The notes under the pieces: generated by a model
Seen by the model: only the letters and a program-made list of their open reading frames with translations
What the model was told of the DNA's origin: nothing
The model's database searches: none
Translations under genes and position numbers: made by a program
Part shown: positions 1 through 64,000 of the stretch, in pieces
How positions within the stretch are numbered: position 1 is the first letter of the stretch
How the letters are laid out: the number at the start of each line of letters is the position of its first letter
Source of the DNA: Trichodelitschia bisporula
Taxonomy: Eukaryota
Assembly (NCBI GenBank): GCA_010356995.1
Contig: ML996687.1
Coordinates: forward strand, 1,551,803 to 1,615,802
Direction of reading: 5' to 3'
DNA: 64,000 bases

Positions 1-1509
1 GAATGATAGGAAGGTTTGTTTCTGTGTTCCCTCTCAGGGGCAAAAAAGGGCGTCTAAAGGGACTGTCCCTTCAAGGGTACGAGGCCTGTAAGTGGCAGGC
101 TCTCGCGCCGGTGAAACACCGAACAACCCCTCATGTCCCACGTCTCCCGTGCTCCCCTAGCCAACCCACCAACCCCACCCCCGAAAAACATCCTCTTGGC
201 CGACCCTGTTCCCGGCGTGCCCGGTTCTGAGAGGCCCATCTCGAAAGGGAAACTCTCCAGGAAAACACCAGGAGAGACGTCAGGAGAAACAAAAGACCTT
301 GGGCCATGCACTCTGTTCGTGTGATCCCCCCCCTTGTTTTCAGCTGTTTCCAGTCTTGCTCGCCCTCTCTCCTGCATGCTCGCCCTCTCTCGGGCTTGCC
401 ATTAACATGAGCAGGGCCTCCTTCGGCCCGGTGAACGCACCGTTCGTACTACGTATTTCGTACTTCGTACGTCGTCAGCACCGCCCCCATTTCCACGCGC
501 TTGTCTCCACTTCATCCCCGAAATATCACGGACATTAAGGCCGCGCGGGAGATCTGCACCTTAATTTTGCGAGTTACGACGGCCCGCTCGTGCAGTAGGC
601 ACGTACCAGATAATACCACGGGCGGAATTTCGTCACAAAAGCAACTCCAGCAAAAGTCACCTCATTCTGTCCCGCATGGGGGTGGGGACTTCGGGAATGC
701 TTGCGCAATGCGTGTTCTGAAAACATACCGGCAACCTGACTCCCTGGTTGAAACACCATCCGCCGCCTCGCCGCAGCCGCTGGCATGCAGCGGTACTACG
801 GTACTACCTACTACCGCAGTTTAGCCCATGAGCCTTCTGGACAAGCTTTCGCTCGTGAATAATCAGTCGGGTCTTCGGAGCAATCTCTCGGGCCAGTTTG
901 CCTTACGCGGGTGCGGAGCCCAGTCGGAACAGGGAAGCCTCGTCAGCGGAGGAAGAACCGGCCACGCTTAAAATGGGATTTTATGTCCTGATTCCCGAAG
1001 GATAAAGCTGAGAAAACATCCTGAATGTTTTGGCTTGTCATTCAGATCTGCTTTGCAGCTACAAACAACCTGCGTAGATTCCTTCGTCGGAATGCTTAAA
1101 CGCGCATCCTAAAACATCGGTCCGGACGGATGTAGTCATGGTCCGTCCAAGAGGTGTCTGCCAGTTCATTCAGTGCAGTTTGCTATGTGTGTCGTAACAT
1201 AGAAAAGCGACCTGTTTTTATGAAGGTGATAGGTATGCGCTATCCGATATGTAGTCGCTATCAGTTGGACTTGTAAATACGTCTGAGATGGCCGTTTCAT
1301 GCCATGCCAAAGTTCTTCGTTTTGTGCTCTGAGCGTTGTGTGTGAAACAATGCCAAGACAATGTGCTCGTCATTGAGAGCTCTGGCGACGTTGCATGGCG
1401 TTGTGGCCGTGCTTCAGGCAGCCTTGGACTTGAGCCTCAACTGCTCCAGACGACCGCAAGACGCATTCAAGGCTATCTTATTATTGCACATTTCGCACCA
1501 CGGTTCAGC

Positions 1510-3037
1510 ATGATCCACGAGTTCCTGCAGGTATTGATTCTAGTGTCCTGCTGAAGGTCGCGAAGCTAATACGGATACCGTGCAGCGGCTTGCCTTCCTC
1601 CTGGACCGACCACTGTTCCCATGGAAGAAACTGGTCATCGCCTTCTCTCTGGGCCAGTTTACCCTTGAGAATTGGCTGCTGTCGAGGCAGTATGGTGTGT
1701 ATCAGCGCACAGTCAGGCCCAAGGCGTTGGAGAAGGAAGTTGATCAGGCAACCTTCGACAAAAGCCAGGTATGTCTACACGCACCTTGTTGCAGATTCAA
1801 TCTGACCTTCGTAGGCATATGGGCGCGCAAAAGCCAAGTTTCAGTTCGTTTCCTCCGTCATCAACGAAATCACAAAGCTCGCCATCATCCACTTCGATGT
1901 ATGGCCAAAGGTCTGGGCATTTGTCGGGCTCGGTGTGGCTCAGTATTCCCCGACGCGCTTCTCGGGTGAAATCACACAGTCTCTCCTCTACTTCTTCGTC
2001 TTCGGGTTTATCGATACGATACTGGAGCTCCCGCTCTCATACTATCAAAACTTTGTCCTGGAAGAGCGCTTCGGCTTTAACAAGATGACGGTCAAACTGT
2101 GGCTCACGGATAAGGTCAAGGGACAGCTCCTAACAATCGCCCTCGGAACACCTATTGGTGCTGGCTTCCTCGCAATCATCCAGAAGACGGGACAAAACTT
2201 CTTCTTCTACCTCTGGCTGTTTGTATTCGGCATTTCCCTGATAGGGGTCACCATCTATCCCATTCTGATCTTGCCCATCTTCAACAAGCTGACGCCTCTG
2301 GAGCCGGGGTCGCTCAAGGATGCCGTAGAGGCTCTGGCCAAGAAGCTCAACTTCCCGCTGGGTGCGCTGCACGTCATCGATGGGAGCAAGCGCAGCAATC
2401 ATAGCAATGCCTTCTTCACCGGTCTCCCCTGGAAGAAGAAGATTGTCATCTTTGACACCCTTCTTGAGCAGAGCACCGAGGGCGAAGTCGAGGCTGTTCT
2501 GGCCCACGAACTGGGTCACTGGAGCATGAGCCATACCACAAAGTTGATCATGATCACGCAGTTCCACATCTTCTACTTCTTCGCCTTCTTCTCTGTCTTC
2601 ACGAAGAACAAGTCGTTATTCGAGTCGTTCGGCTTTCACGACGACATGCCCATAATGATCGGCTTTATGCTGTTCAACGAGGTGTTCGGACCATCCGATT
2701 CAGTTGTCAAGTTGATGATGAATGTTATCACACGAAAATTCGAATTCCAGGCTGGTAAGCCAAGTTCCCCGCGATGCATTTTGCTCCCTCTAACCATGCC
2801 CCAGACAAGTTTGCCCTTGACCTCGGCTACAAGACCGAGCTTGCCCAGGCTCTGATCAAGCTGCAGATCAAGAACCTCTCCAGTATGGATGCCGACTACT
2901 TCTATTCCAGTTACCACCACTCCCACCCCATCCTAACCGAGAGACTGAAGGCTCTGGGCTGGAAGGGGGAGACCAAGGTTGAATCCAAGATCAAAGACTC
3001 GGAGAAGGCCACCGAGGCCGGTGACCGGGAGCTGTAG
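1510..3037 (+). CDS. STE24: CAAX prenyl protease (M48 zinc metalloprotease); exons 1510-1530, 1586-1768, 1815-2754, 2805-3037
   Basis: Multiple TM segments, GSKRSNHSNAFF, HELGH (HExxH), FEFQAD and HSHP.L.ERL motifs; three GT-AG introns join the frames. Confidence 0.95.
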
Positions 3038-3172
3038 ATCTAGCGTCGTGTCATGGGCTACATCAATGAATTTCCCGCCATGAAGATGTATCCTGTTGTC
3101 CAGACTCCCTGCTGTGTGACCCGTTCCTGACCTTAAAGACAGTATAAGCTCGCTGTCGGTAAGACCCGAGAG

Positions 3173-3631
3173 CTACTCCTCCGCCTGTTCTTTCCGTATA
3201 GCGGCTCGCTCCTTCTTCTCGGCCTTCTTCTTCTCCTTTTTTGCCTTTTTCCGAGCCTCCTTGTCCTTGACCTCAACTGCGGCGTCGCCGAAGTCCTGTT
3301 CCTGAGCGAAAGTATGCGGGTCCTCTGTATGAGTGCCGGTCATATCTTGGTCAGCAACGGCTTCCTCCTTCTCGAGCGCAAGATCTTCAGGCGCCAGAAC
3401 CTCGCCGGCCAGGCCCCGCTCGACGCGCTGAAGAAGGTGCATGACGACGCCGCCCTTGGGGCCGTGGGTGGAAAACTGCGGCCCGCCGGGAGCAAGCACG
3501 GCGTCGGGGTGCATCTGAGGGCGTGTTTCGGCGGCTGCAAGAAAGGACTGTACGAATATTTGCGCTTCGGCGAGGGAGGCTTCACGGGTCTCTTCGACGA
3601 CGGTGGGAATAGGCCCCACGAGTTGAGGCAT
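3173..3631 (-). CDS. Small protein, probable RNA polymerase I subunit A14-like
   Basis: Single exon; EAQIFVQSFL and LQRVERGLAG segments recall A14-family helices; Lys/Glu-rich C-terminal tail. Confidence 0.55.
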   Translation of the reverse strand: MPQLVGPIPTVVEETREASLAEAQIFVQSFLAAAETRPQMHPDAVLAPGGPQFSTHGPKGGVVMHLLQRVERGLAGEVLAPEDLALEKEEAVADQDMTGTHTEDPHTFAQEQDFGDAAVEVKDKEARKKAKKEKKKAEKKERAAIRKEQAEE

Positions 3632-3911
3632 TGTCGCGAATGGGGGTCGGAGTGACCTGGATGAGGCAAGGAGCGTGTTGGGCACTGTTGACAATCAGAA
3701 ACTAGTACTTTGGGCTGTAGAATGCGTACATTAGTTGGAGCGTCGGAGAGGCGGCTTTTCTGGTCGCAGGGCATAGTTACATAGGAAATGTTCAACACGG
3801 GCGTTGCTCCGGACTTTCTTTTTTCCGCGTGCGGGAACTTCCTTAGTGGGCAGAGGATCTGGTGGAGTCTGCGGAGAACGGCACACCTCCGACATACGAC
3901 ACCTGCTTCCA

Positions 3912-4378
3912 ATGGAGTGCTTTAGGTGTCTACGCACCGCAGTTCGCGCCCGTCCGCTTTGGCGGACAGCTTGTATACAACAAACACCTTCAATGGTTGT
4001 TACTAGGCTCGTACAACGGTATCTCTTCCGGCATCGTAACTTGAACATCTGGCTGATTCATATCACAGCACACATACAAGCCCCTTATCTGCTCTTGCTT
4101 TCCGTCGCCCGCGAATCTCCGTCCCCAGCTCAGCAATTGCTCCAGGCCCCGTCGGGCGGCTTCCCCCAGCCTCTGCTGAGCTCGATCTCCTCCCGAAGGT
4201 GTCCGCCCACCCCGCCCTCGCCAGTATCCAGGTGCGAAATGGACCGCGCAACACGTTTAACCCGAGCCACAGAGTCAGGAAGCGGAGACATGGGTTCCTG
4301 AGCAGAGTGCGAACCAGAACCGGACGGAGAGTGTTGACTAGGAGGAAGACCAAGGGGAGGAATACCTTGAGCCATTAA
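3912..4378 (+). CDS. MRPL34: Mitochondrial ribosomal protein bL34m; exons 3912-4018 and 4069-4378 (138 aa)
   Basis: Arg-rich presequence [17 protein letters not shown]; intron GTATCT..GCTGAT..CAG; C-terminus [43 protein letters not shown] is the L34 signature. Confidence 0.95.
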
Positions 4379-4900
4379 GCTGAACAAGGTCTGACTGCGA
4401 CGAGTTGATGCGTCTAGAGCGAACTCGCGCTGAGGCTGAGATGCTGTACAATATTAGGGGAGCTATTCTCGAAATAGTGGGGTATCGCCTCCACCTCTCT
4501 GATGGAATAAAGCGATGCGCTTTCAGCAAGGATAAGAGTCTCCCATTGTCATCGGAATCTCCATTATACCTGCTGCATGCTTGTGCTGCTATTCACTATC
4601 CGTCCTCCGAACTCATGCAAGCGTCCTTTGTCCTGCAGGAAAAACAAGGGGACGGGCCACAATGTCCAGCTCAACAAGCCCATTATCTTTTTCACAACCT
4701 TTCTTCAGCCTCACAATTTCATCAACAGCTGGCACAATTATGGAGTTGGAAAAGGAACATTTAAGCTCTTCGCCAGCCCCCAATCCTTCGTTCAGGACAG
4801 TTCGATCCTTCCATCCCATTCATTCGTCCACATGGTCAACGTCCGCCAATTGCGCCCCATTTACCAGCACTCAGCACCGTCAACCTTAGACTCTACCAAA

Positions 4901-5128
4901 ATGTCATCTCCGCCCCTAGACACCGCCATCATCAATGTTATCCTCAACGAGTGGGATTCGCGCAATTGGGCGGGTAACGCCGACTCCTTCGCCGCCTGGC
5001 TCAATGCGCGTTGGAGGAAGAGTGGCTACAGCCTCGGAGCCAACGAGATCCACGCCGTGCTGACTCTGCACGGCCGTCAAGCAATTAGAGGCTTGCCGGA
5101 TGAGACAGACGGCGCCTTCATGAGGTAA
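4901..5128 (+). CDS. Small hypothetical protein (75 aa)
   Basis: Good start context (CAAAATG), C/G-biased third codon positions, globular-looking amphipathic sequence; no family recognised. Confidence 0.6.
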   Translation: MSSPPLDTAIINVILNEWDSRNWAGNADSFAAWLNARWRKSGYSLGANEIHAVLTLHGRQAIRGLPDETDGAFMR

Positions 5129-5556
5129 GTTTAGGTAAGTCTGAAGTTGGGAGTTGGGCACGAGGGCTCAACGTTCGGCCACCATGGCTCGCTTCGTCGT
5201 TCGGTACTTGCCAGCGGGGCGATAGGTACGCAGATGTTGCATAGTCACTCTGCGAGCTCTGTAGATCAAGTACCTTCGATTCTTCGTGACGGCGTAATCT
5301 CGCTAAGGGTTATTGACATCTATCTCGGACATGTCTATGTAACCAGGTAGCCAGGTTATTATTACTCTACTTTTGAGGTAACCATGAAACAGGATCAGAA
5401 AACCATAGGTAATAGAACTGCCCACCGATAGCCAAGGGCAAAAATTTGCAGCAATCGTCATTGACACAACTTGCAGTGTCTGTCCCTAAGTCTGACAATA
5501 CAGGAATCCGCCCATGCCGGGGTGGCGGGGAGGGGGCGTTTCTCTCCTGCCGTCAT

Positions 5557-7103
5557 TTAATCATCCGCCTCAAATTCTTCCTGATTGGGGATCCCTTTTG
5601 GTCCGTCTTTGCGAATAGGAATCTTGATCCCTTGCGACGCGAACTTCTTGCTCAGAGGCGTTGATTCGATGACGCCTGGAAACTTCTTGGCCGAATAGAC
5701 CTGGAAAGTTTCAGAGTAGCATGTGGCTAAGACAGGTGCCTTTCCGGTGTTGAGATCGGTGGGCTTCTCCTGGTCTCCCACATCGACGAAGTTACACTTG
5801 AGACTGTACAGAATCAGGTCAACAGACTTGGCCCCAGTAGCACGGTGGGAGCAAAGACATACCGAAAGAGGCCCTCCGTGCGAACAGAGAGGTCTGAAAG
5901 AACAAACCAAAATCCCAGCTGACCGTCCGTATCATTTAGCCGCGATGCGTTGACGGTCAGACTGCCGATCAAGTTCCGTGTGAACATACCCGCAGCCGGG
6001 GGCGCGAGCATGGGAGACATGGGAGCTGCGTGCATGAAGCTTGGAACCATTTGCATTTGCGGTGGAGGAGGCGGCTGTTGCTGCTGGGCTGACTGTGGGT
6101 GATGGGATTGCTGCGGTAGAGGTTGCTGCTGTGGCTGGGCCATATATGGCCGGTATTGCTGCTGCACCACGTGTGGTTGGTACATCGTCTGGTACATGTC
6201 CTGCGTCGGATAGTAGGGCACGGTGGCTAACATGCCTAGGACCTGGCGCTCCATCGGCGGGGGGAATGCGAGGGTTGTAGAGGCGGATATAGAGACGACG
6301 GGCGTGTTGCCCGAGTGCCGAACAAGGTTCACTTCTGAAGTGCCACTCTCGTTCCACAAGTCCACCGTCAAGACGAAGTACGTACTGTCCACATCGCTGG
6401 AAGAGTCGTCAGTAATCTCAATCAGAGCACTAAGCCGAAATCTTACGTCGCGTCAACCACCTGGCCGGTCTCGGCGTCATGGACGAACAGTCGAACGCAA
6501 GGTGGGGGTGTGATCGGCCGGCGATCCTGCAGTCGATATTTAGTACCTATACGGACAGATACCAGTTGAACGCAAGGCGTACCTTGTCCCCGAAGCCACA
6601 CATGCGGGCACGAACCGGTTGCTGCACAACCGTGATCCTGGATTAATTAGCTGAAGAATTTGGATACGTAGCCAAAGAATCTCATACGAGTATATCCTAT
6701 TCCCCCGGCGAAAGGAGACACCGTCAAGGTTGCGCGGGGGATTCCCGGTCTGAACCTGTTGCACGACTTGGGTCGGGGACTGCTGTAGGTACTGCGGCGA
6801 TTGCTGCTGCTGCGGGGCTTGCTGGTGATGCTGGTGAGGTTGGTGTTGCTGAGGGACTTGTTGCCCCATCATAGAATGTCCTTGTGGGGGCATTTGCTGG
6901 TGATTTTGTGGGGCCAACGCCATATGTGACTGGTGGCTCAGCTGCGGAGGCTGATGCGGCGAGTGCTGGGAAATATGACCGGCCTGGCTTCCGTGCTGGA
7001 TAAGGGAGTTAGAGGGGCTCCCCGAGGACAGGTTGTAGTCCTGAGAGGGGATTTCGTTCAGTAAGGCAGGCATGGGTATGTGGGCATCACGTCGGGACTG
7101 CAT
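5557..7103 (-). CDS. velB: Velvet-family regulator VelB; exons 7103-6688, 6637-6583, 6526-6447, 6396-5863, 5803-5557
   Basis: [70 protein letters not shown]; velvet domain split by a Q/P-rich insert as in VelB. Confidence 0.93.
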
Positions 7104-9361
7104 GATGCAAGGTGGTTTCTTGCGACGAGCGGCTGTCGGATGAGCTGAGGATGTGGCAGGAGTGTCTGATGGCCGGATTTTATGATGTCATAAGCTCGCG
7201 GCCCAGAACATCAATGGAGAAGCCGTTCGCTAGACTGTCTGCTCCTATGGACGAGACGGGCAGGCGATATATACTGGAGACGGGCGCAGGACCCCGCTCG
7301 AGACGTGCAGGTGATGACGAGAAGACGGAGGCTGCACTGCAAAAGGTTGTCAAATTCCTGGCAAGGTCGCAGTACTGCGCACTGCGCCTTGAAGACTCGG
7401 CAAATTGTCTGAGCTCGTGGCTAGGAGTGGTGGTCTCGATAACGATTCGAATTAGCGAATTGTGTGAAACAGCTTAGTACGCATACTAACCTTAGGCAAG
7501 GCTCGATCCCAATTACCTCACCATTTTCTCTCGATATGTAGCACTCTCCCAGGCAGTTACGCGTCTAGTCGTTGGTGACTTGAAAGTCGCGCTTCTCGAC
7601 CGCTTGACGGATGTGTTGCGGCGATGAGGTTGCAGTGGAGGTGGGATGAGTGGACGAGAACGAAGACGGGACAGAACGCAAGTGCAGATGAGATGCGCAA
7701 ATGCGGATGTACTGCGCTGCGTTGGTATGTGAGGTGGAGCTCTGTAGCTGCGATGCTGTGGTGCGCTGTAGAATGTTGTGAAAATATTGGGCAGGTCGGT
7801 CGAATAGGTGTGAGTGCGTGCTTGCGTGAGTGTGTATACAGAGTACTCATATGTGGATGTGCATTTGCGTGGGGAGGTGGGGAGGAGATTGGGGGGCGGG
7901 CTCTGGAGCTTGGAGCTTGGGAGCTTACGTTATTGGGTCCTCAAGTGAACTACGCAGTTCAGTACACGACGACTAAGGGCCCAAGTAAAAGGGTTCTAAA
8001 GCTATGCCGCAGTGACGAGTTTGCGAGTGCTGATGCAACGTGACAACAGTAAGGCTTGAATTGAGAAGTCTACTCTGGTGGCGGCATGTCGGCACTATAA
8101 CCTTACCCTTCAAGTAACCTTACTGCAAGCGACCCACCCTCTTACGGGCTCGTAGTGGACAGCATTCAATAAGGTCCCTAAGGTACATACTACTCGTACA
8201 TTGGAACAGAGCTCACTTGATGAATGTTCTCAACTGCCCTTTCCCCCTCATCACCCACCATGATTCCCGTAAGTATGCCATCTAACGGCATGTACCTGCC
8301 CGACACCGGCGTTCGTGTCTTGACTTGTCTACAGTTAGTTCTCGAGTCCTAGTTCTACTGTGTACAGGCCACCTGCATCGTCCCCTCAATGCAAATATGT
8401 AGTCAAAAACAGGCTTAAGTCAACAATGTCGGCATTGGCAGCCGGCAGCCGAACCTTAAGGAGGGTTCATGGTTTGGGGGCCCTCCCCTTTGGAATGCGA
8501 TTGCGGGGGGGGGAGGGGCCAAGGGCGACACATGCGACCCCCTCCCCCGCCTTAACCCAATGACCGTCTCCTCGGGGGCCACGATTCTCCATTACTGTAG
8601 TATGCACTTGGGAAAGCCGACCCCTGTGAAGAAACCCGTCAAAGGTACTAGAGGAACCCGCGTACCTGGGACCCAATACGAAGTAACCGGAAACACACTT
8701 CCGTCCAGATAAGACTTGAAGTCCATCATGGCCAAATCTCCACTGGCTCGGCCCGCGCCCGTGCCCGATTCCCGCACCTCGGGAGCGCTAATCCGCCAAG
8801 CAAAACAAGACTGTGGTATGAGGCCGAAGAAAGCCAAAGAAGTCCCTCGTAACTTAATAATTGGGCCCCTTGTAGAACGTCTAGAACTAGAGTACTGCGT
8901 AGAGGTGTTAAGGAGCCCGATATGGAGAAATTTAGTGGGACTAGACTACAGAAGGTTACAAGGTAATTTCATTGGCTATCTGCACCACATGCATAAGTTT
9001 TTGTCCAAACTACTTATTGGCTTCCCTTCGACCTCAAACCACAGTACGGTACGGAGTGGCCGAGTCTGCAAACCAGGAATGTGAGCACCAAACCCCCTCC
9101 TGGCTTGTCGTCCGCCTTGGCATGCGCCACTTGGGGCCAGCATCAGCTTTGCTGCATAGCAAGCAGTTTCGGCAACACAATGTCATCACATCTATGCCAC
9201 GGAGAGATGGCTGGGGCCTTCATGGAGACAGGCTCTTGTACGAAAAGCCTAGTTCCGTAGCTCAACTTCCATGGCTAAAGATGTCTCCGGAGCAAAACCG
9301 CCTGCCACCTCGTAGCAGCCACTAGGCTGAGTATCCACCTCCCTTCTCAGCGATATCCCCA

Positions 9362-11806
9362 TCAGCCAAAGTGCATGAGCGTCTGCTTTTTGTTTTTGTT
9401 GCCCTTTTTCTTCGATTGAGCAGTCGTCGCCTCTTCAGATGCGTTGCTACTGCTCGCTCCCGGCCCTCCCCATGCGCTGGGGGCAGACTTGTTTGAAGCA
9501 TGGTCCCGTCGCACACCACCACCAGTATATCCCGGGGTAAACATTGTCGATAAGGGTTTCGGCACAGCCGGGAGCGCCGGGAAAGAGTCATCACCTAAGC
9601 TAGCGCTTGCAGGTACCCGACGTGTCGTCTGAGGCCGGGTTTTGGACTGTGCAGGTGTGCTTGTGGAAGGCGTTGGGTGACTTGAGCGTCCAGCTACATC
9701 ACCGGCACCGTTATTGGTGGGAAGTGTTGGAAACAGATTGGAGTTTGGAGCTCCCCAGCTACCCGATCTGGAGACCGAAGCTCGAGACGATTGGGCGGTC
9801 GAGTTCTTCAACCTCAAAACACGCTTTCCTCCGAGGGAGCTTGCTGCGCGACTGGTGGAGGCGGCGCTGGACCCGGGCAGCGATGGATAATCCTCATTGA
9901 TAGCCTTCCAGTCGTTCCAGGCGGTAAGCAGATCGTCCTGCTTTGAAGAGATCTCGAAGATATCGGCCAGTTCCTTGATCAACTTGCCCAGTTCGACAGA
10001 GGAGCTGTCGAAGAGGGAAAACAAAGCCTCCACAAGGTCAGAGGCGGATATCGAGGAAACTCGAAACGCAGATATTTTGGCGCGAAACTCTGCCAGTTTG
10101 GACGGGTCATTTCCCAGCAGGTTAGACGCCCTTTCTATGACTGCACCATGCCGCACCCGGCGAGCTTGCTCCTGCGGAGTCAACGTGGCTTCCGGGTTCG
10201 GAGATGTGGGTCTGGGAGAAAAGCCGACTAATGTTGCGCCGAGAGGATTGACAGAAGGAGGACCACCGACTACATTGGAGCGCGCTCCTCCATTCGACGG
10301 CGGAACCCGGCCAGGCCGCTGTTGGGTGGGTGCGGAAAGCTGGCCACCAAAATTCCGAGACGTTAATGACTGTGCACTCTGGATAGCCATTTGCCGCTGA
10401 TACGCGAGCTCGTCTCTCCGGAGTGGTTGGGCAGATGACTGCGGTAAAGGCTCTGCGTTGGGATCGCGTCCGCGACCTCTTCCTCGGCCTCCACTTCGGC
10501 TACCTCGTGGGGGCTGGAATGGCTCATGAACTTGGAAATCACGAAGATCGACGCGGCGGGTATCGCGCAATGCATCCTTCGAAAGTCCTTTGGGATGAGC
10601 TTCAAGCTGGTGGGCCTTTAGGTCCATCTCTGACTCGAAAACGACAAACTTCTTTTCCAAACACTCTGCATCCGAGCACGGAAAATGATCCGCGACAAAG
10701 TGCTTGGCAAGGTCGTTGTAATCCCGGTAGTACTGCGGACGGCGTCCTTGGTCTCTGCGGTCGCATACATGACACTTTTCATGTCTATCTCTGCAGTGAA
10801 GGTACAACTCGTCATCACCGTAAAACCGCTTACGGCAAAAGCCACACTCTGGGTGGCCTCTGAACCCAGTTTGGTCAACAGCACCGGGAATATTGTCACC
10901 ATGTCTCTCATGCTGATGAAGAGCGCTCGGGGTAAAGAGCTCATGTTCATGTGTGAAGACCTTCTTGTTTCGCGTGCACAGATCACTGCAGCTATTAGCC
11001 CTGGCTGCACTCATCCAAGGAACCTGTGATAACGTACCACATAACCTTTTGGTGAATCATCTTGACATGTCGATGCAAATCTGGCCACCCTAGGCACGCC
11101 ACATCACAGTCCGAATCTGGGCAGTTGTATTGCAGGAGGAGAATAGTGTCTTCGTGGATTTCCGAGTTCTCGTACTTGATACCCAGGCTGGCGTCAACTT
11201 GCACAAAGTCGGCATCCTGGAACTCCTCATAGCGCTTCGCTGGCTCATCCGTGAAGATCACGAAGTCAGACTGCGTCTACGGAGACATTAGCCCATACAT
11301 CTAGAGATCCAAAATCCACGAAACCTTACCCGACAGTGGGCACAGGCTTTGGTCCTGTAGAGAGCTCTAAGTCTCAGAGAGCATATGTGACATGTTCGGT
11401 GGTTACAAGGAGCTACTGCGGTATGAACAACAGGCGAGGCGCAAATGAAGCAGACTTCAGGATCATCATCGTCTCCTGCATCTACAGCTGGACTCTTGCC
11501 CTTGTCCTCACTTCCAGTTTGGGTGGCGTTTTGGGCAAGGTGGTCATGAAGGACGCGCGCTCCGGGTAGGGTGGTAGTTTGCGGCGCTGTAGGTACTGTT
11601 CCTGGATTCTGAGACGGGGCCACGCGAGATGGGTTATTGCCTCCACGACGCCGATTATTACCCCGTCTCGCCGATCCTCCGCGGCTCTGGCGGGTTTCGG
11701 TGTTTGGTTCTCGTTGGATTGGTGCCGAACCGCCGCGGCCTCCGCCTCGACCTCTGGGGGCGTTCGAGTGTTGCGCTGAGCTTACGTCCCTAGGAATCGA
11801 GGCCAT
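9362..11806 (-). CDS. HEL2: RING/C2H2 zinc-finger E3 ubiquitin ligase of ribosome quality control (Hel2/ZNF598); 3 exons
   Basis: RING CFIC..PCNHRTCHICSLRLRALY..CAHC, then C2H2 repeats (GHPECGFC, HCRDRHEKCHVC); introns 11328-11277 and 11037-10986; start could also be 11824. Confidence 0.9.
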
Positions 11807-12168
11807 CACAGGGGTGTGGCTCATATAATTTTGCGGGGAAGCGGTAGGGTGAATGCGTGCGAGTAGGATCAGAAAGGAAAGTAGCTCAGGAAATACTGTG
11901 ACGCTGTGGAGGACAATAACGGTGGGGGTGAGCAAGTGGCTTTCTGTCACCAGTGGCGGCAAGTTCGTCTGTGCGGATGCCTGCGGATGCCTTGTTGGTG
12001 CCTAACTGCCTTGCGTATGCACAATCAAATCGTCGTGAATGACGGGCACGCTTACGGTATTCTGCTCCTGAGACTGGAGATAGAATTCCAATCAGTATTC
12101 CCAGAAGACTAAGCTATAACTGGAAGCTCAAGAAGGCTGAGACCGACTAGAGTTCGCATCCGGCTTTG

Positions 12169-12883
12169 TCAAAGTTCTCGGAGACCGCCTTCCTCTTCAT
12201 CAAATTCGTCGCCGTACCAGTTTCTCTTCATAGCAAGCAGTTGCTCCTTATTGCTCACCCGACTCTTGATCCACGATTCCATGCTCAGTACTTGATCCGC
12301 CCATGATTGAGCTTCCTGCTTCTGCGCTTCTAGCAGACACTTTCGCCGCTCAATCTCCGCAGGATCGTTGTCGCTATAAGCCCCAAGCTCGCACTTCAGG
12401 TTTTCAACCTCTTTTTCTAAGTCTGCATTTTTAAGCGTCAAGCTCGTGCGGTCATTCCCGGCTCCCATTAGCATTTCTTCGTCTTCGTCGTCTTCCTTGG
12501 ACGCCATAGCGTCGTCTAGCCTTTGCTGCAACACCTCCGCAGCCGCTGCAGCCTTATCTCTCTCCGCTAAAATCTTGTCCAAGGCCTGATCCTTCTTTGC
12601 CTTTTCGTCGCTCGGAAAGCTCCAGTACCAGTTGCCGCTGCCAATCTTCTCCACGCGAATCATGTTCTCGTCCGACAGTGCTTGAAGGTAATCTTTGACA
12701 TGCATGCTGTTGATGGACGCAACCGATGGTAGAGCTTTCTCAAGGTCTTTGATGTTGTGTGCTGTGCCTGACTTTTGAATCCAGGCCAAAATGAGTGCCT
12801 GTTTGGCCGCGGGGGGGGTGGCTTTGGGCTGTCGTGGCCACGTAAGCGCTTTGGTTCATGGATGAGGGTCATACTCTCACCAT
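12169..12883 (-). CDS. MND1: Meiotic nuclear division protein Mnd1; ATG-only exon 12883-12881 plus exon 12828-12169
   Basis: IKDLEK..SM.VKDYLQAL.DE..IRVEKIGSGNWYWSFPS winged-helix motif followed by coiled coil and DP motif. Confidence 0.92.
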
Positions 12884-13123
12884 CTTGAGTTTGTGACAGA
12901 GCAGCTATGCGCAGCTAGATGTAACCGTATGTCAGGCGTAACAGGTCCTTGCAGACTATTCAAGGCAGGATTTTGCTGAACCAAGAGGATGGTATGTCGT
13001 TCTTTCCAAACTCAGGCGGCAACTTCCCAAGTCAGATCCGCCCCACCATACACCTCGTGAAAGTCATAGCTCAGACTACGTCACCGATCCCGAGAGGGAG
13101 TCGAAGCTGTCATTTGCTACATG

Positions 13124-13951
13124 CTAGTAGCCCACACCATCTGAATCCGTGGGTGATTCAAGATTCCCTCCTTGCTCCTGCTTATCATCACCACCTGTAA
13201 TGGTCCCGCCATCATCAGGAACTTTGTCGGTGGAGGTTGAATTGTACTCGCGAAATGATTCCGTATGCGAATGCTCACTCCTGTTCGGCACAGTTTCGTC
13301 AATGTCTTCCGCGTTTCGATGCTTTCTCTTCGGTAAGACCCTTGGACGACGTGCCTCAAAGGCGCTTCGAGTCCACTTTTGCCCATTCCAAGTCACGGGT
13401 ACGTACCCCCCCCGACCACTTTCCCCTTCAATGAGCGAGGAATGGCCGGTTTCACCGAGAGCCATCTCTGCTGCCTCCTCAATTAAGATGCCCATAGCAA
13501 GCATCGCAGTTTCATCTAGAGAGCCGTAGCTCACTTCTCGGTGCTTTAGCTTACTGAGGCTGTAGAAATCAGAAGCATATTGGTGTAAAGCTTTAGTAAG
13601 ATCGCTTTCCGGTATCTGTTCAGGCCTGTCCAATTGCCTATAGGCTCGAGAATAAACATCATCTTCCCCGTAGCGGTCTGGCATGAGCGGACGCCGGAAT
13701 AAGACTTCGTCCGCCGGCACTGGACGAGATGACGAGGACTTGGTATCTCTCGTACTTGCATAGATTGGTCGAGGCGGGAGAAAGCCGTTGCTTCCAACTC
13801 GTCCTACACGAGTCAGCTTTGTCATGGGACAACGAGGATGGCCTTGGTTACCAGCAACGGCATCATAGACAGTGATTTTTCGCCGCTTGTGAGATGCGTA
13901 AAACTCGGTTGTTTCTGGATTTGCTCCTTCTGCACCGCCAACTCTCTTCAT
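13124..13951 (-). CDS. RRN10: RNA polymerase I upstream activation factor subunit Rrn10-like; intron 13851-13804
   Basis: VYDA, ADEVL, IPESDLTKALHQYA and LDETAMLAMGILIEE blocks occur in the order recalled for yeast Rrn10. Confidence 0.7.
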   Translation of the reverse strand: MKRVGGAEGANPETTEFYASHKRRKITVYDAVAGNQGHPRCPMTKLTRVGRVGSNGFLPPRPIYASTRDTKSSSSRPVPADEVLFRRPLMPDRYGEDDVYSRAYRQLDRPEQIPESDLTKALHQYASDFYSLSKLKHREVSYGSLDETAMLAMGILIEEAAEMALGETGHSSLIEGESGRGGYVPVTWNGQKWTRSAFEARRPRVLPKRKHRNAEDIDETVPNRSEHSHTESFREYNSTSTDKVPDDGGTITGGDDKQEQGGNLESPTDSDGVGY

Positions 13952-14750
13952 TTTGACCGGCAAAATTTTGCTGTGGACAAGCTGCCAATATTTCGGAATG
14001 TGAATGAGTTAAAATTCACAGTTCGCTGTCTTGAAAGGACTCTACATAAGATGGTTGACATAGTTGTACCGTAGGCGATGGTCAGGATAAGCGCAGAGAG
14101 GTTCGAGCATCGGCGCGTGATCACATGCACCAAACCTGCCATCAAAATCATGTGACCCTTCCGGCTCATGCGCTCCCAAACTGAAGCATTCTCCGAAAAC
14201 TAGGGGATTTATTCCGTAGGCAGGGGTCGTGAGTAACTTCGTACGTTATCACATCTTGGGTGGATGACGTGGCAAATTCATATCTATTGTGACTGCTATC
14301 CAGTGCTGGTTCTCATTCGGGGACTCGAACAACAATGATCGGTGTACTCATCCCTTAAAGGAGTCTGTGAGGAAACCGATGGGCATCAGGGTTTGTCGAA
14401 ATCTTGTACGGAGAGAGAAATGCCAGGTTTCTCAGCTGTTCTCTTTTACGAGCAGTATTACAGTGTTCCTACTCCATAGTTCAACACCTAGCATGGCGTC
14501 CAGGATATTCATACCAGTCGCCCAGCATTCCGCCTCTAGTTCTAGTGGAGGTATGCACTTGGGAAACTCGTAATGATAACCCAGGGAGAACGAAGAGTAC
14601 CTATGTAGCAGTACTGAGTCACCAAAAGTGGGAATAGCTTCAGCACACATATCAAGCCTTCGCGAGCTGGTCAGCCATGTCGTTATATGATGAAGATCAC
14701 GCCGGTACTGTAGTCATGATGGCTTAAGGCGAGGTTGAGCAGCGGCGGGC

Positions 14751-15881
14751 TCAAGCCATCATGACTACAGCAATGTGTAGAAACCCGTCTGCATATGCAG
14801 CCACTTCTGCTAAAGTCTCGACCGGCACGCTCAACGGCACGACAGCTCCATGAAGCACAGGGAGTGCTAGTAAAGGACTGCGGCGGCTCGGAAACAACGT
14901 CGGTAGCAAGGTATTTAGAGCCATTCCAAGGGTCTGGGTTTGTCCTTTGGCTTGATTAGGTGGGAGATGTGCTATCTCTGGCCACTTACGGGTTGATATC
15001 GTAGGTGTAACCAAAGACTGGACCACGCGAAGGTGGCCGGGGCTGGGCTGATCGGTACTGTCTACTGCTGCCGCCGCAGGCAAGTATACCTTCAGAGGAA
15101 TATAACGAAGAGAAACACCCGGAGGATGGAGCAACTTCTGATTTACGCTGTTGAACATGGCGAGGTTTTCTGCCCATAATTAGTCTTCGAATACAAAGCA
15201 TCTGAAAAAGGGCCCCCATCAACGTACGCTGCTCCACGGCCAACCATAGCTTGGTTGAGTCTTCTCGACTGAGCGACATTATAACCTTCCCTGAGCCGTG
15301 TCGCAGAAAACAGGCCTAGATCACCCGATTTAGCAGACGATCGTGGTCGATAAGGGGCGTTTACTTCTTTGACACTGTTCCTGAAAGCATCCCGCAACGC
15401 ATCATTGTCCGGGTCCAGACGAACAAGGTGCTCCGTGGGCCAGTCCGAGAAGTGCAGTGTCAACTTCCACGGCAATATCTCGTCAGGCTGATCTTGCTCC
15501 ACCCCACTTTGGTCATGTAGTTGTTCACTCGCTCCCGAGTAGAGATCGAACAGCAAGCCAACAGGGTAATGCCACTTCAGTGGAACGTCCTCGTAGGAGA
15601 GCCAGCCATCAGCCGGGAAAACGTTTTGGTCGATCAAGGAACTGAAGAAGAACTCATGCAATCGACGGTGAAGCAGTGGGAGGTAAGAGATGCGAGGAAA
15701 ATAGACCTGCATCGATTATTCTGCTTAGCTGTGGCATATATGAAAGGAATATGAGGGACCGTACCAGGTACACGTCGGATTCGTAGGTCTTACTCTCCTG
15801 CTTCGCCAGCCGAATGGCGAGAGGAATGGACCCCGCCCAGAGCTGGGTTTGTAGGGCGCTTGGGGTACTTGCGCCGGCCAT
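14751..15881 (-). CDS. ATG5: Autophagy protein Atg5; 5 exons
   Basis: LWAGSIP, PRISYLP, PLKWHYPVGLLFD, PWKLTLHF, NSVKEA.FLR.G, LHGAVVPL; introns restore frame. Confidence 0.95.
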
Positions 15882-16665
15882 AGTTGCCGGCTGTTACAAC
15901 ATGATGGGACGCTTGCGCGCGAAGCTCAAGTGGTAGCAGCTGGTGTACTATGGGATGGGATGCAAATGAAAGGTAAATAAGGTAACTGAAACGCGCCGAG
16001 GGGTAATGGGCGACAGCACTTGGTATGTCAAGCAGTTCCAAGGTCGGTCTTTGTAGATGGAAGCTCTCAGTGGCATTCCATGAGCCCGTCGTGACCCCGC
16101 GACGCGCATACAGTACTACGTATTAGTCGACGGCAGTAGTAGGCACAGCTTGTCGAACCGGAGTGTGAGACCCGATCATCCCGCCCATGGGTGGGATATT
16201 CGAAAGGAAACAAAGGATCTCAATACGCCAGAGAACGCGTAAATTATGGGCAAGACAGGTATAGAAACATAGGCTATATAAATAAGGGCGTGAGCAATTA
16301 TATAAGACGAGAACAGCTAAGGTTGTAATCAGCAGGGACTCCGGATAAGAACCAGAGATATGCCGAAAGCTAGCTGACTAATCTACGTGGGTGACCCCTG
16401 CTCAATACAGCTACCGTACTACGTAAGCTCCCCGCACTCGCGTTAGCCAGGTTCAGTTAGCCTGACAAGGACCCTGACATGTCAATGAGCGCAACACGAA
16501 AGACACCGCGTTCGCGTTTTCAGGCTCACATCACTTTCTTACCTCCCTGGCGACAGCAACCCAGTGCCATCCAAGACAGAGTATTCATAAACCAACTGGA
16601 GCCTGTGAACTGTGCCAACTTTTCCAACATAACTGAAATTGATGGAAAACTGTGCACATGTTACC

Positions 16666-17405
16666 ATGACCTCCTCTCTCCGCCCCAATCGCAAGCGATC
16701 TGCGACTTCAGAACTTCCAAGGGGAGTCGACATTCCCGCAGTCGGCGAATATATGCTGAGAGACACTTTGAAGCGAAATAAGATTGTCGATGAACTGGAA
16801 AATGTGAATCTAGCATCGAAAGAGGACTCGTGGAACTTCGACGTGGGAGAGCTTCTTCGGCCAACACCTTTCATGCTTCCGGGTAACGACACGCGTACAG
16901 ATGCAAACAATTTGCCGTCTTTTGATGCCTCAGACTCTTTGGTCGTGCTGTGTGTGCTTGAACAATTGGATATCCATATCGACTTGCTTTGGTAGCTCCC
17001 CTTGTCCCCTTCGCCTAGTACCTGTTGCTGATCACTCTGTCAAGTCAATCTTTACCGACCTTGGCCTCTATCTCTCCAAACATCCAGGTTCTGATCCTTA
17101 CTCGGTCAATTCAAACCGTTCTTCCACTCCTTGAAAGCCTTCCGTACTCTTTCCCGGTCGTTGAGGCCCGCGGTCCTCCCTCTAGTCACTTCCTCAGACT
17201 TGGGTTGCTTCACCCACTCGGTGGGGGGCAGCATGCTTTGGATGCCATAGTTCTGCTTGATAATAAGGGGAGAAGACGGCTGGTGCTTCCATTTGGCTGG
17301 GGAGCTGGACGCCATGCCCGCGACCTGATCAGCGGCAAAATCATACAGCATCGGTTCAGAGAGGTTTTGGAGGATAGCGTCAGGATACTCGAAAGTGAGA
17401 AGTAG
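16666..17405 (+). CDS. Hypothetical protein, possible thioredoxin/peroxiredoxin-like fold; intron 16992-17044
   Basis: ORFs 16639-16995 and 17025-17405 join in frame via GTAGCT..GCTGAT..AAG; LHPLGGG..ALDAIVLLDNKGRRRLVLPFGWG looks like a conserved core; start could be 16642. Confidence 0.7.
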
Positions 17406-17589
17406 GCCCTTTGGAAGCTGGAGTGACATCGGGAGTGTCTCATTGAATTTGGAGATTATTGTGGAGCTGCTTTATCTTGGGAAGTGACAGGCTGACATGC
17501 TAGAAGTAACCAAAGCCTCGAGTCGTGCAGTATTAGACTGAAGTCTCTTCTCCGATTTTATCAACTTTCCGTAAGACATGGAACTGGTG

Positions 17590-18685
17590 TCATTGATCTG
17601 GTGCTGAAAAACAATATACATCGATTGACTCAGGGACCTCGTTATCGGATACGTCTGACGCCAGTGGAATCTCAACATGGCTAGCGATGGCTAGTCCGGC
17701 CTTGGACATGAGCTCGAAGAAAACCGCTTCACTCGGATGGCGAACCTTCATGGCGACCACTGTGAGGGCACCTGGGGATCTCTTGACAAGATTCGATATT
17801 GTTTCGACGAGTGCCGGGCTACTGTCAGAATTATATGTGCAGTCGGCAACCAAGATGAGGTCGAAGTCGTTGTACAGCACTGATTCCGGAAGTGCCTTGT
17901 CCCAGTTTAGTGGCTCAAATGAGATTCTGGATGAAACGGAGGGGTCGAGCTCCGTGATGGAACGACCGAGGATTTCCGTTACCTCTGGCAAGTCCGTCAG
18001 GGTCATGGAGCAGTTTAGGAAGCTGAGCGCGAAGGATATTCCCACAAGGCCGCATCCGCAGCCTAGTTCAATCGCCTTAGAATCTCCTGAGTCGAGAATC
18101 TTGGAGATTTTATTAACCAAGGCAAGACGCTGAAATTCCTCGTTCATCAGCTGGCCCAGGCAGATAGTGAGCGCTACGCCTGCGTCCCTGAATATCATGA
18201 ATCCTCGGCCTTTATGTAGCAATATGGATATCATACCAAATGTGTCTCGCAATGCTCTCTCCAGCTTCTTCCCAAACCACAAACGTCTGTTGGTTGACTT
18301 TGAAGCGCCTCTGAAGTGTCCTTTCGGACTGACAGATGCCTTTCGTGGGATCCAAAATATTGCTCCACACTGGAATAATACTTGGGAGGGTTTGCAGCAG
18401 ATGAAACTCCTGGTTCGATGGCTCCTTCGCTCGCAAATGAAGTCGTACTGGCCATTGGATGCTCTGCCACTTGATCGAGATACTTATGGGTAAGCACCTT
18501 GAGGTACAAGCCCAGTTTATATCTTTGCTTGCAAAAATTCCAGGTGCATGAGCTCTTTCGATGTCTGCAGAGAGGATGACGTCCTTTGATAGAAACTTTT
18601 CGCCCAGATCAGTCGTGATGGTAATCAAAGCCGTGACCCTATCTCCCTCAAGCTTAGGGGTTTTGAGGAAACGTATGTAGAACAT
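17590..18685 (-). CDS. Class I SAM-dependent protein methyltransferase (METTL21/Efm-like); intron 18236-18188
   Basis: SIARHIWDAG, IELGCGCGLVG (motif I), LTDLPE, LNW, DLILVADCTYN (DxxY). Confidence 0.88.
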
Positions 18686-19168
18686 TTCCACCGGTGTTGC
18701 AGTCGCATACTACTCCACAAAATCTAGCTTGGGAAGTCTTCATCTGTGTGTGTGATGGAGCGTGATTATTGGCTTCGGATATTGCTCTGCCAAGTACATA
18801 CTCGTATATGGCTTGGCAGGATTTGTGGGGCAAGTGGCATGAGCTCGACTAAGTGATTTAACATGCAGTAGGATCTACTCCAGCCTTGGTCAAGCGATTA
18901 ATAGGCATGTAATGCGCCTTCCAGCACTCTTATTCACAAAGATGAAATACTTACGACATCTTGTCCCTTCGCAAACATGTCATGTCTCCCCGTCTCCAAC
19001 CAGGCGACTCGGACCGACAATCTTCCGGACCCTCCTCCCTTGGCCGAACGCCTAGGGATGCGCGTCGCTTGATGTTGCGATGCCCCGCAATGACTGACTA
19101 TCGGCCCTCGCTTCACGACGAGCAACTTTCTCCATGCTCGCTTTGACAGGTTTTCGATACACGCGAGG

Positions 19169-20431
19169 ATGTATCACCCCTCGGATCCACGAATTACTCG
19201 ACGTGTCAATCAACTTGCGCAGAACCTCGAATTAGCCAATAATCAGGCGCAGGAACATATCTACAACTTCTCTCACAACTACGTCAGCCCTTACCTGTCG
19301 TCCATTTCCAGCTGCTTCCAGAGTTGCATAGCGCCATGTTGCCCCAGCGAGGAAGAACGCCGTCGCCGTCATCGCGGAGACAGGGCTGAGCTCAGCTTCG
19401 ACTTTTACGACAATGACGAATTGGACAGGCTGTTAAACCCTTCGGGACCTGGTCGCGAGCGCGCAATGAGCTACGGGGCTCGACGTGAGACGCCAAATGT
19501 CAGGCGCAAGAGTGCGGTGGTAGCTGCGGACCGACCCGATCCTAGCATCATCACAACCTCTTCATACTTCGGGTTTCTGGAGCGGATGCCATGGAAGATC
19601 GGGCGGAAAGGTGTGAGATACAAGCCGTCCGCAGCTGACCTGCAAGATCACCCTGGAGCAAGGGGCAGGGTGCTTCCCGAGGGGCAAGCGTTGCTGGAGG
19701 AAAGCGATGAAGACGTTCCTCAGAACGGCCCTAAGCGTCACAAACGGAATCGAAGCGCGACGTCTGCCTCCAACCACACAAACGACTCTTACAGCTCACG
19801 CGGTGACTTGTTTCCGAGCGAAGACGAAGACGATGCCATCCCGATTGATGACGAATTTGCTGTCGCATTGGGCCGTACCTCGAGCATGGGACCAGACGAG
19901 AGTGGGAGCGCAAGGACTCGGTCGTTAAAATCTGGGTCCGCTTCCCGATTAGCAGCACGGAGCCCTTCCACAAAGAGCGTCCGGGACATGGCGCGAAACC
20001 CCCCCCCCTCAGATCCGGGATATCCCGTCAAGGAAGTTCCTACGCTCTCCGAATTCCAAGCGGAGGAGGAAAGGGTTCGCAAAGAGGAGGAGGAAGATGT
20101 TCAGAGGAAACGTGTGGCCGCGCAGAAGTTGGCCTCCCTTCGCGGCCTCGGCGCTTCAACAACTGAGGCTGGATGTGGAACTCCAACATCATCCCTTGAT
20201 GATAGAAGATCCAAACCACCCTCTCTCATAGACACCATACCGTTCCCGGCTTTCGATTTGGGGATAAGTGCGGATGGAGTACAACAGTTGAGCGATGATG
20301 TCTCTGTTGACCCCACGGAACACAGCCCCTTTGTAAATACCTTGAACGGAAGCACATCACTGACTGATAACCCTGGGAATGAGAGTTTTGTTCCTGCAGC
20401 ACTTCCCCACTTTTTGCGGGAGGACGGCTGA
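19169..20431 (+). CDS. Fungal hypothetical protein, 420 aa, largely disordered
   Basis: Long single ORF with conserved-looking motifs (ELSFDFYD, YKPSAADLQ, SRGDLFPSEDEDDA); Cys cluster SCFQSCIAPCC. Confidence 0.8.
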   Translation: MYHPSDPRITRRVNQLAQNLELANNQAQEHIYNFSHNYVSPYLSSISSCFQSCIAPCCPSEEERRRRHRGDRAELSFDFYDNDELDRLLNPSGPGRERAMSYGARRETPNVRRKSAVVAADRPDPSIITTSSYFGFLERMPWKIGRKGVRYKPSAADLQDHPGARGRVLPEGQALLEESDEDVPQNGPKRHKRNRSATSASNHTNDSYSSRGDLFPSEDEDDAIPIDDEFAVALGRTSSMGPDESGSARTRSLKSGSASRLAARSPSTKSVRDMARNPPPSDPGYPVKEVPTLSEFQAEEERVRKEEEEDVQRKRVAAQKLASLRGLGASTTEAGCGTPTSSLDDRRSKPPSLIDTIPFPAFDLGISADGVQQLSDDVSVDPTEHSPFVNTLNGSTSLTDNPGNESFVPAALPHFLREDG

Positions 20432-21238
20432 ACGACGGGTTTTGTGAAACTTGAGCTGCGGTTGAGCGTTTGATGTTGGGCTATGGAAACGGGACGAGGT
20501 CTCTGAAGTTGATGGCCTGCGGGAAGGTTCTGGCGTTAGGGTATCAATTTGGGTGCTTGCTACGGGCCTGTAGAGCCTGGCTATGGGTTGTACAGTACCG
20601 GATGCATGTTAGAGGTGGCAAGCGCCTAAAGACGTATATCAAGTTCAATAATATGGCCTCATCGCCAAGGCTCGATAAGAGAGCCATGGAAGCTTCCCCT
20701 GGGGTATTTCAGTAGTTCAGCAGATTCCCAGATCGGACTGACGAATAATGACGTCTCGTGAGCTCGACCTATCATAAGCCCTTTACGGTACAGTATGTAC
20801 TGATATGGTAGCTGCAGTGGGTCCCGATTTGGCAATGACTGCATGCTGCGGAGATCAGGAAGCTCAGATGCAAGCTGTACCAAGCAAAAGCAACTTCCTC
20901 ACTATCGCGCGCGCCCATGTCCTTGTGCTTCTAGCCTTCCAAAAATATGTGGATATCAGAGGGCTGAAATACGTCACATGTGACCCGTCTTTCAGCTTTT
21001 GTACTCCCGTCGTCCACACCAAAGCCCCCCCCAGGAATGAGAAAACACCTCATACCAAGGTCCTTGGTGTAAGGTTACCGGTATCTGTTTGCCCCACCCC
21101 CGCACCTCTCAGTCGTCACTTCTACCCCTCATCAACATTTAAGTTCCACCTCATCCTCCATTCCACACCCCTCGCATCCACACCTCTCATCCACACCTCT
21201 CATCCACACATAATTCTTCTCCCCTGAAAACTTTCATC

Positions 21239-21645
21239 ATGGATTTCCTCAATAAAGCCGCCCAGTCATTCAACAAGCCAGAAGGCAGTGATTCTCGGCC
21301 TGTTGAAGGCTCGCGGCCGGAGAAGTCGAGCGGGGGTGGCTTCCTTGGTGGGCTCGGCGACAAAGTCAACTCCGCCGCCGGTGGTGGGCGCGAGAGCGAG
21401 AAGAGCGAAGACTACCTCGACAAGTAAGTAGTTATACATTGCATTTCCAGGAGGCTCCCTGCTAAAATTTGCAAAGGGGAGTCGACTTCGTACAGGAGAA
21501 GTTCTTCGGTCAGGGCCCCCAGGACAATGAATCTGCCGTCGAACAGGCAAAGGATGAGAAAATTTCCGACTTCATCCGCCAGCAGTACAAGAAAACCTCG
21601 GGCAAAGACATCCCAATCAAGGACAAGCCGACGACGTTTGACTGA
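21239..21645 (+). CDS. Small hydrophilic conserved fungal protein, probably stress-responsive; intron 21424-21476
   Basis: AAGGGRESEKSEDYLDK|GVDFVQEKFFGQGPQDNESAVEQAKDEKISDFIR; CCCCT (STRE-like) elements upstream. Confidence 0.85.
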
Positions 21646-21833
21646 AGGAGGCAGTGGTCATTGCATTGACGGCGGGTCGCTTGTTAAGGTGCGGGGGCGC
21701 CTTTCTCAGGCTTCACGGTCCACTATCTGAGGGAACTTCGACTAGTCCTTTTAGATCAGGTGCCTTTGGGAGGTCAATGGGAAGCGTTCACTGCAGGTGC
21801 TCTTCCGTCCGAAACTAAAGTGCCTTCTGAAAA

Positions 21834-23436
21834 TCAATGCCGCCAAATCCTGACCGCTTTGTCTTTCCCTCCGCTTCCAACGCGCTGTCCGTCTGGACTC
21901 CAATCGACAGCATACACCTCGTCCAAATGGCCAGGAAGGTCGCTCACAATTTTGCCCGTCCGCACATCCCAGCATTTGAGGGTGGTATCCTTTGAACCGC
22001 TGACCAAGAGGCGCGAATCTGGCGAAAAGGAGCATTGATACACCTAAACATTCGTGAGACATCGCCATAAGAACCACTAGATGACATACCGGTGCGACGT
22101 GGCCCCTAAAGGTTAAGATGAATTTTCCGTCCTTTGCACTCCAGAGCTTGACGCTGTTGTCGAAGCTTGCTGAAGCAATGTAGAGCCCATCCGGAGAAAA
22201 TGTAACATGATTGACTTGCTTTTGATGACCAAGGAGCCTTGCGACAGGCTTTGAAGGAGTCTCGCCCAGCGGGTCCCAGATGAAGATAACATTGTCGTCA
22301 CTGGCGCTGACTAGCCGCTCGACAACTTTATTGTTAATGGTAGCAGCTTTGATGAAGCGATTCTTTGCTCCCTCAGCCCTGTCTGCTTCGGGAGGCACCG
22401 CGCCTGTATGGTCATAAAATCCGGTGCGCAAAATGAAATCCGTCGACAGAGCAAGATGGTTCACCCAGTGAGCATGCCCCTGGAGGGTATGGATGAGCCT
22501 CCCGTCCTTTGCGTCCCATACCTTGATGGTCTTGTCTTGGCTAGAGGTGTAGATCATGCCAGTCCCTCCCCATCGTACGCAAGAGACGGACGCTTTGTGT
22601 CCGGTGAGAATAATGTCGGCCGTTTTGCTCACAACGTCCCATACCCGCACAGTAGAGTCCTTGGACGAGGATGCAACGCGCGGTCGGCCAGGGTCCTGCA
22701 AATGGTAGGGCTCCCAGCAGAGGCTCCTAACGAATGCCGTATGTCCTTTCATTGCACCTCCAAGAGCTTTACCCGTTTTGGCCTCCCAAATCCGCACGCT
22801 TTTGTCATTGCTTCCGGTAGCGATGAGAGTATTGTCGGGAGAATAGGCCACGCAAAGCACCCAGCTGGTATGACCTTGTAGCGTGAAAAGCGGCGTGCCG
22901 GTTTCGCAGTCCCACACACGAGCAGTGGAATCCCCAGAACCCGTAAGCAGCCGCGAGGATGATGCGGGGGAGAACTGTGCTGCAAGTATAGGCTCGCCAT
23001 GTCCAGAGACGGATGAGGCGCATCGGGAGACGGCCCGAACTCGAAACACCGCCTGTGGTGAATATGACAGCACAAGCTCTTCCTCAGTGCTTGCCTTGCC
23101 CGGCTTAACAAGAGACGTGTAGATGTCCACATTGTCCGCTAGGGCCACTTCCTCGTCTTCTGTTCCTCGCTTGTGCTCGTGGAAGAATCGGTATGGTATG
23201 CGCTCGTGTGCCTCACTGACGCCGAGTAGCGAGTTAAGAAGAATCCCGAGATTCTTAACATGAGCCTGGGATAGGGGAACGGAAACAGCTGGACCGCGTG
23301 GTTCGTTGTTAGCTCTGTCGACGAACTGTACTCGGATTGAGCCTTCAGGTACAACTTCTAGCTCCTGCTGCCGACTTGCGTGTTCGGCGGCTTCTCTTTT
23401 CTGTCGCTTGCTCGGCGGGGGCACCACGGTCGCCAT
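21834..23436 (-). CDS. RSA4: Ribosome assembly factor Rsa4/Notchless (NLE domain plus WD40 repeats); one intron near 22089-22044
   Basis: MATVVPPPSKRQK N-terminus, STEE..YSPQAVFRVR, repeated GH..WD units, HWVNHLALSTD. Confidence 0.95.
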
Positions 23437-23702
23437 CTTGGTCTAGTGCACTGGATGAGAAGTGGGAATATATTGATGTTTTTGTGAATTTCGTCCTTGC
23501 ATCTGAGCCTTCCCAAAAAAAATTCAGCCCTACAGCTCTGACCTATCATCACGTGACTCTGATGTCTTGTCTCAGGTCCCCTCCCAGTTGTATCCTTCAT
23601 GGGAGCACTTCCAGTCATTCTACACCCGTACTCCGATCCTGATTAGTACTCCTTGCCTGAGCATGAAAAGGACACGGTCTGCAAGATATCGGAGTGGTAA
23701 CA

Positions 23703-26649
23703 ATGGAAAGAGCAGCAACAACATCGTACACTTCTGCCTCCTCGCAACACCCTACCACATCCTATCCGGAGTACACTACGACGACTCCGCTTCCACGCAT
23801 AGGACGCCGGAGAGATGGGAGGTCAGCAGCAGCTCGACCGAGAACGGAGCGTTCAACCATTGCAGACCCGAGTGACGATGTCGTCTGTGCAATCACCGAA
23901 TCTCGCGGTGTCTCCCCAACAGTCGGGCTGGCATTTATCAACCTCGACGTGGGCAGAGCTGTCATTTGCCAGATCAGTGACAACCAGACCTACGTCCGTA
24001 CTCGCCACAAGTTAGAAGTCAATGGTCCTTCTCGCGTGCTGATGCCTTCGACTGCTGCTAACCCGCCATCCAAACTCTTCCATATGGTGGAGGGTTGCGT
24101 GAACAGCATCGGGTCCTCTTTAAGCCTTCTTGATCGTCGCTACTACGACGAAAGTAGCGCACTGGCATACATACGTAACTTAGCTATTGCTGAAGATCTG
24201 GGAGCACTCGATATTGCGGCTAAAGGTAACTACTTTGCCGTCTGTTGTTTTGCCGCCGTGAGTCTTATACTCTACTCCGTACCATTACCGCTGATTTCAA
24301 GTCAGATCATGAAGTTCGTAGAATTTCAGCTCGGCAAGACCTTTCCGTTCCGCTCCTTGAGGGTTGCCTATGAGCCAGCCGAAGGTTCCATGGTGATTGA
24401 CATGCCTACCGTCCACTCACTGGAGTTGATTCAAAATCTCGAAAACCAGAAATCTAAGCAGTGTCTCTACGGCCTCCTTGACGAAACTCTGACGCCTATG
24501 GGATCACGCTTTTTGCGGAGTTGCATTTTGCAGCCGTCAATTGATCCAGATGTCATTGCAAAGCGTTACGATGCCGTAGAAGAACTCACCACCAAGGAAG
24601 ATATGTTTTTCGCCACGAGACAAGGTATGCGCTTTTCGGAGACTTTCTTAACTGATTTTCACAGCACTCAAATCGACATGCGATGCAGAAAAAGTTCTCA
24701 CCGGGGTGAGTAACTGTAGCCATTTTACGCTGCCAGTCTGCTAACGCACACCCAGTTCATCATGATTCATGCCAACCCTTCCACGATTCATACTGAGCAG
24801 ACGATCAACAGGCTTATTATCGTTAAACAATTCGCTGCTTCCATGAGACCAGTGTTCGAAGCCTTGGCGGGAGCCCAAAGCGCTCTTCTTCGCAGCATTC
24901 AGAAGGTGACCTATCGTCCCTTGCGGATCGAAGGGAATACTGACCGAAAGAAAGAACTGTAATCCACGTTGCCTTGAGCCAATATATGAGATCATTGGCC
25001 AGGCAATCAACGAAGACACAGCGTTTGCTAAAAGTCCACTGGAAATGAGAAATCAGCGTATATATGCAGTCAAGTCCGGTGTGAACGGCCTTCTGGACGT
25101 TGCCAGGCAAACCTACAAGGAATCGTCCGAAGACGCGTATCGCCACCTAGAGGATCTGTCAAGTAATGTTGATTACATTGTTACGTCTGTTTACTAACCG
25201 CACACAGATCAGCATAGCTTGCCTTTGGATCTGAAGTATGACAACGCCCGGCAATTTTACATTCGGATCTCGGCAAACGATGTTGGAGACCAGCCTCTCC
25301 CACTGACCTTTATCAATGTCTTCCGGAAGAAGGGTATGATTGAGTGTCAAACGTTGAGTCTGCTGAAGATGAACCAAAAAGTAACATCAACTCCTGGGTT
25401 CACAGTCAGCGTGCTAACTGGCCTTCAGATCTCTGATGCCATCGTCGAAATCATCGCCATGAGTAAGTGCGAGAGGGCATCGTTACAAGTCATCTGACCT
25501 TTCCAAGGCGCCAAAGTTGCACATGAGACCACCCAAGCGGTGCAACAGCAGGTGTCTCTTTTGTTTCGATGCTGCGATAGTATCGCCATGCTTGATATGG
25601 TAAGGAAAATCTTATTCCGCCACTTGCCTGCGCTCATGGGCTTAGCTTGCAGCCTTCGCTCAACTGGCAACTAGTCAAGGCTATGGTGAGTCGAAATCCT
25701 GCAACAGCATATGCGAGCTCACATATAGCCAGTGCGTCCTGTCCTTACGGACACGTTGGCCATCCAAGCCGGTCGCCATCCTATCCGTGAGAAGTTCCAC
25801 TCCCTGAGGTACATCCCAAACGACGTCTATGCAACCCAACAAACGCGGTTCCAGATTATCACGGGGTGTAACATGTCCGGTAAGTCAACATACATCAGAA
25901 GCGTTGCTCTCATGGTTGTTATGGCCCAAATTGGCAGTTTTGTACCCGCTACCTACGCTTCATTCCCTATCAGACACCAACTGTTTGCCCGTGTCAACGT
26001 GGACGACTCTATCGCAGCGAGCGCAAGCACTTTCGCAGCTGAAATGCGGGAGACGGCTTTCATCATGAGGAACATAGACCGTCAGTCGATGGCCATACTC
26101 GACGAGCTGGGCCGGGGAACCAGTACCAGGGATGGTTTGACAATTGCGCTTGCAATCGCGGAAGCATTGGTCGAAAGCCGGGCGCTGGTGTGGTTTGCGT
26201 CGCATTTCCGGGATCTTGCTACCATAATGGCTGAACGCAACGGATGTATCAACCTACATCTTGCCGTTGAAATGAGAGGTGAGGCAGCCATGACTATGAT
26301 GTACAAGATCGCAGAAGGGTACTCCAAGGAGGAGCACTATGGGCTCAAACTGGCTCGAGTCGTCCCTTTGCCTGCCAACGTGCTTCATATCGCCGAGGAG
26401 GTGACGCAAAAGCTGGACAGTCGGGCGAAAAAAAAGCAGGAACATTCTACGGCCGTAATGCGTGAGAGGCGGCGGAAGCTGATACTTAGCCTTAAGGAAC
26501 ATCTGACGCAAGCGGAGCAAGGAACTATGGGCGGAGAAATCTTAGCAAACTGGCTGAGGGAATTGCAGAGGGAGTTTGTGGTTCGGATGACGGCCATTGA
26601 CTCTGAAGCTGAAGGGGCCGATGGAACTGATGCCATGTCCGATTATTGA
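23703..26649 (+). CDS. MSH4: Meiosis-specific MutS homolog Msh4; 10 exons, frame intact across all 9 introns
   Basis: ESRGVSPTVGLA, QISDNQTY, NGLLDVARQTY, ITGCNMSGKSTY (Walker A), STFAAEM, ILDELGRGTS, HYGL; lacks a mismatch-binding N-terminal domain. Confidence 0.93.
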
Positions 26650-26893
26650 ATTCACATCGCGGCCGACATAGCATGGAACGAGTAGAATTCAAGGTACCAG
26701 AGCTAAGACAATGGTATCACCGGTAGCTCATAACCCACCACTGCCGCCGCAGCTTTGTCGTCAACCACATAGCTATCTTGAGGCCAAGATACAAAACGCT
26801 CATTACATTTGAACATCATGACCGCAAAGCTTCTTCAAGAGTGCACAAATGTAAGCTTGGTCCGCAACGCTTTTCTGTTAATGCACCAGAACC

Positions 26894-28568
26894 TCAGCGC
26901 TTCGCTTTAGCGTGCTTCAAGGCACCCTCAAGGGCAAACTGAGACGGGACACCCTCAATGCGGTGCGTCGAGTTGAGGTTCTTGACCATCGTAATCTGGT
27001 AGCAAGTGGCCGAACCTTGCCGAGAGATGATGGTGGAGTAGGCGAGGAAGTACTCCCAGATCTCATCATAGTTAGCAACATCCCCTGAAGCCGCGCACTT
27101 CACTCACTCTAAACCAGCGTTTGCCGTATTTCGCTTCGATCTTGTCCTTGTTGGCCAACCAGTTACGGTACCACCTCCAGAGCGTTGCGGAGTAGTGGAC
27201 ACCGATAGTGTCGATCTGCTTGATTTCGAAGCCAGCGCCCTCGAGTCTGTCGACGAAGAACCCAAGCGGCGTGGAGGCGTCAGCACCGGGAAAGACGTAC
27301 TTGTTCATGAACAGGCCCCAAATGAGATCCTCGTACTGCCATGATTTCCTAAGGCCGGCAATCTGGAGGAAAAAGATGCCATCATCATCGAGCATGTCGT
27401 ACACTTGCCTGCAGAATGCCGAGAAGTGGCGTACACCAACATGTTCAGCCATTTCCAAACAGGTGATCTTGTTGTAGCGGCCTTCCGGGATCGGAATATC
27501 TCGGTAGTCCATACAGAGAATGCGGCTTTGCTCTTCATTAATACCTTCCTTACGGAGCCCGTTGTTGCCCCAAGCTGTCTGATTGCGACCGAGGGTGATG
27601 CCAGTCACACTGACGCCGTAATTCACGCTGGCAAAGCGGGCCAGAGTTCCCCAGCCGCAGCCAATGTCAAGCATACGCTCACCTTTTTGGAGCGCAATTT
27701 TTTCACAGACAATTGCGAGCTTGTTGTCTTGGAGTTGTTCGAGGGTCTCTTCTTTGGTAATGTCGGATATGATGCCAGAGGTATAGATCATCCTCGGGCC
27801 AAGGAACCAACCGTAGAAGTCATCGCCGCGATCGTAATGATCACGCACTTGCTCCTCATCTGCGACAAAGTAAGTAAAGCCTCAAAAACAACAGCACGAC
27901 CGACCTTGAGAACGAGTGTGCATAATAACCTCAGGAATCATTCCCGTCAAGAAGAACTTGAACAGACTGAAATTGAAATGAAAGCTAGCCCAGTCATGGC
28001 GGTATTCGAGAACCTCCAAGCAATCTCCGTTGAAGTCCGCTTCCCCATCGAAATACTTTTCGTGGAAAGTTTCGATTGAGATCTTCGTCCGTCCGTGGTA
28101 TTTCTCCCGGTCCTCCTCCTTGAGGAACTTCAGATAATGCTCAATTGGCTTTCCAGGAAGCCGAGCCTTCTCATTTAGTCGTGGCGAGTAGCTGGAGACA
28201 AGTGTCCAAAAGCCCACGAGGAGTGGGAGCGATGTAAGAGCAGCAAAGAAGATCCATGTCTTCAAACCACCGCCGACCTTGCGGGTCAAGTACCAGGGAA
28301 CGATGGTAAGAATTGCAAAGAGGACGTAGTTGTTGAAGTGCTCGCCCCCAGGACCGTCGGCGGGCAACGGGGCATTCTTGATGGCCGGAGACTGAGGGTA
28401 GAGTCAGTGAATGTGGGTGGGGGAGGTTTCCAGTGCGCAGGGAGCTTTGATACTTACCGTGGTGACTTTGACTCCACAATCGAAGGCAATTGGCTCGGGG
28501 TTTGGGGCAGGAGGAGTCTCAATGAACTCGAATGAGTCCTCCGACGGAGTCTTCCCGCTGTCGGGCAT
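26894..28568 (-). CDS. Sphingolipid C9-methyltransferase (cyclopropane fatty acid synthase family); 4 exons
   Basis: Two N-terminal TM helices, VRDHYDRGDDFY, LDIGCGWG, ITCLEMAEHVG, KYVFPGAD. Confidence 0.92.
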
Positions 28569-28855
28569 GGCTAGAGTACGGTGAAGACGGAGGGCAGAGG
28601 AAAGTCTAGGTTGAAGAGGGAAAGGCGGCGATAGGATACATAAGTTTTGGCAACGTACGGGCCGTGCACAGTACCTTGGCGAATTCGGAACGGAGCTCGG
28701 GCCTTTGCTGGTGTTTTTCAGTTGAGCCAGTGGCTGGTTTGGTGGCTGGACATGGCACCAGGGGAACGGTGTCAACGGTCCAGTGATAAGGCGCTATCAT
28801 CCGCATGTACATGTGTGCAGAGGCACAATGAATGCATTTTTTAAAGCTGCAACAT

Positions 28856-29890
28856 CTATACTCCGAGGTCCCCTGGTGCAGGCGTCCCAACAGTCTCAAG
28901 CAAATTTCTCTTGACACGTTCCTGCATCTCGGCCGTTACTCCGGCGTGCTCGAGATATTTCTCAATTGACCCGTATTTCTGCTCAATGTGCTCCACCATC
29001 TTGACTACAAGCTTCTCGTCGCAATCTGCAAATTCTGCTGTCAGGCCAATCGACTCAATCTCCTGCACTCTCTCCGCCCTTTCAGTCGTCAGCTCCGGCC
29101 CGGAAAGCATGTAGTCGTGGTGGATGGCAGCCGTCGACACATGTAGCAGTAGCAGCACCATGAGCACCACCAAGCCCGTCCGGTCCTTGCCTTGTGTACA
29201 GTGAATCATCAGGGGGTAGTTTGCGGGCTCCGCAAGAACGTCAAAGACCTCCCGGACTTCCTTGATGCACGCATCAGTTGAATCGACGCCGAGACCGATC
29301 AACCCTCGCTCCCGCATCACGTTCGTTCCAAGCACCCGGATGGCTTGTACTCGGTATCCAGCCGCCATGTAGCTTACAAGCTTAATGACATTGATCCATG
29401 ATAGCTGCTTCATCAGAGCCCGAGAATAAGCCGACCCGTTGAAGTTGATCTTGAAGAACTGCAAGTGCATGGACTCAAATGGCACCTCCGGGGGACTTTC
29501 AGCTGCACCAACTCGGGCTTGTCGCTTTTCGACTTGTTGGATGTGCTCTGATCTTGAGTCCGTCAGCGTGTATCGTTTATTTCATTTCCTTGACATACTC
29601 AGTCCGTAGGTCGATGACGCTTGTTATGCCAAACTCTTGGACAAGCCTTTGCCTGTCATTTTCAGATGCGTGGTCTGCAATTCGTGAATAAAGACCCATG
29701 ACCTTTGTACGGTTGTACCAGCATACCAGGCCTTGCACAGCGGTATAGTCTTCCAGACTGGAGGATTCTGAAGGCTTGTGAGTACTTGGAAAAGCGACAG
29801 GATAGCGAAACATGCTTACGGCATTCCTACGAAGCTGTTGATGGTTTGCCCAACATCGCGAAAGTTCAAGATTGTTTGGAGAGGTGACAT
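28856..29890 (-). CDS. Tyrosine/dual-specificity phosphatase family protein; 3 exons
   Basis: NFRDVG, VIDLRT, catalytic HCTQGKDRTG (CX5R), DYMLS. Confidence 0.9.
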
Positions 29891-30399
29891 CGCGCTGCTC
29901 AGTTAGTGAATAATTCTAGTCGGCGAGGGATAGTTAAGTGCTTCCTCGCTCTTGAAAACTAGAACCAAGGAGCAAAGGGGGTGCTACGTTTATAGGTAAG
30001 CAAGGCGGGCCAATGCGTTCGGTGGTGGCCGCGTTTCTGGCGTGCCAGGGCACAGGTACAGCGCTCCTGCTAGCTGCAGTCGTTCAACACCCATCACAGT
30101 CCAAATGCTGTGATGCGCGCTTCCATCTCATCAACAGCTTTTCGTACCCTCTTGGGACAAGACTATTATAATATCGTGCCCTTTTTTCTGTTTTCCACAA
30201 ATCTCTCAGCCGAAAACCCGATGACTGGAGGGTTGGCTTCGAAGAAGAAGGAACGGTTGGTGATACCGAAAGCCGTCATGACATCATACCCAGTTTGACA
30301 ATATCAATCCAGGTCATCCACTGCTGCAGCTTGCAGCCCTCCTTCAGCTTTACTACACCAGAATCTTGGTTCGAATCTCGAAAACCATTAGACACCGTC

Positions 30400-32305
30400 A
30401 TGTCTAGCCGTCTTGCTAGCTTTCCAGCGTTGAGCTATGAGCAGGAGCATGCCCGCACCGCAGCAGCTCTCGCCTTCATCAACGCAAACCCGCTGCCGAG
30501 CGAGTTATCGTCGACATCCCAAAGTCCTCTCGCAAAATCAATGGCCAACATAGCAGTCGGAAAGCACGACCTCTCAACCGTTTCGATCGCATCGGGATGG
30601 TCTGCAAGAAAGGCCGGCATCAACACGACTGCGTACACGTGTAAATCCTCGCATGAGAAACACCTTTCGGCTTGCTTGCAGCCCGGATGCTCCCCCACAG
30701 ATTCTGGTACTCCGAAGGTAACCATGAAATCTGCTCCGCGGGATGGACTTCATCCTCTGCCACCGCCTTTCGGTGCTGCCAAAGCCGATGCTAGAAACCG
30801 TCGGATTGTTTCAGAAGCTACCGCCATTTCCGCGGCACAGCAGATCTCCATGCGGCCAGAGAGCACTGATAAGTTCCATCGCCGAAGCGGTATACAAAGG
30901 CTCGCCAAGAAGGAGCAGATGGAGGCGAATCTTGATGGTGACTGGAATAGAGCGAAGCCCACCCTGCCAGACGACGGACATAGCGGAAAGACTCGAATGC
31001 CAACCCCTCAAAGCCTGCTCATGGTGGCAGCAGCCAATGTTCAAGCCAGATTGGAGGAACTAGACCAAAGAATTCTGGATGAAAAGAATATGACGCCTCC
31101 GGCCGCACTTCGAGGCTGGAGTACATTTGTGCGACACGCTCAGTTTCCTCAGCAGCGATGGCCAACAAGGAGTAAAAAACTGACCAAAGGCGTCAACGAG
31201 GGTGGGCATACCGAAGTTGGTTGGATTGAAGCAGACAGCGTCCGCAGTAGTCTTCAAGATGTGGAGAATATCGCACCCGAAGGTGAAGCCCAGGAAAGTT
31301 TGAAGCTTGCCAGACCGAGCGTGAATCGTCACGGACAAGAGGCGCAGATGAGGGGTAAGCCACATTTCCCCTTTTTGCACAGGCCGTATTGCTGTGGCTT
31401 ACACTACCATTATGTTGGAAGAGATACGAGTCGATAAGAGGCATAATGCACTAAAAAAGCAAGTACGCCATGTGCAAGCCTCCAGAACGGTGAGGCGAGG
31501 CGTGGGGACCGACGATGGTGGAGGAGGAGTAACCATACTTAGCTCTAAGGAACCCCCTCGAACGAAGCCACCTTCGCAGCGCGTCACCAAACCTCACCGC
31601 ACTCCGTCGCAGGCAAGCTGTGATTCTGAGCCTTTACCTTTGCAAAAGCCCGACTTGCGTGCTTCAGTCGCCGACATCGAAATGGCAGCTCACCCCACCA
31701 TCCCACCCCCACCAAGCGGCTCTACCAGCCGCGTTCGGAGTTGGGGTCCGACATCTTTTCACAATTTGGTTCCTCCTGGCGAGGCTCAGGGGGCACCCAC
31801 GAAGCCCGAATCCAAAGGGCTGAAATCCATTTTCCACAAGCTGAGGCGAGCCCGCAAGACGAGAAGCGAAGCCCACATCGGCGACAAGATACAGTTCAAC
31901 TATGAGCCACCAAACGAAGGCGCACAGACGTCCGTTGACCATGCGGAGGTTACAGAGATGTCCTTGCCAGTATCGCAGCGCAACAGCACCATTCGTCAGG
32001 ACTCTCCAGATGAATATCACAGTGCGGTGTCAACGGTTTCGAGCAACAGCCCCGAACTTCCAGAGGAGCGCGGGAGGTCACTTAACCGCATCAGTGTCCT
32101 GAGCGGCAACAGCGGCAAGACGAACGAGGTTGAGGAAGCAAGGGACAAGTTCGATGATCGCCTTGTACCTCCCTTGACCTTTACCAGCAAAAAGGCGGAA
32201 AGTCCTGGGCGAGATTCCAAGTTTCATGAAGTCTTCGAGGAACCGGAGCTGGAGGTGAGATGGAAAGGTGTCGATTCAGCAACGCGGTCCGAAGCCAGTC
32301 GATGA
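30400..32305 (+). CDS. Hypothetical protein, possibly eisosome (Eis1/Seg1)-related; intron 31355-31421
   Basis: Two long ORFs joined in frame by GTAAGC..AAG; LMVAAANVQARLEELD and C-terminal SPGRDSKFHE recall fungal eisosome proteins (weak). Confidence 0.55.
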
Positions 32306-32678
32306 CAGATTTGACTGCTGTTATGGGAACGAGAAACTGACGGCCCGGGGCGATTTGAAGCAATCGTTTCGTACGGCCTCGCGAGGTAGCCTCTCGCTGT
32401 AATATCAATGGCAGCCTTACCGGCTCGTTCTCGGAGTTCCAGGAGATGGCAGTAGACGTCGAATTGAATATACAGTTAAAAGCAGCCGATGAAGGTGGAG
32501 CCAACGAAGGTTGTTGGCCCTGCGCCACCAGGGTTGTTTGATCGAAGGGTCATGGTGGGGCAGGATGCGGCATAAGCCCCCCGTAACCAGGGTCAAGGAC
32601 CCCCCTCAGTCAAGTGACGACATCTGATAAACTGCCACTCGAGACGATAAGATTTTCTTCCGCACCACACCAAGTACC

Positions 32679-34035
32679 ATGGCAGTGCAGACTTTGACTA
32701 CAGGAGACAACTTCTTCACCTCATTCAACACTTCCGTTCCGCGGCTTTTCATTACGGCCGAGACGGACACGGAAGAAGAGTTTGATCAAGTCACTTTAGA
32801 GCAATGGAGGGCTGAGGGGTTCAGGGTTACTTACCTTCCCTATGGGAAGGGCAGTCGAGGATACGTGCAAGATTTGGAGAGCATCGGTAGGAATCTAAGT
32901 TTGGGAGACAGCTTTGCTGTTGTAGGTACGTACGGGCTTCATGTCTTCCAACCGTTTTGGCTAAGGGCTATCTCTTGCAGCATTTGGTGATGCAGCAGCA
33001 ACATGCCTTGAAACGTTCCGCAAGTCAACGCGCAAGCTTTGCGCGCTCGTCGCGTACTACCCAACATCGATTCCCGACCCACACTCGTCATTTCCAATTG
33101 GGATGAAAACTTTGGTGCACCTGGCAGGAGAGGAGGTGGGTGTGACGAGGGCACACGAGGTGCTGGGAATCCAAGGGAAGAGGAGGACAACAACGAAGAA
33201 AATACCAAGTGGAACCGGTACAGGCGGGAAGCTCAAGCTGGCATACCCAAGCTACACGTACACTGGGGTGGCCCCCGGGTTTGCGGAGCACGATCTGGAA
33301 GAGTACGACAAAGTGGCTGATCGCCTTGCGTGGTCGCGAAGTCTTGACTGTTTAAGGAAAGCATTCAAGACGGAGGTTGACCTAGAAAGCGTTTGGGAGG
33401 AGCACGTTGAGCGTTAGTATAACTGAAGAGGGTAGCCGAAGGAGCTTCAACTGACAATTGATTCCGCAGTTGAGTTCATGACGCGCGACGCCGACCGAAC
33501 AATGGCCACCATGGTCAATCACCCATACGTCAATCACGTACGTCCTCAACAGATGCGAGACACTTGACATGATACTAACAACTCCGAGGTTCCGGTTCTC
33601 ACGGGAGGTATTGGAAAGAAGGCCCTACATCGCTTTTACCAGGACTTCTTCATCCCTTCAAATCCACCATCCCTCAAGATGAAGCTGCTGTCCCGGACAA
33701 TTGGCGTCGACAGAGTGGTGGACGAGATGTTTACGAGTTTCACTCACTCCCAGGAAATGCCCTGGATCTTGCCCGGGATACCGCCGACGAATAAGCACGT
33801 TGAGGTTGCGCTCGTAAGCGTCGTCTGCATCCGGGGCGGAAAACTGTATCATGAGCACATTTATTGGGATCAGGCTTCGGTGCTCGTGCAAATCGGCCTT
33901 CTGGACCCCAACGTGGTGCCTCAAGCGATGAAAAATAAGGGTGTGGAACGGCTCCCAGTGGTGGGGAAAGAATCGGCGCGGAAAGTACTGGACGAAGACA
34001 GCGTACCGAGCAACGAGTTGGTGACAGACTGGTAG
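32679..34035 (+). CDS. Dienelactone hydrolase-like domain fused to a SnoaL/NTF2-like domain; 4 exons
   Basis: FAVVAFG, LVAYYP, YTYTGVAPGFAE, AWSRSL; then YVNHVP..TGGIG, RVVDEM, LYHEHIYWDQASVL. Confidence 0.88.
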
Positions 34036-34530
34036 TCGGTTCACTGGAGATGTTTGTCTTTTAAATAGTCCCGCAAGTTCCATGAGACGGGAACAGCAGG
34101 GTGGAGAAGACGCGGGCCTGCTAAAACCCCGATTTACTTTCCCACTACATGAAGTAAGCTTCGAGGCCATGGAAGGACACAAGAAGCAGGCATATCGTGG
34201 TGTTTTGACTCGAGACTTTGACTTTTGCTAGACATGAATGCAGAAGTTAACCTGCAGAGGCTTTGGGACGAGAGTTGTCAGCTCTATATCCCTTCCCAGG
34301 TGTTGTGCTAGAACATGCCGCACGTAACCGACGATGGCGACACCTATGTATGCAGTTAAGCGTTGGAAGCCAGCTCGCTCAAGTCTTTAGCGGTTCGATT
34401 GAAGTGTCAAGAGCTGAAGACGAAATTTCTTGTGCTATTTATTGCCCAGCAAGGTCACATGACATGCCAAGACTCTTACGAGTTGGGGCAAGATACCAGA
34501 AAAACTGGGCTCGTTTGTTCGACTCATGTC

Positions 34531-34562
34531 CTTCTTTTCTTCTTCTACTTCTTCTTCTTCTT
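34531..34562 (+). repeat. Imperfect (CTT)n pyrimidine tract, probably a core-promoter CT box
   Basis: cttcttttcttcttctacttcttcttcttctt immediately upstream of the structured RNA. Confidence 0.6.
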
Positions 34563-34579
34563 CATTGACACTTTTCAAT

Positions 34580-34723
34580 GAACGCTCAAATCAACCCGCC
34601 AGTCTTTTAGCTTTCATAGGCCGGCGGGTCAGTCTGAGTTCTAGATCAAACAGCCATGGCACTCTTTAGGCTTTGGAACTGGAAAATCAATGGTTGTTGG
34701 AGCCACCTGCGTGCCGGACATTA
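34580..34723 (+). ncRNA. Box H/ACA snoRNA (two-hairpin pseudouridylation guide)
   Basis: Hairpin 1 34580-34641, H box AGATCA 34643-34648, hairpin 2 34658-34715, ACA 34718-34720; both 3' pocket strands start 14 nt before their box; both pockets pair with conserved LSU rRNA sequence as recalled. Confidence 0.75.
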
Positions 34724-35807
34724 TTCCTTCCAGTCCCTTGAGTCCATCAGGGACCATTTCTGCCGCTTCTTGCGCGCGCTTGAGCTCCTTTTCGAGTGTC
34801 ATAGAGCGCAGAGCGGCAGAGTGACAAGCGTTGGTCGAGCTGGTTGACCCGTAGCCTCGCCAGTGAGTGGCGAGAAGTTAGTTAAAGCTGTAGCCCCACA
34901 GTCTCGTCGCATGAGAACGGCGTCCTTGTCAGCTTCTGCCACTGAAATACCTTCGTATACGGTAGAAGGTGCAGAAAGCGTGAGAACATGACGACCTCAG
35001 CAGGCCGATGACTTTCAGGCAAGCCCAAAAACTGGTAGCGGAAACGAGGCCCAAAGGCGGTCCAAATGTAGCAAAGCACGTTGCATTGCATGTCGAATTG
35101 CAGTCATGAACACTCTCTCCGGTACTGAATAGAACTAGCTCTAGTTCTAGTAGCTCTACAATGCGCATGTGCCGGTAGTGAATATGTATACGGAGGTACG
35201 GATGTATCGTGTGCTTCCGAGTACTGTAACTCATAACCATCTACGGAGTACAACGATTGTTGCGTCGTGCTGTTCTGCGGAGAATAAATTTTGCGTTGTT
35301 ACGCCTCATTGAACTCCGTCCGCCGACTGGACAACCGTCCAAAGAGATTCTGGACAACGAAGGCTGGTTCTAGTCGAGTTCTGGTGGGCGCATCCTCGCT
35401 CGCTCCCTCACTTCCTCACTCCCCAAACAAACCACCCTCCCCCCTCTCCCCCCCGCCCCTCTCCCCCATACCCCTTCTCCTCTGCAGTTTCAAGCCGCCT
35501 CTCCTTTGCGCCTCCAGCTCAATCCCCTCCCACCCCCTCTCTTCGCCGTTGTAGCTCCTCTACATACTATCCTTGTCGCAATTCCTCCTGGAAATCGCAG
35601 TTACTGTACATCTTTTTGACTAGTTACTATGTGGAGCCGCTAAAGCAGCACACGACCAAGCTCCCTGGAGGCCTAGCCGTCCAACGCATACGAAGCAAGC
35701 CCTTGTCCTTGTCTCCCCCGTACTCCATCCTTCCCGCATCAAACAACTTGCGACCTCCCCACCCCGCTGCTGCTCCGAGGTCTTTCTGCGCGCATTCCCA
35801 CCCACTG

Positions 35808-38122
35808 ATGGCATCCACGATCAACAAGCGCCAGCAGGCGCGCAATGAACGCGCTCTTCAGGATTTAATAAAAACCGTTCCTGGCAACGATCGATGCGCG
35901 GATTGCGGCGCGAAGAATCCAGGTTCGTCATCCCCCTAATAGCTTGCGCCGTCGGACTTCCGCTAACTGCCGCATAGGATGGGCAAGCTGGAGCGTACGT
36001 ACTCCCGAGGACCAGCGTGCGATCGCTTTGATTCTGCGGGACTCTCGGCTGACAACACATAGCTAGGAATCTTCTTGTGTCTGCGATGTGCGGCGCTCCA
36101 CCGGAAGCTCGGGACGCACATCTCCAAAGTCAAGTCTTTGAGCATGGATAGTTGGAGCAACGAACAAGTGGAGGCAAGTTTTTGACTCTCTCGTCATCCA
36201 CCTGGACCATATCTGACGTATCCCAGAATATGAGGCGCATGGGCAATGTCGCATCCAACCGAGCGTACAACTCCAGGAACACAAAGCCCTCCATACCCGT
36301 CGATGTCGACGAAGTGGATGGAGTAATGGAGCGATTTATCCGACAAAAGTACGAGCACAAGGTCTTTACGGCCGACTCTCAGCCAGGTTCAAGGCAACAT
36401 ACGGGAAGCACGAGCTCCGATGATCGGCCGCCGCCGCTTCCACCCAAGCCAGCCAAACGCTTTACCCTGGGTCTGCGTTCTACCTCATCAACGCTCCCAA
36501 ACTCTCGTTCCGCCTACAAAACTCCGCCTGTGTCTCCGGGACTGAGCGGGTTCGGGAGCCGTGCGGAATCGCCTCCGAGGAACAAGCCTGCCAAGATCTT
36601 CGGTGCTGAGATTGGTGGCAGTCGGGACGACGGTTTTGAAGCTAAGCTCGCGACTTTACGAGACATGGGATTTCCAGATGAGAAGCGTAACCTGACCGTT
36701 TTGAAGGGTCTGAATGGGAATCTCAACAAAGCCGTTGAAGCACTCGTTCGGCTGGGGGAAGGAGTCAAGGAGCCATCGAGGCAGAACAATTCCGCTCCAA
36801 CATCTGGGATGGTCAATGGTGGATCGATTGAGAAGCAAACTCCTGCTAATAGGGGTAAATTCGCCGATCCTTTTGACCAGCTTGCTCTTCAGGAGAAGTC
36901 ACTGCCGCTGCCTCCAACCCCAGAAATTCAAAGCGATACCGCGGCCTCCTCTTCGAGCTCATACAATCCCTTCCTCCAGCCTGGCCAACCGTCGGGTTTT
37001 CAGCCACAACCTCTTGATCAGGCGTTTCAGAATCTCTCGTTAGGAGCGGCTCAGGCGCCAACCCAGCTCTTCCCTAACTCCACCGGAGGTTACAGAAATC
37101 ACCATGGCATGTCCGGCAACCCCTTTATGCAGGCCTCTACACCCCCCGTTCCTCAAGTACCGCAACAGTACAGTCAGTTCACCATACAGCAGCAGATGCA
37201 CCAACAACAACTCGAGGTGCAACAGCAACAGTATGCGCAAGCTTCAGCACCGAACCCCTTCCTGAGGATGTCCAGGTCCCAGATTTTTAACCGTCCGTCT
37301 CCTTTCGACAATCAGCCAGCGTACACAGCAAGCCATGATTCCGGAGCCCTTCAACAACCCAGCGCCAATGGATACCCATCAACCTTGCAGCATGCCTCTA
37401 CTTTTCCTCTGCAACTGACCCAGTCATCGTCACCACTTCCGAGCCACTTCCAGTCCCAGGTGCAAGCTCCCTCTAATCCGTTCCAGCAGCACCGATCGCC
37501 ATCTCCGAATCCGTTCCAGCAACAACAATTTACGGTTGCCGCTCAACACAACTTCCAGCCAGCCTTCCAGCAGCAGCAGCAGCCACAGCAGCCGCAGCAA
37601 GCGCAGCAAGCTTTCCAGCAAGCACAGCAGACCGGACAACTCGCCCATTTTTCACAGCAGCCGCAAACCATGGCGAACATGCCGCAACCACAAACGCAGC
37701 AGCCTTACCAGAACTTCCAAAATGCCTCCCAGTCTTTCAATGGGTCACAGCATCAGCCAATGCCAATCCGCCACGACAAGACTTCCATACTGGCACTCTA
37801 CAATCTGCCTCACCTTGCCCCGAGCCGTCCAGATGCCTACAGTGTTCCGGCAAGTCTCGATGGCGGGTCAGCGGACGCCCCGACAGGACTTAAGCAACGC
37901 TCGGTAACCATGCCGGTGACTGCTTACGGGCAAGCGGCGCCGAGCGCAAGCAGTACGAATCCCTTTGCCAGCATGGGCGTGCAAGGTGGAGGAGGCGGTG
38001 CATCTGGACAAGCCAACGGCTTCAAGCACGTGAGCACCGAGAGCGTGGACTTCAGCGGAAACCTGATGAGCGGACGGCACAGCCCTGACGCCTTCTCCGG
38101 ACTGAGTGCGCGTATGAGGTGA
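35808..38122 (+). CDS. GTS1: ArfGAP-domain protein with UBA domain and NPF/Gln-rich tail (Gts1-like); 4 exons including a 17-nt micro-exon
   Basis: [44 protein letters not shown] zinc finger, FIRQKYE, UBA MGF, many NPF motifs. Confidence 0.88.
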
Positions 38123-39156
38123 TGCTGACGATGACGACGATGGATACTTGTACTCTAGGTTTCTGTGGCTTTGATTACTGCTTTTTAGGCTGATGATGTT
38201 CCTAATTTTTGTTTCTAATGCCGAGGGTCAATGGATTTGGAGTGCTTCGGGGGTGAGAAGAGCAGCGAGGTGGTCGTTGGATCTATGTACGCCGTTGGGG
38301 GAAGTGAAGGAGTCTTAAGGCCCGTGGGGGGGGGTGCGTGTGCACGGGGCCTCTTCCGCAGAGTGGCTCGAGTGTATATATCAAGAAGCAAATAACAGCC
38401 CGGACACTAAGAAACGTGGAATGTTTCAGAGGATTTCGAGTAGAATGGATGGCAATCGGCGGTGAAACGTGCGACACGCGTTCAAGCTTCGTCCGGTAAA
38501 TGTTTGGTTTCGTTTGGCCAAACTTTGTTGCCTTCTCTAGAACACACGATATGGCTGCTAAAACAACTACGCGGACCTCTCCGCGCTCCCACACACGCCC
38601 CTACGAGCACCAGCCCAAGAAAAAGACGAGCCTCCGTCGAGCTGTATCTGCTTCGGACAGTTGAAGAGAAAATGGTTGATGCAACCGGGAGAGATTAAGA
38701 CACTTCAGGGGGTAAAATGAAGCAGTAGAGACCAAAGAAAAGGCACAGATCAAAAACATGTCAACCCAGCGCCCTCCCATATGCACCTATACTGGTCGTG
38801 AAGTCCATACCCTATCAAGTCAACTACAATGCCGAAAAGAAAAAAAGCCAGACCAGCGTCATGAATGTTTTCAGGGTATCCCATGGAGAACAAACACATG
38901 CTCCTAGCGTATGCGCGTCCCTCTCCGCAAGATTCCAGCGACAGAAGATGCTGCCATGGGCAGCGTGTATGTAAACACCGAGAACACCAAAGCACCGAGC
39001 AGGAGCCGGACCACGACCGTGAAGTGGTCAAAACCCAAGGCGAGAGAGTAGCTCTGACCCTGTAGGCACAAAACGTCAGTTCCGGTTGCTCTGAGAGAAG
39101 TGCAAAGAAGGTAACGTACCGCAACCAGGCCAGCAAGCTAAGCAATTGAGCAGCAC

Positions 39157-39729
39157 TCAGTTGGTAGGGATAGGCTTCGACTGTCCGTTGGACTCGAAAA
39201 CACCGCCTCCCACGCGTCTAGACACGCCGACGCCAATGCCAACGGCGGCACCAATGATGACCAGGGCGATGACGATCTGGACAGCGAGCCTCTGCCTCTT
39301 GCCCAAGCGTCTGAGGGGATTGAAGCTCCGCTGGCGTTTGTTCTCCTTGGCCTTGGCCTTGAGCGCGTCGCGACTCGGCCACATGGTGCAATCCTTTGTA
39401 CGCTCCTGGGACAGTTTGGTGTGGTCGCTGCCGGCGAAGTGGCACTGGGATTCGAGATCGTGGGCGTAGATTCGGGGGACAGGTTTGGCGTGCAGGTCCG
39501 CATCTTCAGGGGCGACAGGCTGGCGGGCGGAGAGTTGGGATTTGGGCGTCATGGGCTCGAGTCCTGCCGTGGATGGAATGGAACGCGGACTGGCGGGCGC
39601 GCCGGTGAGGACATTGTCTTTGGAATGCGCAAGATGGAGGTGTTGCGGCCGCTTCGTCGCAGGGTCGGGAGTAGCGGGCTTCTCGATGATGACGCCAAAG
39701 GTCGTCTTCTCGCTTTGTACGGTAGACAT
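39157..39729 (-). CDS. Hypothetical single-pass membrane protein (190 aa)
   Basis: ORF with DCTMWPS motif, basic stretch, then TM helix IVIALVIIGAAVGIGVGVS; CT-rich 5' flank. Confidence 0.75.
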   Translation of the reverse strand: MSTVQSEKTTFGVIIEKPATPDPATKRPQHLHLAHSKDNVLTGAPASPRSIPSTAGLEPMTPKSQLSARQPVAPEDADLHAKPVPRIYAHDLESQCHFAGSDHTKLSQERTKDCTMWPSRDALKAKAKENKRQRSFNPLRRLGKRQRLAVQIVIALVIIGAAVGIGVGVSRRVGGGVFESNGQSKPIPTN

Positions 39730-40558
39730 CGTTGTAAAATGAGCGGGCCCGTTGAGAGTCCCGAATAGACTGTCGAGAGTAATTCGGGCTCTTTTTCAAC
39801 AGGCGCGCGGTGAAGGTCGGAGACGGCGAGAGGGGGGGATGGCGGAGGGCAGGTGAAGTGTGAGGGAGAGAGTGACGAGGGAGAGGGCCGGGGGGGGACG
39901 GGGGAGAGGAAGGGCAGGGACGTTTGGTGTGCGCAGGGCTGTTTGCTCAATTGAATTAAAGGCAGGGCATTTTATCGTAAAGGTGGAAACGACGGTAGGG
40001 TGGAAGGTGCGGAGGATATTGCACTTGACTAGGAAGTTCGCAGAAAGGGAGGGGGAGGGGGTTTTTGAGAGAGGCAGAAAAGTAAAGGACAAAAAGGCAG
40101 GCTGTCAAGGGCTGGAGTTGGTATACAGTAGAATTGAGCAAGTCGTAACAACCTCAGCCCACTCTGCAAACGACTGCTTGCAGCAAGAGAGGGCAAAGGT
40201 GAGTTGGGATGGTGCAGACGACTGCAGCTCCCAGCGAATTGAGGGACCGAGTGGCTTTTTGGGGGGGTTGAGAAGCGGGCGGATAATGGCGGATGGCGCG
40301 CGTGGCAGGTGTCGGATGGGCTATGAAAAGGTGATGGCGGGATGGCGAGATGGCGGAGATGGTTGGAGGAGGAGGAGGAGGAGCAGACTGGCAACTGGTC
40401 GGTACGGAAAGGAAGGGAAGCGATGGGATGAGATGAAATGGGATTGAAGTGAAGGCGCACCGGACTGTGGGGTTGGACTGGGGATGCGAATACAAAACAG
40501 GCAAATGTCCGAAGCCTTTTTGGAAGAGAGAGGAAGACAACAAGACAGGCAGAGCGAT

Positions 40559-40576
40559 AGAGAGAGAGAGAGAGAG
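40559..40576. repeat. (AG)9 microsatellite
   Basis: Read directly from the sequence. Confidence 0.9.
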
Positions 40577-41529
40577 GAGGATTGAAAATTAGTACGGATG
40601 GTATGGAAGGAAACAAGATGGACGGTTGGGCCCGAAGAAAAGCGTTTGATCACGGCATTGACAGTGGCTTGTTTTCTCCAAGTATGTGGCATCAGTCACT
40701 TACGTATGCAGTAGATTTGACATTTTCAAGAGCCAAGCCGACGACATCAATACTTCGTAGAATGTCACCATTATGGGCCTCGTCAAAAGACGGCATGATC
40801 AGCTCGTCGCCTTTCAGCCTCTTTTCCTCTCCTTCTGAAACTTTCTTCCACTGCTTTCACTTCTCTTTCTCTGTCTCTTCCTCCCCTCTCCTCTCCTCTG
40901 TCTTGTCCCTTCCTCCTCTCCTCCGCTCCTCCTCTCCATGGCATCGGGTGTGCGTGGCAAAGCATAAAGTGCAAAGTCCAAATTGACGTTGTGTCAGTGG
41001 TTGCTGACAGGAACTTACGCACATGAGATGCGCCGCACTAGGCGCTGCACATGGGTATTGCATCCGCCTTGCATACTCGTGCATCATGAACTTGGCAAAC
41101 GCCCCCCCTCGGAGTGTTGGGATAGGCTTGGTGGAGCGAGGGAGGTGGCGATAACGAACCTATCGGAGTCTGGGCGCTAGAATTATCAAGAGCCTGCCTG
41201 AGCAGCTTTTGTGCCTTGTGCTTTGTTCATGGTGCTTGTGCCTTGCAGCTTGTGTTTACATCTGTAATACTTGCAGCTTCAAAAAAGACAAAAACAGATG
41301 AGAGAGAAGTCATGAATAACGGAAGTGCCGTTCAAACTAGGCAGGTGTCAACCCCGCCTATCTTGCACGATAGTCTATATCATTGGTTTGTTCCTGAAAT
41401 CTTGGCAACTCACTACTGTAAATGTGCATCTTTCCGCAACTCCCCGCAAGTCCACGATTGTGCCTGCCCGACGTGCCCGCTAGAACTAATCATGTCCACA
41501 ATTCCCCTCGGGACCCAGTCGTTCCCTCT

Positions 41530-41530
<1 letters not shown>

Positions 41531-41597
<67 letters not shown>
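41531..41597. repeat. Poly(C)/poly(G) homopolymer, 67 nt
   Basis: Uninterrupted C run; the true length may be affected by sequencing or assembly. Confidence 0.9.
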
Positions 41598-41599
<2 letters not shown>

Positions 41600-42108
41600 C
41601 ACACCATGTTTAGATCTGGCAGTCGCCGGACCCAATCTAGAGAGTCCAGGCTCTTAACCAATGCCCCAAGTCGGTCTAGCCATTATGTCGCTCTTTCCCC
41701 ACGTCTAAACTGAGCAGCCTCAATGCATGAAAAATGTGACGAAACAAAGAGAAAGAAGCTCATCAGGCTCCGCTTGTCGGCCCCACCTGCCACGCTTCAT
41801 GGCCCCTCCCGCATACTTGAACCCTCAAAGTACGTGTTAGCATTCGGTCTATCTCATACGTCACATAACCATTATAGCCAATGTAGGAAACGTTTTGAGC
41901 TCCAATTCTAAAAATGCCCATTGCCTTCCCCCCAAACCAAGCAGGTTAAAAGGTGCGAGTCTCTCCTTGCCTGCAGCACACTTGCATGTAGCATCTATCA
42001 AAACCAATCCTGGAGCACCCAGGTGGTATGCTGCGTGCCATGTCAGCTTCCTAAACGCCCGGCACACGAAATGCCCGGTTTTCAACAGAAGCAACACAAG
42101 AAAAATTC

Positions 42109-45100
42109 CTACTCCTGGGCATCAAAATCCTCCCTTCTAACCCCGCTTCGGTCGCACATGCTTCTGAATATTCCTCCAGACTCGAACAGGGCAATTGGCG
42201 TGTCGAGCTCCGCGATGCCCCCTTGGTCCATGACTACGATGCGGTCGTAGTGGATGATCGTTTTCAACCGATGCGCAATGCACAGCAACGTCTTGCCCTT
42301 GAAGCCGGAGGCAATGGTGCGCTGGATCATCTGGTCCGTATCCATGTCTACCGACGATGTTGCCTCGTCGCACACAATGATCTGCGACCCACGCACCAGA
42401 GCACGAGCAAGTGCCATGAGTTGCCGCTGCCCCAGCGAAAAGTTGAGACCTTCCTCCTCCACCACGCTGTCGAGGTGCACCCGTGCCGTCTTGTCTTCCA
42501 TGGACGCTTGTTGATCCACGAGCCCTGCCTGCCGGAGCGCACCCCAGAGCTCCAGGTCCGTGTGCTCATTGAACGGGTCGAGGTTCGTGCGCACTGTGCC
42601 GCGGAACAGTGTCGGGTCTTGCGGGATGATGGCCAGCCGGGACCGAAGGTCCGACAGCCCGATCTTGGCAATGTTGACGCCATCGATCTTGATGGAGCCG
42701 CCGGACAGCTCCACCATGCGGAAGAGAGTGCTCATGATGCTGGACTTCCCGGCACCCGTGCGCCCGACAACGCCGATGCGTTCGCCGCCCTTGACGTGGA
42801 GATTGAGGCCCCGAAGCACCAGGGGAAGGCCGGGCCGATATCTCATTTCGACATTGTCGAACACCACCTCGCCCTTTTCTGGCCACGACTCCGGCACGGA
42901 ACCAAGCTTGAGCGGCGCCTCCTCAGGAATCTGGGTCGAGTAATAGTGGATGCGCTCAGTTGCGTTCATGTTGTTCTCTACCTCGGCCAGCTGCCGGACT
43001 GTGAACTGGATCATCTGGACGATTGACAGGATGTACGAGAGCACCAAGCCGCCAATACTCGGGTTGATCGAGAAGCGGGATGTGACTACGAGGATGCCGA
43101 CGGTGAACACCAAGCAATTGCCGATGACGTCGAGGCGGACGCTGAGCCAACGCTGGTTGGCAAACGTCAGAAAGTACGCGCTGTTCATGCCGTCGATGGC
43201 GTTGCGGACCGACATCGCGAACCGATCTTCCAGCCCGTACGCCCTGATGGTCGAGATACCAGTGACGGCCTCGCTGAACCGGACGAAAACGGAGCTTCGA
43301 AGCACTGCTTCATGGCGCTTGATCTCACGTGCCGATGCGCGGTAATAAGCGGCTGAGAAGCAGAACCCGATGAACAGAGGACCGAGAGCAACGGCGAAAT
43401 AGTGGAAGTAGACGATGATGAGGATGAACACGGCGCTGATCATGGCGAGTGTCATGAAGTACATGCGCATAGCGTCGGTCAGTGTGTTGTCCATGACATC
43501 GATATCCTTTGCGAAGCGGTTGGTAATGCGGCCAAGCGGCGTGGTGTCGAAGAAGGACATGGGCGCTCGCAGGACGCGGTACATGGCGTCACGCAGCATG
43601 TGCTTGCTAGCTTGAGTGCCATAGATGGACAAGCTGACGGAATACAGAAACATGAGCACGGCTTGCGACGCCCCGAGACCGGAGTAAATGCCAATCTGCA
43701 CCAGTTAGCAAATTTCGATCAAGACAAGGCTGTCTGCTTACATAGGCACCCATTGACATGTGAAACTTGTTCGAGGTCCAGAACGAGAGCCACAAGCTGG
43801 TCGCAATGTTGGCACACTGCGTCAAGATGAGCAGGACGAGAACGAGGGGTGCAATGTAAAGACCCCCAGCGGCACGGACGTAGGCGATGTAAACTCCCCA
43901 TGAGACAGCCGAGACTGCCTTTTCCTCGATCGTCATGAGGGCAGCACCTTTCTTGGACTTCTTGACATCCTTCTTCTCCTGCTCAATCTCATCGTCAAGA
44001 ACCTCCTCCTCCTCCTCCTCTTGCTTTTCCTCGACCGCTGTGGTAGCCATGAGCCGCTGAAAGCTCTCGTTGTGGCCCATAAGGTTGTCAAACGTGTCAA
44101 TGGCCTCAATGCGGCCGGCCTCCATCCAGATGATCCGGTCGCAGCGGTTAAGCACATGGAGCTGGTGCGTCGCCAGAATTCGGCACTTGCCCTTGAGCAA
44201 CCCGCAGATGGCGTTGTCCATGATGTGCCGACCGACATGGGCATCCACGGCGGACAGCGGATCATCCATAAGTATGATGTCGGCATTGAAGTAGATGGCG
44301 CGGGCAATGTTCAGACGCTGCTTTTGGCCACCGGATACTGTGATGCCTCTTTCGCCAATTTCTGTCTGGTCACCATTGGGAAGCATCTCGAAGTCGGGGC
44401 GCAGAGCACACGCATCGACAACCTTGTCGTACCATTCTTGGTTGAATTCCTTGCCGAAGACGATGTTCTCCTTGACCGTGGAGTTCTGGATCCAAGCATA
44501 CTGCGGGCAGAAGGCGCGGGTGGCGCCAAGCATGACGGTACCACCAGTGCGTCGCATGTCGCCCGCAAGAGCGGCAAGAAGAGAGCTCTTCCCGGATCCC
44601 ACAGTACCAATCACGGCCACCAACTCGTCTCTGCCGGCCGAAAACTCAATGTCCTGAAGCTTGAATGGTTCCTGTTCTGCTAAGGTGCTAGTGCTGTCCA
44701 AGGCTCCAGGGGCACCACCACCCTGCGCAAGGGCAGCAGCGGCCTTCTTCTCCGCCTTGTCCGCCTTCTTGCCTTCTTTAAGCTGCTTACGGGTGCGAGG
44801 CCCGTTAGGAGTCTGGTCTGGATCCTGCGTGGGTGTGCGTTCCCAAGTGAAGCTCGCATCGTGCATGGCGATGGCATTCGGGTTCTGAAGATCCCACTCG
44901 ACCTCGTCTGACGCCTCCTCGGCCAGCAGAAACTCCTGAATGCGCGATAGGGACCCAAGAGCATCGATGATTTGGCCGAGAACAAGGGGTAGGAAGTTGA
45001 GAGGCATGCGCATACCGTTAAACAGAGCAAGCGATGAGAAAATAGGCGCCGGATCCAAGGCATGGCGGGACAGCGAAAATGTGATGAAGGCCAGCATGGA

Positions 45101-46598
45101 CGCGAAAATTGGCATGGACATGGAAATTGCGTTGATTGCATTGCGAGTCGCCAGGAGCGCCTGGATGGACCGAATTTCTCGCTTGCGGATGGAAAAGATG
45201 CGATCCAGAAAAGCCGTTTCCCAGCCGAAGAACTTGACGAAGCGCACCGCTTGCAGAATCTCCTGGGTCAAGCTGACTCTCTGGTCGGTGATTTTGTTGA
45301 TCCCCATTCTGCGCCTGAAAAGACCACGAATGGCACGTGCGAGGACTGGCATGGCGAGGACAAGGAGCGCGAAGCCGGCAAGGGCGCTGTAGCCCAAATT
45401 GACAATGAGGAGAATGAGTGTAACGACGATGGAAATCGGGGCGCACCAGATCATGTGGAACATGCCACAAGCCTGATCAACGCGGTAGGTATCCGTCGAC
45501 ATCAAGTTGATGATTCTGCCATTGCTCCAGCCACGGCCATCTCCCGCGACTCCTTTGCCCTTTTGCGGGCCCATTGGCATCTTTGATGCCTTGCGTTTGA
45601 GAATTTTCTTGAACCATTTCTTCTCTTCCTCACTGCCCGGCTGTACACCGGGAGGAGGAGCGGCGGCAGCGGCGGCGTCAAGAGACCGGCCACCCGCCTT
45701 TGCACGGCCTGAGAGTTTCATGGCCTTGTCGAAGATGACCGACATGAGGGCGGCACGAGCTTGGCCGCCATTGAGCATACCGCGGTACATGAAGTGGTTG
45801 GTGCAGAGATTCTGAAAGACTTGAAGGAGAGAGATTCCGATGACGAGGCCGATTCCGTCTTTGATTGGCGGAGGAGAACCGCCGGTATGATGCGCTCTCC
45901 ATGCCTTGCCGGCAAATGCGATTAGGTAACGGAGCAAAAATGGCGCGATGACCTGGATGATGGATGCTGCGAGCTGGCAGGCGCCGCCGACGATGAATTC
46001 GACCTTGAGCGTATCGTACAATGCGCCGACAAGCGGGCGTTTTCCTCCGGCTTCATGTCTAAGCTTGAAATTTACTTTTAGGCGCTGGGCGAGCACGTGG
46101 ACGCTGCGGTTGGGATTGATCTCCCACAGGTCGTTAACCTCCAGGGGCCTGGCATAACCGGTCTTGAGTATTGGTTAGCAAAGTACGGCCAACAGCCGAG
46201 GGAGCAGCTCTTTTACATACCGACATCAGCGGAGTCACCCATTGGAAAGTGAGTAGGCTGAAGAAATTCGCCGTGTATTCTCGTGACACTCCGCGCTCTG
46301 TTGGCACCGGTGGAGGATTCCTCTTGAGCGGATTCCAGGACTTCTTCTTTTGTTTGCCTGACGTCGGCATGTCAATCGGTTCGGCATCCAGGCTACTGAT
46401 GTCAGTCATGACGCCGGTCAGACCATCTTTCCGCTCCGGGTGCGCGTGTTTCTCGTAGTCGATATCGCCGTCGTCTTCAGAGGCACTTCCGCGCCGCGCC
46501 GTTGTTTGCGGGGGCGCATCAACGTGCGAGGCTGCATTGGTGGGGGCAGTGGCGGGGTCGACGCGCTTCTCGTCATTGTCCACGCCGGGGGCAACCAT
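42109..46598 (-). CDS. YOR1: ABCC/MRP-type ABC transporter, Yor1-like; introns 46220-46163 and 43741-43696
   Basis: TMD-NBD-TMD-NBD without TMD0; GTVGSGKSS, VSGGQKQR, LMDD; GRTGAGKSS, FSLGQRQ, VCDEATS. Confidence 0.9.
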
Positions 46599-49014
46599 GA
46601 TGGGTCACGCGTCAGGACCAAAGGGCGTGGGAGAGGGAAAAGGGAAGACGAGAGGTGTGCAATTTTATGGTCAAGGGCATTACGATGTGAGGCGGGGGAG
46701 GGGGATGGGTAAATATAAGGCCACGAGTTGAGGCTGGAGGCTGAAAAAAGGTGAACCGGTAGGATGCGGAGGTGGAGGTGGTCAGTCGGCGACTCGGTTG
46801 CGCGTTTGCGACCTGGTGGAGGTGGAGGACCAGGCCCGGCGCAGTGACGAAAAGACGCCTTTCCCGGCACCGACGATCCTTGTCGCGGCGGTGGTAGTTT
46901 ACGGGGGGGGGATCTGGAGGAGTTGGGGGAGGTCGTGATGGTGGTGGAAGAGGCGGGCGCTATGCAAACTTTGCAGGCATTCCTGCATGCCTTTTGCAGG
47001 ATGAGCAAGCCGGGTATGCTTGATGAGGCGGTTTTCCCTACGTCGGTGTGCGGCACCGGCAACAGTTTTGTTTGACGCCAGGAGCCGAAACGGCCAGACC
47101 AGGCGCTGCCGCTCCCGCTGCTTCAACAGATTCAACCAGCCTGCCCTATGCAAAAGTCACCAGCAAGTGGCCGGGAGCACACCTCAAGTCCGTCGATTGG
47201 AGGCGTGGAGGCTTCCATGGGTGGAGCTCCCGTTGCATGTTAGCTGCGTCACGTTTGGAATGGCGCCCCTAGGGGGAGGGGAGGGGCCTCCTGCTTTGCT
47301 TTCAAATCCACATTAGCCGAGAGGTTGGGAGTAAGATGGAGATGGCATTGGATTGGTGATTCGCCCATTGTCTATTGCACTCGACCGTTTTTGGTGCCGG
47401 TGATGGTGTTTGATGACGGGTTGTTTGTTGAAAAAAAGACCGACACTACAGTACTCGGACCCGAGTCGAGTCGTCGTTGATAGATGTCCGTGCGGGCAGC
47501 CACAAGTTGCGACAGGAAGCTCAGACTTGAACTACGGGGTGACTTCTTTGACACCAGCCTTGTGTAGAGTGCTTTGCAGGGTCAAAAGCCTGGTAACCGG
47601 TCACAATATAGCAACATATATCACACACATCACACACATCACACTTTTAAAGTAACAGCACTGCAAGATCTGAGATGCCTCCCGGGTATGATTGACCATG
47701 GGGGTACGGGTAGAGTACTGTACGGATGTACTGTGGCAGGTACCGGTTGAGGAAGCATTCAAGCAGCGCAATGACGAGCAGCGCCAAAAAGCAAAGCATG
47801 GCCCATTAAAACAACCAACCGTAACCGCCTCTCTCCCTCTTGATCTCGTTCTCGTTCCGCTCAGTTTCGCCATCGCCTTTCGTGCCGGTTTGCCGGAGGC
47901 ACACCCCATAAAAATTCGTCTACCACGGCAGGCCGAAAAACAGCAGCCTAGTTCCACGGTAATGCTTTTTAGCCCAATCGGCTCTCTGTATGCCTATCTC
48001 TCAGTAATTCAGCTCTCGAGCTTCCCAGGTTCTTTGGAGTCACTCGGATATTCCGAGTTGAAGGGTCAGATCCGAGTGACGGTGAAGGTGAAAGATGTTG
48101 GTATCTCTCTCTCTTGACCCCCCTCAACCCTCGCTATCCTTGCTACCCCTCCCCTCCCGCAAGGAGTACTACGTACGCAGCACGGTTCGACTTGGACCAG
48201 GCATCAAGCAGGGATCAGGGAGCACCCAAAAGCTTGATCAACGGCCCGCTTTGGGTGTCTCTGCCACAACCGGGCCGGTACCGCTTCAGGCCGAAACGGG
48301 CGAATGTCGTGCCACACATCTGCCTAGGGTCAATAATCGCGTGCCCCAAGCGACACCCCCAAACCCCCAACCACCCAGGCACGCCCGGCTGCAAACGGCC
48401 TTCCCAGACGTCGTGTCGCCTTGTCCAATCGTAATGTACTCACGCATCAAGTCTCGAGGTACCGTACATTCGATGCATGTACGCACTGTACGGAAATGCT
48501 TAGGACACCCGCAGCCGCAATCGCAAACTCGCATATCCCGCGATACCCGAAATATGCACCCATCACGGCATCTATAATGTCCGATGTTCCATCCCCGCAC
48601 CTCTTGACAATCTGCAGTTTCTCCTTATCACACAATCGCCCTTTCAACCTCGGACATCACTAGCCACTCGCAACATGGCAACCGAACGCAACGCGTGGCC
48701 CGTTCATCGCACAACATGCCCCAAGGCGGGAGAAAGCATCTTCATCCATTTCAAATCTGGTTCCTAGATCTCGGGATATCCAACAACCTATGAGCCATTA
48801 CCCGCCACCCTGGAGACTTGCTCTCCTACCCCGATATGCGGGACATACCACCCATCAGATACTGTAGCCGTTTACCGGTCCCTATTGGGCAGGATGCTGG
48901 TCCTGGCCCTCGGCACTCGCCTTCGGCCCAGGCGCTATGCCTCGACTTTGATGGCAAACAGCGCCCTGCGTAGGGCGGAGACTGCAACTCAGCCTCCTAG
49001 ATCAATGGCTCGCA

Positions 49015-50638
49015 CTAGTTCTCGAGATTAATCTGCACATGCTTTTCGCCCTCCGGTATCACCTCATCTTCCCTAGATCCTTTGAGAGTAGGCAGATCCT
49101 CAATTGCTTCGCGAATGATATCGAGCGCCTTCTGAATTTCTGCTTCCGTGATGACGAGAGGCGGAGCAAGGCGGATGATATTTTGGTGCGTTGGCTTGGC
49201 CTGTCGTCTACTTGTTAGCGTTCAACTCCGAACATCGGACCTGGAGCAGATCAGGCCCCTATTCTCTGGGATTCTTCTTACCAGCAAGCCCTTGGCCTTG
49301 AAGACCATGCACAAGTCCCATGCCGTGTGCCCATTTGTCTTCGTTTCGTCAATGACGATTGCGTTGAGAAGGCCCTTGCCGCGAATGGTCGTGATGATAG
49401 GGCTGTTGATCGCCTTCAGCCCTACGCGAAACAGCTCACCCAACTGCTGCGCTCTCTCGATCATATTCTCCTCCTGGATCAACTCCAGTGCTCGGATGGC
49501 GATTGCGGAGCCCAAAGGATTGCCTCCATACGTCGAACCGTGCGTTCCTGGCTCGACCGACAGCATGACATCTTTGGATGCCAAAACGCAGGAGACAGGA
49601 TACATGCCGCCCGATATAGCTTTTCCGAGAAGTACCACATCCGGCTTGATGCCACTCCACTCATAGCAGAGCATCTTGCCAGTGCGGGCAATTCCGGTCT
49701 GGATTTCATCACAAATGAGAAGGACCTGGTGCTTCTCGCACAGAGATTTGATTTCTCTGAGGTAGCTTTCGTCCGGCACCACTATACCCGCCTCGCCCTG
49801 GATCGGCTCGACCAAGAATGCCGCCGTATTCTTCCCGAACTCTTCGAACAGAACACGGACATCGTCGACATTATTGTACCGGATTGGCTGATGGGTAGTG
49901 GGATTGATGCTTCCAACACCAGGTAGGTACGGCCCATAGTTCTCACGCGACTCTGGATCCGACGACATGGTTATGGCAGAGAACTACACAAGTTGAACAG
50001 TCAGCTTACGGTCACACAGCCTGGGAGATTAGCCTTACCGTACGGCCATGGAAATTGTTTTCTACGCTAAAAATCAGAGCCTCGTCCTGAGGTATTCCCT
50101 TGACCTTGTAACCCCACTTGCGTGCAAGCTTCACGGCCGTTTCAACCGCCTCAGCGCCGGTGTTCATGGGCAACACCATGTCAAAGTCAAACAGTTTCGT
50201 TACGAACTCTGCAAACTTGGGGAACACGTCGTTGTAGAACGCCCGGCTGCTGAGGGTCAGACGCGATGCTTGATCGACCAAGGCCTTGACAAGCTCGGGA
50301 TGGCAGTGGCCCTGGTTAACTGCGCTGTATGCGGAGAGGAAATCGAGGTAATGCCGTCCTTCCTGGAGTAACGGTATTAGTCCGTCGTCTCGAATAGCTC
50401 TTTAGAAGGGCTATCTCACAGGATCCCACACCGAGCAGCCACTAGCCCGTGAAAAGACCACAGGAAGAGGATGGTAGTTGTGTGCCGCATACAGTGCCTC
50501 ACCAGCAATGGCAGCATCGGATGAGGAGGCATGGTATCGGGAGGCACTCGGTGGGCCCGAGGGCTGGAATGACGGGGCAGTAGGCTTGAGGGATGATGAG
50601 CCTAGTGTCGACCCACTGCTCACTGCACTTGGAGACAT
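49015..50638 (-). CDS. CAR2: Ornithine aminotransferase (class III PLP enzyme); 4 exons
   Basis: [67 protein letters not shown]. Confidence 0.96.
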
Positions 50639-51266
50639 GGTGTATGAAGGTGCTTAAGCTGAGGTGTGAGAGCGTCAAAGTGTGAATATTGTAGTTGTTG
50701 TGTGGTAGCTGAAAAAGTGGTGACAGTACGGATGTAGTTGGTGGGTAGCTGGCGACGTCACCTTTGACATGAAAAACAAAGCGTTGAAAGGCGGGGCGGG
50801 GAAGGGGCGAACTAGCGGCACGGAGGGGCGGCCCATCGCAGCTAAGGAAAAAAGACAGTCGGCGGGGTCGTTTTGGTCACGGCAAATGTTGAGTTGTTTG
50901 GTGGGTTAACAAGTGAAGCCCGAGCGTTCGACTGGACTTGCACTTAGGGGCCAAGTGCAGTTGGATTCCTTGTTCTCATGTGATGAATGTGATGCCTGGC
51001 GATGGCACATTTTGGAAATCCTGTTGTCTTCATTGGGCCGAATCTCTTTGATGCCCCATACTACGTAGTAAGGGAGCTGCAGGGCACGGCACGTGGACAA
51101 TGGATGATGGTTCGATGAGTTCCGAGAGCCGCTCGGTGCGGCTACACTCGGATGCTGCGCGTGTTGGAGATGCATCTCATGTCAACATCTGTGCCAGTCG
51201 CCATGCACGGCCTCTTATCTATGCGGCTTCTGTCTCCTGTCGTCACAGTCAGAGATATCCCCACCG

Positions 51267-51311
51267 CTGATTCTTCATATGACGTGCTTCCCTGATTCTT
51301 CACATGACATG
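51267..51311. repeat. Direct repeat of a 20-bp unit (18/20 identical, 25-bp period)
   Basis: CTGATTCTTCATATGACGTG at 51267-51286 and CTGATTCTTCACATGACATG at 51292-51311. Confidence 0.85.
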
Positions 51312-52459
51312 TTTCGCTGATCCGCGGCTGGGGGTGCAGTAGAGCGAACTTCACCGACCTTACCCCCACATAAGGCTGAAACGGATGAACAGATGAGATC
51401 CATGGCCCCAATCGGCTTTCAACATCTCACCGGAATGATCGCATATTGTCACCCGATGCAGACTTCACGAATTTGAGGGCCGATCTCTATGCCATCCCTC
51501 AGTCTTCCTTCCTTTCCACCGATGTCACCTGCGAAGAAAGCGATGCGGTCTGTGACATCCTGCCTTCCTGCGCCCAATAAGGCATTGTAAACGGTGAGGC
51601 GAGCCACGCCATTGCGTGGGGTTGAGCCGGGCGTGGGTAAGAGTGAATGCCTCAACACTACGAGTACCGCAAGGCTGGAAATGGGCGGTGAGGTGTCCCG
51701 TCCGGCCTCAGTGCGCATGTCTGGAGTAAAGCACTGGTGGAAGCGATACTTCCACGATGCCACGGAAATGGTGTACGCGGTAGTGTAAAGAGCAATTTGT
51801 GCAACGTTCCACTATCGGAGCGGAACTGAACCTCTTTTGGTGACACTGTTCTAGAAGATAAATCGGTCTTGGCTAGCCGGCCTCCCACTCAGCCTCACGG
51901 GGTACTACTGCGTGGCAGATGTGCAGTCGTCAGAGGCCGCGTCCAACGAGGATCCGGAAGATTGAGATTTCGTTATTGCTCCGTGGATGTCATTCAGTGC
52001 ATATCATAGCGACTGGCTGAAAGTCCCTATCTTATCATGGCCGTCGAGCGAATTATGAAGGGATATCAGGTCACGCCCCTTGAGCAAGGCGGACTGCAGG
52101 CGAACCGCTATTTGCCTCGTTACAGCCTGGTCGACATGCCGGCCTTCCACGCCAGCCCTACTCACATCACCGTACTCAGCCTCAGCCGTGTATAAAGTCA
52201 CCAGGCATCGGTCTTGATGCTTCCTCTATCGAATTTTCCTGAGTTACGGTGCTCAACAATCTGCATCACAGAACGATCGCCTTTGGTATCGCCATTGCCA
52301 GTGAGAACTTTGCGCAACGCTCTACAACGTCAACAGTCGCATATTCTCCTAAAAATTTCCAAGCGACGGGCCTCGCTTGTACAATATCTGTACCGTATTT
52401 TATCCGTGCCCGAAAGACTCGTGACGCCATCTGACATCGTCCAGGCCGCTCTGCCTCGT

Positions 52460-54303
52460 ATGGAACAACCCTCTGCTCCTGAATACGGCTTAAACACTAT
52501 TTCCTTCTCTGGCGGCGACTGGGATGGGGCTATACCACTTTACAGTGGAATTGACAATGGCTTCGTCCTGGAACCCGATATCATCAATGCAGCACACGTC
52601 TTCGACCATACCAACTTTCAACCAACATGGGATAGCTGGGGTCAGGCGAACACCGAATACTCTGGCAGTTTCTTGAGAGGCATGAATACTACGTATCATT
52701 GCCTCCAAACCAGCAACTACGAGCAAGATGCTTTCAGAATTTCCGTTTTCGGTGAACCCTCTCACCCGAGAGGTGTGTTTCGGGCCGATGGCCTTGAGCT
52801 CGGACAGCTCGCCCGATTCATAAGCGCAGAGGTCGACGAAGCCGATCCCGAGAAACAGCGGCAAGGCACCGTAAACACAGCAGACGGGAGCGACGACAAT
52901 CCTGAGAAGGACCGGCAGATAGTCCGCCACTCGAGGGGTAAACGCCCTTTGCGAACCACTGTGCCTGTTTCTTCCGGCGGGGTCCAGAAAGGACGGAAAG
53001 GCCCACTCCCACCCCATACCAGAAGACAAGCAGCGGATATGCGTCGGGTCAAGGCATGCAGTAACTGCCGCCAGCGAAAAGCAAAGGTGAGTGCCCAACG
53101 TGGCAGCGCGACTACGGGGAATGCTGACAGTGAAAGTGTGACCCGGGGAAGCCATGTGCAGCCTGTATTCGATATTTCAAGTCAGGCCTAATCAGCAACC
53201 CTTGTCGTGGGCTGAAGCTTCAGACTCTCACCAAGGGGCTTTTTGCAGACACTTTGTTTCCGAGAGGCCAGCCGCGGTCGCTAGAATGGCTCGAATTCAG
53301 CCCATCCGAGGCATTCGACATTGCCCTCAATTTTGGGTTCGGTCCACCGTTTAGGTACCAAGCTGTCCGGGTGTCCTGTGATGATCAGCAGCACCAACAC
53401 GTTGTCTACCCATGGCCGCCAGGGCCATCGGCTGGGCCGAAGCGCGTGGAACATTCAGTTATGCCCATAGCGCTTGCGGTGACACAGGATGCAGACCTGG
53501 ATCGGGTAGTTGCAAAGTACATTGATGAGCTCCTGGAAGAAAAGAACTTCATATCCTTTCCATCATTCGCTTCTCCGCTGCAGATTCTCCACATCATCCA
53601 CAGCTTCTATCAGAACCCGAAAGGCGTCGGCGAGAATGATGTAGTTCTTTTAGGCAATGCGTTTCAGCTGCTGGTTATCATCCATGTCTGTCGTGAGACT
53701 ACCATCTGCTGGAAAGATACCCCGAAGGAGTCCCGTGAAGCTCTGATGCCTGGATACTTGGGGAGAGACCCCGGAGGAAAACCGTGTTTTATCCGCAGTC
53801 AGCTAGGGAAGGTATTGTCGGCAAGGGCACGCAACCTCATGGCAGCTATTCTTGGGAAGCTGGAAGAGATCTGTCTGTCCCAGAAGGAGCAACATTATCC
53901 GCTTATCCTCACAACACTGGCGGTTCTATTGATGGCTCTAGAGGCGGATCAATATCACTCGGCCAAGATACCATACCATGCCGATACCTGTGGACACACG
54001 CATGCCCCGCCAGTTAGGCCTGTCGCTTCTGCCATTGAGGAATCGGTAGACATATTGCTCGGCTTTTTCAGCTCTTGCTTCCCCCGGCATCATCCAGAAA
54101 AAAACTCCATGTCACCGGTCAAAATACACGGAAAGAGTGCAGAGTGTGAAAGCACCATTGGCGTGATTGGCAGGATAAGGGTGGCCCTGGAACAAGCCGA
54201 GGACTATCTGGAGGAGAAGCGAAAGATGAGGCCTGATGATTCCCGGGATATGAGCGTCTTCTTTGATCGATTCTTGGCCAGACTCTTCTCGCGTCAGATT
54301 TAG
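52460..54303 (+). CDS. Zn(II)2Cys6 transcription factor; intron 53087-53136
   Basis: After splicing: CSNCRQRKAK|CDPGKPCAACIRYFKSGLISNPC; frame continues into ORF 53254-54303; start codon uncertain. Confidence 0.85.
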
Positions 54304-54695
54304 CAACGGAGTTAAGGGCGACCGTCTGTTTTTGTTATGAGCGTGGGAGTTCGGTTGTTCTGTATGCTCAATGGCGACGGTTTGACACACCACACACTGC
54401 CGATCATTGTAGTCTGTGAACCATCAGTTTATACTTTTTTGAGGTTCTCTGAAGAGGCACGTGTACCCCGTGATCAAGCGTATGTGTAGCCTTTCGCAAA
54501 CTGGTGACGACAGTGGGGCATATTCCCATCATCAAAATGGACAAATGGCAGAAGTACCTAAGCGCAACGTTTTGTCGCCTTCATGGGCCCCGAAGTTCGA
54601 TGAGATGCTACAAACGTCGTAGATAATATTCGTCCACCCTTCCTTCCGGTCCCTGTGGTATAGGCAACCAAATGCTTCAAAGGTAACATGGTATC

Positions 54696-55460
54696 CTACT
54701 TTTGTCCTCCCTCCGACACAGGCCGTTGGCCTGCACTTTTCGCATCAACATCGAGGACCTGCTGCACCCGTTCCTCAAACGCCTCAATCATGACGGCAGC
54801 AATCCTGCTAGTGACAGCGGCACTCATGGCACTGTACAGGGGGTTCGAGAACTGGAATTCAATGGCCAGGCTCACTTCAGTATGCTCTTTAGCGGGAGAA
54901 TCGGTGTCCAGCCTTTGGGAAAGAGCCAAAGAGGAGTTGGGTTCGCGGAGCAGCGGCCGCACAGTCCAGCGAGTAAGAAGGTGGGTGAGAATCCCCTCTG
55001 CTTTTAAGTTGGTATTCTTTGAGTCGGCTTCGGCGAGAGAGTGGTGTTGAATGTCTCCGGGGGGCAGGGTGGTTTGGGAGGCCCCACCAACTGCCTCCAC
55101 GACCTTTCCGGGAACGCAATAGATGCGGGAGGTGAACGTCTCTTGGATGCCCCCCCAGCCGACAACGAGACGTGCTTCCGAAGGCCAACGACGGCCAGTG
55201 TGAGCGTCCGGATGCGACCAGCGCGTGACGACACTGCTTGCGCAGTAAGGAAGGAACGCAGAGTACTGTGGGACGTCGGCGATGACGGCGTATATGGCTG
55301 ATGATGGGTATGGCAAAGTACGAGTAGCCTCGAGATTTTGACGAGGTGTTGGTACCGATAAGAATGTGCGTGGGGTTTGCGACGGGCGGTATTTCGGAGG
55401 CAGAGTACGGAATGGACGCACTGCGCTTGCAGGAGACGAGAGAAGACAAGGGCCCCTCAT
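54696..55460 (-). CDS. COQ10: Coenzyme Q-binding START/cyclase-domain protein
   Basis: Mitochondrial presequence; RTLPY..IYAVIADVPQYSAFLPYC, ETFTSR, IEFQFSNPLY, IEAFEER. Confidence 0.9.
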   Translation of the reverse strand: MRGPCLLSSPASAVRPFRTLPPKYRPSQTPRTFLSVPTPRQNLEATRTLPYPSSAIYAVIADVPQYSAFLPYCASSVVTRWSHPDAHTGRRWPSEARLVVGWGGIQETFTSRIYCVPGKVVEAVGGASQTTLPPGDIQHHSLAEADSKNTNLKAEGILTHLLTRWTVRPLLREPNSSLALSQRLDTDSPAKEHTEVSLAIEFQFSNPLYSAMSAAVTSRIAAVMIEAFEERVQQVLDVDAKSAGQRPVSEGGQK

Positions 55461-55929
55461 AGCTCGTATGGTGGATTAAAGAAGGACAGAGACGCTCGGG
55501 AAATGAGAGCAAGGCAAAGGTGACGAAGGGAGGTAGTGGAAAGGAGGAGTAGGAGGAAGAAGAGGTACAAGTACTTTTGGCATGCTAGGACGCGATTTTT
55601 ACATGGCAATTGAAGGACTTGGGACAAGATTCGCAAGATGATCAAGGAACAACAACGCCTCCACAGCCGCTAGCCTCTCGTGAGCTGACATCACGGGTTA
55701 GACCCCTGGACCCTTGCCTCCAGTAAGTTGCTACCCGTAGAGCTGTTTAATAGCAAGCTTAGGCTCTCCTTACCTATAATATCTTATCGATAGTCCCCCA
55801 CCTTCATGTCCTCCCAAAATTTCCACCTCGACCTTCTGTACAAGTAAACTATCCGTCCCCTTTCCAAAGCAAAAGATAAACTCTGACTTTCTGCATACTT
55901 TGCGCTCTCTCTCCTCTAACACTCACTCT

Positions 55930-57227
55930 ATGCAATCCTCAACCAGTCCGGCGCCCCAGGTGGCTGGAACTCAGCGCAAACAACTCTCCAACGGCATGCA
56001 ACACATGCGTGCGGTTGTAACAGTGCCAGAGCCCACGGCTGACGACGACGCGTCTGCTTATGGTGTGCCAGGCTACATACAGCCCGTCCGTCAGCCCCGA
56101 ACCGATGCTCCCCCAAACTCAGAGAAGCGGCGCGATCCCTTCCAGTTTGGCTCCCGCGTGCTCGAGGAGGGCCATGACATCTTCGAGTTCAACGCGTGGG
56201 ATCACGTAGAGACGGATGATGCTTACAAGGAGTTTGCTGAGACTCAATATGCCATGCAAAGAGAGACTCCGGTTAGCGAGTTTGACAAAAGTAGCCCTCC
56301 GTCGCTTCTCCCTCGGTTGTTATCGCTGATCAAGTGTTCGTAGAGAGATTCAACGATCAGCCCGAAAAATGGTGGAATAAGTTCTATGCCAACAACGCGG
56401 CAAACTTCTTCAAGAATCGCAAATGGCTGGCCCATGAATTCCCAGTGCTCGTATCGTTGACGAAACCCGATGCTCCGGCAACCGTCATCCTGGAAGTCGG
56501 TGCCGGCGCCGGCAACACAGCATTCCCCATCCTCGCCCTAAACCAAAACCCACATCTCCGAATCCATGCTTGCGACTTTTCGAAGAAAGCTGTCGAGCTC
56601 ATACGGAACAATGAAGCTTACAACAATCCGGCAGCTGTCGGCCACATTGAAGCTTCAGTATGGGACATTGCGAGCCCACCCGACCCTGTTAGCTCGGTGC
56701 CTTGTCTACCAGAAGGCGTTGCTCCCGGGAGTGTTGACATTGTCATGCTTATATTCATCTTCTCGGCTTTGGCGCCATCTCAATGGACTCAGGCCGTTCG
56801 GAATGTCTGGCACGTGTTGAAGCCTGGGGGTGTGGTGCTGTTCCGCGACTATGGGAGAGGAGATTTGGCGCAGGTTCGATTCAAGAAAGGCAGATGGATG
56901 GAAGAAAACTTCTATGTACGAGGAGACGGGACGAGAGTCTACTTTTTCGACGAGGGGGAATTGCAACAGATTTGGGCAGGGCAGGAAGACGAGACCCACA
57001 ACGACAAGACGCTACAAATCGACCTCGCATCTCTGGCTCTTGAAGGGTCTGATGACAACAAGAGCACAGATGATGCGGACAAGCCTGAGGAGTCAAGCGA
57101 TTCAACTGCTCGGCCAAAGTTCCACGTCATGGAATTTGGTGTAGACCGACGCATGTTGGTGAACCGCCAACGAAGGCTGAAGATGTATCGGTGCTGGATG
57201 CAAGCCCGCTTCCATAAGCCAGAATGA
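55930..57227 (+). CDS. TRM140: tRNA N3-methylcytidine methyltransferase (Trm140/METTL2 family); intron 56291-56343
   Basis: FGSRVL, FNAWD, FFKNRKWL..EFP, LEVGAGAGN, IFIFSAL, FRDYGRGDLAQVRF, YVRGDGTRVYFF, MYRCWMQ. Confidence 0.92.
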
Positions 57228-57776
57228 TGACTTCCAGCTGTACCCGTACGAGTAGCGATACCGTGCTTACTACTGACCATGTAGATATAGAGCATATATC
57301 GTATTACAGATTACACCTTTTCAGCAGTGCTAACTTTTCATGTGCGTGGGAGCACTGGATTCTGGGTTACTTCGTACGTGGTCATGGTTTTGTTGGTTTT
57401 TTGCTGCTCTTTGGGCATCCGCCAATTGGGTCGATCCGGTGGTTTCTGTCCGATCGCCGTTTCCCTGCCATCGGCGAAGCAGACGGCCCGTGCATACCGT
57501 AGGAGCCACAAAGCTTGGCCAGCGTACCTATGACGTTATCTCACAGCCTGGGCTGGGAAAGCGCAAACCGGGCCCTAGAAAGTGCTTGCCGGTTACAGCT
57601 TTGCTCCGTCTGGCTCTAGAAAGCTCCGCGAAACTCTTTCATTGATCATCGCTTGCTGCCTCACGGAACTACCCACTTACCCCTCACATACCCCCAAACG
57701 CCTCTTCTCCTAACAACACATTCACTTGCGTTTTCTCCATCGTCTCGCTGCTGCGCTTGCAGCCCCCCCCGCCATC

Positions 57777-60608
57777 ATGCCCGTCTTTGTGTGCTCCTTG
57801 TACGTAGCCCTTAAGATGTCGTTTGTGTCACCCCTAGTCCTGACATCCGGCGCAGGTTTCTGCCGTACACGGTTAACTTCCATGACCTGCCTACAGCGGC
57901 CCAGCGGCCCAGCGCGCCGGTTCGTATGGGTAGCAGGACCGAAACGACGTTGCTCGGTGCTCAAACACCTCCCCCGAAGACACCTGCAGCCGGCACCGAT
58001 GCCGAAGATTTCTTCTCTCAGGTGCCACCGAGCGCTCTAGCTCATCTTGCTCGCGGCAGTGACCCGCGTTCACTGGTCCGAAGTGACTCTCATATTGCTG
58101 AATGGGGACGCGCACTTCACTTGAACCAACCGCCCTCCAGGGCTGAGGCTCTTCCGCCTTCCATGATCCTCGGTTATGGTTCGCCGCCCAATGGCGAAGA
58201 GGAGCAGCAAGCTGTGCCCAAGAAGAAGCCCTCCAAGTCCGGCAAAGGTCCTCGCCCTACCAGTCACGAGCGTCGCTGGGCCACCGAGTGGACCATTGAA
58301 CCTGCCGAGCAGGGCAATGGCGGTCTCGCCAATGCTGTTCGGATGACGCAGCAGTCCGGAGATATTGAGGAGACTCTGTGGCTTGGAACTGTCGGGTTCC
58401 CAACGGATTCGCTCGAGAGCAGCACGAAGGAGGAGATTGCCGAGAAGCTGGAATCCGAATACAACTCGATTGCCGTGTACATCAGCGACAACGACTTGGA
58501 TGGCCATTACTCTCACTACTGCAAGACCATACTTTGGCCCGTCTTTCACTACCAGATCCCCGATCACCCAAAGAGCAAGGCGTATGAGGATCATTCCTGG
58601 GTCTATTACGTGAACCTGAACCGGGCCTTTGCGGACAGCATCGTCAAGAACTACAAGCGCGGTGACACGATCTGGATCCATGACTACCATCTGCTCCTCG
58701 TGCCAGCGATGGTCCGGGAAAAGCTCCCCGATGCCGAGATCGGCTTCTTTCTCCATGCGGCGTTCCCTTCGTCGGAAGTGTTCCGCTGCCTCGCTTTCCG
58801 GAGAAAGCTGCTAGAAGGCATGCTTGGGGCCAATGTTGTCTTGTTTCAGAATGACGAGTATAAGGAGCACTTTTTAACCACCTGCAGCCGCTTGCTCAAC
58901 GTTGAGGCCACCCTCAGCGGCGTCCAGCTGGATGATCACTTGGTAAATGTAGGGTCCGTGCCAATTGGCATTGACCCCGAAGGGCTGGACCAGGCTCGCC
59001 AGGACCCGGCGGTGACGGAGTGGGTGAAGGTCATGGAGGAGCGGTACAAGGGGAAGAAGCTGATTGTCGCGCGCGACAAGCTGGATAACATCCGCGGTGT
59101 AAGGCAGAAGTTGCTGGCTTTCGAGCTGTTCCTCAACAAGTATCCCGAATGGCGCGACAAGGTCGGTGTTGCATGTTCCAGATGAGGCGGTGCTGACATA
59201 CGGCAGGCTGTTCTGATTCAAGTGGCAACTTTCGTCTCAGACAATCCCCAGCTTTCGGCTACGGTCTCGGACATTGTCACTCGCATCGATTCCCAGTACT
59301 CTAGTCTGGCACATCAACCTCTGGTCTTCCTGCGTCAGGACATCGCCTTCCCTCAGTATCTGGCCCTCTTGTCGGTCGCGGATGCCTTGATGATCACTAG
59401 CCTCCGCGAGGGCATGAATCTCACTAGCCATGAGTTTGTGATATGCCAGGATGGCAAACTCGGGGGTAAGAAGCACGGACCTGTTATTCTGAGCGAGTTC
59501 ACAGGGAGTGCTGCCATCTTTGGCCGCTATCATCTGTCCGTGAACCCTTGGGACTACCAGCAATGTGCCAACGCGATCAAGACGGCTCTCGAAATGGGCC
59601 CTGAGGAGAAGGCGCGCCGCTTCGAGGGACTTCACGACGTGGTTCTGCACCAAACGGGGAAGCACTGGTGTGAGCAGCTCAATGCTCGGCTGAGGAACGC
59701 GTACGAGGAGCATTACCGGCGTGACACCATGTCGATTCCGCGACTCTCAGCGAGCCAGCTGAGTGATAAGTACCGCAAGTCCAAGGAGCGCCTCTTCATA
59801 CTTGATTACGAAGGCACCCTGACATCACTCGGAGCCCCTGCCAGCATACACCTTGCTAGTCCGCAGCGTGTCATCGATGCTTTGAATGATCTACTCTCCG
59901 ATGAGAAGAACATTGTGTACATCATGAGTGCACGCATGCCGGAGGAACTGGATAAACTCTTCGACCGTGTTCCTGGAGTTGGCAAAATTGCCGAAAACGG
60001 CTGTTTCGTGCAGGAGCCTTTTACCAAGTGGAAAGCCTTCCCTGACCTGGCAAAGATGGAAGAATGGAAGGAGCCTGTCAAGACCATTCTGAAGTACTAC
60101 CGTGACCGCATCGAAGGTAGTTCCATCGAGGAGCGGTACTGCTCGCTGGTGTTCCGATATGGAAAGGCGGAAGACGCCGAAGGGGCAGCTCGCCAGGCCG
60201 GTGACTGTGCCAATCATATCAATGATGCTTGCGGCAGCCAAAATATCCGCGCAGTTCCTCTCGACAAGTCCGTGACCATTGAGCCTCTGCAGTGGAGCAA
60301 AGGTAGCGCTGCTACCCACGTCTTCGACCGGATCAAGGCGAAACATGGCTCTGGAGATGTACCCGACTTTCTGTTCGTCGCTGGAGACGACCGGGAAGAT
60401 GAGGCCATATTCCGGTGGGCTAATGGATTGGCCAAGAGCCGGAAAGTGCAGTACGTAACGACGGTGACCGTTGGAAAGCGCAACACGGAAGCGATGGCGA
60501 CCCTCACACAGGGCACGAGTGGTGAGTGAGCTGATTACGACGTGGACTTGTACGCTGACATCTCTAGGTCTGTTATCTGTGCTCCAGCGTCTCTCTCGCA
60601 TCCGCTAA
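57777..60608 (+). CDS. TPS3: Trehalose synthase complex regulatory subunit (Tps3/Tsl1-type, GT20 plus TPP-like domain); 4 exons
   Basis: SLFLPYTV, WIHDYHL, FPSSEVFRCL, LREGMNL, LSEFTG; HAD motif reads LDYEGTL rather than the catalytic DYDGTL of Tps2. Confidence 0.85.
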
Positions 60609-61077
60609 AGCTCGGAGCTGGTCCGTAATGGCGGCGATCACTAATGATTCCTATCTTCTGAAGCCGTCATGGCCATGCAATTGGGGGGGTAGAAGGGTTA
60701 GCGGGAAATTAGAGCGTACCTAATTAGATACCGTAGTTCCATGTGTGCCGAAACAATAATGACACCCTTGCATACATGACAGTTACGTGCAAGAGCGGGA
60801 AGCTTGGGAAACTGGCATGTAAGGAGAATTGACCCGATGGTATTGACTAAACCTCAAAGCTCGTAATGCACACGTCTGGCCAAGCAAGAGCCAGTGCTTT
60901 GCTGTTGCAGTATGAACGTCTGTCCCATCCCTCGTGAGGCTGAAATATGTGCTCGAGGCTGCACGGCACGGGCCGACGTTCTGCCGAGAGGTCTGCGCAA
61001 AAAGTTGACGTCCGCAACGCAAGCCATCGCAATTGCGTACCTCATAATCTACCCCTATCAAAAGTGGATCACCCAGG

Positions 61078-62193
61078 ATGAGTTTGCGGGGGATATGTCA
61101 GCGTCTTCGGCCGCAGTTCTCGGGTGTGGTAAGTTTGCCCAATTCGCCTCATGATCCAAGTTAACCGGAGCGCTCCAAGAGACAACTATCACAAGTCGCC
61201 GGCAGTTCGCAACAGCCCCGGGGCTTGCTCCAGGTTCCGCCGCTCAGGGATGAAGAGATTCTTCAAAGATATGGGATTCCCGGGCTCTACGGCAAGGAGA
61301 CATTTAAGATAGCGTGGTACGATTGGCAGGGACAGATGGTGCGGAGGATCAACGACTTGACTGCTGGTATGCCGCGCCAACGTCGAACACCAAGGAGCAA
61401 TGGCTAATTACTGCAATAGAGGGAACCTTAGCACACAAAGACCCGAAGACTATCCTCTTGCAGACGGCACGAGACCCCCAGCAGGCCGCTCTGTTCAACT
61501 ATGCTTCCATGGCCTGGAACAATCATTTCTACTTCGACAAAATCGTTAGTCACCCTGCGTAGCCTAGAAACGGCTTTGAGTTTATGTCGCTGACTTTCTG
61601 CGTAGAACATCCGCGCGGAGGAGGGAGACCACAACCAGCCGATTCCCATACCAATTGAGCTTGAAAGGGAACTCGTTCGCGACTTTTCCTCGATCGAGAG
61701 CCTCCGGACCGAATTACTGGCAACGGCATATTCTATGTTCGGACCAGGCTTCGTATGGCTGGTCCGATCTGCGCTGGCCCACAAGAACTCAACGCACCGT
61801 TGGTTCATCCTTACTACCTACCTCGCCGGGTCCCCACTCGCCGGTGCACATAACCGCCTCCAACCGGTCGATATGAACACACAAAACCCGGCGAGCGGAC
61901 TCACACGGGAAGATGTGCTGCGTCAGTCAACGCCTCAGAACTACGTCGGAAGCTTCGGGGGTTATGGGCCCAAGCCGCGAGTCAGCTATGGTGGTATCGA
62001 GGTTGTGCCTTGTCTGTGTGTCAACACCTGGCAACACGCTTGGATGTTCGACTGGACTCTCGCGGGGAAGATGGAATTCCTGGAAGCTTGGTGGGAAAGA
62101 GTCGAGTGGAATCGCGTGGCACAGGCAGTCAACCTCAGAACGGAGACTAGGAGTGGCGATCTGGCTTACATGGGCACGAATGGAAGCACTTAG
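61078..62193 (+). CDS. Fe/Mn-SOD-fold mitochondrial small-subunit ribosomal protein (mS42/mS43 type); 4 exons
   Basis: Presequence [55 protein letters not shown] metal-ligand set (DxWEHAY) is degenerate. Confidence 0.85.
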
Positions 62194-62573
62194 ACGATAT
62201 GAGTGTAAGCCTACTGTACTATATGTTTGCGAAGCCGCCTGTGCGATGCTTTTGCCTGTGAATTTGCTTTTGGGCTGCGTGATGATTGATGATGACCTAG
62301 ACGCGTTACCCGCCCGCCAAAAGCCAGTTGTGCGGCTGGCGTCTGGCAACCGGACTAGGATGGGCCGGGGGTTCCGGGGGTGCTTGGACACCTCCGCCTG
62401 CGCCCACTTGCTCTCCGTCACTCCTTGCACGCGATTCTCCGCAACGGCAACAACAAAGTCGCAACCCCAAGCCGCAACCCCTTTATCTCCTCAGCGATAA
62501 AGCAACTGCCTCAAAGCCTTTCTGGACTCCCCTTTTCCGTGACTGAGTGCGCACCATCTCAACAGCCAAATCC

Positions 62574-63185
62574 ATGTCCGACCAGCAGCAGTCGTTCAGC
62601 TTGCCACAGCTTGCCGTCTTGCTCGTCATCGGCTTTCTTGTGCTACGGTGGATCCTCTGGCCTTCGGACCGGAATGCTCAGCGCCCGCCAGGGTGGAGCA
62701 ATACCCGCACAAGAGGGGTCAACCCCGCACATGTTGAGCAGATCGCGCAGATGTTTCCGCAGCTGAGCCGGCGAGATATCATATGGGATCTGCAGCGCAA
62801 CGGTGGCAACGTTGGAGAGACGACTGAGCGAGTGTTGAGCGGACGAGGGTTGGAAGTGGTGAGTGCTCGTGAACTGGGCCTTTTGGTTTAAAGGACCACC
62901 CTGACTTCTAGACAGCCGCCGCCCACGTTTCAACCGCCGCTAGCAGCACCCAGCCCACAAGCTGCGTCAGCGAACCCATCGGACCCTAAGCTACCGGCAC
63001 AACCAGATCTCATTACTCGGTACAACCTCGCATCCAAACTTGCGACGGCGCCAGAAGATGCGCAGTCAGACTTGGGGCAGAAGTCAGGGTGGTCTCACAA
63101 CAAGGAGGAAAGGCAGCGGCTGTTGCAGAAACGGAGAGAGGAAATGATACTGGCGGCGAGGAGGAGATTGGAGGCGAAGGGTTGA
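62574..63185 (+). CDS. ER-anchored CUE-domain protein (Cue1/Cue4-like); one intron from 62859
   Basis: N-terminal TM helix, CUE core QMFPQL..IIWDLQRNG, C-terminal DLITRYNL and WS.NKEERQ.LLQ.RREEMILAARR. Confidence 0.85.
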
Positions 63186-63290
63186 TATATGGTACAAGAG
63201 TCTTTTCTGGTGGAGTTCTATTGGATACAGGTACATGGCTTGTCACTAAGACGCATACATGGGAGGTTATATGGCAATTATCGGACTTCC

Positions 63291-64000
63291 TCATTCGCGC
63301 TTTGTGCGCCCCGCTTCCAGGCTGCCATTCACGCGACTGTAGAGCCATTGCAAAGCCCATGTGCTGAGAGCCATGCTCAGAGCGCTCGTGGCAAACAGGA
63401 CAATGCGTGACGGTGGGTCGAGCAGCTCAAAGATGGGGTAGGGGTAGAAACCATTGTAGCTGAAGCACAACTCAATCCAGAACCAGTAGCCGAAGGCAAT
63501 GGTGCTGCTGAGGGCAATGACGGGAAGGGCGGCGACTGTCGAAGGTGGCGAGAAGAAGAGCATATCGGCAGTCAGGGCGACAGCGGGCGCGACATGGAAG
63601 CACCAGTCGACGATTATATCAAGAGGCGGCGCCCATTCCGGCACCACAAGTTTGGGGTCAATCTGGCCATGTCAATTGCGTGCGGAAAGCAGCGGGGGGA
63701 AGGGGGTTGGACGAACGGCTCGGAGGCCCCAGTACAGCAAGCTGATCAGAACCTCGAGCGGGGCGCTCGCGACAGACAGAATATTCTTCCACGCAAACAG
63801 GCGTGGCGAGAGTGTGACGTCGGCGAGTAGCCCGCACGTAAACGAGGCCGTTGAAATTCTACTGGGGGTCAGGGGAGTCGATCAAGCACTCGTGTTAGGC
63901 AACCCACGAAAGCCCAATGATGGTCAAATATTGCATGTGCCAGCCATAGGAGTCATTGCTGCCGAAGTTAGCTTTGTGTCGGCAAGGAAGTTTTCAGTTT
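63291..64000 (-). CDS. FAR-17a/AIG1-like membrane protein, 5' part outside the window
   Basis: YGWHMQYLTIIGL, SAPLEVLISLLYW, FHVAPAVAL..D, NGFYPYPIF. Confidence 0.8.

Follow-up and report, generated by a model that had tools for sequence, protein, structure and literature searches.

Positions 34580-34723 (+) of the 64,000-nt stretch of Trichodelitschia bisporula DNA analysed here (contig ML996687.1, hereafter the window) are best explained, with a probability of about 0.8, as an independently transcribed box H/ACA snoRNA gene whose two pockets are aimed at the equivalents of yeast U2652 and U2716 in large-subunit (LSU) rRNA. The basis for this reading is the architecture of the locus, its complementarity to fungal LSU rRNA, the rarity of that complementarity, the mapping of both target sites as pseudouridine (Ψ) in a second filamentous ascomycete, and cover by cDNA contigs. 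The strand of the transcript, its mature ends, its assembly with proteins and the modification of rRNA in T. bisporula are inferred.

Box H/ACA RNAs act through two hairpins with pseudouridylation pockets, in which Cbf5 (dyskerin) isomerises a uridine that is left unpaired. By this mechanism the T. bisporula RNA would fold into two hairpins with one internal pseudouridylation pocket each and would assemble with Cbf5/dyskerin, Nop10, Nhp2 and Gar1. The pockets would pair with pre-LSU rRNA such that the target uridine and its 3' neighbour sit unpaired atop the pocket, with 14 nt between them and the H or ACA box, and Cbf5 would isomerise the uridine to pseudouridine. The ACA-proximal pocket (pocket 2) is predicted to address the equivalent of yeast U2652 and Chaetomium thermophilum Ψ2611 (site 2), in H82-H83 at the E site. 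The H-proximal pocket (pocket 1) would address the equivalent of yeast U2716, C. thermophilum Ψ2675 and human Ψ4263 (site 1), at the base of H86.

The predicted RNA (34580-34723, +) was delimited from its minimum-free-energy (MFE) fold, boxes, spacing and rRNA complementarity, and would measure ~140-144 nt with its ends so deduced. A length of 144 nt is below that of most fungal H/ACA snoRNAs, 90% of which span 148-266 nt in the survey of PMC5824354. Hairpin 1 (34584-34639, +) is built from a lower stem, GCUCA (34584-88) with UGAGU (34635-39), and an upper stem, CCCGCC (34595-600) with GGCGGG (34623-28), that carries an apical extension. The internal loop of this hairpin presents the pocket 1 strands, 5' AAUCAA (34589-94) and 3' UCAGUC (34629-34), and the H box AGAUCA (34643-48, +), which matches ANANNA, follows 14 nt past the upper stem. 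Hairpin 2 (34654-34717, +) has a lower stem of GGCAC (34658-62) with GUGCC (34711-15), plus CC (34654-55) with GG (34716-17), and a long upper stem-loop (34670-34703, +) that begins with GCTTT (34670-74) paired to GGAGC (34699-703). Its internal loop presents the pocket 2 strands, 5' UCUUUAG (34663-69) and 3' CACCUGC (34704-10). The ACA box (34718-20, +) lies 14 nt past the hairpin 2 upper stem, and the family rule of a 3' end 3 nt later predicts an end at 34723.

Each pocket is thus separated from its box by 14 nt (34629-42 in hairpin 1, 34704-17 in hairpin 2), where the rule for the class is 14-16 nt. The hairpin-hinge-hairpin-tail arrangement, with a tail of 6 nt, is the outcome of both the unconstrained MFE and centroid folds of 34580-34723. 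When an H/ACA box arrangement was sought on the minus strand after the same fold, none was found; the boxes occur on the plus strand only. The energy of the fold is unremarkable relative to shuffled sequences (z = -0.97), with 29 of 200 shuffles as stable. The hairpins, the AGATCA motif and the ACA box had all been named in a sequence-only reading of this DNA and are present where that reading placed them, and the 14-nt distance it claimed for both hairpins agrees with our count in each. The pocket strings it quoted are also present, except that they overrun into the lower stems by 1-2 nt (A34588; G34711 and U34712). Upstream of the RNA, it had described GTCACATGAC as a palindrome; the motif exists (34454-34463, +) but is an interrupted inverted repeat, GTCA-CA-TGAC, instead of a perfect one, and it is a candidate promoter element by that earlier proposal only. 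A CT-rich tract of CTT repeats (34528-34573, +), which that reading likewise took as a sign of a promoter, lies directly upstream of the predicted RNA.

Complementarity to rRNA was addressed by scanning both pockets against every uridine of the SSU, 5.8S and LSU of a complete fungal rDNA unit (L039; LSU with a group I intron, by Rfam annotation), which derives from another fungus and not from T. bisporula. Pocket 2 forms 17 contiguous pairs (9+8; 15 Watson-Crick and 2 G-U) at one LSU uridine, with a runner-up site of 9 pairs. Pocket 1 forms 11 pairs (4+7) at its best LSU uridine, 64 nt downstream of the pocket 2 site, with a runner-up of 7; its duplex energies are -0.8 and -3.9 kcal/mol, and its 5' target arm comprises 4 bp. 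The LSU targets proposed in the sequence-only reading are present in fungal LSU sequences; they lie 64 nt apart, and for each pocket no other SSU, 5.8S or LSU site in L039 pairs as well.

How often such matches arise by chance was gauged in two ways, by shuffling the rRNA and by sampling pseudo-pockets at random from the window. An equally good match for pocket 2 occurred in 0 of 3000 shuffled rRNAs, and for pocket 1 in 13 of 3000. The GC-weighted score of pocket 2 was reached by 2 of 20000 random pseudo-pockets, one of which is pocket 2 itself, and that of pocket 1 by 2465 of 20000. Of the 20000, 88 equal the pocket 1 score at a position no more than 100 nt from the pocket 2 site. Because of these shuffled-rRNA and pseudo-pocket counts, pocket 2 is strong alone and pocket 1 is only moderately so.

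Structure is needed for the match to stand out. When two-arm rRNA matches of at least 17 pairs were collected with no structure filter and with a loop of 15-80 nt permitted between the arms, the window gave 46 (+) and 31 (-), versus 44 and 39 for reversed controls. A filter then demanded that an upper stem directly adjoin the two arms, that a lower stem be present and that an ACA follow 14-16 nt downstream. Pockets of at least 12 pairs that pass this filter number 15 on the plus and 14 on the minus strand of the window, and 13 and 14 on the corresponding strands of the reversed control (56 in total). Only one of the 56 has at least 16 pairs, and it is pocket 2 of 34580-34723, with 17 pairs and stems of 7 and 6 bp; no control exceeds 15 pairs. 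Fold energy alone or bare complementarity alone is thus no better than chance, and the combination of complementarity with stems and a correctly spaced ACA is rare. Two other candidates were set aside as chance. The pseudo-pocket at 15223-15274 (+) has 17 pairs and scores as pocket 2 does, with an ACA only 11 nt past the 3' arm, and failed the hairpin filter. The pseudo-pocket at 26195-26258 (+) has 15 pairs, equal to the best reversed control, and its translation looks like an in-frame segment of an ATPase-like protein.

To place the two uridines in known numbering, we used a Saccharomyces-like LSU fragment (L031), in which yeast positions G2619, U2634 and A2640 agree with the bases in only one register; these positions come from an Arabidopsis/human/yeast table (PMC8351944) together with the naming of m3U2634. 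In this register site 2 is yeast (S. cerevisiae) U2652 and site 1 is yeast U2716. The same table gives an offset of +1547 from yeast to human LSU. C. thermophilum 26S numbering equals yeast minus 41, as judged from m3U2593 and m3U2802 in the tabulated modifications of PMC12723226 versus yeast m3U2634 and m3U2843. By the three-species table, site 1 corresponds to human Ψ4263, Arabidopsis 2707 and yeast 2716, and the table lists this pseudouridine with no yeast counterpart. Modification at human Ψ4263 stands at 98%. Site 2 corresponds to human U4199, immediately 3' of Um4197 and Gm4198, and the table records no modification of it for human, Arabidopsis or yeast. The statement in the sequence-only reading that neither uridine is a known yeast pseudouridine is accordingly borne out as far as this table extends.

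Both uridines are mapped as pseudouridines in the filamentous ascomycete C. thermophilum. The pseudouridine table of Wild et al. 2025 (PMC12723226) contains Ψ2611 and Ψ2675 of 26S rRNA, which equal yeast 2652 and 2716 and are likewise 64 nt apart. Ψ2675 (site 1) is positive by all four methods in that table, with a nanopore value of 71%. Ψ2611 (site 2) is negative by BID-seq and HydraPsiSeq and positive by nanopore (54% signal) and cryo-EM, and the table comment places it in H82-H83 at the E site, with the loop stabilised to eL42. The accompanying nanopore sheets number one below the pseudouridine table, such that 2610 and 2674 stand for 2611 and 2675, and 2545, 2555 and 2557 for 2546, 2556 and 2558. 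In the nanopore data of the same source for the mesophile C. globosum, whose positions we placed by the per-position noise pattern, aligning at +72, site 1 reads 76% and site 2 only 1.5%. Site 1 thus emerges as a widely conserved pseudouridine and site 2 as a patchy one. By a rough estimate that assumes about a quarter U in 3337 nt, the 63 pseudouridines of C. thermophilum 26S rRNA make up less than one tenth of its uridines.

Conservation of the target sequences was examined in LSU fragments retrieved via a conserved eukaryote primer site that does not overlap the target sequences; at least 40 loci were found, and 40 were examined. Among the 40 matches listed, 34 cover the target region, and 6 of these 34 carry both full matches 64 nt apart (L001, L007, L032, L036, L039 and L040). 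Plant-like fragments show pocket 2 pairing reduced to 9+5. The Saccharomyces-like fragments L031 and L034 have GCAGAUG in place of GCAGGUG, and the pocket 2 match is wholly lost. As a separate observation, this eukaryote-specific site matched at least 40 prokaryote assemblies, and many GTDB genomes and metagenome-assembled genomes (MAGs) therefore carry eukaryotic rDNA contamination. L039 itself is labelled a 'Bryobacteraceae' MAG and holds the complete fungal rDNA unit, the LSU group I intron and then the beginning of another SSU copy. The eukaryote LSU primer site also occurs in L013, a contig of 532 kb from an 'Actinomycetota' MAG.

The locus is intergenic, between a SnoaL-like gene that ends near 34035 and an ArfGAP/UBA (gts1-like) transcript that begins near 35456. 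Transcript data consisted of contigs from two public runs, X1 and X2, of one sample in one study, compared over 33000-38000. Contigs of both flanking genes are devoid of their GT..AG introns, and the runs therefore hold cDNA. The stretch covered at the locus is 34574-35103, on a strand that the contigs do not give, by X1 record 2 (549 nt, depth 5.1, 34574-35103) and X2 record 6 (265 nt, depth 3.4, 34574-34828). These records extend 19 and 10 letters further, respectively, into the CT repeat beyond 34574, and they overrun the ACA box by 105-380 nt. Depth at the locus is 3.4-5.1, versus 101-885 for the neighbouring genes. Positions 34392-34554 and 35104-35434 have no contig among those listed, which marks neither separate transcription units nor a start. 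Overall, the locus is transcribed at a low level in what is apparently an mRNA-type library, with strand and ends not shown by the contigs. The 34574-35103 transcript is possibly a 3'-extended precursor.

The alternative closest to the preferred reading accepts a real H/ACA snoRNA and grants activity to the ACA-proximal pocket only, with hairpin 1 serving a structural role or another RNA. The fit of pocket 1 to the U2716 equivalent would then be a coincidence, aided by a U-rich, internally repeated target, UUGAUUUUGAUUUU. The 4+7 pairs of pocket 1, its weak duplex energies and the ease with which random pockets equal its GC-weighted score all suit such a coincidence, and another snoRNA could serve site 1, as SNORA2A does in human. 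Yet the predicted site is the sole best one for pocket 1 in SSU, 5.8S and LSU together (11 versus 7 pairs), few shuffled rRNAs match as well, the H box lies at the canonical distance of 14 nt, and the very uridine selected is mapped as Ψ in human as well as in C. thermophilum and C. globosum. We consider this single-pocket account improbable, if the most credible of the alternatives.

Two further accounts dispense with the snoRNA altogether. Intergenic hairpins could by chance resemble the class, with ANANNA and ACA motifs and an rRNA complement, and the cDNA could be noise or read-through. The fold energy, the abundance of unstructured matches of at least 17 pairs in window and reversed control alike, and the absence of homologues from the metagenome scan described below are what such a look-alike would give. 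It would leave one filtered pocket in 56 with at least 16 pairs, next to another canonical hairpin that carries an H box, and it would have two independently predicted targets coincide, 64 nt apart, with mapped Ψ of C. thermophilum, where Ψ is estimated to take up less than one tenth of 26S uridines; we regard it as very unlikely. Marginally less credible again is a minus-strand transcript, either a short mRNA for a 53-aa open reading frame at 34802-34644 (-), which overlaps hairpin 2, or a non-coding RNA, with the plus-strand fold incidental. Strandless contigs over 34574-35103 would suit a unit that holds this frame, but the 53-aa product falls in no Pfam family, a comparison with proteins of 29-93 residues gave it no homologue, and a minus-strand unit leaves the boxes, the spacing and the rRNA complementarity unexplained.

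Comparison of the locus with described families yielded no counterpart. At the gathering thresholds of Rfam 15, the whole 64-kb window has 0 matches. Relaxing the search to E values up to 10 over 34400-34900 returned only five matches, which score 13-17 bits and belong to unrelated families, none of them H/ACA. None of the 20 Neurospora H/ACA snoRNAs in the list of PMC2780460 is assigned to 26S positions near either site, and the pocket 2 strand CACCUGCG is in none of the H/ACA sequences printed there, as compared by eye. The main text of the fungal snoRNAome study (PMC5824354) makes no mention of alignment positions 3869 and 3933 (an offset of +1217), and its supplement may list the family. 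Gao et al. 2021 (PMC8216456) propose other targets for their four new H/ACA snoRNAs, and the supplement of that study may likewise list the family. A full-text literature search for such a guide returned nothing specific. The claim of an undescribed filamentous-fungal guide is in keeping with Rfam, the Neurospora list and the main text of the snoRNAome, with the reservation that the guide may sit in the supplementary tables of PMC5824354 or PMC8216456; a guide for both sites in filamentous fungi is apparently undescribed.

Relatives were sought by a metagenome pattern scan with TCAG-N10-AGA-N{11,25}-YYTTAG-N{25,55}-CACCTGCG-N6-ACA, a pattern that may be too strict for distant relatives. It produced three hits (L044-L046), none with an H/ACA hairpin fold, which we read as chance. 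A looser pattern applied to five assemblies with eukaryote rDNA also produced three hits, taken as chance. No homologue was recovered by the metagenome scan and the five-assembly scan, which together made up the entire search for relatives.

Known guides for the same rRNA region offer partial parallels. In human, 28S Ψ4263 and Ψ4282 are guided by SNORA2A (ACA2A), as given in PMC6466398. Like the RNA predicted here, SNORA2A is a box H/ACA double guide with one pocket for the site 1 equivalent (human 4263), and its targets both fall in one short LSU stretch, the same stretch as here. Unlike the RNA predicted here, its second target is Ψ4282 (yeast Ψ2735) and not the U2652 equivalent, and it is hosted by KANSL2 (PMC6466398), whereas the T. 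bisporula locus is intergenic. Likeness to SNORA2A in sequence or structure was not detected, as no Rfam 15 H/ACA family matches the locus at E values up to 10. In Arabidopsis, the table of PMC8351944 gives snoR97-1/2 as the H/ACA guide predicted for 25S U2707, the pocket 1 uridine, and marks this position as predicted and not mapped. The same table gives snoR97-2 for U2964/U2965, which differ from the E-site uridine of pocket 2, and no Rfam match links snoR97 to the locus.

Within the fungi, the yeast H/ACA snoRNA snR189 guides 25S Ψ2735, 19 nt downstream of site 1, and so acts in the same rRNA region with targets that differ from those predicted here, according to the main text of PMC5824354. 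Nc ACA1-20 of Neurospora crassa (Liu et al. 2009, PMC2780460) are likewise H/ACA snoRNAs of a filamentous ascomycete, and 16 of the 20 are intergenic. Independent transcription is described there as dominant among Neurospora H/ACA genes, and the locus studied here appears to follow suit. Nearly all of the reported Nc ACA1-20 exceed 160 nt, versus ~144 nt for the T. bisporula RNA.

H/ACA sets of filamentous fungi are poorly known: the Neurospora survey holds 20 and describes itself as non-exhaustive (PMC2780460), and no H/ACA guides were found experimentally in Aspergillus fumigatus. The C. thermophilum map comprises 112 pseudouridines, and the corresponding text states that H/ACA guides are unannotated and not easily deduced (PMC12723226). 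The locus provides a concrete candidate guide for two C. thermophilum Ψ sites that have no annotated guide. Since yeast, human, Arabidopsis and C. globosum lack the E-site Ψ, the candidate is relevant to the question of whether each extra pseudouridine of the thermophile is encoded separately.

Tentatively, and at somewhat less than even odds, the locus may be the first of an undescribed filamentous-ascomycete H/ACA family that writes a lineage-restricted Ψ into the E-site loop (H82-H83, contacting eL42). If so, the site 2 Ψ would adjoin two nucleotides that are 2'-O-methylated instead in animals and plants (Um4197/Gm4198). The Ψ that the thermophile study counts as C. thermophilum-specific would then be a guide-encoded and phylogenetically patchy trait rather than a side effect of the statistical hyper-modification that comes with high temperature. 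A distant Dothideomycete would share the trait, and C. globosum would have lost it or never acquired it. A C. thermophilum homologue with an intact pocket 2 would be expected, along with either no C. globosum homologue or one with pocket 1 only. In other respects the gene is an ordinary one of a well-understood class.

The contigs also describe the genes on either side of the locus. The SnoaL-like gene has two GT..AG introns, at 33413-33469 (57 nt) and 33538-33588 (51 nt) (+), both confirmed by cDNA joints, and its contigs end at 34260 (X1) and 34391 (X2). The ArfGAP protein is 100% identical to one that NCBI assigns to T. bisporula, its next relatives share only 55-57% identity with it, and T. 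bisporula therefore represents an isolated Dothideomycete lineage. A C/CT-rich tract (35400-35480, +) lies at the start of the ArfGAP transcript, where contigs begin at 35456 and 35461 and loose poly-C ends occur in X1 at 35435 and 35467. Pyrimidine tracts thus mark two starts of cDNA cover in the interval, the ArfGAP start and the CT tract that precedes the snoRNA. The ArfGAP/UBA gene also contains a 16-nt micro-exon (35979-35994, +), visible in contigs that join 35923 to 36063 via 16 letters unique in the window, and the introns that flank it measure ~55 and 68 nt.
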